Source: Podarcis pityusensis (lineage: Eukaryota). From it: 64,000 bases of DNA. Of the stretch, positions 1 to 64,000 are shown piece by piece. The translations under genes were made by a program, and so were the position numbers. The DNA lies in assembly GCA_964106645.2 (NCBI GenBank), contig OZ067041.1; one strand, written 5' to 3'. Under the pieces are notes generated by a model. It was not told the origin of the DNA and ran no database searches. It saw nothing but the letters and a program-made list of their open reading frames with translations. The first letter of the stretch is position 1. Each line of letters opens with the position of its first letter.

Positions 1-3000
1 CAGTCCCATTGATCCCTGGAGGCCAATACTGACCACTGGGAAACCCTCCTGTAAACTGACCACACTCACCCAAGGTAGGCCTTGACAGGAAGGACTCACT
101 TTTCCACTTCAGTCTCGCTCAAGCAACAATACATTCCTGAACTTTGTCCTGCTCTTATATCCTTTAGTTTGTTTTCGGTCCAGGCTTGCCCATCAGTCTT
201 GACTACTGCCTTCACCCCATGGTTCCTGGTTCCCAACTGACCTTAAGATCCATGTCCAGCCTTGACAAACACTGATATATTACTACACCATGTGGAGGGC
301 AGGGACTGTAAGGAATTGGCTAGTACTTCAAATCCCATTATTTTCCTCATTTTTTGCTACTTTTCTTGTTGAAAATGAGAGTAGGAGGCTGACAGAAAAG
401 TCTGGGGCAGGGGAACATCAAATTCTCATGACCCTGCCATTTCAGTATTTGGTTTGGCCTTTCTCTCTATATTTTTTTAAAAAATGATTTTGATGGAAAA
501 ATTCTGATGATCTTGATTTAGTTTGCTCTATGACATTGCTATTTTCTCCTTCAGAGTGATACAGAGATTTGCTCAGCCTGGCTGAAGCTTGATCTTTGGA
601 ATTCCAAAATGGATTGTCAGTGATGAGAGAATGCAAGGAGCTCATTGCCAATGCCTCTTGACAGAACAGAGTCAAAGTACAGTCTGATCTCTGATTCATG
701 GTCAGCAAGGACGGCACTTTTCAGTATACTAGCACACCACAGTCACTCTAAATTGTAGACTTCATAGGGGGAAAGGGCGTAAAACTCGTCCTCCATTAAA
801 GAGCAAAAGGTCTCTGTGTCATTTGATCTAAAGAACACCCTTGACTTGTTCTTATAACCTTCTCAAGGCTGCAGCGAGACAGTTTGAAGAAGCTAGATTT
901 CCTTGATTGTAAGGAAATGTCCTTTATTACTTGTGTGACTTTTTCTCCAAAAGACATCTGGGCAAACACAGTAATGCTATTGATACACAAAAGAAATGGA
1001 TTTAAACCCCTGATATTTGCCGATGATATTAAGTAGGGTGGGGCACAATGACTTGTGTTGACATTCATAACCAGATTTAAAATGTGTACGTGAAAGTCTG
1101 CAGTGGACTGTGCAGATTTAATAGGTCTGTGGGGAGCACACACCACAGCTGTCAGGGCAGCTACTACTAGAAGGCAGGTCCTATGGTTCTCACATACTGG
1201 CAGCTGCTGTTCAGTGATAGCATAATGTAGTTAAGAACCGCTACTGTTTGAGTCACATTTTGTTGGCTCAAGTAAATATGCAGTGAATGATATCATTTCA
1301 TTACACGCTATATTTTTAATGAACGACTTGGTGTATTTTCAGAAATTTCTACAGATGGTGTCAAATCTTTTGACAGAATTTTCATTTCCGCCCCTGGAAG
1401 TGCTTGTCAGTTATCAAACCACATGGCACCCCAGGGCTACCTTTTGTCACAAGCAGTGAGCCTGCTCCCAGCACATTGTGGCTACTGCATGTAGAAAAGA
1501 TAGTAACCATTTTTAGGCATTCAGCTGGGGGATAATGAATGTATAGGAATTAATGGCAGACTGCACTCAAATCTGAAGATAGACCCTGTGTTTGATGCTC
1601 TCTCTGTCTCCAGACATGCTAGGAAGTGGGTGCGAGCCAGATTTGAAACCTGGTGTCACCCTGCCATATTTTATACATTTCTTTTCTTCTGTTACATTCA
1701 TACCTGAGGCAGCTAACAATACAATACACAATAGAAAATAACCAGTCCACATAACGAATTAGCAGCAACCACTCATAATCAAAGGCTGCAACAGATTGGC
1801 TGTCTGGTCTCTCCTGGAAGTCCTCCAGCAAGGTCTCAAAATCACTTATAGAGGAAGGGACTGTGATCTGGAATCATGGTAGCAAAAGCTTCAGACAGAG
1901 ATGGTGGCAGGATCCAGAGCTGAGCTCCTGCTAAAGATGGCTACACACTCCTCAAGTTCACCCTGAACTGGGCATTGGGGGGGGGGGCTAGCCACTATGG
2001 ATTAGGAACAACAGATCATATCCAATGAAAGGAAAGGGTGCAGTTAAAATAGATATTGCATTCACATTTCTCTGCCAGACCTTTTGCTTTGTGAGCTTCT
2101 TCCATCTAAAAACAGAACAAATGTTTTCAATATCTATTATGTCATATATACAATTTTATTTATTATATATATATATATATTTAAAATGTGGTTGGTTTTA
2201 ACATGTGCATGATTACAAAACAACATAGGCATTGTCAGTGGGAAGGCAGTTTAGACATTTAAATAAATAAATTAAATGAGCTTTCTAGGCAATCTGCCTG
2301 TCAGACTACCCAGAAACAGGCTGTCTCCGAACTCCCTCATTAGCCTCAGAAAATGTGTGAGGCGATGTGAGGAAGCTACCTTCAATTGCTGCCACATTCA
2401 AGCATTGCCCTGCTTGCCCTTTAGCTGTGGCTGAATGTGAATGGCACGCAAATGCTCGAGTGAGAGACTCATGTCTCTTTCCCACCCACCCCTAGCCCAA
2501 TTCAAATAGAAGGTGCAAAGGCGATACAAGGCTCCACTCTCTGGACTCAGCCAAGAAGGTTAGAAATGAAATGAGGCCACATTTTCAAAATCCCTGTCTA
2601 ATTGAGAACTAGCTAACCTGGAACTACTACTGATGCATCTCACTATAGAGATACTAACATAGTTTGAAAGCACTGCTCCTATCACAAATAGTGTGTGAAG
2701 GGATAAATTACTGGTATTAAATTATCAGGAGTACCTGCCCCTAGCAAGAGATTAAGGTTTCTGATTAAAGTTACAGCACAAATTTTGCTTGAAGCAAAAT
2801 CCAACGGATTTAAAATATTAGCCAAAATTCTGAGGGAATTTTGATAGAATATATGAAACTGCATCAGTTCTCCAGGTGACTAAAAAAAAAACCCCTAGAT
2901 TGGTTTGTCTTTATATAGCCTCAATATTTGGATTTTACAAGTATTAAGCTCTAGTACTAGACACACTTACCTTTACAGGGCTTGCTTCTGAGTAGACAAG

Positions 3001-4272
3001 GCTAGCATTACGGAACCAGGGGTTGAGGAAACAGAAAGACGATTTGGGGAGAATATGGAGGTAGTGGGTTTTGAAGTGGGCTGCGCTTACCACATTGATG
3101 AATGCTAGATGGGAATATGGGGTTTTTGAACAAGAGGCCTGACATTTGAAAAGGGCTACAATGCACAGAGAAAGATGTGCCGCAGATTTAATTAGCATCT
3201 AATTAAATAGAATCCAATTAAATTAACGATGTACCCCAGATTTAATTTGCATCTAAAATAAGAAAATATTATGAACTGCACCTGGGTTATTGGGTCAGGG
3301 AATGCTTTTCCAAATGTGTCCATTACCTTTAAGGGTACTGACAAGTCAAGTATACAGGATACTCCTCTTGTTTAGTCCAGTCTGCTCTCCCTAATTAGAA
3401 GCCACATTATATTTTCATTGCAGCAATTAACACTGGAAGATGCTGCCAGACAACATTGTAATGATTCAGGACAACCATCCAACTTTGCAGAAGGGTGTTC
3501 CAGTATCTCTTTGTTATTGATGAAAGTTCATGTTTCAGCAGAGAACAAATTGCTCCCTGATGCCATTATTCTAGCCTTACACAGAGAACATATTGTGCAG
3601 CATGTTATTATCCTAGCAATAAACAAAATTGTAAGGCTCTCCCTTGAATGTGTTTGAAATAAAAGGCAGACAACTAACGGTAGTCATAAACTCATGCATA
3701 CAACAAGAGCAACATAACCAATGTAGAAAATCACACCCTTTAGCTCAAGGAGCATGGCTTTTCTTTTGTATAACAAGTGGTTTGTGACTGTGAAATCCAC
3801 CCATTCATTAATCTGGGGAAATGCCCAAGGCCTGCTCCTGAGGCAAATTCATGAAAATGGCAGTCTGGAATAATTTACAGCACAAGTTTACCCCATCTTG
3901 ACTTAGTAACAAGAATAATGTTTTGCCATAAGACACATCCTACCCACAGACATTTTGTATCACATTTATAAGACAACTGTATACGTGTGTGTGTGCACAT
4001 ACACTCAAAAACAGGGTCTAAATGGGACCATATTTTATTACCCAACAGTCCTCAGCAAGCTGCTGCTGACAGCACAGTGTGATTTCAGTAGGCGGTGGTG
4101 AACTAAAATATAACATATTTCAGATTAAAACAGGGTGCTTTTGAAATACCTGGTGACACATCAAACGTCCAGAAGAGATTGTGGCCAACTTCAGAGCAGT
4201 CTGGTGGTATGCTGTACAAAACTGTAAGTAAAAGCCAAATAACTTCATGAACAGTTCTTCACCCTCTAGGGC

Positions 4273-4409
4273 CAGTGCTATTTTTCTAGAAAAAAGAGGT
4301 GCTGGAACTCACCATGAACACCTCCCTTGTTGTCTTATAATGGCAATGGCACCCACCTGAGAGATGCAGGAACTGAACTCCAGCGAGTTTTAATTGAAAA
4401 GAATCCCTG
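4273..4409 (+). mobile_element. Short hAT-like MITE, family D copy 1
   Basis: CAGTGCTATTTTTCTAGAAAAAAGAGGTGCTGGAACTC...ATCCCTG; flanks CTCTAGGG / CTCAAGGG; homologous to 12298-12759. Confidence 0.72.
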
Positions 4410-5589
4410 CTCAAGGGCATGGGTGAAGAACCCATGAGCTTCCAGATGTTGCCTTCCTCACATGCATCTCAGGGTGATGAGCAAAAGAAAAAGGGATGTT
4501 TAACCTTCCCAAGCAATTTACATCAAAAATAATTTCCTTCTCTAGCTGCTGGTTGCCCTACAGGGTGAAGAATAGTTTTATTTTTATCACTACAGGGAAG
4601 CAACCAGAAGGTTTATCTGGAAAATGGTGTTGGGTAGAGGGTCAAATCCTCCCACATTGCCCCTGATTTCTATTCAGAATTAGATTTGATCCCCATCTCC
4701 CCGTCCCTCCCCTACCTCTTAATGAAAAGCAGGGTGATGTGCAAGGATTTGCTCCTCTCCACTACACCATTTTCTAGTTGTAGAACCTATCTTCCTTGTA
4801 GGCAAGACTCTAAAGCAGGTGTCCTCCCTGACTACTGGCCATGCTTTCTGCGGCTGGTGGGAGTTGGAGTTTGGCAATGTCTCGACTGCCAAAGCTTCCT
4901 CACACCTGCTCTAAAGAAGGAGATGTTTTATCTGTGGGAATATTGCTACAATTGTTGATCCAGGACACTGAAAGAAGGCAAAATCCTTCTCCAATAGAAC
5001 AAGGGGAGAAAAGCCATGGGATGATGATCAGTCTTGGAAACATCAAGTACAGTTATCATATAACTATGCCTTTTCCTCAGGCCATCCTGTATTCCTCAAT
5101 AGCTGTGCCTCATATGCCAAGTGTTCTAGACTGGCCAGAATGTGCCCTTGAACTCTGATAATGCATCTTGCTTGTCTCAATAGAGGAGAGAGAGGTGTGC
5201 GGGGGTATGTGCATTAATAAGCTTACTGTACAAAAGGTAACCTTTACATTCATTCATCTGTCCGCTTTTGCCTCTGACCTCACCCACCATTGGCATGTGG
5301 CCCTTGGATCATTTCCCAGAAGGGAATGGGCCCTCAGACTGAAAAGCATTCCTCACCCCTGAGACAGATGTAGGAAGTTTCTTTGTTCTATAAAAGAAGC
5401 ATCCATCTATAAAAGAAATCGAAAGTTAGGGAAACTTTGTGTAGGAATTACTAAAACTGAAACAATAAGAATCCAAGATAGTGTTCCACATATTTAGAAT
5501 ACTGTTTTCCAAATGCAAAGACTGCAGGACATTATCTTAGGAACAGACACAGAGAATTACAGGCTGGGGTGGGGGGAGCACCACGGATT

Positions 5590-5900
5590 AAAGTTTTAAC
5601 AAGTGGACCAGAAAGAGCAGAGGTCTCCGTCTGGCTAGATTCCAAAGATGGTAGTAAGACACTTTAATTACATGATTGATGTAGGCTTCAAAAGAAAGCA
5701 CAGAATCCACAATGACCCTAAGGTCACAAGCATTATCTGAAGAATAAAAAGAACCACCACAAATGGAAACTACCAACGATGACACCTGAGACCTCTGCCT
5801 CGGTGAACTAATCGATAGCTACTCTGTTTTGTCTATGTTAAGTTTAACAAAATCTGAAGCTATCCATTATTGAATATCACAGAAGCAATTATACAAAACA
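5590..5900 (-). mobile_element. Old L2 fragment
   Basis: DLRVIVDSVLSFEAYINHVIKVSYYHLWNLARRRP in ORF 5588-5785. Confidence 0.7.
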
Positions 5901-8190
5901 TCAAACTTCTTTGTAAGATCTGCAAGGACCTAAAGGATATGGAAATAACTTTTGCATACTAATGGCTTTGCAGGCAACTGCCTATAATCTAGGACCCATT
6001 TGCTACTTAAAATAAATAGGACTACTTTAGAGTCAATAGAATGCAGATTGCCTCTTTCAAGGATGAAAAGTTTCTTTTGAAGAAATATGTGGTGGCAATA
6101 GAAAGAAGACCCTCAAGAAAATATCAAAGGTAAAGTAGAAATCTTGAGAGATGTATCTACTAAAAATTATATACAAATTTGTAGGAATAAAAATTTCAAA
6201 TCCTGTTTTATATGAAATTCATCACTTACATTTGACATAAAATTCCAGGAATAGTATATACCCTTTCCCCCATGTCTTGGTTCTCATCAGAACACATCTC
6301 TCCCATGGCTGATTTCCCACCCCAGCGCAGATTCAATCACAATTCCACATATTCTCACTTGGCTGTCAAACAGCTCTTTCCTCAGGAGATGCAATTTCTG
6401 AAAAGCAAACCTACATATGATTCCAGTTTCAGGGCTGCCACTGAAACATGTAGTCCTCAGAGAATTCTTTTTGTCGACTACCTTCAACACTTAAGCCTCT
6501 TCTATTAGTTCTGTGGGTGAGGGAGCTCCATGAGATTAACAGGAAATGGGGTCCCACTGCTTGTCTAGGCAGCCTCCCTAGCTTCCTCCTAAAACACATA
6601 CATTGAGTGAGGTGATCTAAAGAGTGATTACACTCAGAGACATATTTCCCTTTTCAGGCGTCCATGCTCAACTCATGGGTATTCATTTTAAAGAAATTTC
6701 TAGTTTCATGGTTAGGAACAACAATCTGGAGTAGTTTAGTATATTTTTGGCTGGCTTTTCAGAGCCTGCATGGAATTTTCCATGTCTTCAACTCCCTTCT
6801 GATTATTTTCAAATGATGAATTTCCATTACATAATGTGATCTCCATGCTCTACACTTCATTACTATGCCACAAGTTGTGTCCTGAATATAGTCTGTCTGT
6901 TTCACCCAAAACAGTGATTTGCCAAAAGCCTGGTGGAATACTGAGCAGGGGTTGGGGGGAGAGCTTCAGATTTCGAGGACCTACAAGAGGGATGAAGTCC
7001 TGTGCAGAGTCTGGCTACGCTGGGAAAAAAACTCAGGAAAATGCGCCAAAAATGGCACTGTTCTATTTAAATCTTCCATCAGAAGAAGCAAAACCAAAAT
7101 CAATTTCAGAGAAGTGAGGAAGAGGAAATGCTCAACCTTTATTGTAAATTGTTTTAACTTATATTAATATTGCATTTTTATGTTACTGTAACCTAATGAT
7201 GAAGGAAAATTTGAAATAAAATAAATAAAATAAAAGCATAGCTCACATGACTATTGTTTCTTCCTGGTTCCTTAGATAGATCTACTAACAGGTCAGCATT
7301 AAGTTGGGTCTGACCTTAGAGATGTTGGCAAACCCCATCATACTCAGATTTGGGAAGACCAACCTCTGTGTCTCCATTGAGAATGACCTCTGTAACCCAA
7401 ATGGACATAGATCACTTTGCTTTGGTGCTCATGTGTTCTCATGTTTTCCAACCTCTTTGAATGTAGCATACATAAATAGTCCAGAACCTCAAGCCCTGTT
7501 ATGGCTTTCACTATGAATCTAGTGCTGTTGTCACTAGATAACTTCATCCAAAATAATCTAACATTATTATATTGGGGGGATCTATATTGGCACTTAGGAA
7601 CTAATCTTAGCCAATTTTAATAAAACAGACGTCTTTGCATTATTTACTAGCATCATAGAACATCTATGTCTGGATGTAGAAAAATATGGATGGGTGTTTG
7701 ACTGTAAGCACCTCCTACTTGATATAACTAATGGTTGGACTTCTGTTATAGTCAAACGTCTTACTAAAAGCCTCAGAATGATTATGGGTGTCCACAAGCC
7801 AGATGGAAACTCACCTTGAAACGCTAAGAACAGAAGAGCAGTAATAATATAGCATCCCATAGTTGGGACAATTTCCAAATGAATCTTAGTGACAGCCAAA
7901 AAGAGGAGGCCATTTCCAAAAGAACTAACTTGAGAATTAATAGTGATTTATTACTGAGAGAGTTGACATTAATTAAAGCAGATTTAGCAGCATCCTTATC
8001 ACTTGAAGTTGATGTTATTACAGCAAGCTGGAAAGAGAATACAAATTAATCAAACAGTGGTCTTTTGCTCACAGAGTTTTTTCCAGTATAGGATTGCCAA
8101 AGTTTCTTCCCATATGTAGGATGCCAGATCACTGTACCATTTACCTGCCTCAAGACTCTGGGAAAAGGTGCATGCATTGTGCCTCTTGAT

Positions 8191-8446
8191 CAGTGCCAAA
8201 TTTATGTATAAGCTAAACAAGCCATATAGCTTAGGGCCCCACTCTCTTGGGCCCCCCAAAAAATTTAAAGGGGAAAAAACTGGATGTACATTTCCAAAAT
8301 ATAAGATAAAAAACAAATAAAATGGATTTAGATACCTATTAGTTCCACAAATTACCATACAGCATATATTCAACACCAAAAAAGCGACAATTTGTTGTTG
8401 ACAAAGGACAGCTGGACATATAAAGGGCCCCATTACCTTCAGTAGC
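8191..8446 (-). mobile_element. hAT-like MITE, family E, truncated copy
   Basis: Reverse-complement similarity to 12450-12736 (e.g. TTGTTGTTGACAAAGGACAGCTGGA, GGCCCCATTACCTTCAGTAGC). Confidence 0.78.
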
Positions 8447-9974
8447 AGTGTGCAGTGGTTATATCCTCACTCAGCTCCTTGGAAAATTCAAAGGCACAGT
8501 ATCTGAATGGTGTTTCCTGGTTATCTCACTTCAATTGTTGATTATAAGCAGTATATGAACAATTGCTGACCTCACTCCAGATGGCCACATGTTGAACATA
8601 GATGTCTCAGTTGAATAAACCTATATACCATAGACTTCTACATATATAGCCTTCACTGGTTCAGATATCTACAATGACTCACTGCATAGACGTCAGGAGC
8701 AAATTGAAATAATGTATTTTAATGCATAATCCCCCTCCGTACATAGAATGTGTGAATGGGGTGTGTGCACGCTACTTTTGAAGTCAGTCATAGGAAAAGA
8801 TGAAATACTCTTGACATTTACAAAAACAAGACATTTAGTGAAATACTCTTTTTGGTCGGAGTATCCTCACTAAATCACTAGCAACATTATCCTGGGAATC
8901 TGTGCCCATGAGCCCGAAAAGGTTGGTGACTCCAGCTCTACTAAAACCGTTCTCTGAAGTGCCACATCAATGAAGTGGCAATGCAAAAAGAAAGCCAGAC
9001 TGACTGAACACCACAGCAACCCTAATTAGACGGAACACCACAGCATCCTAGAGAGCTTACTTTAAGTACTGTAAAACACCAGGTTTCTTATTTTGGGGTG
9101 AGGGAGGCGGGTTGTGAAGTTATAGGATCATTAAATCTTGGAAAATTACAATAATTTAGAAGTATGGCTGAGGGGAGTGGGGCAGCAAGGCAGATTCCAG
9201 ATAGAGACATGAATTAGAAAGTAAACTGAAACTAGAGGGAAAACTCCTGTTCTTTTGTGGTAACAAGTCTTCCCATTTACTTTTGAAGCTCTCTTCAGAC
9301 TGCTTGCTGCTAAAGGTTACAAAGAGTGTCCCATGTTTATAATTCAGCTGCACTATGCACAGCAAGTCAGTGTAAAAATGAAGCACATGAATAATGGAGA
9401 GACCACCATTTCTCTAGCATTCTTTTGTTATGACTCCTCTTTTAAAAGTCCAACAAGGGACCTCATTTTGCTATAGCAAGTCAACTGTATGGTGTCAACG
9501 AGGCTTTAGTGTATTTGTGTGTGTCTCCTGACTCATTAGTGTTCTGCGAGGTACAAAATCTCTCAAGCAGTGGTGACTTCAACATATGGTATGGCCCAGC
9601 TTCCCAACCCTATAAAACAGACCCTGCCATCCCCTCACAATCCTACGCCTCTTTCCCCCTCACTTTTTCACTCTGTGATTCTGTACCCCTCAAGTCTTCC
9701 TATGTGAGCACAGTTAAGCCTGTATTGAGCTGTTTGTACATAAGGGGCATGTATCATGTGCTCCAATTATATGAAAGCTTGGTAAGTGCATTTACATTTT
9801 AAAAGAACCTAATTGGTCCTATGTGACTTTGCTTGTAAGGCAGTAGAGCCAAAGACACAGGATCATTTTTTTCTTTGTAGAAAAGACAAATATTCAGAAG
9901 TTGACAGTATGTGTTTGCAAGATTCATCCTGAGGACATTCTCTCCAGCAATCCCCCGCTGTGTTTGAACTAGAA

Positions 9975-10500
9975 CATGGGTCAGGTGAAAGGCCCATCTA
10001 ATCCAGTGGTCAGCAAACGTTTCCAGTTGTGGGCTGGTCCACCATCCCTCAGACCGTGTGGTGGGCCGGACTATATTTTGGAAAAAAAAATATGAATGAA
10101 TTTCTATGCCCCACAAATAACCCAGAGATGCATTTTAAATATAAGCACACATTCTACTCATGTAAAAACACCAGGCAGGCTCCACATATAACCCAAAGAT
10201 GCATTTTAAATAAAGGACACATTCTACTCATGTAAAAACACGCTGATTCCCTGACAGTCTGTGGGCTGGATTGAGAAGGCGATTGGGCCGCATCTGGCCC
10301 CCGGGCCTACCCCTGATCTAATCCACAATCCTGTTTTCACAGAAGCCAATCAAATGCCTATGGCAAGCAGGATATGAGCAAAACAATACTTTCACCACTT
10401 TCCCAGCCACTGATATTCAGAGGTATACTGCCTCGGAGAGTGTAGGTAGAACACAGCTATTATGACCGATAGCCACTGATACACCTATCCTGCATGAAAC
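9975..10500 (-). mobile_element. CR1 LINE 3' end fragment split by the hAT MITE
   Basis: GGCCCATCTAATCC..ATCCTGTTTTCACAG..GCCAA...GATAGCCACTGATA..CCTATCCT.CATGAA; similar to 15688-15930. Confidence 0.65.
10004..10315 (+). mobile_element. hAT MITE, family C copy 1, inserted in a CR1 3' fragment
   Basis: CAGTGGTCAGCAAAC...CCTACCCCTG ends; perfect 8-bp TSD ATCTAATC at 9996-10003 and 10316-10323; internal ~70-bp direct repeat. Confidence 0.88.
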
Positions 10501-12297
10501 TCTCTATAATGTTAAACATTTTCTTTTCTGTTTTGTGTCACTTTTGGTTGTGTTTCCATTTTACTGAATCCAGTGGCATGTAGCCCTTTTATTTGTTGGG
10601 ATTCCTTTTTGTTGACTTGATTCTTATCCAAAATCCAGATAATGTTACTGAATTAGCTTAAGCCCTAATATTTCTGGTGAAAATGACCTGCAGATCAGGC
10701 AGAGAACCACTTTTAATAGAAGACCGGGATACAATTCTTTATGTGCACTTTTCACTGACTCAGAATTTTATATTTTTCCCTTCCCACCCCCACATACTTC
10801 TTAAAATAGCAGAGTATTTTTCTTGCTCTAAAATGCTGCTGAAAAGCAGACTACTGAAGACATAGGGTGATTAACTGAGCTCCGGGTTTTATTTTTTTAA
10901 ATGTTCTTTCCCTTCAATTTGTTTATGGATAAAGCAGGGGGACAGGGGGGAGAAAGAGATTGTTCCTTTTATTTATATAATTTCCACCAGAAACTGGAAA
11001 ATCACCTATTGTGGGTTCTAAAAACAGTCGATATCAGGTATGGCGCCTGAAATTAGATGTACAAGTTAGAAAGCAGCACATTATTGTGATTTAAGGGCAA
11101 CACTCACTTCTTCACCATTATCACATGTATTGAAAGTGGATTGCAGCAATTTCACCAGAAAAAGTATAGTAGTTCTGCTTTACTGTACAGACATAGCCTC
11201 CGTTAATTCTGACAACATCCTGTAAGGTAGATCAGTCCTGTTATCCTGATCTTGCAGATTGGCAGTGGAGTGGGCTGGGGTGGGCTGGAGCTGACAGCAG
11301 CTTGTCAAAGGCCATCTAGTGAACTCATGGCAATAAGGCAATATTTGAAATGGGGACTTGGCTCACAGCTCACATTCTCAGTTGCCACAGTACACCACTA
11401 ATTGCAGAGGAAAACACAGTGAAGGTCAAGCAGAGCAGAACAAGAGCAACTTTGAAAGATCACTTTTCAAAGTGAGGGGAAGGGGGTGAACCTTCAAATC
11501 TCATGCTTAAATTGAGAGCCGGCTGGTCTGGAATCCAGAAAGCCTACATACATCAGGAAGACTTGATATTTCTCCCTTTCTTTCTCTGTTGACTGCTACT
11601 CTGAGATTCTGCAAGCTCCCACCTTTGAAATCATTTTGCTACAGTAACTTCATTGTTGGAAACAGGCCTTATTTGGCAACTGGTAATTCAATGTAACTAG
11701 TAATTTATGGTCTGTAATTTTCTCAAAGCACTTTTCACAGTTGCAAATCACTTTATGCCACAACCAGATCCCTGATGCAATATTATGCCCTTTCAAAGAT
11801 TAAAATCATATGTATAAGAGGTTTATTTCCCTAGCAAGTGTTTATTAATGATGAGTTCCTTGCAAGTAAGGGGCTGATATAAATTAGAACAAAGAGGATT
11901 TATTCATGTATGAGGTCATTTTATTGTGCCCATTAGATAATCATTACACCATATTTTATCAATAGACATACAAGAGAAAACACATTTCTCAATATCAAAC
12001 ATATCCTGGAAGTGTCTGGATTTACTAGCTTGATAAATATTGTTGTAGGTTTGTTTGCTTAATGGTATGGTTATTTCAAAATACAACAGAAATGATTTTA
12101 TTATGGAGGTCAGCAGAACAAACAAAGCAGGCTGCTGCCTAAATGTGATTATTGCATCTTTGCCACCAAGTTCAGGATGATGATGTGCAGTTGCTCATTT
12201 CTTTTTAGGAGTAATTTTAGACATGGCAACAAAGAAGAGAAAGCTGATCTGCAAGTAACTCACACGCACATTTCTCATGCTTCCTGTATATTATATT

Positions 12298-12759
12298 CAG
12301 CACTATTTTTCTAGAAAAAGAAGTGCCAGAACTCACCATGAACACCTACCTTGTTCTCTTATAATGGCAGTGGTGCCCACCTGAGAGGCGCTGGAACTGA
12401 GTTCCTGTGAGTTCTGGGCAGGGCCACATTTTGGTTTGATGAGGCCCTAAGCTACTGAAGGTAATGGGGCCCTTTATATCTCCAGCTGTCCTTTGTCAAC
12501 AACAAATTGTTGCTGTTTTTTGTGTTGAATATATGCTATATGGTAATTTATGGCCCTAATAGGTATCTAAAGTCATTTGCCACTGTTGCTGTATGTACGT
12601 TTTATTTTACTTGTTTCTTATCTTATATTTTGGAAATGTACATCCAGTTTTTCCCCCTTTAAATTTTTTTAAGGCCCCCAAAAGAGTGGAGCCCTAAGCT
12701 ATAGTTTTTTTTAGCTTATACATAAATCCAGCCCTGGTTCCGGCCGAAAAGAAGCCCTG
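12298..12759 (+). mobile_element. hAT-like MITE, family D copy 2, interrupted by a family E element
   Basis: Matches 4273-4409 once 12419-12744 is removed. Confidence 0.75.
12419..12736 (+). mobile_element. hAT-like MITE, family E, nested
   Basis: CAGGGC...GCCCTG ends; decayed 8-bp TSD GTTCTGGG / GTTCCGGC; inverted homolog at 8191-8446. Confidence 0.78.
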
Positions 12760-14189
12760 CTTATGCCGTATGTATCTCACAATGTTGAGCCCAATTCTGC
12801 AAGTTCTGCATTTGGATGTGTGGTCGAATGAACTACATGGTAAACCAAATAATCCCGGGGCATTTCTGTCTCCAAGAGCTACAGTTCCCAACACCCTTAA
12901 TAAAATATAGTTCCCAGGACTCTTTTGTGGGAAGGAATTTGCTTTAAATGTATGGTGTGTACACAGCCAAAAGTTGACACAGTGGAAACAGAGGGAAGTT
13001 GAGAAAGTGTTAAATGGGCAAGGAATATGTGGCCGTTTCAGTTTTATGTGCTGCTGTAAGTTAGGAAATGATGACATATTCCCTAGTGGAGAGCGAGCTG
13101 TCACTTCAAATGCATTGGGGTTCTTAATATTACTCTCTACAGTAAATCTACCCTTGCATTCAATTACTGACTTTCGGTTTGATAAGTTCACTCCACAAAG
13201 TTCTCTTCATTAACGTTAATTGTTTCACCCCAATAGACTGAGATAATGATGCTGAAAAAGTTGTGACAAGTTCCGTGTCGGATTTTAAGGGCCTGCAAAG
13301 GAACAAAGCTTGTTTTTCAGTTCAAAAGGATGGTATGTAATTTTTAATATTTGAAAGTTTACTAGATATTTAGTGCCCCTCAATTTTTTCCTGCTTGTTT
13401 TTGAAATAACAAAAGGGATGTGTGTATCACACACACATAACACAGACAGGCTGAAATGCTGGTCTCTTCCCCCATGAGGCTACCATTCTAAATAGACTTT
13501 TTAGCAATTAAACATATATAGTAATAAAAATATTGTGCAGTAAGTGATTGTAAATTTGCAAATAAAATAAAAAGATTTTTTGAATAGGCAACACAGCATA
13601 ACAACGATACCCCAATGGCCTCACATGGGACATCTCTGTGGCTAAGGTATCTCAGATGACTTTCTATATTATTGCAGCTCCTCTCTTAGAATTGGGCTCC
13701 ATATCACATTTTATGAGTGCTGTAAACTGTAACAGCTGAAAGAAACCAATATAAAGTGTTTGTCTCTATAGTTGCAAAAGCAAAAAAAGCACTGTAACCA
13801 AGTTGACTAAAACAATTAAGATAAATGGGATGTCTTTTATCACTTCTGTTAAATTAACAACTGCACTATTTGAGGAATGACGGGCCAAGTGGCTGAACTC
13901 GTTAAAAATAAATCATCGATTTCACTTTTAATAATACTCTGTCTGCTTACTGTAACCCATAACTCAATTCTTCCTTGAGTCAGCAGTATTTATTTAATGT
14001 ATATCTCTGGCATGCTGCTGTCTTTTATTACTTATGTAAGAGGCCTATTTGTAATGGGGAAGTATGGCCTCAAAATTGCTATTTTTAAAAATAAAATTGC
14101 CGCTAAACTCACTGCAAGAGAGAGGTTCTTGAGTTTCTATCTAGTTTTGCAATATACAGTATAAATTGCATTTAATTTGGAAACACTAA

Positions 14190-14385
14190 TTAGATTGAAG
14201 GAGTAGGGAAAGTTCAGTCTGGAAAAGAAATGACGAAGTAGTGATATGATAGCCATCTTCAAATATATGAAGGGCTGTCGCACAGAGGATGGAGCAAATT
14301 TGTTTGATGTCGCTTTAGAGGGTAGGACCCAAACCAAAGGGTTCAAATTCCAGGAGAGGAGTTTTAGAATAAACATTAGGGTCAC
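14190..14385 (+). mobile_element. CR1 LINE fragment (ORF2 C-terminus)
   Basis: Encodes FSLEKK*RSSDMIAIFKYMKGC...RTQTKGFKFQERSFRINIR; probably resumes at ~14700-14785. Confidence 0.75.
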
Positions 14386-14828
14386 TTCAAGATGACCTGC
14401 TTACTGAGCATTCACTCAGATTAGACATGGGTGGCGATTTAATGAGCATTCATCTCGATTTGCTCGAGGGGTGACTAGATGACATTGTGTCAAGCATGAT
14501 CACTCATTTTCCACTGCATTGTCCCATCACCTTTCTTACCAGAAAAAAATCAGAACTTTGGGGGAAGCTGGCTTGAACTGTAAATCAGCCCAATAGCGAG
14601 ACCTGAATTTGCCCATATGGGATTAAATTCCACTTGAAAATTGCCACAATTTAGGAGCAGCCTAAGAATAATTTATTGAAGATTCTCATATCTTCAGCTG
14701 ACTGTCTTGGAAGGTGCTGGGCTCTCCTTTGTTAGAAGTTTTAAAGCAAAGTCTGGACAGTCCCCTATGAGGGATACTGTATCAGGGAGCTAGCTACTAC
14801 TTTCAGATGGCCTTAATAACACAAATAA

Positions 14829-15220
14829 GGGACGCAGGTGGTGCTGTGGTCTAAACCACTGAGTCTTTTCAGCTTGCTGATCACAAGGTCGGCGGTTCGA
14901 ATCCCCCCGACAGGGTGAGCTCCCGTTGCTCTGTCCCAGCTCCTGCCAACCTAGCAATTCGAAAGCATGTCAGTGCAAGTAGATAAATAGGTACCGCTGT
15001 GGCAGGAAGGTAAACGATGTTTCCGCACGCTCTAGTTTCCGTCACAGTGTTCCGTTGCGTGCGCCAGAAGCAGTTTAGTCATGCTGGCCACATGACGCGG
15101 AAAGCTGTCTGTGGACAAACGTCGGCTTCCTTAATCTGAAAGCGAGATGAGCACCTCAACCCCATAGTTGCCTTTGACTGGACTTAACTGTCCAGGGGTC
15201 CTTTACTTTTTTTTTTTTTA
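14829..15220 (+). mobile_element. Sauria SINE (Squam1), full length
   Basis: GGGACGCAGGTGGTGCTGTGG head, B-box GGTTCGAATCC, AGTAGATAAATAGGTACC core, GGGGTCCTTTAC tail; degenerate TSD (cctaata.ca.aaat). Confidence 0.9.
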
Positions 15221-15687
15221 CCTAATATCATAAATGGGTCGTTCAGATATTGCAAACAGTTTTTTAAAAAGCTATCAGATTTTCCATGGAAATAGTAAAT
15301 CTGGATTTAATTGTGGGCTGACAGATGACATTGTATGGATGTGGAGAAAAACATGCATGGATACATATGCAGCACCAATGCCACCATAAGCATCTATCTG
15401 GAAGCACCCTATGACTAAAATGATGTAGGAAGTACAAGGTTCAGCAACCAAGCAACACATCTACATTCAGTGTCATGTTAGCTCCTTTAAAATGATTTAA
15501 TGAGTTCTATGAATAAAATCTGGATCAGATTAGGTCCAGATTACATGCTGACTATAGCCTAATTCAGGCATTATGTCTGTCCCTGCTGGTGCGTTCCTTG
15601 CTGACTGAGCCTGCCCCCAACATCTTAGATTGTCTGAATGCAGCTTATATTGTAATATCAACACCAATATAGTAAGATAGGGTGATG

Positions 15688-15930
15688 TAAGAACATAAGA
15701 AAAGGCGTGCAGGATCAGGCCCTAGGCCATATGTGGTCCTGTGACCATGTGGTCACAGCAGCCAACCAGATGTCTATGGGAAGCTCACAAATAGAAGCTG
15801 AGCGCAATAGCACTCCCTGTCCCCCTTGTGATACACAGCAAGTGGTACTCCAAAGCACATTGCTTCCAACAGTGGCAGTAGAACATAGCCATCATGGCTA
15901 GTACTCAATGATATCCTTATCCTCCACGTG
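15688..15930 (-). mobile_element. CR1 LINE 3' end
   Basis: TAAGAACATAAGAA terminal octamer repeat...GGATCAGGCC...CATAGCCATCATGGCTAGTA...CCTTATCCTCCA. Confidence 0.75.
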
Positions 15931-16809
15931 AGCCATCAGCATCATTGTTTACTTGTATGCCACCTTTCCATAGTTCAGCCATGCTCAAGGCAGCTCACAA
16001 CACAAAGTTACATAATTACAAAAATATTACAAAAGTAGCTATAAGCAATAAATAAATAATCAGTAAATACTGTATACAATAAAACTAAACAATCCCCATA
16101 TAAATCACAATAAGAGCAATAAAGAGACAAAGACTGAAGAGCAAAAAATTAATCCTCACCAACCCCAAATGTGCTCGAGAAACCTGAAGATTCCCCACCC
16201 CACTCTACACACACATAGCCCACTGCTTTTATCGGGGTGGGGGGGGTTGAACTGGCTGAATCAAAATTGGCTGTGGCAAAATGGCAGCAACATCAATCCT
16301 GAGCAAGGAACCTCTCTTCCTCTTTGCAAGCTGCCACTGCTAGCAGATCAGATCGCTCCAGAAAAAAAGCATGGGTGATCCACTCATGCCAGCAACAGGA
16401 AAGAGCACTTTGATTTTCTGGGAAACCTCAGAGCAGATTGTAGTGCTCTGTCTAGAGCACTTTGATCTGCCAGAAGTGGCAATGCACAGAGGAAAGGAAA
16501 GCTCCAGTGCCAGTATCACAGCTGCTGGTGGTAAGGTCACTAGAGAAGGAGGAAAGTAGCACCATACTAGGAAGAGTGAGGGCTATTTCTCTTCCCCCTC
16601 ACAGCACTGCTGAGCAAGGTTGGGCAGTGCTGGTGAGGAAACCCTTTCATGTAGTTGATGTTTGTGTGAGTGGCGTGTGTGGATGTGCACTTGATGAGTG
16701 CATGTCAGCTATGTGGTCATGCTCCTTGGTAGCCCCTATCCCTAGAATAATTGCAAGGTAGTGATGTGGCTCTTGGGCCAGAAAAGCTTAGCCACTTTTG
16801 TCTTGGCAT

Positions 16810-17080
16810 GTTATTTATTTATATTAAGATTTCTGCCCTGCTCTTCTTTTTCAGTAAAAACACTCAAAGCGGCTAACAAAATACACACAGCAAAAGCAAA
16901 AATAAAAGTAACACAACCTTCCCTCCCCACCCCCAATCATTAAAATAACAAATTCTAATCTGAAAGCTGCATGGGGGGAGGATTAACTCAATGAGCAAGC
17001 TAACAAGTATCTCAAACACCAATAAAGTTAAAAGCTTGCTGAAAAGAAATGTTTTTAAGTGTCGGCGGAACACCAGTAAA
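16810..17080 (-). mobile_element. L2 3' end fragment
   Basis: FRRHLKTFLFSK in ORF 16873-17073; TTTATT tail at ~16811. Confidence 0.62.
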
Positions 17081-19284
17081 GAAGCAGCTAACTTCTTAGC
17101 ATGCTTCTGAAACTGCTCCCTCCGAAGCTGAAGTTTCCCAAATCTCTAACCTCTTTTAAGATATCTGGATCAAGAATTGCTCGTAATAGTGTCATCCAAT
17201 ATGAAGAAAAACCCTCCTTGGCTTGCTACTGTTGACTTCCACAGTTACTGAGCCAACTGAACAATAATCCTTTTAGAAGTGTGTAAATGGTTATAAAAGG
17301 TTCAGCACAATCTTAAAGCCAATATTAGCTCAGTTCATGGTTTGGAAAGGAAGTCAGAGATGAAATTACAGTCCTTGAGACTAGAATCACATTCTCAGGC
17401 AGCCCTGAGTGCTGGCAGAAGACAGGGGTGTTCCATCTTTAAATGCCCAATGATTCCTGAGGCATATTAGAAAATTCTTGCCTGTTCTTTAATGTAATCT
17501 GCGGCATCAGGCAGGAACTTAGTAATCTTGAAGAAAGTGGGGGTAACAAGACTTCATTAAACAGTGCAAGATTTAATTTCTGAGGCAAATTGGGGATAAT
17601 CACAAAGGTGCTTAGCAGCAGAGACTAAGCATGCTCCTGAAAAATGTGGGGTCCTCTTTCCTGTCTGTCATCTACTTCCTCTGCAGGAGCTGACAGGACA
17701 GAACCTGCATGCAGATGGGTTGGAGAGAGAAGTGGGGGTTGGGGGAGGTCAACATGCATTCAGCAGCCCCAGCCAGCACACACCACCCAGGTGACCACAA
17801 CCTTAGCCATCATCCCCATGGCTCCACAGCACCATGCCCTATCAAGATATTGTAGAGCACTCTGGGGTCTGACAGGAGCAATCTGCAGGTACGTATAGTA
17901 TTGGAGACAGAGCAGGGGAAGGATGCACAGCGTGAATGCACTAGACACCCATTCACAGCCCCCTGCCTATAGACTAATACATGCCCCTGCAAATTCCCAA
18001 AGAGCGAGGCCCCATGTCATACCATATCATGATGGTTCCTGGCATGGGGGTTCCTAGTGAGTCATGGCATGAGAAGCCCACCTCATGTTGGTAGTCTTCC
18101 ACAATCAGGTGCTTTGGTATCTTCTGGGGTGGCTTAGTGGCACACCCCCTGGACCATCTACTTCCATCTGTATCCATCCCAGCAGTGGCATGTGCTAGCA
18201 ATCCACCCATTTGCAAGGGGGCAGCCATTATCTGATCAGGGTTGGCTGTGTCGTCTGGGTGTCCTCACCCCTGCCAACTTTACCTCCTACTTGGGTGGTA
18301 CACTGGCAAATAGGCAATAGGCATCACTTCCATCTGCTGGCTGCTATGGGCAGGTGGGTGAACTTCTACAAGTGGTGATCTCTGCTGGCATAAGGGCCCC
18401 TCCACCAAGTGGTTGCCTGGTTGTGCCATACGCTAACCTCTTCCAGCCCAGCAGATTTGCGGCTTTGGGTTGCACAGTAACCATAAAACTTCATGGGGCT
18501 AACTGCTGAACAGGCATTGTGGTATAACATTGAACCAGAAAAATGCCATAGCTAACTGCCTTATATTTCAGTCATAGATTCCATCCCTGGACAAATCCAA
18601 CTGAATAGCTGTTCTGCTACTTTCTGCCAAACGTATTGCTGTGTATTTAACAAACAACTCTTGTTCGATATGTGTGACTACTGCACATGTAATTGTTTAA
18701 TGCATTGATCACAACAAATATATAATTGTTTTTAAAGTATACTCTTGGTGCAAGAAATACATGTACTTTTCTCATGCTCAATTTCACTTTGGGAAAAAAA
18801 TCTTCTAAAGCAGCAGTTTTAGAAAATTCTGGCAAGAGTAAGATAATTTTCCTTTAACATAATGCATTAAAATGACACCAGTGAGCTATTTTTAAATCCC
18901 ATTTATTTTGGAAGCTGCTCTATTAAAAAAAAATCTGTGTGAAAAACCAAAGATGCACTTATTGGAAATATAAAAGAACAAAATGAAATGCTTTAACATA
19001 AGAGTTCTTTTGCCTTATGGGATGTTTCAGATTCTGTCTTCAAGAAAGGTAAGCTTTTTTCCCTTCTAAGTTCCATATTTAACAACTGTGTAAGAATGAA
19101 TACAGCAGACCTCAAAATACTAACTGTAGGATTCTATTTGCTTCTAAGGAATTTATTTGTTAAAAAGAGCACTAACAAATTCACACAAACTGGTTGAATG
19201 GACAGTTGTCCTCCTATTGGCAAATGACTTTGTAAGCTGTGTTTACCAAAGAGAGTGGCTTGAAAGTGACCACCCCAATGTTTT

Positions 19285-19473
19285 GGGAAGGACTCTAGCT
19301 CAGTGGTAGAACATCTGTTTTGTATGCAGGAGCTTCCAGATTCTGTTCCAAGTATCTCTGGATAGGGCTGGGAAAGTATGAAACCCTGGACTGCTTCTGC
19401 CACTCAGTATAGCCAATGCTGAGCTAGATGAACCAATGATCTAACTCAGTGTAAGATGGCTTCCCATGTTCCT
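19285..19473 (+). mobile_element. tRNA(Ala)-like SINE with CR1-type tail
   Basis: TAGCTCAGTGGTAGA A-box...CTGAGCTAGATGAACCAATG...GCTTCCCATGTTCC; related copies at 26312, 27891 and 42535. Confidence 0.75.
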
Positions 19474-19997
19474 TTGTCTTACTAGTTGTAGGCCAAGACC
19501 AAAGACCTTTCAAAGCTTCCAACTCAAGGTTGTTCTAAGGGTCAAGGGTTTCTGGGTTTCCACTCTGACTTGGCCTTTGGCTCAAGATTACATTTACCTC
19601 ACCTTGCTTCCCGCACCACCAAACCCCACTAACTTGTATAATATGGAAATGTGATTCCAGTAACAATAGAGTGTTTTCAGGATCAAATGTCTGGCAACCA
19701 TCTTTCTCCCACTTTTAACAAATTGCCTCATAATGACCTTCAGCACATTCTTTTTTAACAAGATTATTTTGGGCCTTCTCTCATTGCCACCTCATTATTT
19801 TGCATGCCTACTAATAAATGTGATAATGAGTGAGAGCATCTATTCAAGGGATGTGTGAAAGCAGCTCTAAAATGACATTATTTCTACCGGGAACGTATGC
19901 CTTAAGCACAGTCATGCTCACAAGCCAACCAACCCCCTATAAAAACCCTTATTCAAACCCAAACTGAAAACCTTGGGAATCTAATCCTATAACTAGC

Positions 19998-20175
19998 CAC
20001 CCTCCCACCAGATGTCAAAGGAAAAAACAACTACCAGACTTTTAGGAGACATCTGAAGGCAGCCCTGTTTAGGGAAGCTTTTAATATCTGAAGGACTATT
20101 GTATTTTAATATTTTGTTGGAAGCCGCCCAGAGTGGCTGGAGAAACCCAGCCAGATGGGTGGGGTATAAATAATA

Positions 20176-20224
<49 letters not shown>
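19998..20224 (+). mobile_element. L2 3' end with (ATT)n microsatellite tail
   Basis: TFRRHLKAALFREAF* C-terminus, GCCGCCCAGAGTGGCTGG..CCAGCCAGATGGG stem-loop, (ATT)n run at ~20178-20224. Confidence 0.8.
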
Positions 20225-21250
20225 GCATGGTAATGTAATTTCAAACAATCATGTGCCTCATGCATATAATACCATATAAACCAAATCCTGAGGAATTTCT
20301 CATTCTAAACTAATGGCAACCTTTTATTTCTGCTGTGATATGAGGCAACGTGATGGTTAAAAAAAATCACACACAACAACTACCATGGCATCTCATTGGT
20401 CTGAATGATGCACCTGAATGTTTCAAATGAGGAGCCTCTGCAGTCAAAAGGATACATCAAATAAGTTTATATTTCTTATAGGATTACAACATTCTTGCTG
20501 CGGAGCTGTGTACTGTCCAGTAAAAGGACAATCAGTGCCGCAGGGAGTTTACACTAAACAAACAGGCATCTAGAAAGTGGGATAGAGTTTCCAGAGCTGC
20601 TCTTGCTTCTAGGGTTAGCGGCAAACATAACTGATAAAGGGCACCGTGAAGCTTTAAAAATGCCCTATTAATAACTGGGTTTTCATTTCTTCCAACATTT
20701 TGTTCCTTCCCCCATCCCTCAACACTCACCATATTGCATAGGCCATGGTGATGTATGTGTGCATGTGCTTGTGTAATTGATTTGGACCTTCCAGAAATTC
20801 TAAAACCTTAGGACAGGGCTGGTATAAAGTATAATGGTATCTTAGATCCCCCCAGGGCTGTCCTGCCCTGTGCCATCTTTAATTGTGTTGCATAACTTCA
20901 AAAATGCACAGAAGATATGATCTTGATGGCATAAATCTGAGGTCATAGTCATGCTTATTATGTGCTAGTGTCTCTTTGGGTTTCACAACAATTATATGTG
21001 TTCCACATGGCGAAGTCTAAACAGAGGTGGGGAGGGGAGTCTAACTCTCTCTCCCTGCAACGCACCTGACAAAAACCATACAAGTGAAAACACTGTTTGC
21101 ATTATCGGGGGGTGCTACCATTGGTGACAAGAGGAGGCTTCCCCTGAAATGCAAATGCTACCTTTGGGAACACTGTGGCAAGCATGAAACTTCCCTTTTC
21201 CATTTTCATGTTCCCAAAGGTACTCAGGCTTCCCCACAGCAGATATTGTA

Positions 21251-21504
21251 GAAGAAGAAGAAGAGGAGTTTGGACTTGATATTCCACCTTTCATCCCCCC
21301 TTGAGGAGTCTCAAAGCAACTAACAATCTCCTTTCCCTTCCTTCCCAAAACAAACACTCTGTGAGGTGAGTGAGGCTGAGAGACTTCAAGAAGTGTGACT
21401 GGCCCAAGGTCACCCAGCAGCTGCATGTGGAGGAGGAGGGACGCGAACCCAGTTCACCAGATTACCAGTCCACTGCTCTTAACCACTACACCATGTTGGC
21501 TCTC
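21251..21504 (-). mobile_element. tRNA-derived MIR/CORE-type SINE with (CTT)n tail (Squam3-like)
   Basis: Reverse complement GAGAGCCAACATGGTGTAGTGGTTAAGAGC head, GGGTGACCTTGGGCCAGTCAC core; homologous to 42701-42946. Confidence 0.85.
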
Positions 21505-23029
21505 ATAACAAAAAGCCATGCATGATAAATCCCCACATTCTACATCCTACTTGTTCTGCACACTCATAAACAACTAACATTTATGAACCAAATGTGCATT
21601 AATAATTTACCCAAGTGGAAAAGCAGATTTTGTTAAATGCACCCCACTCCTGTCAGATGTTTATTGATATGGTTCTTACTAATCTCAATCTGCATTGATT
21701 AATTTCAACAACTGATTTGGGGGAGAGGAGTTGCAGCAGCTATTTTTCTCACAGGAGCAGAAAAGTGGTGGTGCATTTTCCCTCTGTTCAAATATTAACG
21801 GAAAGCTTTCCTCGTTCAATTCCTATGCAGAGTTTTGTCGTTTGCCCTCACAAATAAACTATCAGTGTTTTCTTTTTATAGCACATTACTTAGTATATGT
21901 ATTTAGATTTTTTAAAAAACAAAACAGCACAATCTTTCCTTTTTGCTGGACTCTTTATTCTTCTTTTTGCTCAAACCCTATCATGCTGGGCATGAATACA
22001 TTAAACACAGCAAGTGAAGGCAAAGCAAATGCACAGCTCTGCTTTTACTCACGTTGCCCGTTCTGAGCTCTGCCAAGCCTTCACACTAGATTCTGAAATG
22101 AATACTTCTTCCCTTGGGCAAGCCTGATGTAACACTTTAGCCTTTAGTTAGCTGTACCTCAACATGAAATTGACAACCCTAAAACATATGGCACGGACAC
22201 ATGTACTCTCAATTCATTCAAACAAGAGAATACAGTGGTGTCCTCTTGCTAGTAGTTCCTGTTCCCTGCTCTCAAAGCAGGGATGGATTGTTCTGTTCTT
22301 CCAGCCAGCCTTTCCTGCGATACCTCGTGAAAGGTATGATTTAACAGAATGTTCATCTGAATAAGAAGCCTTTTTGTGCTCAGGGGTGTTAAAATGTGAA
22401 TAAAAGGTTCGTGTCTAGGGTCTAATCAATTGGTAGAAAGCAAGCATGCCTTTCAGTCACATGTTATTGGATTCTCTTTTTCTTTCTTTCTTTTTGCAAA
22501 GTTACAAAGACAGCACATCCACACTCCTTCCCACCCCCACCCCCCGCCAAGTCAACCCCACTTAACACACAATAACACACTTACAAATGCATCAGCCAAC
22601 ATAACCACATAACCTGATAGTATAGTTTTAAAAGTACAATTAATTTACTGCACACTTAGAAAAGCAGTAAAGCCCTTGTTTTCTGGGCTTGGTTGATCTG
22701 AAGGTCAGAAATATCCCCATCATGTGTGTCCATTGTCCTCCTAGGAGGCCATGTAAATAAATCTCTAGGGACACTATCCAGCTGAACAATTGCACTAGAA
22801 CAAGGACTTTTAGCTGTGCAATGGAACTTCTCTGCCTTTCCCTATCCCCATGTGACCCTTTGACTGTCTTCTTTCGTAAAGGAAAGATGTTTAGGCATTG
22901 TTGTGAAATAGAATGCTCTGTCCATCCGAAGCTTCCAGATTTGGGGAACATGCAAGGAGAGGAGACAGTGGGGAAGTTCCACAGCTAAAAGTCCTTGCGC
23001 CACCCTATGTAACATATTGTAAAATGGTA

Positions 23030-23151
23030 GGAGCAGTGCTGCAGTATTCCAGCAAAAACAGCAAAGAGTCTTTGTGGCAACTTAAAGACCAACAACATTT
23101 ATTGACAAAAGCTTTTGTGGACTACAGCCCACTTCATCAGATGCATGAAGT
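23030..23151 (-). mobile_element. Older Penelope-like terminal repeat remnant with a decayed hammerhead motif
   Basis: Minus strand reads TGCAT-CTGATGAA-GTGGGCTGTAGTCCAC-AAAAGCTTT (GAAA box mutated); GGCAACTTAAAGACCAAC is similar to the 25.9 kb element. Confidence 0.65.
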
Positions 23152-23385
23152 GGCAGATGTTGTAGATCTGGACACTAGACTTCTGTTGATGCAGCCTAGA
23201 ATAGCATTAGCTTTTTTGCTGCTGCGTCACACTGTGGACTCATGTTAAGCTTCTGGTCTACTAAAACCCCTAGATCCTTTTAACATATACTACTACTGGC
23301 AAGCCAGGCGTCCTCTATCTTTTATTTGTGCAGCTGGTTCTTCCTGCCTAAGTGTAGAATCTGACATTTGTCCCTATTGAAATGT
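23152..23385 (-). mobile_element. CR1 LINE RT fragment
   Basis: GCAGCCTAGAATAGCATTAGCTTTTTT..GCTGC.TCACAC; minus strand gives [31 protein letters not shown]. Confidence 0.78.
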
Positions 23386-24819
23386 TTGTGCAGAACAGCT
23401 AAAAACAGTCAAAAATTAATTTCTCATGGCATCATGTATAATTCAGTCCTATCAAATTCGCCCTGGAACACAGTGCGATTATCAGTGCAGAAAAATTTGC
23501 TTACACAGATTGGTTAATTGAACCAGAAACTTCTTCAATCAAAATTCATTTGGAAATTCATTATTTCAGTTCAGTCAACCTTTGAGTGCGCGTGTGGCTT
23601 ATCAGGTGTCTATCTTTTTTATATCTGAACAATTTAGAAGTAATAAATTCATGACGTACACGTTTCTTGTTTAAAAATCTTTCTAGCTTTTCTTTTAAAA
23701 TATGAGGGAGCCCTCTAGTGGTGCATAATGCTTTCCTGATGTGTGAAATGTTAAAGGAAATTAACTGGGACTGGCAGAATCTTTCAGAATGGTGTAATAG
23801 CTTTACATGCAAAAGATCTCTTCCCTTTCTCTGCCTCACTGTTATACAGCTGAATGGTTTTCGTTAATTTTGTTACATGCCTGTAGGCTTGCCAAATACA
23901 GCTGCACCCAGAGTTCAGGAACTTTGCTTTCCACAAAACGTGTTTAATTTTAAGAGCTCCTTTCAAACTGTTTGCAATTTTCATTTAGTAACAATTAAAT
24001 ATATTGATATCCTTTATGCTATATAATCTGTAGTTTTGCAGTGTTCTTTACAATGATGATCTGGCAATGAGATATTTGAAGCCCATTATGCAAACATTAG
24101 GCCGGGCAGAACCACACCACTGCTGAATGTCCAGAAGATGTCAGTGTTTGTCTGTAGAATAGACCTTTTACCTTTTGTATGGTAGTGTGGAACTGAAGAT
24201 ATACCAGACATTAGCCAACTAGATCATAGTTAGAGTAGATTGGCTGAAACAAAGGAAATTTAGATTTCTACTCTGACACAGTCAATTGCCATCCAACACA
24301 TTTAGCCATTTTTAAAATCTCCATTTTTAAACAGTGGCCGCTGTGTCATATCAGAAACAGTTCCTGAAATTCTCCCGTGAAGTTTTAGAGAAACCCCAGA
24401 TACTTTAATGTTTAATATTTCTTTAATAACAGCTGCATTCGGAGATCTCCTTGGCTCATTCTATCAGGGCTAAAGACCCATTGGACTCTATCAAGTGGAC
24501 AGTCACACTTTGTACCATCTCCTAGCTCTGAACAAAAAGAAACTTACCATGAGACCAGCCAACCCAGGAAAGAACAAATTAGTAAGAGTTGGTCATATGC
24601 CATCTTATGCTATTGTAAAGTACAGGTGTGCCAAATCAGATCAGGGGTAGAATTTGAAGGACGAATAAGTGACTTCAGAAAAATCAGTTAAGGGATAGCA
24701 AGATCCATTATTAGCGGAGCAAGGTTTCAATCCATGCTATATAAAACCTTAATATACTGTGACTGAAAGCTGGTGGAAATATATTGGGGCAGCATTTCCT
24801 ACCTCTTAGAGCAGAGATA

Positions 24820-25150
24820 GGCAACTATTTTCTGTTGAAGGTCACACATTAGGGGTTGAGTCAACATCTTCATCAATCTGTCTACTATGACCCCAAGATC
24901 TTGCTCCTGATCTGTCACCTCCAGTTCAGACCCGATTAACACATATGTGAAATTAAGATAAATATTTTTTTGTTCCAGCATGCATCTCTTTACACTGAAT
25001 TGCACTTGCCATTTTACTGCCTGTTCACTCAATTTGGAGAAGTCCTTTTGGAGCTCTTCGCAAACTTTTTGTTTTAACAGCCGTGAACAATTTAGTGTCA
25101 TCAGCAAATCTGGTCACCTCACTGCTCACTCCTAACTCTAGATAGATTAT
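24820..25150 (-). mobile_element. CR1 LINE RT fragment
   Basis: FADDTKL motif; ORF 24799-25107 EELQKDFSKLSEQAVKWQVQFSV...EQDLGVIVD. Confidence 0.8.
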
Positions 25151-25918
25151 TAACTAATAAGCAAGTTAGAGAGAAGCCACATGACTTGGTAGAGTGCACA
25201 CAGTGAACCCTTGCTTCATGTGAATTCCTCCCGTGGTCATGTCAAGTGGAATTCCTGTTCTGAACCCCACTGCCATCTAAAGCCAAACTGATGGTCACAA
25301 AAAGCAGAGCTTTTGTACTGATAGTTGCCTCTGTGGAACTTTCTCTTAACTGGAGCCAGCTTTCTCTTAGCATTTAAGGAGCAAATAAAAATGCCTCTTT
25401 TATTTTACCTGAGCTTTGCTTACTGGTTTTAGGTCCTTTACAGTTCTAACTTCATGTTCCATTGTTTGTTTGTATCTGCAGTGTTTATAACTTCTTTTAT
25501 GGCGAAGGGCCAATGATATAAGATATTTATTAAGGTTTTTTTTAAATATTACAGTAAAAATGAAAAAGAAAAGAGAAAAATACAAAATAAAAGCAGTTAA
25601 AAACACACATATTTTCAGTTACTTATTTTCCTTTAACTTGTTTCCCGGACCTCCTCGTACCTCCCTTTTTTGTATTCCACTTCAATTTATTGGTTCAGCA
25701 AATCCTTACCATTAGATTTTAACCCATTTATAACCCTTTTCTTTCATATTCTCTTAAAGCATTACAGCTAGAAACGCTTAATTACTATCCAACATCGTTC
25801 TATCATTCATTAATTTTACAATATTTCTGTAGCAGATAGGTAGCCGTGTTGGTCTGCCATAATCAAAATAAAAAATTCCTTCCAGTAGCACCTTTAAGAC
25901 CAACTAAGTTAGTTCTTG

Positions 25919-25956
25919 GTATGAGCTTTCGTGTGCAAGCACACTTCTTCAGATAC
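25919..25956 (-). ncRNA. Minimal hammerhead ribozyme motif, mirror copy on the minus strand
   Basis: Exact reverse complement of 25971-26008 within the palindrome. Confidence 0.68.
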
Positions 25957-25970
25957 ACTGAGATCTCAGT

Positions 25971-26008
25971 GTATCTGAAGAAGTGTGCTTGCACACGAAA
26001 GCTCATAC
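25971..26008 (+). ncRNA. Minimal type I hammerhead ribozyme motif (PLE type)
   Basis: GTAT-CTGAAGA-A-GTGTGC-TT-GCACAC-GAAA-GC-TC-ATAC: CUGANGA box, helix II, GAAA box, palindromic helix III remnant, UH site, helix I GTAT/ATAC. Confidence 0.68.
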
Positions 26009-26311
26009 CAAGAACTAACTTAGTTGGTCTTAAAGGTGCTACTGGAAGGATTTTTTTATTTAATATTTCTGTAAATAGTCTTTAAATTTCTTCCAGTCTT
26101 CTTCCACCGACTCTTCCCCCTGGTCTCGGATTCTGCCAGTCATTTCTGCCAATTCCATATAGTCCATCACCTTCATCTGCCATTCTTCCAGAGTGGGTAG
26201 ATCTTGTGTCTTCCAATACTTTGCAATGAGTATTCTTGCTGCTGTTGTAGCATACATTAAAAAAGTTCTGTCCTTCTTTGGCACCAATTGGCCAACCATA
26301 CCCAGGAGAAG

Positions 26312-26490
26312 GGCGAAGGGCCAATGAGAGAGCATCTGCTTTGCACGCAAAATATGCCGGCTCAATCCAGGTAGCATTTCCAGGTATGGTTGGGAATATT
26401 CCTTGTCTGAAAACCTGGGAAGCCATTGACACTCAGTGTAGACAATACTGAGCTGGATGGACTAGTGGTGTAGCTTAGTATGTTCCTCTG
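26312..26490 (+). mobile_element. tRNA(Ala)-like SINE, host of the L1-type insertion
   Basis: AGAGCATCTGCTTTGCA...TCAGTGTAGACAATACTGAGCTGGATGGAC; head sequence duplicated as the L1 TSD. Confidence 0.75.
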
Positions 26491-27890
26491 TTTATGAGGT
26501 TTTGATGTTTTATTTTTATTATTTGAGGACTGGAGCTAGGTTGAGTGGACAAATTTGAAATTTAAAAATAAATAATAAACAACAAACATTGTATAAATAC
26601 CTCCAGATGCTGGGTGCAGGACTTTATCTTTGACGGCACATTTCACTCTCTCGGTAAGAAAGACCTGCCAGCTGTGCTGGTGTCTACTTACCAATCTTGC
26701 GGTCTAAACTGGGCTGAAAGTTACCAAACCTGACAGAGCATTGAGTTTAGATTTCAGATAGTTCTGAGAAGGCCAAGGTTTATAAAAACAGAGAAGTGAG
26801 AAGTGAATTACAGCATTCCTGATAGAAGGAGGTTAGGAATAGTTCAGCCTTTCCCAGAAACGCTAGTCCCAATGGGACTTCTATCAACTCTTCTTTGGTC
26901 AGTCTTTGGCCCTACTATTTTTACACTCTAATGCAAAACACTTTACATTTGTTTTAGATTCATAGATTATGTATGTGCCATAGTGGAAAAAGGCTTGAAG
27001 GGGGAGGGGGGGACTCTGATTTGATATTTGCTGCTTAGAACATACATGCAAACATGCAATGTAGAAAAATAATCTTGCTAGAACAGACTCTTCAAGGAAT
27101 TTGGAGGAAATGAAATCTACGTAGTGCATAACATGACAGTGTATTTTTGTCAGCACTCAGGTATTTAGAACTTCAGTGTTATGAAACTTAAACCAGTTAT
27201 GATTCTGTGAGGCTCAAGGAAGTGATAAAAATGGATTTTAAAAAGGAATGTCCAGTCCCCAGGGGAGGTCCCTGCAAGGGATGGATGCTGAACAATAAGC
27301 TGCTGGACACTTTTTTGTTGCATTCTTACTACCAAAAGACTGTGATTTTTTTCATGCCATCCCTAATATAACAAAACAGTCTAAATAATCAAAAGTCAAT
27401 GTTAGCAGTAGCCAAGAAAGGGTAAGAGATTGGAGGGAAAATCAACCTGGGTAGGAAGGAGGAAAAGACAGAGTGAACAGGAATCTTTGTTCCATATTGA
27501 TTTGTTCCATTTTTTCCCCTTCCTAGAAGATACCGCCATGTTATACGAAGTCAACAAAATACATATTGCAGCTTAGGGTGCCCCCTGCCCACCCACCCCA
27601 TTCCACATAAGTCAATGTTGTGTACCGAGAAGGGGAGGGCAAAGTGTAGGGGTGTCGGCACAGTGCAAATGCACCAGCTGAGCAATTCAGATGCTCCTGC
27701 TAGTGCATTTGCACCATACCGACTTTCCAGCTGTCTTACAGCTCTCCCTCCTGGTACGCCACAGCGACTCACCTGCTAGGAAGCTAGCATAGCAACTCTG
27801 CTCCACCCAGCAAACCACTTCTGATCGTTCCTTGGGGCACCTTTGGTTCAGCTAGTTCAGGACTGCCCTAAACTAACTGGCAGCTGCACT

Positions 27891-27972
27891 CCAGGGATCT
27901 CTCCCAGTCCTACTTGGAGAAGCTTGGAATGAACCTTGGACCTTTCACATGCAAAACATGTTCTCTACCACT
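27891..27972 (-). mobile_element. tRNA(Ala)-like SINE head fragment
   Basis: Reverse complement AGTGGTAGAGAACATGTTTTGCATGTGAAAGGTCCAAGGTTCA. Confidence 0.6.
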
Positions 27973-30815
27973 CGTCTTTCTGCAGATCTGCTTAGCTTCA
28001 GCAAAGTCTGAATTTTTAGCTTTCTGAGTGAAAGATTTTATCGGCAGACTAAATGCTGCAGAAACACTCACAAATAATGCTGGCAGGCTCCCATCTCTAT
28101 GCCAGCTCTTCTATACAGTTTCAGGAACTGTCTCTGAGAAGCTACATTTTTGAATTTCTATTATGGATTGCATATATTTGTTACCAAGAGCCTAGCCCAT
28201 CTGCTGCAGAGCATCTGTGTGGACTTTGGAGGCAGGATTGCAACTGTCTCTGGTTAATTGCTTTGCTCCTATGCCTATTGTCGTGCTGTAGAAATTGAGC
28301 AACTTTTTAAAAATAAGTTTTAACAAAGGTAAGGGAACGCAGTGCTGCTCAAAGGAGAAATGCTGGTCCAAGTGGGTAAGCATACTTTTCTCTCTCTCCA
28401 GAGAATAATAGGCTCCTGCTTAGAAACAGGCTGTAGCTCAGCAGTGTTCAAGAGGGTCAGTTGTATATCTGACAACTGACATCTTCCTGCATCAGGAAAA
28501 AATAACCTTTGTAGATGAGGATGAGTCAGAGCAGCAGTGATATAAATGGAATACATACGCTATGTCTACCTACACTTGAAAAACTCGTAAACATCTTCAC
28601 ATTGAGGAATTAACTAGCTCTATTTAGTTTTACAATTAATGATCATAAATGCCATACCGAGCAGAAATTTTACATGTTTTGATTTTGTATATAAATAAAG
28701 CTTAGTATCCAATGTACCAGAACAGATAGGAGAACTCCACCCTGTGACAGATCATAGTTCCTGAAATTTGGGATCAGCACATTAGGCAGAAGGAGCTGCT
28801 GTCAGAAGGGGGAAAACCCCATCTTCCACGGACACACAGAAAATGTAAACCACTGCTCTTTTTTTAGTGACCTTTCAACCATTGTGGTTAGAAATAGACA
28901 TTACCAGTGCCATTTTCAGGGTCCATGAGTTGTATGCCTTTCTTGCAAGACATCGGTATCAATGGGTTTACACCAATACCAGATTTACAATGCTTTTTTT
29001 AAATTTCATCCTTCTCTATGTGTTTCTTTTTAATGTATATATTGCCTACTAATGATTAGTGGGTGATACTGTATATAGCATGGCCACGTTTGCAGTTTAC
29101 AGAGGACAGTCTTCTTGTTCAACAGAGTTTCTTATTTGATAGGGTGTCCAAAAATAAAGAGCCATCAATAGCTAGCACCTGGGCAGCAGACGGAACAGGC
29201 ACATCTGAACCCACTATAATGAAATGTGTTGTATTTCTATTTAAATCATAATAATTATTTCCGAATTTACATATGTACATATAAATAGCATGTATGGTAA
29301 TGTGCTTCTCATTTTTTGGCAATGTTTAAGGGGCCACCCTACTGTTAGGCCTTCATTGCTCAATAAACAGTTAAATGTGCTTAATTTCAGCTTGTTTGTC
29401 CCCTCTGTCACTATCTCTTGTGTTATTCCATTAATAAAACATGAAAACATTAAGCAGATCATCTAAGTGCAGAACAAACATTATAGAGCTGCTAAAACAC
29501 TGCTGAGTTTGGAATTCAGGCCCCATAAATGCTGTTCAGCCCTTCCAATTTTAACTTCACAATTACCATCAGGCATGAATCAGTGTGGTACAATTATAAT
29601 TGGTTTCTGAACTAACAGCTATACTCATATATTGGCCCTTCTCTCAGATTAAGCATCCATTATGAACTATTTCAGAGATAGCACTTCAATTTTTGACTGT
29701 TGTCAATGACTGGGATGTGCAAATAGCAATCATTGCTGAGACATTTATCACACAGTTTTGACAAGCATTACAATTTGATCTCATCCCATGCCATTGGAGC
29801 TGAGGTTTATGCAATGTGTCTCTGTTTTAAGTCTACTATTTCATCCCAGCTGTTCATGATTTAACATTTAAATACTTTGCTCCCACAAATCTAGGATGCC
29901 ATACTAGTGAAGGTCAGTAAGCAGAGTTTACTCTTAGATAGATTACAGTTTGTGACTACAGCTGACATAAAGACTCAGTGTGCCTATTGATGCTTTTAAG
30001 TTTAATGAAAAGCTATGTTGATGTATATACAGTTTCAAAATAATCCTAACAATACTAAATATGTATATAGTGTTTCAATGTGGTTTGCACACTTTAACTC
30101 AACAACCTTTATAATAATTCTGTGATTAGATCAGTATTACTACTCCAAATGGCAGATTGAGGGCTGAGGTCATGAAATAAAATTCAAAGAACGTGTGACA
30201 GAGACAACCATGTTTGTTTATTTACATACATGAGCTGGTCTCATATATATATATTTGCCTTTCATGAAGAGATGTAGCACCACCCTAACTTGCTTTACTC
30301 CATTGTTTCAGGTTCATTTTTGTCTATTCAGCTCACTTTTGGCATTATGCTAGCTTTTTTGTATAAAAAAGTAGACTACCACCAACATCCATCATATCTA
30401 GCTTGACTGTTGCTTAATGCTTTTAAGGAATACTTGACGCATTTAAGAAATACTTGAGATTTCAGTCAGTCCCTTCCTAACAGAGATGTCAGATAAATCC
30501 TCCAAATTAATATTTATGCAAGGTTCATTCTCATATACTGAAGTCTGCTCTGGAATGAACTCTTCTGCCTGTTGAGTTTTCGTGACAAATTAATAACGGA
30601 CTTGGCTCTGCCAAAAAAATTAATAAATGGTTGGGTGTGTTTTTTAAAAAAGTGTTACTTGTGCTGACATCACTGTTTAAAATGACATATCTGGCAATTA
30701 GTTACTGTGGCAACTAACCACCTGTATTTGCACAAATACAGAGAGTGTGGTAGACTAGCTACTTAACAACAGAAACTGGTGTTGAATGTGATTCCTTACA
30801 TAACGAAAGCATAAT

Positions 30816-31277
30816 TTGTTGTTCTTTAGTCATTTCCAACTCTTCATGACCCCATGGACCAGAGCACGCCAGGCACTCCTGTCTTCCACTGCCTCCCGCA
30901 GTTTGGTCAGACTCATGTTTGTAGCTTCGAGAACACTGTCCAACCATCTCGTCCTCTGTCGTCCCCTTCTCCTTGTGCCCTCCATCTTTCCCAACATCAG
31001 GGTCTTTTCTAGGGAGTCTTCTCTTCTCATGAGGTGGCCAAAGTATTGGAGCCTCAGCTTCAGGATCTGTCCTTCCAGTGAGCACTCAGGGCTGATTTCC
31101 TTAAGAATGGATAGGTTTGATCTTCTTGCAGTCCATGGGACTCTCAAGAGTCTCCTCCAGCACCAGAATTCAAAAGCATCAATTCTTCGGCGATCAGCCT
31201 TCTATATGGTCCAGCTCTCACTTCCATACATCACTACTGGGAAAACCATAGCTTTTACTATACGGACCTTTGTTGTC
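30816..31277 (-). mobile_element. BovB (RTE clade) LINE, 5'-truncated 3' end
   Basis: ORF 30830-31147 VPWTARRSNLSILKEISPECSLEGQILKLRLQYFGHLMRREDSLEKTLMLGK is the typical BovB C-terminus; (CAA)n tail; probable TSD ATAATTTGTTGT at 30811-30822 and 31313-31324. Confidence 0.93.
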
Positions 31278-31881
31278 TAAATGTAAGTGTGGTAAACAGC
31301 ACAAAACAACATATAATTTGTTGTAAAAACAACAGGGGAAAAATCTGCTTTAATATGTAGGATGGTACAGTGGGGGTATGTGTGGGACTACAAAGTATGA
31401 ATTCGCACGCCCGATTGCTACTTTACACACCATTACAGCTGTGAGGCCTCCCTTTCTCCTTCCTTCTGTATGCTGAAGGCCAAACATTATTAGTGTAGCT
31501 CATATTGTTATATTATGTATTTCAAGCATTTTACAATGCTTAGGTCAATTACTTTCTCATTGTGAAGTAGATCTTTATTATTACCACTTGACAGGGGAAG
31601 CTTTCAAGCTGAGATAAGCCTCATTCAGGCATTCAGATCTCACATGATGGTCACTGTACGGGGAGAAGAGCAGGCCTGCATTTGCCAGCCCTGGTTCCAC
31701 CACTGACTCTTCTACCCTTCACCCAACGATCCACACCTGGAAGCGTGTACAACAGACTCCCCACATCAGACCTTTTCCCCAAAACGTGGATGAAAGGTGG
31801 CAAGGAGAAGACAGGAGAGCTGGAGCCAATAAGCATGGCCCCCTCCTCACATGATTATTACTGTGGGGGAATTGAATACTA

Positions 31882-32123
31882 CAGTGGTACCTTGGGTTAA
31901 GTACTTAATTCGTTCTGGAGGTCCGTACTTAACCTGAAACTGTTCTTAACCTGAAGCACCACTTTAGCTAATGGGGCCTCCTGCTGCCGCCGCACCGCCG
32001 GAGCACGATTTCTGTTCTCATCCTGAAGCAAAGTTCTTAACGCGAGGTAATATTTCTGGGTTAGCGGAGTCTTTAAACTGAAGCATATGTAACCTGAAGC
32101 GTATGTAACCCGAGGTATCACTG
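31882..32123 (-). mobile_element. Tc1/mariner-superfamily (pogo/Tigger-like) MITE, family A copy 1
   Basis: TIRs CAGTGGTACCTTGGGTT / AACCCGAGGTATCACTG, TA on both sides; opposite orientation to copies 2 and 3. Confidence 0.88.
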
Positions 32124-32217
32124 TATAGTGGTTTGTTGATGTTTGGGGGCGTAACAACATTGTTCTGGGACTTACTAAGAATGAGTGCAATCTAACCCTC
32201 CCCAGTTCACCATACTG

Positions 32218-32246
32218 GTGTGTGTGTGTGTGTGTGTGTCTGTGTG
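32218..32246. repeat. (GT)n microsatellite
   Basis: Read directly. Confidence 0.9.
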
Positions 32247-34809
32247 GATGGGGTGGAGGTTTTCCTCAGTCCAGCCCAGGACGGCTCCGCCAACCTCCGT
32301 TTACAGAATGCAGCAAGCCTCACTCCAGCATGTAGAGCTCCCCTTTCCACCTCCCTGAAGTGCAGCAAGCAGAAGGACCACCTTTGAATGGGGTGCTCCA
32401 GGAGAGGGGCGGAGCCACTCCCGGATCTGCTGGGCTGCTCGCTATACTAGCTCCAGGCTAGGAGCAGGCTCTCACTTACTTCCTGCCCTCCAGAATGGCC
32501 ATTGTAAGCAACATAACTACAGATATGGCTGTTGCTACATCACTTTGTCATGCCCTCCCACTGCTCACTTGGCGCTTGGACCTCAGAGTATCCCTCTGAC
32601 AAACCTTGTGGACAAACCTTGTGGATGAAATCATGTGTAGTCCAGCTCAAGGCTGTAATCCTATGACAGAGTAGCATGACTGGTACAGCCACACTGGGTG
32701 CCCTGCTGCAGGGGGCGCCACAACGTTGTAGAATGGAGCATGAGAGGTGGGGATGCTGAATTTTAGCGCCACACAGGGCACTGCTGGAATTTGAGAGCCC
32801 AAAGTCCACCAGTGCTTATGCTGACTTACTTGTGGGTAACCCCTATTTATTTCCATGGGATTTTTGCTGGTATCTGTCTGTCTTGAGAGACCATGTAAGA
32901 GTGCGCCATTGGGGGTAAAGTCAGTCCATTGGAGAGTTACAGTGCCTGCTATGGCTTTAGAGGCTGATGGGGGAGAGACATGTTTTGCCACAGCTGGGGC
33001 AGATCAAGGTGTCCGATTTCCCTGTTACAGACGCACCATGGCATTTCTTTTTTCGGTGCTCCACAGAATTTACTTCTAAATAAAGATGTATATAGAGAAT
33101 CAGGCTGAAGCATCAAATCAGATACAGATTGTACAAAAGAAAGCTGCTGACACAAAAACAACTAATGATATTAGTTGCCTGTGCCCTTCCCCAGCACAAT
33201 CCCTCCTACATTCAATTATAGACACATTTCTTAAAACTGTAGAATTCAAGTTTATTCCATTTTAAATGAACACAACATTTCTTCTCCCTGCACAGGTGGT
33301 AAAAAATCCTTTACCGAAATGCATAACTGAACTCTGATTTGCGATCACTGATTTACTGTCAATTAAAAGATGGGCACAAATAGCTTCATTGCCCTACACA
33401 CCTACTCACTACTGTTCTCCTGGGAAATTAACACTTTCAGATGTAATAATTTGTGAAACATTATTTTCATTCAAAAGAACTACTAAACACAACGGGTAAA
33501 CAAATAGCATAGTTGGTATGCCATTTAATACTGAGCTTATGCAGTATTTTATTTCTGCATTATATGGTCAGATGCAGATGATGACTGTGTTTCCCCTGCC
33601 TGCACTCAAAATAAAACACTCCTAGCCAGAGTCTAAGCAAGTCTGAATGTAAGCAAGTCTCAATGAGTTTAATGAGACTTACCGGTAGATCAGAAATAGA
33701 TTATACCATTGCCACGTGATCATCCAACGCAGGAATATTATATTATTTTATTTTTGTAAAGAAATAGCCACAGGCTCCTCGAGAATGGGAATGTGGAACA
33801 TGGGGAAATGGGTGCTGATTTTTTCACTCATGTTGTTTTACCACTGAAGATCAGTTTCACCAAAGCTGTTATTTTGCCCTGTTGGTTCCATTGGATGAAA
33901 TTCCGAGTCTTATTTTTGTGCAAGCATGCTTAGCAGTGTAGTCATTCAATTGCTGTTTAATAAAACAGTTGAAATTAATGCTGTAATGAAGAAGTTCCTG
34001 ACTTGGCATTTCAAGAGGGCTGTCAGCCAATATATTTCCTAGCTGTATACTTGGTGAAGCATGAAACAGGAGAAGATTAAGAAAGCGATGTGGTCCTGCA
34101 TTTGACACCCTGACTCAGAACTCCCCTTATGCACAAAAGACAACTTTTAATTCTGACGTAAACAGTCTTCTGCACTTGTAGGCTACAACAGGATACATAT
34201 TTTTCAGTAATTTCTACATAGAAAATTGCATAAATACCAAGATTGCCATGTGTGACAAACAGTATACTTTTCCTGACTTGAGTGGACTTTTGCACGATAA
34301 GCTGATTACATTAATTATCCCTGTGTGATTTATCCATCTCACAATCAGCTGCAGGAGAAAAATTCATATACTTGATCATCAGATTTGTCCCTGTGGCAAA
34401 CTGTTTGGGGCAGTACCATACATAACCAATTCATCAGGCAAAATTTCTCATTTTACAGACAGCTAAGATGCAGTTGCTTCCCTATTTAAATGTTTATTAG
34501 ACACCTTAACCAAAAGCTGTTACCCAGAGGAATTTACAAGGTCTAGTTCAGCTCTGGTGTGTCTTGGTTTATAATCCTGATCTCTTGTCCTGACTCTTGG
34601 CTTGTTATTCTGCCCTGCTTTCTAGTTTGCGCTTCCAACCTGATTACCTTCCAGTACTGGCTGACAGTTCCTGGCTTCTGACACAACCCTGATACCGTAA
34701 AACTTTAAGGACTCCTTCAAATTCCCTCACTGTTTTAACACTGAATTCTATGATTTGGGCCATGATGACATGCATGATTATTATTATTGGCTTCATTGCT
34801 TTCTGATCT

Positions 34810-37085
34810 GTGGCTGAATGCCAGGTCAGATCAAAGTAAGACTTCACTCATGATCTGATTGTGAATGAGGAGGCCAATCTGGCCTGCATCTCTGAGACTT
34901 GGGTGGGTGAGTAGGTTGGGGTTGGTTTCACCCAGCTGTGCCCATCTGGGTACTCAGTGCAGCATTGGGACATACTTGAGGCTCAGGCAGGAGGGGCTGT
35001 TGTGGTCTACAGAAATTATTTCTCTCTCCAGGCTCTCTGTCCAGTTGGGGGGTGATCTAGGGTGTGTGTTCCTGGCACTTGACAATCGGGACAGATTATG
35101 GATTCTATGGAGTTTACCACTCACCTCACTGCCCAGCAGTCTCCCTGCCTGAGCTGACAGAGCTGGACTCAGAGGCGATGTTGAAGATTCCCAGACTGAT
35201 GATTTTGGGGAACTTCAACATCCATGAAAGAGGCTCTGGGGTAGTTCAGGACTTCATGGCTGCCATGATGACCATGAGCTGTCCTAACATGTCATCAACC
35301 CAACGCATGTGGCAGGCCACACTCTGGACCTTGTTTTCTTAACTCAGTAGGAACAGAGTGATCTGAATGTAGGGGATATTGATATCAGTCCGCTGTCATG
35401 GTCACAACATTTCTTGTTGAGCTTTAGGTTTAACCCCTTTTTTCCCTCTGTAGATGTCGGGGACCTGTTAAGATGGTCCTCCTTCAGAGGCTGATGCATC
35501 AAACGGGTTTCCAGATGGCTCTGGGGGATTTTCCGGCTCATATGACTGACACTCCCTTTGAAGCCCTGGCCCGCTTAATAGAGCCTGCTTGGATCCCTGG
35601 TATATTCTAGAGCTTAGGATGACGAAACAAGGTGGGAGACAGCTTGGATGCGAGTGGAGAAGAACTCAATTCAAATGCAATCAAACACTGGTGAGGGCTC
35701 ATCATCAAGCCTACCTAGTGGCAGTGAAGGCAGCAAAAGTCATACTTCGCTGCCTCCATTGCATTGTCATTGTGCCATCCAGCAGAGCTTTTCCAAATAG
35801 TGTGCTGGCTTCTATAGTTTGATCCAATGGATATGATAAAACCAACAGTAGCTCGCTGTCATTTGTTTGTAAAACATATTGAGGATAAAATTAATTGCAT
35901 GCACTGGAACCTTGACTCCACTGTTACACCAGGTGAATCTTGGGAGTTTTAGTTAGTAAGTTTCAAAGAGGTGAATAAGGTGCTTGGGTCAGTAAGGGCC
36001 ATCACTTGTGACCTGGACCCTTGCTCGTCTTAGCTGATAAAAATAAGCAGGGAAGGTACAGCTTGCTGGGTCAGGGAGGTGATGAATGCCTCCTTGTGAA
36101 AGGGGCTGGTCCCTGGGTGTTTGAAGGAGGGAATGGTAAAACCGCTCTTCAAGAGGCCCTCCCTGGATTCAGTAAATCTAAATAATTACAAGCCAGTTGC
36201 CAAGCTCTCCTTTTTGGGCAAGTTTCTTGAGTGAGTGACCAGAACCAGGCACTCTTGGAGAAAACTGATTTTCTAGATTCATTTCAATCAGCCTTTAGGC
36301 CCAGTTTCAGCACAGAAACTGCTTTGGTGGCCCTGTATGATGACCTCTGTTGGAAGACAGACAGGGGAAATGTGCCCCCGTTAATTCTCCTCAACTTCTC
36401 AGTGGCTTTCAATACCATCAACCATGGTATCCTTATGGAGTGACTGTCCTGAGTTGGGCAGTACTGATTTGCGGTGATTCTGGTCCTACTTGGATGGTCA
36501 TTTATAGAGGGTGATGCTTAGGGAGTGCTCTTTGGCACAGTGGAGCCTTCATTGTGGGGTTCCTTGGGGTGTGATTTTATCCCCATGCTGTTAACATTTA
36601 ACATCTACATGAAACTGTTAAATGGAGTCATCTGGAGTTTGGGAGTTTGGTTCCCAGCAATTTGCTGATAACACACAGCTCTACTTCTCCTCTACATCTG
36701 CAGGTGTGGCAGTGGATGTGCTGGACCAATGCTTGTCTCAGTAATGGACTGGCTGAGAGCCAACAAACTAAAGCTCAAATCCAGATAAGACTGAGTCACT
36801 GTTAGTGGGCAGCTCCCTAAACCAGATGGATAGGTTGCCTGCTCTTGATGGAGTTACACTCTTTCTGGCACCTTCATCACGTATCTTTAGGCTCCAGGCA
36901 AAAACATTCCTCTTTTCCCAGGCCTTTGGATAATTAAAGAATTCAAGGCCTTTTAAACTGCATGTTGGGTTACTGTTTTTGTTTGTTACTTTGGTATGTA
37001 TTTTTGTGTTCTTGTAAACTGCCCTGTGATCCTTGAAGGAAGAGTGGTATAGAAATGCAAATAATAATAATAAAAATAAAATTAA
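34810..37085 (+). mobile_element. Degenerate L2 LINE (endonuclease and RT remnants, internal deletion, 3' tail)
   Basis: Broken frames give ANLACISETW, LGNFNIH, FQSAFRPSFSTETALVALYDDL and QFADNTQLY; L2-type 3' end with (AAT)n tail. Confidence 0.88.
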
Positions 37086-38529
37086 AATGTATTAATGTGT
37101 TAATGATATCTGAGTGTGAAAAACTCCTTTTGAGGGGGCCATTAATACCTTTCATGTGGTTCTCACTGTAGTTCACTTAATCTGCAACATTCTCTATGCC
37201 AAATTCACTGACTGAGAGAGAGGATAGACAAAGGCTACAACCACATGCACACTTATCTAGGAGTAAGTCTTGCTGAACTCAAGCAGGACTGCTTCTGAGT
37301 AAATACACATAGGATTGTATATGGAACTACCATTGAAAACAGTCAGGGAACTCCCATTAGTCCAAGACAGAGCTAACTGCACTACAGTATATTACATTAG
37401 CTTTGTTTCAGGTGAGCTGGATTCCAATCCAGATTCAAAATGCTGCTTTTAATCTTTAAAGCCTACACTTTAACAAACACCATCCCATTCCCCAATGCCA
37501 TTGTCAGAGGCTTTCTCTGGGTGCCTTAGCTGGGATAAGTGTGACAACGGACAGTATCCTGATGGTAGAACATCCTTCCTGAAAAGGCTCACATGCTATG
37601 AATACTTTGTATTCTTTCTGGCAGTAGGGGAAGACATTAATTCTCTCCGCTTTTTAAAGGTTTTCCAAAGGTTTTATAGGATTTCAGAAATCTGGTAATT
37701 AAGATCTGTCTGTGCTGTGCGAGGTCTGTCTGTGCTCTGTGAGCATAATCACTGTTGGGATTGAGTTCTCAGTTGTCCGATGCTCTTTATGTTATGTATT
37801 TTTATGGTTTAAATTGTTTATAATATTTTAAATATTTTTGGAAGATGACAAGATAACCTTTGGTTATGGGGCAGCACAGAAATATTAATTAAAAAAAACA
37901 AATCAGTTGGCGCAAGTAATACGTGTTTATTGATTTCATTAGGTGTGCCCTGAGCAGAACTTCACTGAATATCATGCATAGTTTCTTTTTATCCTGCTTT
38001 TTGGTCCAAAGTGATGCACAGTACAATGTATTTAAAATGATTAAACCCATCAAACCATAAAGCCAAACCACTGATCAAAATTCAGCAGTGTAATAGCAGC
38101 AAAAACCACAGTACGAGGAGGCAAAAATAACAGCCTCAGTGTCACAAGAGACACTACAGAAAACCATAGCTTTGACTGACTGTCAAAAAGAAAATAGGAA
38201 GTGACACAAATGTACCTCCCATGGAGATGAATTCAAGAGCCTGGGTGCCAATGTGGTGAAGGCCCTGCCCCACCTATTCATGAGATTAATCTCAGAAACA
38301 GGATATGAAGCAGAAGCCCTCTCAGGAAGAAGGTGGAATCATATGGAAGCTAGTAATCCTTCTAGTACCCAGACCGTTAGAGCTTTCTGGTATGAGCAAA
38401 GTTTCCAAACCTTTCCCAGTCCCAGTGGGCTACTGCACCTCCACAACTTCCTGGAGTGTCTTCACCTGGCTAGAAGAATCCTTGTATTCTTCCCGCATTG
38501 TTTCTTGCTAGCCTGGAGGTCAGAAAGGG

Positions 38530-39900
38530 GCGCGGGAGTCCGCAGCAGCCAACCGGCCCCACCAAGGTAAAACTTGCAGGGATGACTCGGCCTGCTTTAG
38601 CCGCGCGCCCCGCCAGCCGCCGGTATGTGCTCTTCCCCGACCCTTGTTCCGAAAGGAAGGCCGCCGTGGAGCTAAAAGGGATCCCCAGAGGCTTTGCAAG
38701 CTGGACGGCCGCCGCAGGATAAGGGCGGGAAGAGGAGAAGTTCCTGCTTCCCGTTCAGTCGCCTTTCCCCGGTAGCGGCGGCAGCTGGGCGGCGTCTTCC
38801 CTTCCTCGCTTGCCCTCTCGCAGCCCGGGCTGCAGCCCTGCGCGCCCGCGCTTAGCCGGGACTAACTCGGCCAGACTTACTTCCGAGTAGGGAGCGCGCA
38901 GGGCTGCGCCGCCGAGGAGGGAGGCGCGGCGGGGAAGGGGAGGAGCCCAAGCACATTCCTGGGCTGGGCATGTTTGGTTGAGGCGGCGGCGGCGGCGCGT
39001 ACACTCCTAGCAAGCGGCAGGCGCACCGCCGGGCCTGAGCGCGCCCCGCTCCTTTCCAGGGCTGCCACTTGCCTGGGCAGGCGCGTCGCGTCACGGCTGC
39101 GTGGATCCCGAGCCGCGGCCTCCCCACGCCGCGCTCCTCTCCCTCGTCTCCCTCCTCCTCCTCCCACGGCCCGTCCACTCCGGCCCGGCCTTGCCGTTGC
39201 TCCCTCCCCACCCTCGGCTAGCGCCGTCTCCTGCTGCTGCTGCTGCTGCACCTCCTCAGGCCGGCGGGGAGGGAAGCCGGAGTTGGGCCGGGGCCATGAC
39301 CGTGGAGCAGAATGTGCTGCAGCAGAGCAACGCGCAGAAGGTGAGGGGCGACCTGGCCCGCGGGATGGGGGAGAGCTACCCTGTGTTCAGGCCCAGGCAG
39401 GAAGCCCTTGGGCAGGCTGCTGGGCTACGCGAGGGCCTGGCTTTTGGGAGCCGAGGCGGGTGGGCGCCTTCCCTCCCGGGTTCCCTCCGTGACCTTTGCG
39501 TCTAGCGAGGGAGAGGCTAGAGCCGGTTGGGCGGCTCCTCCCGGCCTGGGGAAGGGGATCGTGGGGGGGGGGGGGGGTCCGCTGAGCTCCTGGAAGCGGC
39601 TCTGCCTTTCTGTCAGTATTACTTCTCCACCCCGTCCGCGCTTTGAGTTCCTGGAAGCGTGTTCCTCCTCTCGCATTTGCCCTGCTTTCCCCTCCTTACC
39701 TTGCCAGAGAAGTGCCCACGGGGGTTGGTATATTACGGGGACGGAGGAGGAGCCCGGCGTTTCGATCCGCAACTCGCCCTTCCTTCCCTGCCCCCCCTCC
39801 TCTCAGAAAAGTGCCACTTTATTTTTAAATAGAGGGATTGACGTTTTCATCCTCCCCCGATTCTGGCGCCCTGAGACGCATCTCGGTTCTGATCATGCCA
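38530..39900 (+). promoter_or_regulatory. CpG island / USP25 promoter and 5' UTR
   Basis: Abrupt GC- and CpG-rich segment in an AT-rich background, spanning the start codon; GC box GGGCGG near 38723; ETS-like ACTTCCG near 38879; (GGC)n ~38982-38997 and (CTG)n ~39231-39248. The TSS cannot be determined from sequence. Confidence 0.88.
39296..39340 (+). CDS. USP25: USP25 (ubiquitin carboxyl-terminal hydrolase 25) coding exon 1, MTVEQNVLQQSNAQK
   Basis: ATG in GGGGCCATG context inside a CpG island; peptide matches the vertebrate USP25 N-terminus (human MTVEQNVLQQSAAQK); donor GTGAGG at 39341; phase 0. Confidence 0.96.
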
Positions 39901-40691
39901 GCTCTTCCAACCGGTTCTGTAATACAGTACATACTCAGAGGTGTAGGAAGCAGGCTGGTTTCCTGCTTCAACTATGTTTCATGCACTTAATGTAAAGCTT
40001 TGAAATGAGTCTGTAAATGTGTATCCCGTGAGGAGTGGTGAAGAATGCTACTGCTTCTGTTTTTGCCCTGAGCCAGGAAATCTGGTTGTTAGCTAAAAGT
40101 ATAGTGTGGTTGGTAGTGTGAATGCTTTACTTGAATTTTGTAGATTATATTGAAGGTGTTTTGTTAACTATTAATAACAGTGGCCTATGTTAGTAGCTTC
40201 TGAGTTGTATATATGTTTCTTTTGAGGTTATGTATTTCCTTTAGAGATTTGGCTTGCTATTTCATGAGATATAGGACCCAAATGATCTAATTCTGGAGAA
40301 GGTTCATGGTACTTTGTCCAAAGGAAAGTTGTCCTTTCTATAACACTTTGAACCTTTCGATATAAATAGAGTAAGACTGGTATCCTTGAATTTATGTGAA
40401 GTACATAATCTGTTGCAATGTGTAAATAATCCTACTCCAAAGAAGGCTGTTATACATGGCCTTCATCTGCTCTTTTTTACTTTCGTTTTTGTCTTTCCAA
40501 AATCCTTGTGTGGTAGGTTAACTGAGAGATATTGCCTCATCCAAGGTTATCCAATGAGCTTCAAGGCTTAGCAAAGATTTGAAACCCTGGTCTAAGCCTA
40601 ATATTCTCTCAGATAATTTGAAACCATTCACATTTTTGAACAAGTCTTTTTTATAGACTTGTTTCAAGCACAGATGCCTATAAGTTAAATA

Positions 40692-41051
40692 GGTAAAAAA
40701 TAGATAAATGACCCCTGGACAGTTAAGTCTCATCAAAGACTACTATGGGGTTGCTGTGCTCATCTCTCTTTCAGGCCGAGGGAGCCAACGTTTGTCCACA
40801 GACAACTTTCCAGATCATGTGGCCAGCATGACTAGACTGCTTCTGGTGCAAGAAGCCAGAGCGCACGGAAACACCGTTTATGTTCCTGCCGCAGCGGTAT
40901 CTTGCACTGGTATGCTTTCGAATTGCTAGGTTGGCAGAAGTTGGGACAGAGCAATGGGGGCTCACCCCGTTGCACAGATTCGAACTGCCGACCTTCTGAT
41001 CAGCAAGCCAAGGAGGCTCAGTGGTTTAGACCACAGTGCCACCCACGTCCC
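40692..41051 (-). mobile_element. Sauria SINE, antisense in USP25 intron 1
   Basis: Reverse-complement match to the 14829 and 49148 copies; TSD TATAAGTTAAATA at 40679-40691 and 41052-41064. Confidence 0.9.
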
Positions 41052-41695
41052 TATAAGTTAAATATGGTCATTTTTTTATATAGTATGTTTATAACTTATC
41101 AATTTGAGAGGTGTGTGGCCACTAAAAAATTGTGCTTTTTGTTTTTGACTCATGTGAAATGAAGAGGGGCATTCCAAATGCATAGCCATAAAGGCTTGCA
41201 AAGATGCTATACATTCTTCTACAGTTCCATTGAACAAGTATGTGTTAAAAAAATAACTCACTTCTGTTTCCACATTTACCTCTTTCCACTTTCCTGCTCA
41301 TTTCTTTTGCATTTTGCATCCTTTTATATCTGCTTCTAACTCCTTCAAAAATGTCTCATAAAATACAAGATTTAAAGTAAGCAGTACCTGTGTGTTCTTA
41401 ACATGCTTTAATAACAGTAGAAATCTACTCCTTGAGTAACTTCAACAGAGTACTTCTGTGCTGTTGATACTCTGTACTTCAGTGAGGATTTGACAACTGC
41501 TTTTCATCTTTGCGCTCTTTGCATTCATGCTAAAACCAAAGTCATGAGTAGTTGTATCCCAGATGCACTGAATAGAAAGTGTGACGGCTGTTTCTGTTTA
41601 AACATACATCCTACCCAGCTTTGTAAATAAGCCCACAAAAGTTACTAGTCTTACTAGCTGTCTAAGAGACTAGTAATCTGCATTTCCGTATTGAC

Positions 41696-42019
41696 CATGG
41701 GTAGGCAAACTAAGGCCTGGGGGCCGGATAAGGCCCAGTCGCCTTCTAAATCTGGCCTGCGGACAGTTCGGGAATCAGCGTGTTTTTACATTAGTAGAAT
41801 GTGTCCTTTTATTTAAAATGCATCTCTGGGTTATTTGTGGGGCCTGCCTGGTGTTTTTACATGAGCAGAATGTGTGCTTTTATTTAAAACACATCTCTGG
41901 GTTATTTGTGGAGCATAGGAATTCTTTCATTTTTTTTCCCTCCAAAATATAGTCCGGCCCCCCACAAGGTCTGAGGGACAGTGGATTGGCCCCCTGCTGA
42001 AAAAGTTTGCTGACCCCTG
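41696..42019 (-). mobile_element. hAT MITE, family C copy 2
   Basis: Reverse complement of 10004-10315; perfect 8-bp TSD GTATTGAC at 41688-41695 and 42020-42027. Confidence 0.9.
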
Positions 42020-42534
42020 GTATTGACCATTTAAGAGGCAAAGTGCCCTCCTTTGCTAGAAGAAAAAATGCCACCTGTGAAGTAGATTGGTGGAGGAGGA
42101 ATAGAGCATTTCAGTGCTGATTGTGAAGGAAGAGACTTTTCTCTTTAATTCAGAAGGTATGGAAACAAAGTGGGCTGGTAGAAATGGGATTAATGAAAGC
42201 TGCAATCCAAAATGTCTGGAAGGCGCTTATTTGACAAAGGCTGATCTGGGACATTAGAATTTTTCCTGATGCAAACTGAATTTTCCAATGCAGAGTACGC
42301 TATGCAAATTAATGTGCTTGTGGATGCAAATCAATTCAAGAATTTGGCTGAACCCCTGTCATTGCCCAATTCAAAGTCCAAAGGACCAGAAGCTGTTGGT
42401 TTATAACTGTTTTTACAGGGATGTTTGAAACAGCTGGGTTCATTTAACAGCAAACAACTGCTTGGTACCCCATAGTGGTGTTTCTCTTTGGTTCCAAACA
42501 GCTCCAATGAGTTCTCTAAAGAGTCTGTAATTTT

Positions 42535-42700
42535 GGGAAGGGCTGTAGCTCAGTGGAAGAGCGCCTACTTTGCGTGCAGAAGGTCCCAGGTTGAAACCCC
42601 AGCATATCCAGGTAGGGCAGGTTCAAGAGAGAACTCCATCAGTGTAGACAATTTTGAGCTAGATAGACCAATAATCCAGCTCAATATAACTCAGTTTCCT
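42535..42700 (+). mobile_element. tRNA(Ala)-like SINE
   Basis: GGGCTGTAGCTCAGTGGAAGAGC...GAAGGTCCCAGGTTGAAACCCC...CAGTGTAGACAATTTTGAGCTAGATAGACC. Confidence 0.78.
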
Positions 42701-42946
42701 AGTGTGGTGTAGTGGTTAAGAGCGGTAGTCTCGTAATCTGGGGAACCGGGTTTGTGTCTCCGCTCCTCCACATGCAGCTGCTGGGTGACCTTGGGCCAGT
42801 CACACTTCTTTGAAGTCTCTCAGCCCCAGTCACCTCACAGAGTGTTTGTTGTGGGGGAGGAAGGGAAAGGAGAATGTTAGCTGCTTTGAGACTCCTTAAA
42901 GAGAGTGAAAGGCAGGAAATCAAATCCAAACTCTTCTTCTTCTTCT
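42701..42946 (+). mobile_element. Squam3-like SINE inserted at the tail of another SINE
   Basis: TGGTGTAGTGGTTAAGAGC A-box, CORE-like body, (CTT)n tail. Confidence 0.85.
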
Positions 42947-43497
42947 ATGTGAAAATAATATTTGTGCTTGTGTTGCTGAATGAACCTTTAAATATGCCTC
43001 TTGGGATAGATGGGATAAATAACCTGTGTGTGTTGAAATAAGAAAGATAAAGTGAAATGATCTAAATTAATATTGGGTAAGCAGGATATGTTCTGTATTC
43101 TTGTGTTTATTCTGAGAGTAAAAGTTCCTATTACTAGAACAAAGCAGAGCTCTGCAATTTCCAATTATAGTTTCTCATGTTAGTTTTGCCTGTTTTTAAG
43201 TGTCTGCCTTTAGTGTGAGAATATAAACATATACTGCTTGGGAACCATGCCCTTCCGGCTTGACTAATTCTTTCCCATAGTGAACTCCCACAAAAGAATG
43301 TTGTCAGATATGTATTACTACTAGTAGCTGTCAGTATATCTTTTCCTAAAAAAATACTTGTTGCCTGCAATTTACATTAAATAGTAGATTATTAGATGAT
43401 GGGTGTTGTTACCATGACAGTGACAATTTAAAAGGATAGGCCTTTCCTATGTCTATAACACAAGCATAAACAAAAGCATCTCACTAATATAGTTGTC

Positions 43498-43882
43498 CCC
43501 ATGGGATTTGCAGTTCCTATGCAACAATTTTGTATGGAATGCTTGATGCAAATAGTAAGTTTTGTCCCAGCTATTCAAGCAGAAGACCCCTTAGCATATC
43601 ACTAGTTCCTGAAGAGTTTCTGTACTACAGATTTGAAGACGCAGCTTTGTTCTGTAAGTCTGTAGTACAGGAATTCTTCAGGGCTTGATGATATGCAATC
43701 CTAGCCATTTCTAGCCAGAAGTATGTCCTATTGAAGCCGGGATTCAATAGAACTGCAGACCAAGTGATCTTCTAATTCTATAATTGGGGCAAAACATAGA
43801 AAAATGCTGTGTGCGTACTGAACTTAGCATGCAAAACATTCCATATAAAGTTTTCTCATAGGAAAACTGCAAATCCCCTGGG
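43498..43882. repeat. Nested foldback (inverted repeat) element
   Basis: Outer arms 43498-43562 / 43821-43882 and inner hairpin 43594-43696. Confidence 0.75.
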
Positions 43883-44946
43883 CATGAGCTGTTTTTGTTC
43901 CAACTGGTCATGATATGGTGAAAGCTTTGAACATTAGGCTTATGTTTTTTCTTTCCCTATACATGTGTTTTGTGGTAGCACCTAGAAACATACTGAGGAG
44001 TATCTTCTTGCTGGTACTTTGACCCATTAAAATATATGGAGACTCTTATTGTGTGTAACACTGGTGGAAGTAGAACTAAGTAGCATAAACAGCTAGAGTG
44101 AAATACTACATTAGTGGTAGGATATTGGTGTAAAATAGTTTGTTATTTGATATGTTTAGGGTTTTAAAATGTCACTTTCTGCACTCAACTACGGTCAAGG
44201 GTATTAGAAAAATGTATGAAATGTTATCTCTCTGGTTTTTTGCTGCATAGGTCACTTAAGGACAGTTTGCACTTCATTCTTACCAGAAATCACACATGCA
44301 GGATGTCCTATTGAGGAATGTATGGATTGCTAGGTTTGGCTTTTGTACACAAGAAATTCCATTGGCTGCACTTGAGTTCCATGTGAGCAGCTGGCTTCAG
44401 GTGCTGGAGGTAGAGAAGTCTGCTCTTTTCCACACTTCCAGTCTCTTTCCTTGCTACAGCAAAGGCAGTTGTCACTGAAAACACATTTTCAACAGATCTA
44501 TATGTTAGGTGCATCTATTTTGTGTATGTTTCATTTTTTCATTCATAGAGATATGTACACCTAATTGGTACTTAAGAACTATGACACACTTCTTTAATGT
44601 ATACTTAGTGGCTTTAATTATTGCTATAATTACTGGTCTTTTTAAGTACATGTCCTGGTATACACAGCTGGTAGAATATTGTTGAACAAGTGAAATGTTT
44701 TGACATATGAAGGATTTAAAAATTGTATTATATAAAGTACCAAACAATTGTCATTTTTGAAACTTCATTTTTTGTTATATCTGAATTGATTTTGTATCAT
44801 AACACAATGATTTTCCTTATAGCTGCCATCTCTTCTTTTCAATTGCAAGTACCAAGAGGTGAATAAAACACAATCTGTGGCCAGTTAAGAACACACAAGC
44901 AGCAGTCAGAAGAAGCATGATTAAAATGTGCTAAATATATTTTCTA

Positions 44947-45090
44947 ATAGCTCAGTTGGTAGAGCATGAGACTCTTAACCTCAGGGCTGTGGGTTTGAGC
45001 CCCACGTTAGGCAAAAAGATTCATGCATTACAGAGGTTTGGACTGGATGACCCTCTTGGTTCCTTTGACTCTACAATCCTATGATTCTAA
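44947..45090 (+). mobile_element. tRNA-Lys(CTT)-derived SINE with CR1 3' tail
   Basis: TAGCTCAGTTGGTAGAGCATGAGACTCTTAACCTCAGGG..GTGGGTTTGAGCCCCACGTT closely follows tRNA-Lys-CTT but lacks the 5' acceptor strand; followed by GGACTGGATGACC...CTATGATTCTA. Confidence 0.82.
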
Positions 45091-46066
45091 GTCCTGCATA
45101 AAGTGGTAATTTGGTAAAATATATAGTGAACTAGTATATTTGTATAATGGAAGTGGGCTGCTGTAATTATGTACTAACCATCTTTATACTAAACTCATTC
45201 AGAATTAGGGATAAATTATTGAAATTTTCCAAAGAGAGGTGAGCATACATTCTATTTTTCTTTGAACAGTAGTTGAAAGAACTGAAGGGACTTTGCTCTG
45301 ATGTAAAATCTGTTGCTGTGGCTCCTTTAAGCTTTTTTTTTTTTTTTTGGTAGCTCATTGATTGCAGAGAAGAGGGCATGCCTAATGGGAACCCTTCCCT
45401 ACAATTTCCTGCCTTAACTCCAGCTTTCTTCACATCTTCAGCATTTTACTAAGCCTTGAGTCTCAAAGGGCATTCCAATTTTGCCACCCTTTTCAAGCTG
45501 TGTGTGTGTGTAGTGCATTTCAGCAGGTTTGTGAACTAGGACAGCTGTGAACATGGGCCCTTCTTGGTGCCAGTAGTTCATTTGTTTTTGTGTTACTGTG
45601 AAGCAGGGAAACCACTACAGTCTAAATCTAGTATACACAGTTCATGAAAGCTAAATACACTCATGCATATAATTTAATTGTTCTCTAGCAGAGATTGCAT
45701 TTTAGATTCTAGTATCACTGAGCAAGAGGCATTACAAACCCGTGAGATGTTTGTTTTTCAATGAATTTTTCTGTTTGCTTGGAGAAGAGATGCTCATGAA
45801 TAATGACAATTTATGGAAACTTATCCTGAGGGGCAAGAGAAGTGTGGAAATGCAATGCCTCTTGCTCCAGAAGTGGGGTTTTAAAATATCTGCTGGTTCT
45901 TCAATCTCAGTGGAGAAAACATTGAACTTACAATGTAAGTTTAATGTACTAACTATAAAATATATTTATTCTGGAGTCCAACAGAGCAGAGTGCAATAGT
46001 CAGAAATGAAATGTTTTGGCTTCATTCAAGTATGAGTTTCAAAATTATTTCCCCTTTGACAGTATA

Positions 46067-46306
46067 CAGTGGTACCTCGGGTTACATACGCTTCAGGTTA
46101 CATATGCTTCAGGTTACAGACTCTGCTAACCCAGAAATATTACCTCAGGTTAAGAATTTTCTTCAGGATGAGAACAGAAATCATGCTCTGGCGGCGCGGC
46201 AACAGCAGAAAGCCCCATTAGCTAAAGTGGTGATTCCGGTTAAGAACAGTTCAGGTTAAGAACAGACCTCCAGAATGAATTAGGTTCTTAACCCGAGGTA
46301 CCACTG
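46067..46306 (+). mobile_element. Tc1/mariner MITE, family A copy 2
   Basis: Perfect TIRs CAGTGGTACCTCGGGTTA / TAACCCGAGGTACCACTG, TA TSD. Confidence 0.9.
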
Positions 46307-46736
46307 TACTGGGAACCCCAGTATACTGGGGTTTGGTTTCTCCTCTTTCAGCATCTCTTTTGTAGTCTCACGGTCCCTGCCAGCATTCTACACATGGTTG
46401 TGTTATGTTAGTGGAAGAAGCCCAGGACAGCCAGGGCAAAAGCTTTTGCCTTGGATGTTGCAGCTTTCCATCATTTCTTTAACCACATAGTTCTGTAAGC
46501 AAATTATTTATGGCTCAGTCTCTCTTTAATCTTTAAATAAACTAACTTGGGATAAAATAAATGTTTGGCATTTCTGAACTTGAAAGTCATTCAGTTCTGC
46601 TCTTTCCTCCTCTAAACCTGTGGAACCTCTGGAGCCATATTCTGCCAGCTTGTTTCTATGCTTTTAGAGAGGTCACAGAGGTGGAACCACAGTTCTTCTG
46701 TCTTGCCTGTACAACAAAATATGATTCACTAGGATG

Positions 46737-46772
46737 TCATCATCATCATCATCATCATCATCATGATCATCA
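46737..46772. repeat. (CAT)n microsatellite
   Basis: Read directly; source of the spurious poly-His and poly-Asp ORFs. Confidence 0.9.
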
Positions 46773-47727
46773 TGGTCACTTCCTCTAGTAACAAACCAAA
46801 GTGGTGAGTGCTGAGCCAAAACTGTAATATTGAGGAACAACAGGGAAATAATTATATGCTCAGGGGAACCGTAAGATTTGCAGTTGTACACACATTTAAA
46901 AAGGAGGCGGCACAGAACAGGCCAGTGGGTATTGAACATGAGTTTAGTGGCATCAAAGAGTCATGCACTATTGTCAGGTGGAAAAGAAATGTGGGGTAGG
47001 GAGTAAGGTACACTGCTTCCATCCATTACAGTTCAATAGCATTCTGGAAGGGGGAGCAGGGCTGGCTGGCTGGAACCTACTCCTGTTTGGAAGTAGGAAG
47101 ATATGTAACAACACTTGCAGTTTCCACTTATTCCTTCTAATAGTGAGATTGAGTGGTGAAGACCCCTTCCCCCCCATCTCCCACCCTGAGCAGGCTGCTG
47201 ATACGCTGGCAGCAGTACTTTTTCTCTTTCTCACCTGATATCTTCCCAGCTTTCTCTTAAAAGTAAGTTTGATGTTTGATTAGGAATCTTTTTCCACTGT
47301 TGGGCCTTGACATACTTTCTTTTACCTAATTGTACTAGGGGATCATCAGGCTCCCCCTGCAAAGTATGCTTATAATATGTCTCGCATTAGTCACATTTGT
47401 GTTTAGGAAAGACTCATAGAAGTCTTCTCTTTCTAAAATGGACAGTTTTCACTAGTTGTATGGAGGAAGAGGTAGTGTGGCAGTCCATTTGATAGTGTTC
47501 ACTGTTTCTTTTAAACCTTCCTGATGTGAAACTGTTACTAATTGCGATTGTGATCTTTGTAGACAGATCAGTAATAGGGAACTATCTTTGATCACCATCT
47601 AATTTCACAGTATCTGCATGAATGTGTCTTTTTTTATAGAGGTCTTTTATTTTTACATGACAGTATTTATAAACTTGAAAAGGTTTATTTGCTGTTTTCT
47701 ACATTATTGCTACTTTTGCTGGAGAAT

Positions 47728-47965
47728 AAAGGTAAAGGGACCCCTGACCATTAGGCCCAGTCGTGGACGACTCTGGAGTTGCGGCGCTCATCTCGCTTTA
47801 CTGGCCGAGGGAGCCGACGTACAGTTCCCGAGTCATGTGGCCAGCATGACTAAGCCGCTTCTGGTGAACCAGAGCAGTGCATGGAAACACCGTTTACCTT
47901 CCCGCCGGAGCGGTACCTATTTATCTACTTGCACTTTGACATGCTTTCGAACTGCTAGGTTGGCA
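47728..47965 (-). mobile_element. Sauria SINE, 5'-truncated
   Basis: Near-identical in reverse complement to the 3' two-thirds of the 49148 copy; GGAGAAT duplicated at 47721-47727 and 47966-47972. Confidence 0.9.
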
Positions 47966-48109
47966 GGAGAATTGGAGGCCTCATATTGTGACTTGCTTAT
48001 GTCTGTAGACGCAGTGAGATGCAGAGGGGGCTATTGAGATGGTATTTAAAAGTGAAGTGGTTGCAAGGTTACAAATGATTTATAGAACTTGGGATGATTT
48101 TTTTCAATA

Positions 48110-48620
48110 CCTACTTTTTATTGTGTTTTCATATTACAACAAAAAAGGAGCACATCATGGCGATCTTCTTCTTGGACAATTACATAGTCTAAGAGATGCC
48201 AGTGGTTCTGATGCACAGACTGAGGGTGCCTCCATGATGTTTTAAATTTATATTTTTGTTGAAAGAGTGTGTTGGTAATAGCAAGGTTGTGCATTGCACA
48301 TAGAGTCAGAAGTAAGATTCCGTTCTGGTTGCTGTTGCCAATTCCTTCTTTCCCAATACTTCCAGGCCACAGATTAAAATCACCCAGGAAATTAATTTTA
48401 TCTTCCTCATGTGTCTCTGATAGGATGGCATCCAGCTTTTCAGGATGAGCAGAGTGGATCGTAAATAGGACTGACTGCTCAGTCATGGATACAGCTGTTG
48501 AGCTACTCAACTGCCTCATTCCTTGAGTCAGAATGACTGAATCTGTATCCACCACCCGTGTGCCGTCCATGACTAGGGGCTTTTAGATTTCATGGAACTG
48601 CCCCCGTTACCATTTGTCGA
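48110..48620 (-). mobile_element. RTE-clade LINE 5' fragment (APE endonuclease), degenerate
   Basis: ORF 48118-48570 has FLGDFN, GIGNSNQNGILLLTLC, LAITNTLF, TSWRHP and WHLLDYVIV. Confidence 0.8.
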
Positions 48621-48921
48621 TTGTCATGGGACTTTTTTGGGTTTGGGTTTAGGATGGATTTTTGGAATATGTCTGTTTGTTTTATACGTGTAGATCACTG
48701 CACAGTCTTCACAGTAAGGCTCTATTCTCATGGCACGAGTATCATGATGACCAGTAGATTCTTATCATGGAGAGGTGTTCAACAGTAAATTTGCTGAATA
48801 AATTTAGATAGGCTACCAACACTGACTCTCAGCCCCACTGTTTGGCAGAGTGCGCAGAGAATGTGTCTGAAGCACTTTAAGCCAGGAAAAGTACTATTTA
48901 AACCCTAAAGATTATAATATA

Positions 48922-49139
48922 CAGTGGTACCTCGGGTTACATATGCTTCAGGTTACAGACTCCGCTAACCCAGAAATAGTACCTCGGGTTAAGAACTTTG
49001 CTTCAGGATGAGAACAGAAATTGTGCTCCGGCGGCAGCAGGAGGCCCCATTATCTAAAGTGGTGCTTCAGGTTAAGAACAGTTTCAGGTTAAGAATGGAC
49101 CTCCGGAACGAATTAAGTATTTAACCTGAGGTACCACTA
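48922..49139 (+). mobile_element. Tc1/mariner MITE, family A copy 3
   Basis: Same TIRs and body as 46067-46306, TA TSD; right end duplicated by the Sauria SINE insertion. Confidence 0.9.
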
Positions 49140-49147
49140 TACTCCAT

Positions 49148-49497
49148 GGGATGCGGGTGGTGCTGTGGGTTAAACCACAGAGCCTAGGACTTGCCGATCA
49201 GAAGGTCGGCGGTTCGAATCCCCGCGACGGGGTGAGATCCCGTTGCTCGTTCCCTGCTTCTGCCAATCTAGCAGTTCGAAAGCACGTCAAAGTGCAAGTA
49301 GATAAATAGGTACCGCTCCAGTGGGAAGGTAAACGCTGTTTCCGTGCGCTGCTCTGGTTCACCAGAAGTGGTTTAGTCAGGCTGGCCACATGACCCGGAA
49401 GCTGTACGCCGGCTCCCTTGGCCAATAAAGCGAGATGAGCGCCGCAACCCCAGAGTTGGTCACGACTGGACCTAATGGTCAGGGGTCCCTTTACCTT
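49148..49497 (+). mobile_element. Sauria SINE, full length, young
   Basis: A/B boxes and (ACCTTT)n tail; 15-bp TSD TACCACT[A/G]TACTCCA at 49132-49146 and 49498-49512. Confidence 0.92.
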
Positions 49498-50032
49498 TAC
49501 CACTGTACTCCAAACATTATTTTAAAGTGTTGATAACAATGAGAATGATTTAGGCCTAATTCACAATGTCATGCTAATAAGCCATCTTTTAAAACAAACT
49601 ATGGTTTAATGTGAATAAGCAGTGTGCTGGTGCCTGCTGCTCAAATGTTCCTGTACTGTTCCTCCTCCACTTCTACCGCTGTCGTACCACAAGTAAAACA
49701 AGCCTAGTCTGGCTTGTTCCATTGTCCAAACCTAGCAGGGTAAGTGGCGCTGGTGGTGAGGTGACATTTTAAATCGGTTTGGTGAATACATGGTTTAAAA
49801 AATCATGTTTAATCCCCCCCCCCCCCCGCAAATGCCTATTGTTTGTTCTTCCACTCTGCATAATAAATAAACTATAGTTATTTTACTGTAATGGAAAAGT
49901 TGTCTCAGCATCCCACACAGTCTTGGTGTAGTACATATTGTAGATTTTCAAGATACATTACATTATCTATTCTGCATAATCTAAAATAGCCCTGCAGTGT
50001 TGGTGAGCAAAGTGAAATAAAATGTGGATGGG

Positions 50033-50033
<1 letters not shown>

Positions 50034-50083
<50 letters not shown>
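50034..50083. repeat. Compound (TC)n(AC)n microsatellite
   Basis: Read directly. Confidence 0.9.
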
Positions 50084-50085
<2 letters not shown>

Positions 50086-50641
50086 GCTTGCTCTTTATCT
50101 CACAGTTGTGCATTTCTTTGTTGTTAGTTGTAAAGGGTTATTAGTCACACAGCTCCAGAAAAACATTCTTACTAAAAGTGTTTTAAAAAATAAATCCATC
50201 TCTAAATGCGCAAATATTTTGGAATCTGGAGAATCAAAGATCAGTTGGGCACAGGTCTTGAATTAAATCACCCTGCTTTGTATATTAAAACATTAGGTTT
50301 GTTAATAGAAATGTTCCATTTGTAACCAGTTTAAAATCTGCAGCCCACCCAGAACTGGTCTCTTGCTTTCAAGAAGTTAATTTTGATTAATGTAGGATCA
50401 GTATTCTGTATCACTTGTGTTGGGTCGTTATATGCTGAGAAGGGATTGCCTCCCCATCTGCACACTTCCTGCATTTTGGTGTGTACTTTGACGTGATCAA
50501 GGCGTGAAGTTACCCTTGCCTGTTTACATGTGTAAAGAACAAGAAAAGGAGAACAAAATGACAAGATGCTTCCTTTTTTTTGTATTTGTTTACACATGTG
50601 GAACTGACCAGAAGCATGGAATTACAAATGCACAACATGTA

Positions 50642-50977
50642 CAGTGGTGCCTCGCAAGACGAAAATAATCCGTTCCGCGAGTCTCTTCGTCTAGTGGTTT
50701 TTTCATCTTGCGAAGCAACCCTATTAGCGGCTTAGCGGATTAGCGCTATTAGCGGTTTAGCGGCTATTAAAGGCTTAGCGGATTAGCGGCTAAAAGGCTA
50801 TTAGCAGTTTAACGGCTTAGAAAAAGGGGGGGGGAGCGAAAAAAATCGCAAGACGTTTCGTCTTGTGAAGCAAGCCCATAGGGAAATTCGCCTTGCGAAG
50901 CGCATCGAAAAACGGAAAACCCTTTCGTCTAGCGGGTTTTTCGTCTTGCGAGGCATTTGTCTTGCGGGGCATCACTG
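50642..50977. mobile_element. Tc1/mariner MITE, family B, with an internal TTAGCGG minisatellite
   Basis: TIRs CAGTGGTGCCTCGCAAGAC / GTCTTGCGGGGCATCACTG, TA TSD, repeated TCGTCTTGCGA subterminal motifs; CpG-rich. Confidence 0.87.
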
Positions 50978-51033
50978 TAAATGATAGTCTTGTTTTCCAG
51001 TACGGTGAGCCGCTAAAGACATATCTACAGGTA

Positions 51034-51236
51034 GAGAGCCAGCATGGTTAGAGTGTTGGACAAGGACCTGGGAGACAACAGACATGAAGCTTACTGGGTG
51101 ACTTTGGGCCAAGCTCTGCCTCTCGGCCTAATCTACCTCACAGTGCTGTTGTGAGGATGAAATTTCAGAGGGGAGAACCATGTATACCACCGTGAGGTCT
51201 TTGGAGGAAAAGTGGAATATAAATGTAACAAATAAT
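51034..51236 (+). mobile_element. Older MIR/Squam3-type SINE with internal deletions
   Basis: GAGAGCCAGCATGG head, CTGGGTGACTTTGGGCCA, CTACCTCACAG..TGTTGTGAGGAT core, ATATAAAT tail. Confidence 0.75.
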
Positions 51237-52009
51237 TGAAAAAACAGGTCCATAGATTTAAAGGCTGTCCTAGCAGCCACATATTTCATTACTGTTTTGG
51301 GTCTTGAATAATAAGGAACTGCAACTCCCTTTCATTGGCAAGTGGAGGAATATGTGGATGGCTTCTTTCAAATCATTGTGCGTTGGATACGTGTTTTGCA
51401 CTGCACACTTTTCCATTATAGTAAGATAACTGTAGCTTGAGGTCATTTTGCCCATGCAAAAAACTGCTGATAGCTGTATTCCATTTGACTCTTATGGTGG
51501 CTTTTGGAGGTGTACGGACATTGAAAATTGGATTCACCAAGATTAGTTTAATGAGGTGATTGAAGCAATTAAACTCTGTTTTGGTTAACAAGAGATAAAC
51601 AAAAGGTATTTGTCAGTGAGCTGAGAATATTCTATATACTAAGGTTCAAAAGGGCTTCTTATATAACAAAGAATACCAACAATTCTTCACATTTTACATG
51701 CCAATACAGTTTAAATTATATATATTAAAAGCTACATATAAAACCATGTTTACTAATTCACAAACTAAGTACACATGTTCAGAGTGCATGGGAAATTGGT
51801 TTTTATAGATAAAGTTTATAATTTGGTTCAAATTTAACAGTGCAGGCAACAGTTCCTGACCCCCGCATGCATTGGTGGGGTGCATGAAAGCCCATGCCAC
51901 CCCATTATGGCCCTGCCCTGACCCCATTCTGCTATCCATTTTGGCCCTGTTCTTTTGGGTCCAAAAGGACCTGCATGTCAGCAGCCGCACGTCACTGCCT
52001 GTAATAGTA

Positions 52010-52160
52010 TACTGACTAGCATCCATAGTGAATTTGTCTGATCCACCAAGTTTGTAACTGTATGAAAAAAGAAATAAGATTTGTCTGGCATGACTTGTTT
52101 TTGAGAAACCCATGCTGGATCTTAGTAATCACAGCATTCTTTTCTAAGTGCTCACAGGTG
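52010..52160 (-). mobile_element. CR1 LINE RT fragment
   Basis: CEHLEKNAVITKIQHGFLKNKSCQTNLISFF in ORF 52016-52405. Confidence 0.78.
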
Positions 52161-54464
52161 CTTAAGCAACTCATGTAAAGCCCCATATCTTGGGAGCTTT
52201 GTGTTTCACGTAGTATTTCTGCATGTTTGCATGTTGGGACAGGAATTGTATTTAGATTGACATGTTGTATAGTCATTACTGTAGAAATTGTTATAATTCC
52301 TATAATCTCAACAAGAAGAAAATAGCAAATTGCTAACCAGATATTTAAAAAGTAGCCGAAAAGATTTGTGCTGATACACTTTAAATCATGGCGTAATAGT
52401 TGCAATAATGAATTTTATGTACCCGTGAAAGCTTATATTGTCATTAATAATAAAAAATGATGTTTGTTTAATCCAAGAAAATGTATATACATTTAAATAA
52501 ATAAGCATGTTAAGAGCCATGCTGCAACAAACTAAAAGCCTATAGAGTGCAACATCCTGTTTCTCACAGTGCTCAGCCAGGAGCCTACAGCAGGACATGA
52601 GCACAGTTGCACTCTTCTGCTATTCCCCAGAAGCTGGTGTTCTCTCTGTTTTCAGAGCCTGAACATATTGTAATGTTTTCTGTCACTTCTCTGACCCTGC
52701 TTCATGCTGCATCCAAATGAAAATAGTTAGCATCTAATGATTCTCTTTTGGCAGCCTATGTGGGAACATTGGTGATTCTCCAGTTCTGAAGGGATAAATG
52801 TCCACTTAACACAGTTGACATCCACAGTCTGGGGTTTTGGCAGCCGAAAGTGCAGAATGGGAATTAGCTTGGAAAAGTAAACGCCATAGGGCACCCTCAT
52901 GCTGTGTTGGCACTTTACCTGGCTTTTTTTATTTATCAGTTCAGATGCTGATTAGTATCGCCTTTGCATAAAGTGCACCCTTTAATATATTATGTTAAAA
53001 AGTGAGAAATTGGATTTCCATTGTATGCTAAGGCTTGATGGGGGGAAATGTAAATCTGTAAGCTAGATGTAAAGCTGTAAAATTGGGGAAGCTGTAGAGT
53101 TCATGCCAGGTACTTCATAACTTTGTTTATTCAAACCTGGATGCCGGGAAATTCTTTACTAACAATTAGTTCCTGAGGAACTAATAATTTAAACAAGGCA
53201 CAGGAAGCAGTTACGTACACAGCAAACAGAAGTAACTGTGACATGAAGCGCATAAACAAGACATCACAACGACACTTTGAGGGCTTTTAATGTATGCCTT
53301 TGTTTCTGATTCCATAATGATAACACTGCTCATTTCCCAAACATTAGTACAAAATAAGGTCAGGCAAAAGGACAATTCTTCGTAAAAGATAAAAGGCTTG
53401 TTTGTTTATAATACATGCACACATTGCCACCATAACTCTCAAACCTCTCCCCCTGCAAAATGTGTGAACTGGAGAAGGTAGCTGTCAGATTCTAAGTTTG
53501 TATGGTCAGCAGCCATGCTAGTAGCATGGCAGTAGGTTTTAAGCATTACCTTATCTAAGCACTTAAGTCAGGTTCCACAGAGTCCTGCAACTGCTTCTCT
53601 GAGCCCAAGGAGACAGTAAGCTTTTTATTTTACTTTTATTTTTAACAGCAGCCCCCTTTCCTGCAGAGGAAAACTGCTTTTGAGATTGATGGGATTTCTA
53701 CTAAATGAAAAAACCTAAAAATCCCACTTGCTTGTCTGCAATCCGTTGTGTGACCTGAAGCAACTCTTGGGATCTGGACTTAGATTGTAGCTAAGCCCTG
53801 CTATTATGTTAGCGAACTTCTTCTTTGCTGGTTATGCTGTGGCCAGATAAGCTTTGGGTAAGAGCCTAAGACTGAGTACTTCATATAATTCCTTAAGTGT
53901 ACTTGTGTAAGGGACTGCCCTCTCCCTGAAGAACTATAATAAATTTTGCACACATATTCGTGCTTTGTTATCTGGTGACATCAGCAGTGATTTTTGACAG
54001 GTTCAGCACATGAGGTTTTAAAATACAGTATAAAATTGCAGGCACTAAAGCCAGTAGGATAGATTTTTTAAAAACTCAGTTTTCAGTGTTTCCATATCAG
54101 CCTTCCTTTTGTGCTGACGTATATGCAGTTGCTGTTTTAGGCACATAGATAGTGGAAATCTTGTATTGCATATAACAGGGTCCAAAACCATTGTGTGTGT
54201 TGGTACTTCTATACTGTCCACATCACTGTTTTACAACTTGCAGCTTGTATTTTATTAATGCAACATTTTTCAAAGGTTTTTTTTATCAGTACCTGTGTAT
54301 TGCCATTTGATCAGTTCATCATGCTCAGTGCCACTGTTTATGCATTCTGTGAAGCTAAAGGGCACTGTGCTTCACAACTTTTAAGTGTGGGGTTCTTTTT
54401 AATGTTGTGAGCCATCCTGAACATTGCTTTTATGGTGGAAAGGTGGTATATAGTCTTGAATAAC

Positions 54465-54523
54465 CGCCGCAACCCCAGAGTCGTTCGCGACTAGACTTAA
54501 CTGTCAGGGGTCCCTTTACTTTT
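54465..54523 (+). mobile_element. Sauria SINE 3'-end fragment (~60 bp)
   Basis: CGCCGCAACCCCAGAGTCG...GTCAGGGGTCCCTTTAC matches the tails of the other copies. Confidence 0.8.
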
Positions 54524-55366
54524 AACCTTCTATGGATAGTTTTTCTTTTTCTTGCAAGGAATATGCCAATACGATTTGATATTATTTTATTTACTGTCTT
54601 ATGTCATGTTTGAATTTGAAATATATGAACCAAAATTAAAGCTCCTATTTGTTTGCTTGCTTGCTTGTTTTTACAGTCAGTTTCCAGGGCTGTTTCATGA
54701 GACTTCCTAGTTACTTGACAACATCAGTTCATTTTTAGATAGTTGCCTGTGATATTAAAATACATGACATACTTGACATACATAGTTAGACTGGGGGTAC
54801 CAACCATCCCCACTCCCAAGATGCTGTTTGACTCCTCATTCCTATCAGCCAGCATGACAAATAGCCAGGGTCGAGGAATGTTGGGAGCTGCAGTTGAACA
54901 GCGCTTGGAAAGCACCATATTAGCTATTTCTCAGCTAGACTCTATACATTATATATTTATGGGCAGTGATACTTAAATAAGAGCATTCTGTATTGCAGTA
55001 TTTAAAATATTGAGATCCCGAGATAACAATGATTGTCTTTATGGGCTTAGCCCATGCTTTCACAGTAGTACACTGTGCGGTATTTTTGTATCTAGGACAC
55101 TATTTTATGCTTTGAAGGCTCACTTTCTAATATGGTATAATGACATGGGAAGATTAAATTGAACCCTTTTCTGTCCCCAAATTCTTTAGCTCTCACAGAA
55201 GTATTTTCTTTCATCTTAAGCAAATACGTTTTCTCCAGGCTCTCCCGTAATACATGGTTTCAAAGACAAATAAAAATATCACTACAAATCTTCTCTTTCC
55301 ACAAGCTGAAAGGGTTTTGTTGCCATAATTTGTCTTTGGTGTTTGACCAGCTTTTTCATTTTTCAG

Positions 55367-55444
55367 CACCAGCAGACGTTTCTGAATCAGCTAAGAGAGA
55401 TCACTGGCATCAATGACACCCAAGTACTGCAGCAAGCCTTGAAG
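55367..55444 (+). CDS. USP25: USP25 coding exon 2, [26 protein letters not shown] (UBA domain, first part)
   Basis: Acceptor ctttttcatttttcag, donor GTATGG; 78 nt, phase 0-0; peptide near-identical to USP25. Confidence 0.96.
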
Positions 55445-55634
55445 GTATGGTGGTTTTCAAAGATGATTCTGTGTTTATATCTGTCTGCATCTAAATAAGG
55501 TTCCTTCTGATGGACAGAAAGTTTTTAATAGGATTACTTTAAAATGATTTAAGTGAGGAATTCAGATAATGTAAAGTATGGCAAAGGCTGGTTTAAAAAA
55601 CACCTTCCTTTTGTATCTATTTTTTTTTCTTTTC

Positions 55635-55681
55635 ATCTGGTGAATGCCTATATGTACTAGACATATAGGCATTCACCAGAT
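55635..55681. repeat. Perfect 21-bp inverted repeat with 5-nt spacer
   Basis: ATCTGGTGAATGCCTATATGT-ACTAG-ACATATAGGCATTCACCAGAT. Confidence 0.9.
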
Positions 55682-56844
55682 TTAGACTGCCTTAGTTTCA
55701 GCAAGGTGGTGGCCTTTTGTGCCATCAGACCCCATACCCTGGGGACTAGGAAGTATAAGGGCCTTCCAAAATGGTTTTTGTAAATAATGCTGCTGATGAA
55801 AACATGCCAGTAAAATACTTTATCTAACTAAGAAATACTGTGTATGTGGAGCATACCATGCTGAAAACCTTTCTGACATCTGTCTGAGATGCTGACCTTT
55901 GACTCCATGTTGCCGGTTTCCCAGTGCACAATGCAAGCAAGAAAAGATCTCTTTGGTTAAGGTTCAACCTGCACAAGACCTTGCCATCTCTTGCTGTTCA
56001 GTTGGGAAAAGTATATTTTATTACAGTCTCTACTGAACTTTAGAGCAGGAAAAAGGCGTGTCTCAGGACCACATAGATGGACACAAAATCTTACCAGCTT
56101 TCTCTGTTCTGTTCAGCTTTTATCAATTGTAAGCTGTTTTACTCTTAGATTTGCTACTTGAGAATGTATATAATAGAAAAGTGGATTCATCTCAAAATAT
56201 TTTAAGCCAAATATGTAAAAGAAAGTATGGGCTTCTTTCAGAAATAGCAATTTTGTCGGACTTTTTGTTCTGCTAGTTCACCAAATGCTTGTAGTATGGC
56301 ATGTATGCTTTGAGCTTTTGCCTTAGTGTTATCAAATTATCCTCGGGGCTGGCAAAATATTTTTAATTCCAAGTCATCAGAATAAATTTTAAGCAACTGG
56401 TTTGTTGGAAGACGTGGGTGGGTGTCAACATTCTTAGGCACCTGCATCAGACATCATTGGATGACTAGAATTTTTCTACTCTGCTTAAATGATTGCTTAT
56501 TTCAACTATTTTTTTATTTTAAATTCTTCTTTGAATCAGCTTAGCCAAGGAACTAAACACTCTGAGTATCATCCAACAAGAAGTCAAGCACTTTTAATTT
56601 TTGTTGGTTTTCCAGTCGTAGAGAGTTCTTTTGCTGAAACTAGTGGGACTGTACACAAATCTATCACCTTCTTTAGCGCGACTTAATTTACATGTAAATA
56701 ATTTTATGGTAAGTTTCTAATCATGAAATTGTATGCATTGTGTGCAGGTGTAAAGTAATTCGAGTTAGTCTTGGAAGCTAGCTCTGCCCTAATTGGTTGG
56801 TTATAAGATGGCATACCAATATGTTTATTCTGTTACATTTAAAG

Positions 56845-56989
56845 GATAGCAATGGGAATTTGGAGTTAGCTGTTGCTTTCCTTACTGCAAAGAATGCTAA
56901 GATTCCTCAGCAGGAAGAGACAACGTACTATCAAACAGCACTTTCTGGCAATGACAGATACATCAGTGTAGGCAGCCAAGCAGATACAA
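56845..56989 (+). CDS. USP25: USP25 coding exon 3, [48 protein letters not shown]
   Basis: Acceptor tttaaag, donor GTAAGT; 145 nt; peptide is visible in ORF 56797-57033 and matches USP25. Confidence 0.96.
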
Positions 56990-58518
56990 GTAAGTGGTTT
57001 TTTTCTGCGTTACTGAAGTACCAACCAAACTAAATGCTTGGTCAGAAGACCTTGTTGTCACTCCAGTCTGATATTTTATATAAAGTGATTCCTTTATGCC
57101 TATAGATCTTGGAGGTTTTGGTTAAAGTGATTTATTTTTCAAGAAGTTTGTCTTTATTGAAAACACAATAATATAGTAATATAACAGAAAATGAAAGGGA
57201 AACCACGAGGGTCCATCTAGTGCACTTAGCTTTCACCATTTGTGTCTGAAAAACAACATTAATATCTGGTAATTGCGATTTTACTGCCCTGGAAAATTGC
57301 TATCTATACCTCCATCTGCGTACTTTTAGAAATTCCTCCAAATTGGTAATTACTTCAAAATATGAAGCAAGAAAATAATACTCTGATTAGTGAAGCTTAA
57401 CAGTAAAATATCAATCCATATCAAAAAAGCCATGTGATAACTATTTGTGTTTGGAATCCATATGTCCCAGTGCAAGCACATTTAACTTGAGAAGTGTTAC
57501 AGAATCCCAGAAAACTCACAATTTGGCCAAATAACAGTGCATAGATTTGAAATTAAAAGTTAATATATTCTATGCTTAACAAAAGTATGTAGTGTTGAGT
57601 AAGACTAGCGTAACAGTAAATAAGCCTGACCTGTAACATTCATATTTAATGCTAAGTAAACTTGAAGCACCTCACACTATAGATTTCTAAGCATTACACC
57701 CAACCCTTTTGTTAATCTAGACTTGCATTTCATTTATGTGTTCTGTCATGATTGTGACAGGTATGAGAACTCTGGATGCTTCTTTTCCTACTAGTTGGCA
57801 GAAAAACTGGCTGTTCAGGAACAAGGAAAGGGAAAAGTGTATAAGCTTTGGGAAGGCCAATAGGGTTTGTCCTTGGCACATTTTGAAGTTTCTCAATGCT
57901 TAACAATAGATAGTGTTGTCTGATTTGTAATGATAGCGTTCTTGTTAAAATAAAGGAAATGAAAGACTTATTTCCTTAGAACACACCTAGGAGAGAATCA
58001 GACAAGCTCCAAACAGTGTGATGGCAGCTGCTTAAAGCTACCTTGTTTTCCATCTCTAAATACATGAAGCATTCTGTGTGGAAAGCTTATGGTCTGCAGC
58101 ATCTAGTTTTTTTTAGCAACCTAACCAATAGCAGATACTTTTTGAGCAGTTTCGTGGCATGACACTGTTCAGATCACCAGAACCTGCAGATGACTGGCTT
58201 TCCTATGTTAACTATCTTGAACTTTACTGACCACTGTATAATATGATCTGGTCATACATGCATATCCCAACTTATTAGACCAAGATATGCATGAGCTTTG
58301 CACCTGCACATTACATCCTGGTACCGTCCCCTTCCTTCCTTGAGTACTGCAGCTAAAGAGTTTATAGGATAATAAGCTAAAGTTTCCCATTATATCCAAA
58401 CCATAAATCTATAGTTACTAGGTTCTGAACAAGCCTGGTAGTTTGAAATGAGTTTCATGTAATAAGCTGAGCTGCAGCCCAAATTGGACTGATTACCTGG
58501 CTAGATTTTTTTTATATA

Positions 58519-58913
58519 CCGTATTTTTCGCTCTATAAGACACACTTTTCCCTCCTAAAAAGTAAGGGGAAATGTGTGTGCGTCTTATGGAGCGAATGCA
58601 GGCTCCAGTGCTTCAGCGAAAGCAACGCGAAGCCTCCAGAGGCTTCACGTTGCTTTCGCTGAAGCCAGGAGAGCAAGAGGGATCGGTGCGCACCGATCCC
58701 TCTTGCTCTCCTGGCTTCACTTCGCTGGAGAGGTGCTGTGCAGCTTTCCCTCTCTGCGCAGCGCCCTTTCAGTGAAGCGGGAGGAGAAATGGAAGGGGCT
58801 CCGCTTCTCCTGACGCTTCGCTGAAGGGGCGCTGCACAGAGAGGGAGAGAATATTTTTTTTCTTGTTCTCCTCTAAAACTAGGTGCATCTTATGGTCGGG
58901 TGCGTAAATGCGG
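58519..58913. mobile_element. Tc2/pogo-like MITE (CCGTA ends) with three internal hairpins, USP25 intron 3
   Basis: TA-CCGTATTTTTCGCTCTATAAGAC ... AAATGCGG-TA (right TIR partly deleted); GTGCGTCTTATGG subterminal repeats. Confidence 0.82.
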
Positions 58914-59211
58914 TACATGTCGGAAATACTATTTCACTGGTTGTATTGGTTGTATTGGATAATCATTTGAAGTTTCACAAGCCATAGTTTATGAAGTTGT
59001 GGCCACATGCTCCTCCTCTGGTCCCCCCCCCCTTTTCCTTTCTTCCATTGTGTACTGGTTTTCCTTGTGGAGATCATGGCTTGGATTGTCAGGGACATTA
59101 AACCCAAATTCCCCCAAGCCTGTACCATTGTTCTGAAACTAGCACGAGATAAATTGATGCTTTTCATTCTGTTGCATTTTTAATTTTGAGAAACGCAGTT
59201 TTGCATTTCAG

Positions 59212-59335
59212 ATGTGATTGATCTCACAGGAGATGATAAAGATGATCTTCAGAGAGCAATTGCTCTCAGTTTGGAGGAATCAAACAGGGCATTCAGGGAG
59301 ACTGGCATAACAGATGAGGAACAGGCCATTAGCAG
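59212..59335 (+). CDS. USP25: USP25 coding exon 4, (N)[40 protein letters not shown](R): SIM, UIM1 and start of UIM2
   Basis: Acceptor ttgcatttcag, donor GTAAGC; 124 nt; phases 1-2 join exons 3 and 5 in frame. Confidence 0.96.
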
Positions 59336-61392
59336 GTAAGCAAATAAGAATCAAATATTGGTTTTCTTTATGAATGATAGTTTCTTTGTTGCAGTGTGCT
59401 CTAGATATTAAAAATCACTCTCCATATGTGTGAATTTGTTAGAGCTACCTATTTTTGTAATTCTTCAGAGAAGCGTTTGTGAAGGTGAATTTGACATTAA
59501 ACTTTATCTGAGATATTTCAGTATTAAAATTTATTATGGCTCTGTGTGTGACAGCCACATCCAGCAATTGGCTGGCTGTCTAGAAACTGGTTGCTGCTGC
59601 AAGCTTCCACTTAAAGTAGAATTACTGTCTTCAGAATTAGTATACCATAGGCTCTGAGGCCCACTGAAATGTGGAATTATTTATAATGTTTGTAATATAT
59701 TGAGGGGCACAGGCAATGTATCTTTCAATCAGGGATGCCTAACTTTTAACCTTCCAGTTATTGCACCATGCTGGCTGATAAGAGTTATAGTTAAGCAACA
59801 TCTGGAGAATCGCATGTCAGCCTCATACTTGGTTCTGTTTTCTTCCCCTTCCTCCATACACTTCTGTGCCCTTAAAAGACAGACCCATTCAGTCACTAAG
59901 ACCTAAAAATGCTCCATATTTTGCATGGTTTCATATTGTGATTAAAATTGGAATTGGACAAATTCCAGCGCTATCAATGACCAATACCTAAATAACATCT
60001 CCCGTGTTCAGAGGCAGTATGCCACTGTGGGCTAGTTGCTTGAGACAAAAGCATGTAGGGGCTGCTGCCTTAATTCCCTGCTGGCAGACCTTCTTGAAGC
60101 ATCTGTTTTACTATCATGGGAAACAGGATGCTGGATTAGATGAACATCTGGTCTGGATGTCAACATCAATTAGCCTTTGGTGCCTCTAAAGAATAAATAG
60201 CTAAAACAAATATATAAACATTGAAATGATGACATTAATAACATTAAAACATATAATAAAACAATTCTAGTAGCCAAATGCCAGTCAGGTATCAGTCCTA
60301 CAAATTTGCAGAGTATCATTGTTGCGATACTGAACAACAAAGCAACGTGTGTGAAATTTTCATGTCTTTGAATATTATATGCACAAAGTTCCTGACATGA
60401 CTTTTGCCATGATGTGCATGTTGGCTGCTTAGGTTTGTTATTTCTGGATGTCCTTTGTATCTTCGTTCCAAGTAAGTAGTATTCAACTAGGACTTGCCTT
60501 GTCTTGGGATTTTAAAGTATGCTTCCTGAGTGCTCATGTGTACCTCTTGGGAATTCTATTGTCTATTTTCTTAATGGACACTAGATGGTATTCTAGAGAA
60601 GAAGTAAGTTCTATGAAAAGGAACGTAGGGTTTGGAAAATTCATCTTGCAACTATATGTTATGGTAATCCTATGGTAGGGAGCTATGTGCTAGTTTTAAA
60701 GTCAAAGTAAACCAGGTTGTCACCATCACATTTTATAGTTTTATTTATTTTATAAAATATATATGCCACTTGTATGTAAAAACGAAAAAATCCTCACAGC
60801 AGTTTACAAAGCAGTGGTGGTATCTCCTTATAACATGTTAACACAATTTTCCTTCATGATTCTTTATTAGAGAAGGTTTAATTCAAGCTTTATAACATGG
60901 AGATTGGTCTAAATATTGTAGAAATACAATGTTTTGGTTCAAATCAAAAATTGTTTTTTAAGTATACTTGAATACTTTCATTTTTCAAAAAAGAGAGGCG
61001 GTAGTTGTGTTAAGCCTATATGCCACTAGATAGCAACTTTAACAAGAAAGTCTTATTGCAGTTTAAAGGCCAACAAATTTATTATTTCATAAGGGCCTCA
61101 TTCACCCTTGGCTAACCTTCCAGGGGCCACTTGATAGCAGTGGGTGTGGCCAGCCCACATTCTTGCACACAGAACACATGCATGCAGATCAGATGATGTA
61201 TAGAAATTTAATTAATAATAAATAAATAAATAAAATTGCTCAATATAAGCCCAGTTGCATAATCATTATTTGTTGGAAAAATCTGTACTGATGTATCCTA
61301 AGTTTCTGCGCTGTTGTGTTTCCCGTAATGACATGATCTTGATATATTGTTGCTTACTTTCCATTTTCTCATTATTTCCATTGATTTCTAAG

Positions 61393-61555
61393 AGTTTTAG
61401 AAGCCAGCATAGCAGAAAACAAAGCAAGTTTGAAAAGGACACATCCGGAAGTGTGGAGTGACTCTCCGAATCCGTATGATAGAAAACGTCAGGATAATTG
61501 CCCGGTGGGATTGAAAAACGTTGGCAATACATGCTGGTTCAGTGCAGTTATACAG
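61393..61555 (+). CDS. USP25: USP25 coding exon 5, [54 protein letters not shown], with the USP Cys box (catalytic Cys178 codon at 61532-61534)
   Basis: Acceptor ttctaag, donor GTAGAG; 163 nt; [10 protein letters not shown] is the canonical USP Cys box; cumulative CDS is 555 nt = 185 codons. Confidence 0.96.
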
Positions 61556-61670
61556 GTAGAGGATTTATACACTTAAGTAAAAAATTGAACCATGGTATGT
61601 ACTCAGCACCTATATATACCGGAGATACAAGTAACTCATTTAACACACAAAGAACATGCTGTGCAGGAAC

Positions 61671-64000
61671 ATAATAATAATAATAATAATAAATTTTATT
61701 TATATCCCGCCCTCCCCAGCCGAAGCCGGGCTCAGGGCGGCTAACAACACTAAAATAGTGCAGCAGTATAAAAACATCATAAGAATTAATTAAAATCAAA
61801 ATTGATGGCAACCATAAACTAAAGTATTGTAAAGATTGCCAAAGGAGGGAGTCAGGCTGCGCCCTGACCAAAGGCCTGGTGGAACAGCTCTGTCTTGCAG
61901 GCCCTGCGGAAAGATGTCAAGTCCTGCAGGGCCCTTGTCTCTTGTGACAGAGCGTTCCACCAGGTTGGAGCCGCAGCCGAAAAAGCCCTGGCTCTGGTTG
62001 AGGCCAACCTAACCTCTCTGTGGCCTGGGACCTTCAATATGTTTTTATTTGAGGACCGTAAGTTCCTCTGTGGGGCATACCAGGAGAGGCGGTCCCGTAG
62101 ATACGAGGGTCCTAGGCCGTATAGGGCTTTGAAGGTTAAAACCAGCACCTTAAACCTGATCCTGTACTCCACCGGGAGCCAGTGCAGCTGGTATAGCACC
62201 GGATGAATGTGATCCCGCAGCGAAGACCCCGTAAGGAGTCTCGCTGCGGCATTCTGCACCCGCTGGAGTTTCTGGGTCAGTCTCAGGGGCAGCCCCACGT
62301 AGAGCGAGTTACAATAATCCAGTCTGGAGGTGACCGTCGCGTGGATCACAGTGGCTAGGTCAGGGCGAGAGAGGTAAGGAGCCAACTGCTTAGCTTGGCG
62401 GAGATGAAAAAATGCCGCCTTTGTTATAGCTGCAATCTGCGCCTCCATGGAGAGGGAGGTATCGAAGATTACACCCAAACTCTTAACGGACGGTGCTGGC
62501 ACTAATTGCACCCCCGCAAGAGATGGGAGTTGCCCCCTCAATCCCATATCGTCCCGTCCCAGCCAGAGGACCTCTGTCTTCGAAGGATTTAACTTCAACC
62601 GGCTCCCACGTAACCATCCAGCCACAGCTTCCAAGCATCTGATCAGTGTATCTGGGGCCGAGTCAGGATGGCCATCCATCAACAGATAGAGTTGGGTGTC
62701 ATCAGCATACTGATGGCAGCCCAGCCCAAAACTCCGGACAAGCTGGGCGAGGGGGCGCATAAAGATGTTAAAAAGCATCGGGGAGAGTATCGCACCCTGG
62801 GGCACTCCACACACCAAGGAGTGGCGGGATGACAGTTCCCCCCCAAGCGCCACCCTCTGTCCCCGACCAGAGAGAAACGAGCGCAGCCATTGAAGGACTG
62901 TGCCCTGGATCCCCACGTCGGCAAGGCGGTGGTCCAGGAGTTCGTGATCGACCATGTCGAAGGCTGCTGACAGGTCTAGAAGAATCAGCAGCCCCGACCC
63001 ACCTCGATCCAGCTGCCTGCGGAGATCATCTGTTAGGGTGACCAGAGCTGTCTCGGTCCCATGACCAGCGCGGAAACCGGACTGGAATGGATCCAGAGCC
63101 GATGTTTCATCCAGAAACCTACCAAGCTGTTCAGCAACCGCTCTCTCAATCACCTTACCCAGGAATGGAAGATTCGAAACTGGGCGGTAATTGGATAGAT
63201 CTAAGGGATCTAATGATGATTTCTTTAAGAGCGGACGCACCACTGCCTCCTTCAGTTCCCCTGGGAATGTCCCGGTGCCAAGGGACAAATTGATGATATC
63301 CCCCAGGGGGGCCCGCACCTCGTCTGGACACGCTCTAATCAGCCAAGACGGGCACGGGTCGAGAGGACAAGTGGTGGGCTTTCCAGCTCGGAGGAGTCTG
63401 TCCACATCGGCTGGGGATATCCGGTCAAAGTGGTCCAATAATGGACCCGAGGACAGTCGAGGGGCCTCCAGTTCCTTTATTGTATCCAAATTGGCAGGGA
63501 GGTCATGGCGGAGCGACAGGACCTTCTCCACAAAAAAGCTCGCAAATGCCTCACAGCTGTGTGTCGAATTGTTATTTAAATTTGGCTGTCCTTCGAGGGA
63601 CGTTAAAGACCGAATTATACTAAATAATTGTGCCGGGCGAGAGCTAGCGGATGCAATGGAGGCCGAGAAGTAGGACTTCTTAGCGGCCTTCACTGCCATC
63701 TCGTAGGTTTTCATAAAAACCCTATAAGATGTTCTTGAGGCTCCGTCACGGGCACCCCGCCATACTCGCTCTAGCCGTCTGAGGTCCCGCTTCATTTTCC
63801 GGAGCTCCTCAGTAAACCAGGGAGCCCGGTTTCTGCGGGGTCGCAGAGGGCGCTTAGGTGCGATCTCATTGATGGCTGCCAGGAGCTGGGTATTCCAGCT
63901 CTCAACAAGCTCAGTCAATGAGTCGCCAGGGGGAGAAAGGTCCCGCAAGGCTTGACGGAATCTATCAGGGTCCATCAGCCTCCGCGGGCGAGCCCAAATC
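61671..64000 (-). mobile_element. Young L2-clade LINE, 3' part, running off the window edge; antisense in USP25 intron 5
   Basis: Uninterrupted RT ORF; 3' UTR ends in an L2-type stem-loop (CCGCCCTGAGCCCGGCTTCGGCTGGGGAGGGCGG) and a (TTA)n tail; CpG-rich. Confidence 0.93.
61852..63975 (-). CDS. L2 ORF2 reverse transcriptase (partial; frame stays open to the window edge)
   Basis: Motifs YRPVSNLPFLGK, FQSGFR, LDLSAAFD, GVPQGAILSP, QYADD, LNPSKT, SRLDYCNS; upstream codons IWARPRRL are also open. Confidence 0.93.
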   Translation of the reverse strand: MDPDRFRQALRDLSPPGDSLTELVESWNTQLLAAINEIAPKRPLRPRRNRAPWFTEELRKMKRDLRRLERVWRGARDGASRTSYRVFMKTYEMAVKAAKKSYFSASIASASSRPAQLFSIIRSLTSLEGQPNLNNNSTHSCEAFASFFVEKVLSLRHDLPANLDTIKELEAPRLSSGPLLDHFDRISPADVDRLLRAGKPTTCPLDPCPSWLIRACPDEVRAPLGDIINLSLGTGTFPGELKEAVVRPLLKKSSLDPLDLSNYRPVSNLPFLGKVIERAVAEQLGRFLDETSALDPFQSGFRAGHGTETALVTLTDDLRRQLDRGGSGLLILLDLSAAFDMVDHELLDHRLADVGIQGTVLQWLRSFLSGRGQRVALGGELSSRHSLVCGVPQGAILSPMLFNIFMRPLAQLVRSFGLGCHQYADDTQLYLLMDGHPDSAPDTLIRCLEAVAGWLRGSRLKLNPSKTEVLWLGRDDMGLRGQLPSLAGVQLVPAPSVKSLGVIFDTSLSMEAQIAAITKAAFFHLRQAKQLAPYLSRPDLATVIHATVTSRLDYCNSLYVGLPLRLTQKLQRVQNAAARLLTGSSLRDHIHPVLYQLHWLPVEYRIRFKVLVLTFKALYGLGPSYLRDRLSWYAPQRNLRSSNKNILKVPGHREVRLASTRARAFSAAAPTWWNALSQETRALQDLTSFRRACKTELFHQAFGQGAA

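Follow-up and report, generated by a model that had tools for sequence, protein, structure and literature searches.

A loopless palindrome with opposed hammerhead motifs in a Podarcis LINE fragment is best read as a one-off Penelope-like insertion stub

At positions 25866-26061 of a 64,000-nt stretch of the Podarcis pityusensis genome (contig OZ067041.1; hereafter the window), two inverted copies of one sequence meet without any spacer, and a hammerhead ribozyme motif lies on each strand. This locus raises the questions of what was inserted there, how the two copies came to be joined head to head, and whether the ribozymes can act. The reading slightly favoured here is a one-off Penelope-like stub, formed by two short runs of reverse transcription from the two nicked target strands, in which the hammerheads are predicted to be inactive passengers.

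The two arms are 98 nt each (25866-25963 and 25964-26061) with a spacer of 0 nt, and their sole mismatch is the pair 25876/26051; both points had been claimed in the first-pass annotation and were confirmed. The scan of the window for arms of at least 14 bp and spacers below 12 revealed three distinct palindromes, among which this one is the longest, the others having arms of 30 and 21 bp. Folded as RNA, the palindrome has a predicted energy of −180.4 kcal/mol (z = −26.5), equalled by none of 200 shuffles. The arms correspond to the 5' part of a terminal repeat, with its sense on the minus strand in the left arm and on the plus strand in the right arm. A perfect 12-bp target site duplication (TSD), also recognized at first pass, is flush with both ends of the insert (25820-25831 and 26062-26073). 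Both copies read AATATTTCTGTA, and the chance of such a repeat at a given position is about 4 × 10−7; with A or T at 10 of its 12 letters, it is a short TSD at an AT-rich site. The 230 bp between the copies include no ORF and no element body. The layout is asymmetric, 132 + 98 bp, with an extra 34 bp (25832-25865, minus strand) attached to the left arm only. This tail is family sequence, and the ATG-opened frame MADQHGYLS on its minus strand may be the start of the parental ORF.

The insertion point can be confirmed independently from the host sequence. The stub sits in a 5'-truncated L1-type LINE fragment on the minus strand (25517-26311, ends approximate), which consists of the ORF2 C-terminus and the 3' UTR and is bordered by a perfect 16-bp TSD of its own (25501-25516 and 26312-26327). 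The stub lies in the last codons of this lacertid ORF2 fragment, four codons short of the end of the frame. The 84-residue piece to the right of the insert matched 22 proteins among 50 candidates, all of them named Podarcis, with the best identity at 93%; several of these proteins are about 1,245 residues long and include Pfam domains of reverse transcriptase (RT) and endonuclease. None of the three ORF pieces searched matched Pfam. For the LINE piece, the PDB search returned one weak match (E 0.9), and the Atlas search returned only unnamed clusters. The best LINE protein match ends ...KDYLQKYCKINEC, and in the window the frame runs ...KDYLQKY on the right side of the insert and ...QKYCKINE* on its left. 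Thus, the frame resumes across the insert as the LINE protein predicts, which confirms where the stub inserted and that the target was duplicated. Paralogues of the host LINE at other loci skip 242 bp at this point with 12 shared letters. The claim that the insert arrived as one unit with a TSD is supported.

These data bear directly on two readings in which the palindrome was not formed by insertion. An assembly or library artefact, in which a read folded back on itself, would be compatible with the fact that none of the pieces listed for two of the sequencing runs surveyed (X1 and X2) shows the exact junction. However, a 12-bp duplication where the sequence rejoins the flank, a one-sided tail of 34 bp and a mismatch between the arms would not result from a folded read, and the LINE frame resuming across the site would be left unexplained; an artefact is thus considered very improbable. 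Comparably improbable is that a longer direct copy was inserted first and became inverted later, when it broke and was repaired. Repair can yield loopless palindromes, but both TSD copies are intact and flush with the insert, and the tail fits the usual form of insertion.

The insertion is likely to be young, as had been proposed. The arms differ at 1 of 98 pairs, a value with the wide range of 0.03-5.7%. The base at 26051 in the right arm is probably the derived one of the mismatch pair, since the left-arm letter is carried by one loose-end consensus of run X5 (at place 25873). A contig from X5, a run of a related species (organism C), links 25517 to 26329, and so the whole LINE fragment is missing at the same site there; in X1 and X2, contigs pass from the flank into the LINE, and the fragment is present. 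Since the host LINE is absent at that site in organism C, the stub appears to be younger than the split from that organism, unless it was brought in within the LINE. The LINE and the stub are a nested, lineage-restricted pair of insertions, which could serve as a marker.

What kind of element left this insert is indicated by its architecture. Endonuclease-positive (EN+) Penelope-like elements are described in the accessible text of PMC3846280 and PMC8557442 as inserting in the form of a head-to-head inverted, 5'-truncated copy with a tail of 30-40 bp, a palindrome at the junction and a TSD; the 30-40-bp tail also appears in the accessible part of PMC11167929. At the present locus, an inverted head-to-head 5'-truncated copy, a tail of 34 bp and a terminal repeat with a minimal hammerhead are all found. 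The insert shape is thus already described for Penelope-like insertions, including the inverted terminal segment suggested at first pass, and the locus is a miniature of that form. No gene for RT or a GIY-YIG endonuclease could be tied to the family, and therefore the membership leans on the architecture and the hammerhead type. On these grounds, a Penelope-like origin, the assignment of the first-pass annotation, is very likely.

The closest described systems share much of this layout. Pen2a_Av of Adineta vaga and other EN+ insertions (PMC3846280, PMC8557442, as far as their accessible text goes) also show an inverted pseudo-LTR (pLTR), a junction palindrome, a tail at one end and a short TSD. 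Unlike the EN+ insertions with an inverted pLTR in the available part of PMC3846280, the present insert includes no ORF or body and has an exactly symmetric, loopless centre, and its TSD is 12 bp compared with 8-10 bp in the A. vaga examples there. With PAc (Poseidon, Anolis carolinensis) as characterized in the accessible sections of PMC11167929, it shares the 30-40-bp tail, the AT-rich target and an ATT beside one inferred nick, as well as the copying of an uncut hammerhead and the lack of an evident primer-template match at the short start site. PAc is probably a different family, because its ORF starts within stem II, where the corresponding frame in the window closes at once. Non-LTR retrozymes (bioRxiv 10.64898/2026.07.22.740005, available part) are likewise non-coding, related to Penelope-like elements and equipped with a type I hammerhead. 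They are head-to-tail tandems with at least two ribozymes on the same strand, whereas the present arms are head to head with one motif per strand, and a retrozyme identity was rejected for that reason. Searches of the supplements of PMC8557442 and PMC11167929 gave no motif of the family, and a consensus could still be published elsewhere. A search of the literature, with many subscription papers beyond its reach, found no publication that treats this lacertid family or names double priming as a cause of inversion.

The hammerhead motif itself was found as the first-pass annotation had written it, at 25971-26008 on the plus strand and mirrored at 25919-25956 on the minus strand, with the predicted cut after C26004, which is position 17. 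The scan for the motif gave two occurrences in the window and none in 100 mononucleotide shuffles, the two being the motif and its own mirror image. The plus-strand motif consists of helix I GTAT/ATAC, the core CTGAAGA, an extra A, helix II GTGTG(CTTG)CACAC, GAAA and a self-complementary GC. CUUG is familiar as a loop of hairpin stems. In place of the 2-nt loop II written at first pass, a stem of 5 bp closed by a CUUG loop of 4 nt is more plausible. The motif has the core and helix pattern of the minimal type I consensus in Fig. S3 of PMC4209133, and it shares with the metazoan Penelope-like hammerheads in the accessible rows of that paper the core, the extra base between 9 and 10.1, the G10.1-C11.1 pair, the self-complementary 15.2/16.2 and the 4-bp helix I. 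The nearest of these rows by eye is that of the turtle Chrysemys picta, from which the motif differs by two pair changes affecting both sides, one each in helices I and II; in the part available, the Chrysemys row carries no mark of linkage to Penelope-like elements. The same source describes pairs of hammerheads on opposite strands 100-700 bp apart. The lizard family is absent from the rows compared, and the motif here differs from those hammerheads in being predicted to be locked in a duplex. A search of Rfam gave 23 matches at E up to 10, with no hammerhead model among them. A microRNA precursor was also considered and rejected, as the hairpin-driven Rfam matches are all below the gathering score. 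Pattern scans for the hammerhead and the tail gave no match in metagenome contigs, prokaryote genomes or viral contigs, a result that is expected for lizard DNA and uninformative.

The surrounding family was surveyed in contigs of public sequencing runs, with four runs (of 24 listed) used for joints and four for the centre, five different runs in all. X1 and X2 cover the region best (0.91 of words). The arms and the tail are very abundant; in X1, X2 and X5, their summed contig depth exceeds that of a single-copy contig by a factor of about 2-3 × 10^4, a measure that differs from copy number and holds only as an order of magnitude. In X1 the depth reaches about 7.8 × 10^5 over 25844-25880, within the tail and the start of the left arm. 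The base at 26004 is T instead of C in about 30% of the summed depth in X1 and X2 and in about 6% in X5, and subfamilies therefore differ at position 17.

Loose ends before 25966 and behind 25961 are present in four of the four runs, and upstream of 25966 the family sequence continues as ...GACTTCTGTT in all four. Since the family continues otherwise, the central GATC (25962-25965) does not belong to the common sequence of the family; a family variant that would match from 25964 onward is suggested by one contig of X11. In the loose-end consensuses of X1 and X2 (agreement 0.76 and 0.72), a TATA box ends 19 nt before the initiator-like TCAGT (25966-25970 in the right arm); the consensus is noisy in X11, and the box was not seen in X5. 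This spacing is close to the usual distance from a TATA box to a transcription start. It suggests that the first bases of the arms roughly coincide with the expected start of the family RNA, an initiator-like site that follows the TATA box at 19 bp. As seen in X1 and X2, the layout resembles that of A. vaga Pen2a, in which TATA, 20 bp and TCACT follow one another in the accessible part of PMC3846280. The TATA box itself lies outside the insert. The drop of depth near the centre was also considered as a clustering of 5' ends and rejected as an edge effect, because a similar taper is seen at the outer edges of the stretch.

Whether the palindrome moves as a unit can be judged from its centre. 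The depth at the centre is 227, 616, 214 and 459 in X1, X2, X5 and X11, respectively, which is 0.027-0.070% of the arm depth. Expressed as single-copy depths, the total at the centre is 5.6 in X1 and 22 in X2, against about 2-3 × 10^4 for the arms. Among the 32 pieces listed, with 2,876 more beyond the listing, 15 cross the centre, each of them with 1-5 gaps; none of these 15 contigs matches the exact junction, and they also differ from one another. None of the crossing pieces has 31 letters on both sides as the match rule asks, and the centre survey detects only junctions near the centre, so that its counts are no sign of a hot spot there. Some of these contigs could be fold-back chimeras of the library. 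Contig sets can drop hairpins, and thus the missing exact junction proves neither an artefact nor uniqueness. Among the 15 joints listed, with 220 more beyond the listing, nine are other junctions of a left arm to a right arm, and five of these nine share 2-4 letters; one of the nine (25933 to 25990, X5) again forms a palindrome without a loop, with TGCA at its centre. These contigs suggest that the family forms many different head-to-head junctions and that the present one exists in at most a handful of copies.

The first-pass annotation had left two options, a one-off inversion product and a family of ribozyme-bearing hairpins with a shared junction. The rare centre and the mutually different junctions favour the former. 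A family of non-autonomous hairpins moving as one unit would agree with the presence of head-to-head junctions within a few bases of the centre in all four runs, and with some X2 contigs of several-fold single-copy depth (153.6 and 105.3 compared with 28). Against it, the junctions near the centre match neither this one nor one another, the depth at the centre is negligible beside that of the arms, and the insert is devoid of a TATA box. MITEs and fold-back elements are characterized by many copies with the same internal junction and by inverted repeats at both termini; the former were not found in the runs surveyed, and, against the latter, the left end has 34 unpaired bp. Very probably, the insert is not copied as a unit, and a mobile hairpin family is correspondingly a quite improbable explanation.

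For the origin of the one-off stub, the following series of events is proposed. In the parental terminal repeat, the RNA would start about 20 bp below the TATA box, at the initiator, as the spacing suggests. A GIY-YIG/RT protein would then nick both target strands, 12 nt apart, at the AT-rich site; the TSD is observed at the locus, and the enzyme is postulated from in-vitro work on PAc. Each 3' end would then serve as the primer for copying from one of two internal positions separated by 34 nt; the locus shows the tail, and two such start sites are known for PAc. Both copies, of about 130 and 96 nt, would pass through the uncut hammerhead to about the first bases of the RNA and be joined head to head there, with 2-4 non-family bases found at the centre. 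Both arms contain both sides of the hammerhead cut site, and hence the template was an uncut RNA. PAc is described in the available sections of PMC11167929 as copying uncut RNA into DNA, as nicking and extending both strands, and as having two internal start sites that delimit the tail. It has a preference for ATT, and a dimeric form is predicted, according to the same part of that source. One of the inferred nicks adjoins ATT on the bottom strand, which counts for little in AT-rich DNA. Joining of the two cDNAs into a palindrome is not demonstrated in the accessible text of PMC11167929.

A comparable process is the twin priming of L1, in which the two target ends prime copying and an inversion inside the TSD results. 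Both products are enclosed by a TSD, but the pieces of L1 are different parts of the RNA, whereas here the same part was copied twice, leading to a palindrome.

The main rival to double priming is single priming followed by fold-back, in which a cDNA started at the tail reaches the 5' end of the RNA, then folds over and serves as its own template, and cutting or capture of the second end falls short by 34 nt. The parent and the inert outcome are the same, and the route alone differs. The exact symmetry of the centre speaks for fold-back: both arms stop at one and the same base, and the central non-family letters are common to the two, a pattern that self-copying on one strand explains more easily than double priming does. 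The short letters shared at five of the nine arm-to-arm joints listed and the loopless palindrome on TGCA in X5 agree with it as well, and in their accessible parts PMC3846280 interprets junction palindromes as self-priming and PMC8557442 has the tail produced by endonuclease resolution. On the other hand, a hairpin needs a loop, and a 4-nt loop is palindromic by chance in 1 of 16 cases. The tail would need a separate cause under fold-back, while the PAc data in the available part of PMC11167929 link it to two RT start sites with both strands extended; short shared letters would fit a joining of two cDNAs or library chimeras equally. A joint from 25858 to 25971 was set aside as an argument for two cDNAs, as the letters between its sides suggest a difference between subfamilies. 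On balance, double priming is preferred with modest confidence, and fold-back is a less likely route that still deserves serious weight.

If the stub arose by double priming, or by fold-back, the consequence for the ribozyme is predicted to be the same. The arms are head to head, and so in RNA that reads through from either flank the antisense arm precedes the sense arm; the resulting 98-bp duplex is predicted to block the hammerhead fold. This agrees with the sequestration proposed at first pass: in five of five folds with at least 24 nt of the left arm, the predicted pairing probability of helix II was 0.000. RNAs of a lone arm (n = 3) gave 0.14-0.26 for helix II in the fold prediction, and helix I pairing was at most 0.04 in all folded RNAs, the lone arm included. 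The accompanying idea of a transcript that starts near the centre and exposes the ribozyme is unlikely, with the family TATA box upstream of the copied part and outside the insert. The hammerheads are on opposite strands, and no single transcript can therefore include the two copies that a dimer needs. A fold of two copies gave intermolecular pairing of helix II instead of the dimer hammerhead, and this approach was dropped, as fold programs model hammerheads poorly. Minimal hammerheads that have been published cut weakly, as dimers or, in the accessible text of PMC11167929, with the help of a protein. No ribozyme activity is predicted from the locus, and the stub is most likely an ordinary, inert passenger.

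A role of the hairpin or the ribozyme for the host, such as a source of small RNAs against the family or a regulator of USP25, was also weighed. Transcription would give a near-perfect duplex of 98 bp, and the site is about 13 kb upstream of the start of USP25. However, the host LINE fragment is lineage-restricted, being missing at the same site in organism C, and no gene or promoter was found over the insert within the window. Such a role is regarded as the least probable of the explanations considered.

As a single locus, the stub matters little; it is a known form of insertion in miniature, lies beyond any gene found in the window and is probably inert. The family may be of more value. In its available part, PMC8557442 calls the formation of the inverted ends and tails of Penelope-like elements still 'undefined', and the accessible sections of PMC11167929 leave the later integration steps unvalidated. 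A young and very abundant lizard family with many different head-to-head junctions provides a large natural sample for deciding between double priming and fold-back. It is tentatively suggested, at somewhat less than even confidence, that such stubs are complete records of Penelope integration, in which an RT-endonuclease dimer, working from both ends of the target, copies the initial 96 and 130 nt of a single uncut RNA, and the two products are sealed where the RNA starts. If this is true, the RNA start and the two positions at which RT begins would be mapped in vivo by the thousands of family copies in a lacertid genome, which would settle the origin of the inverted pLTRs and tails. Scans of reptile genomes for hairpins or ribozymes will keep meeting such stubs, and caution is needed in their interpretation.

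Several other features were recognized in the window. The peptide of USP25 exon 2 (55367-55444) matches PDB 2MUX (E 2 × 10−11), and the likely first coding exon of USP25 (39296) falls within CpG-rich sequence at 38-40 kb. A perfect 21-bp inverted repeat with a 5-nt loop (55635-55681) follows exon 2 at a distance of about 190 bp downstream. At about 58516-58915, several hairpins stand in a row, including a perfect loopless palindrome with 30-bp arms (58660-58719) and inverted pairs of 27 bp and 50 bp; we take this element to resemble a non-autonomous DNA transposon. An inverted repeat of 25 bp at 27654-27723 (84% paired, 20-nt spacer) is possibly a small MITE relic. The partial tRNA match at 44948-45005 is above the Rfam threshold and is probably the head of a tRNA-derived SINE. 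Two open frames on the minus strand (30830-31201 and 48118-48582) gave no Pfam match; they look like LINE fragments, resembling an RTE/BovB-type RT end and a piece of an endonuclease. The region 62001-64000 is CpG-rich (GC 0.55, CpG ratio 0.68) and is likely a young repeat within a USP25 intron.
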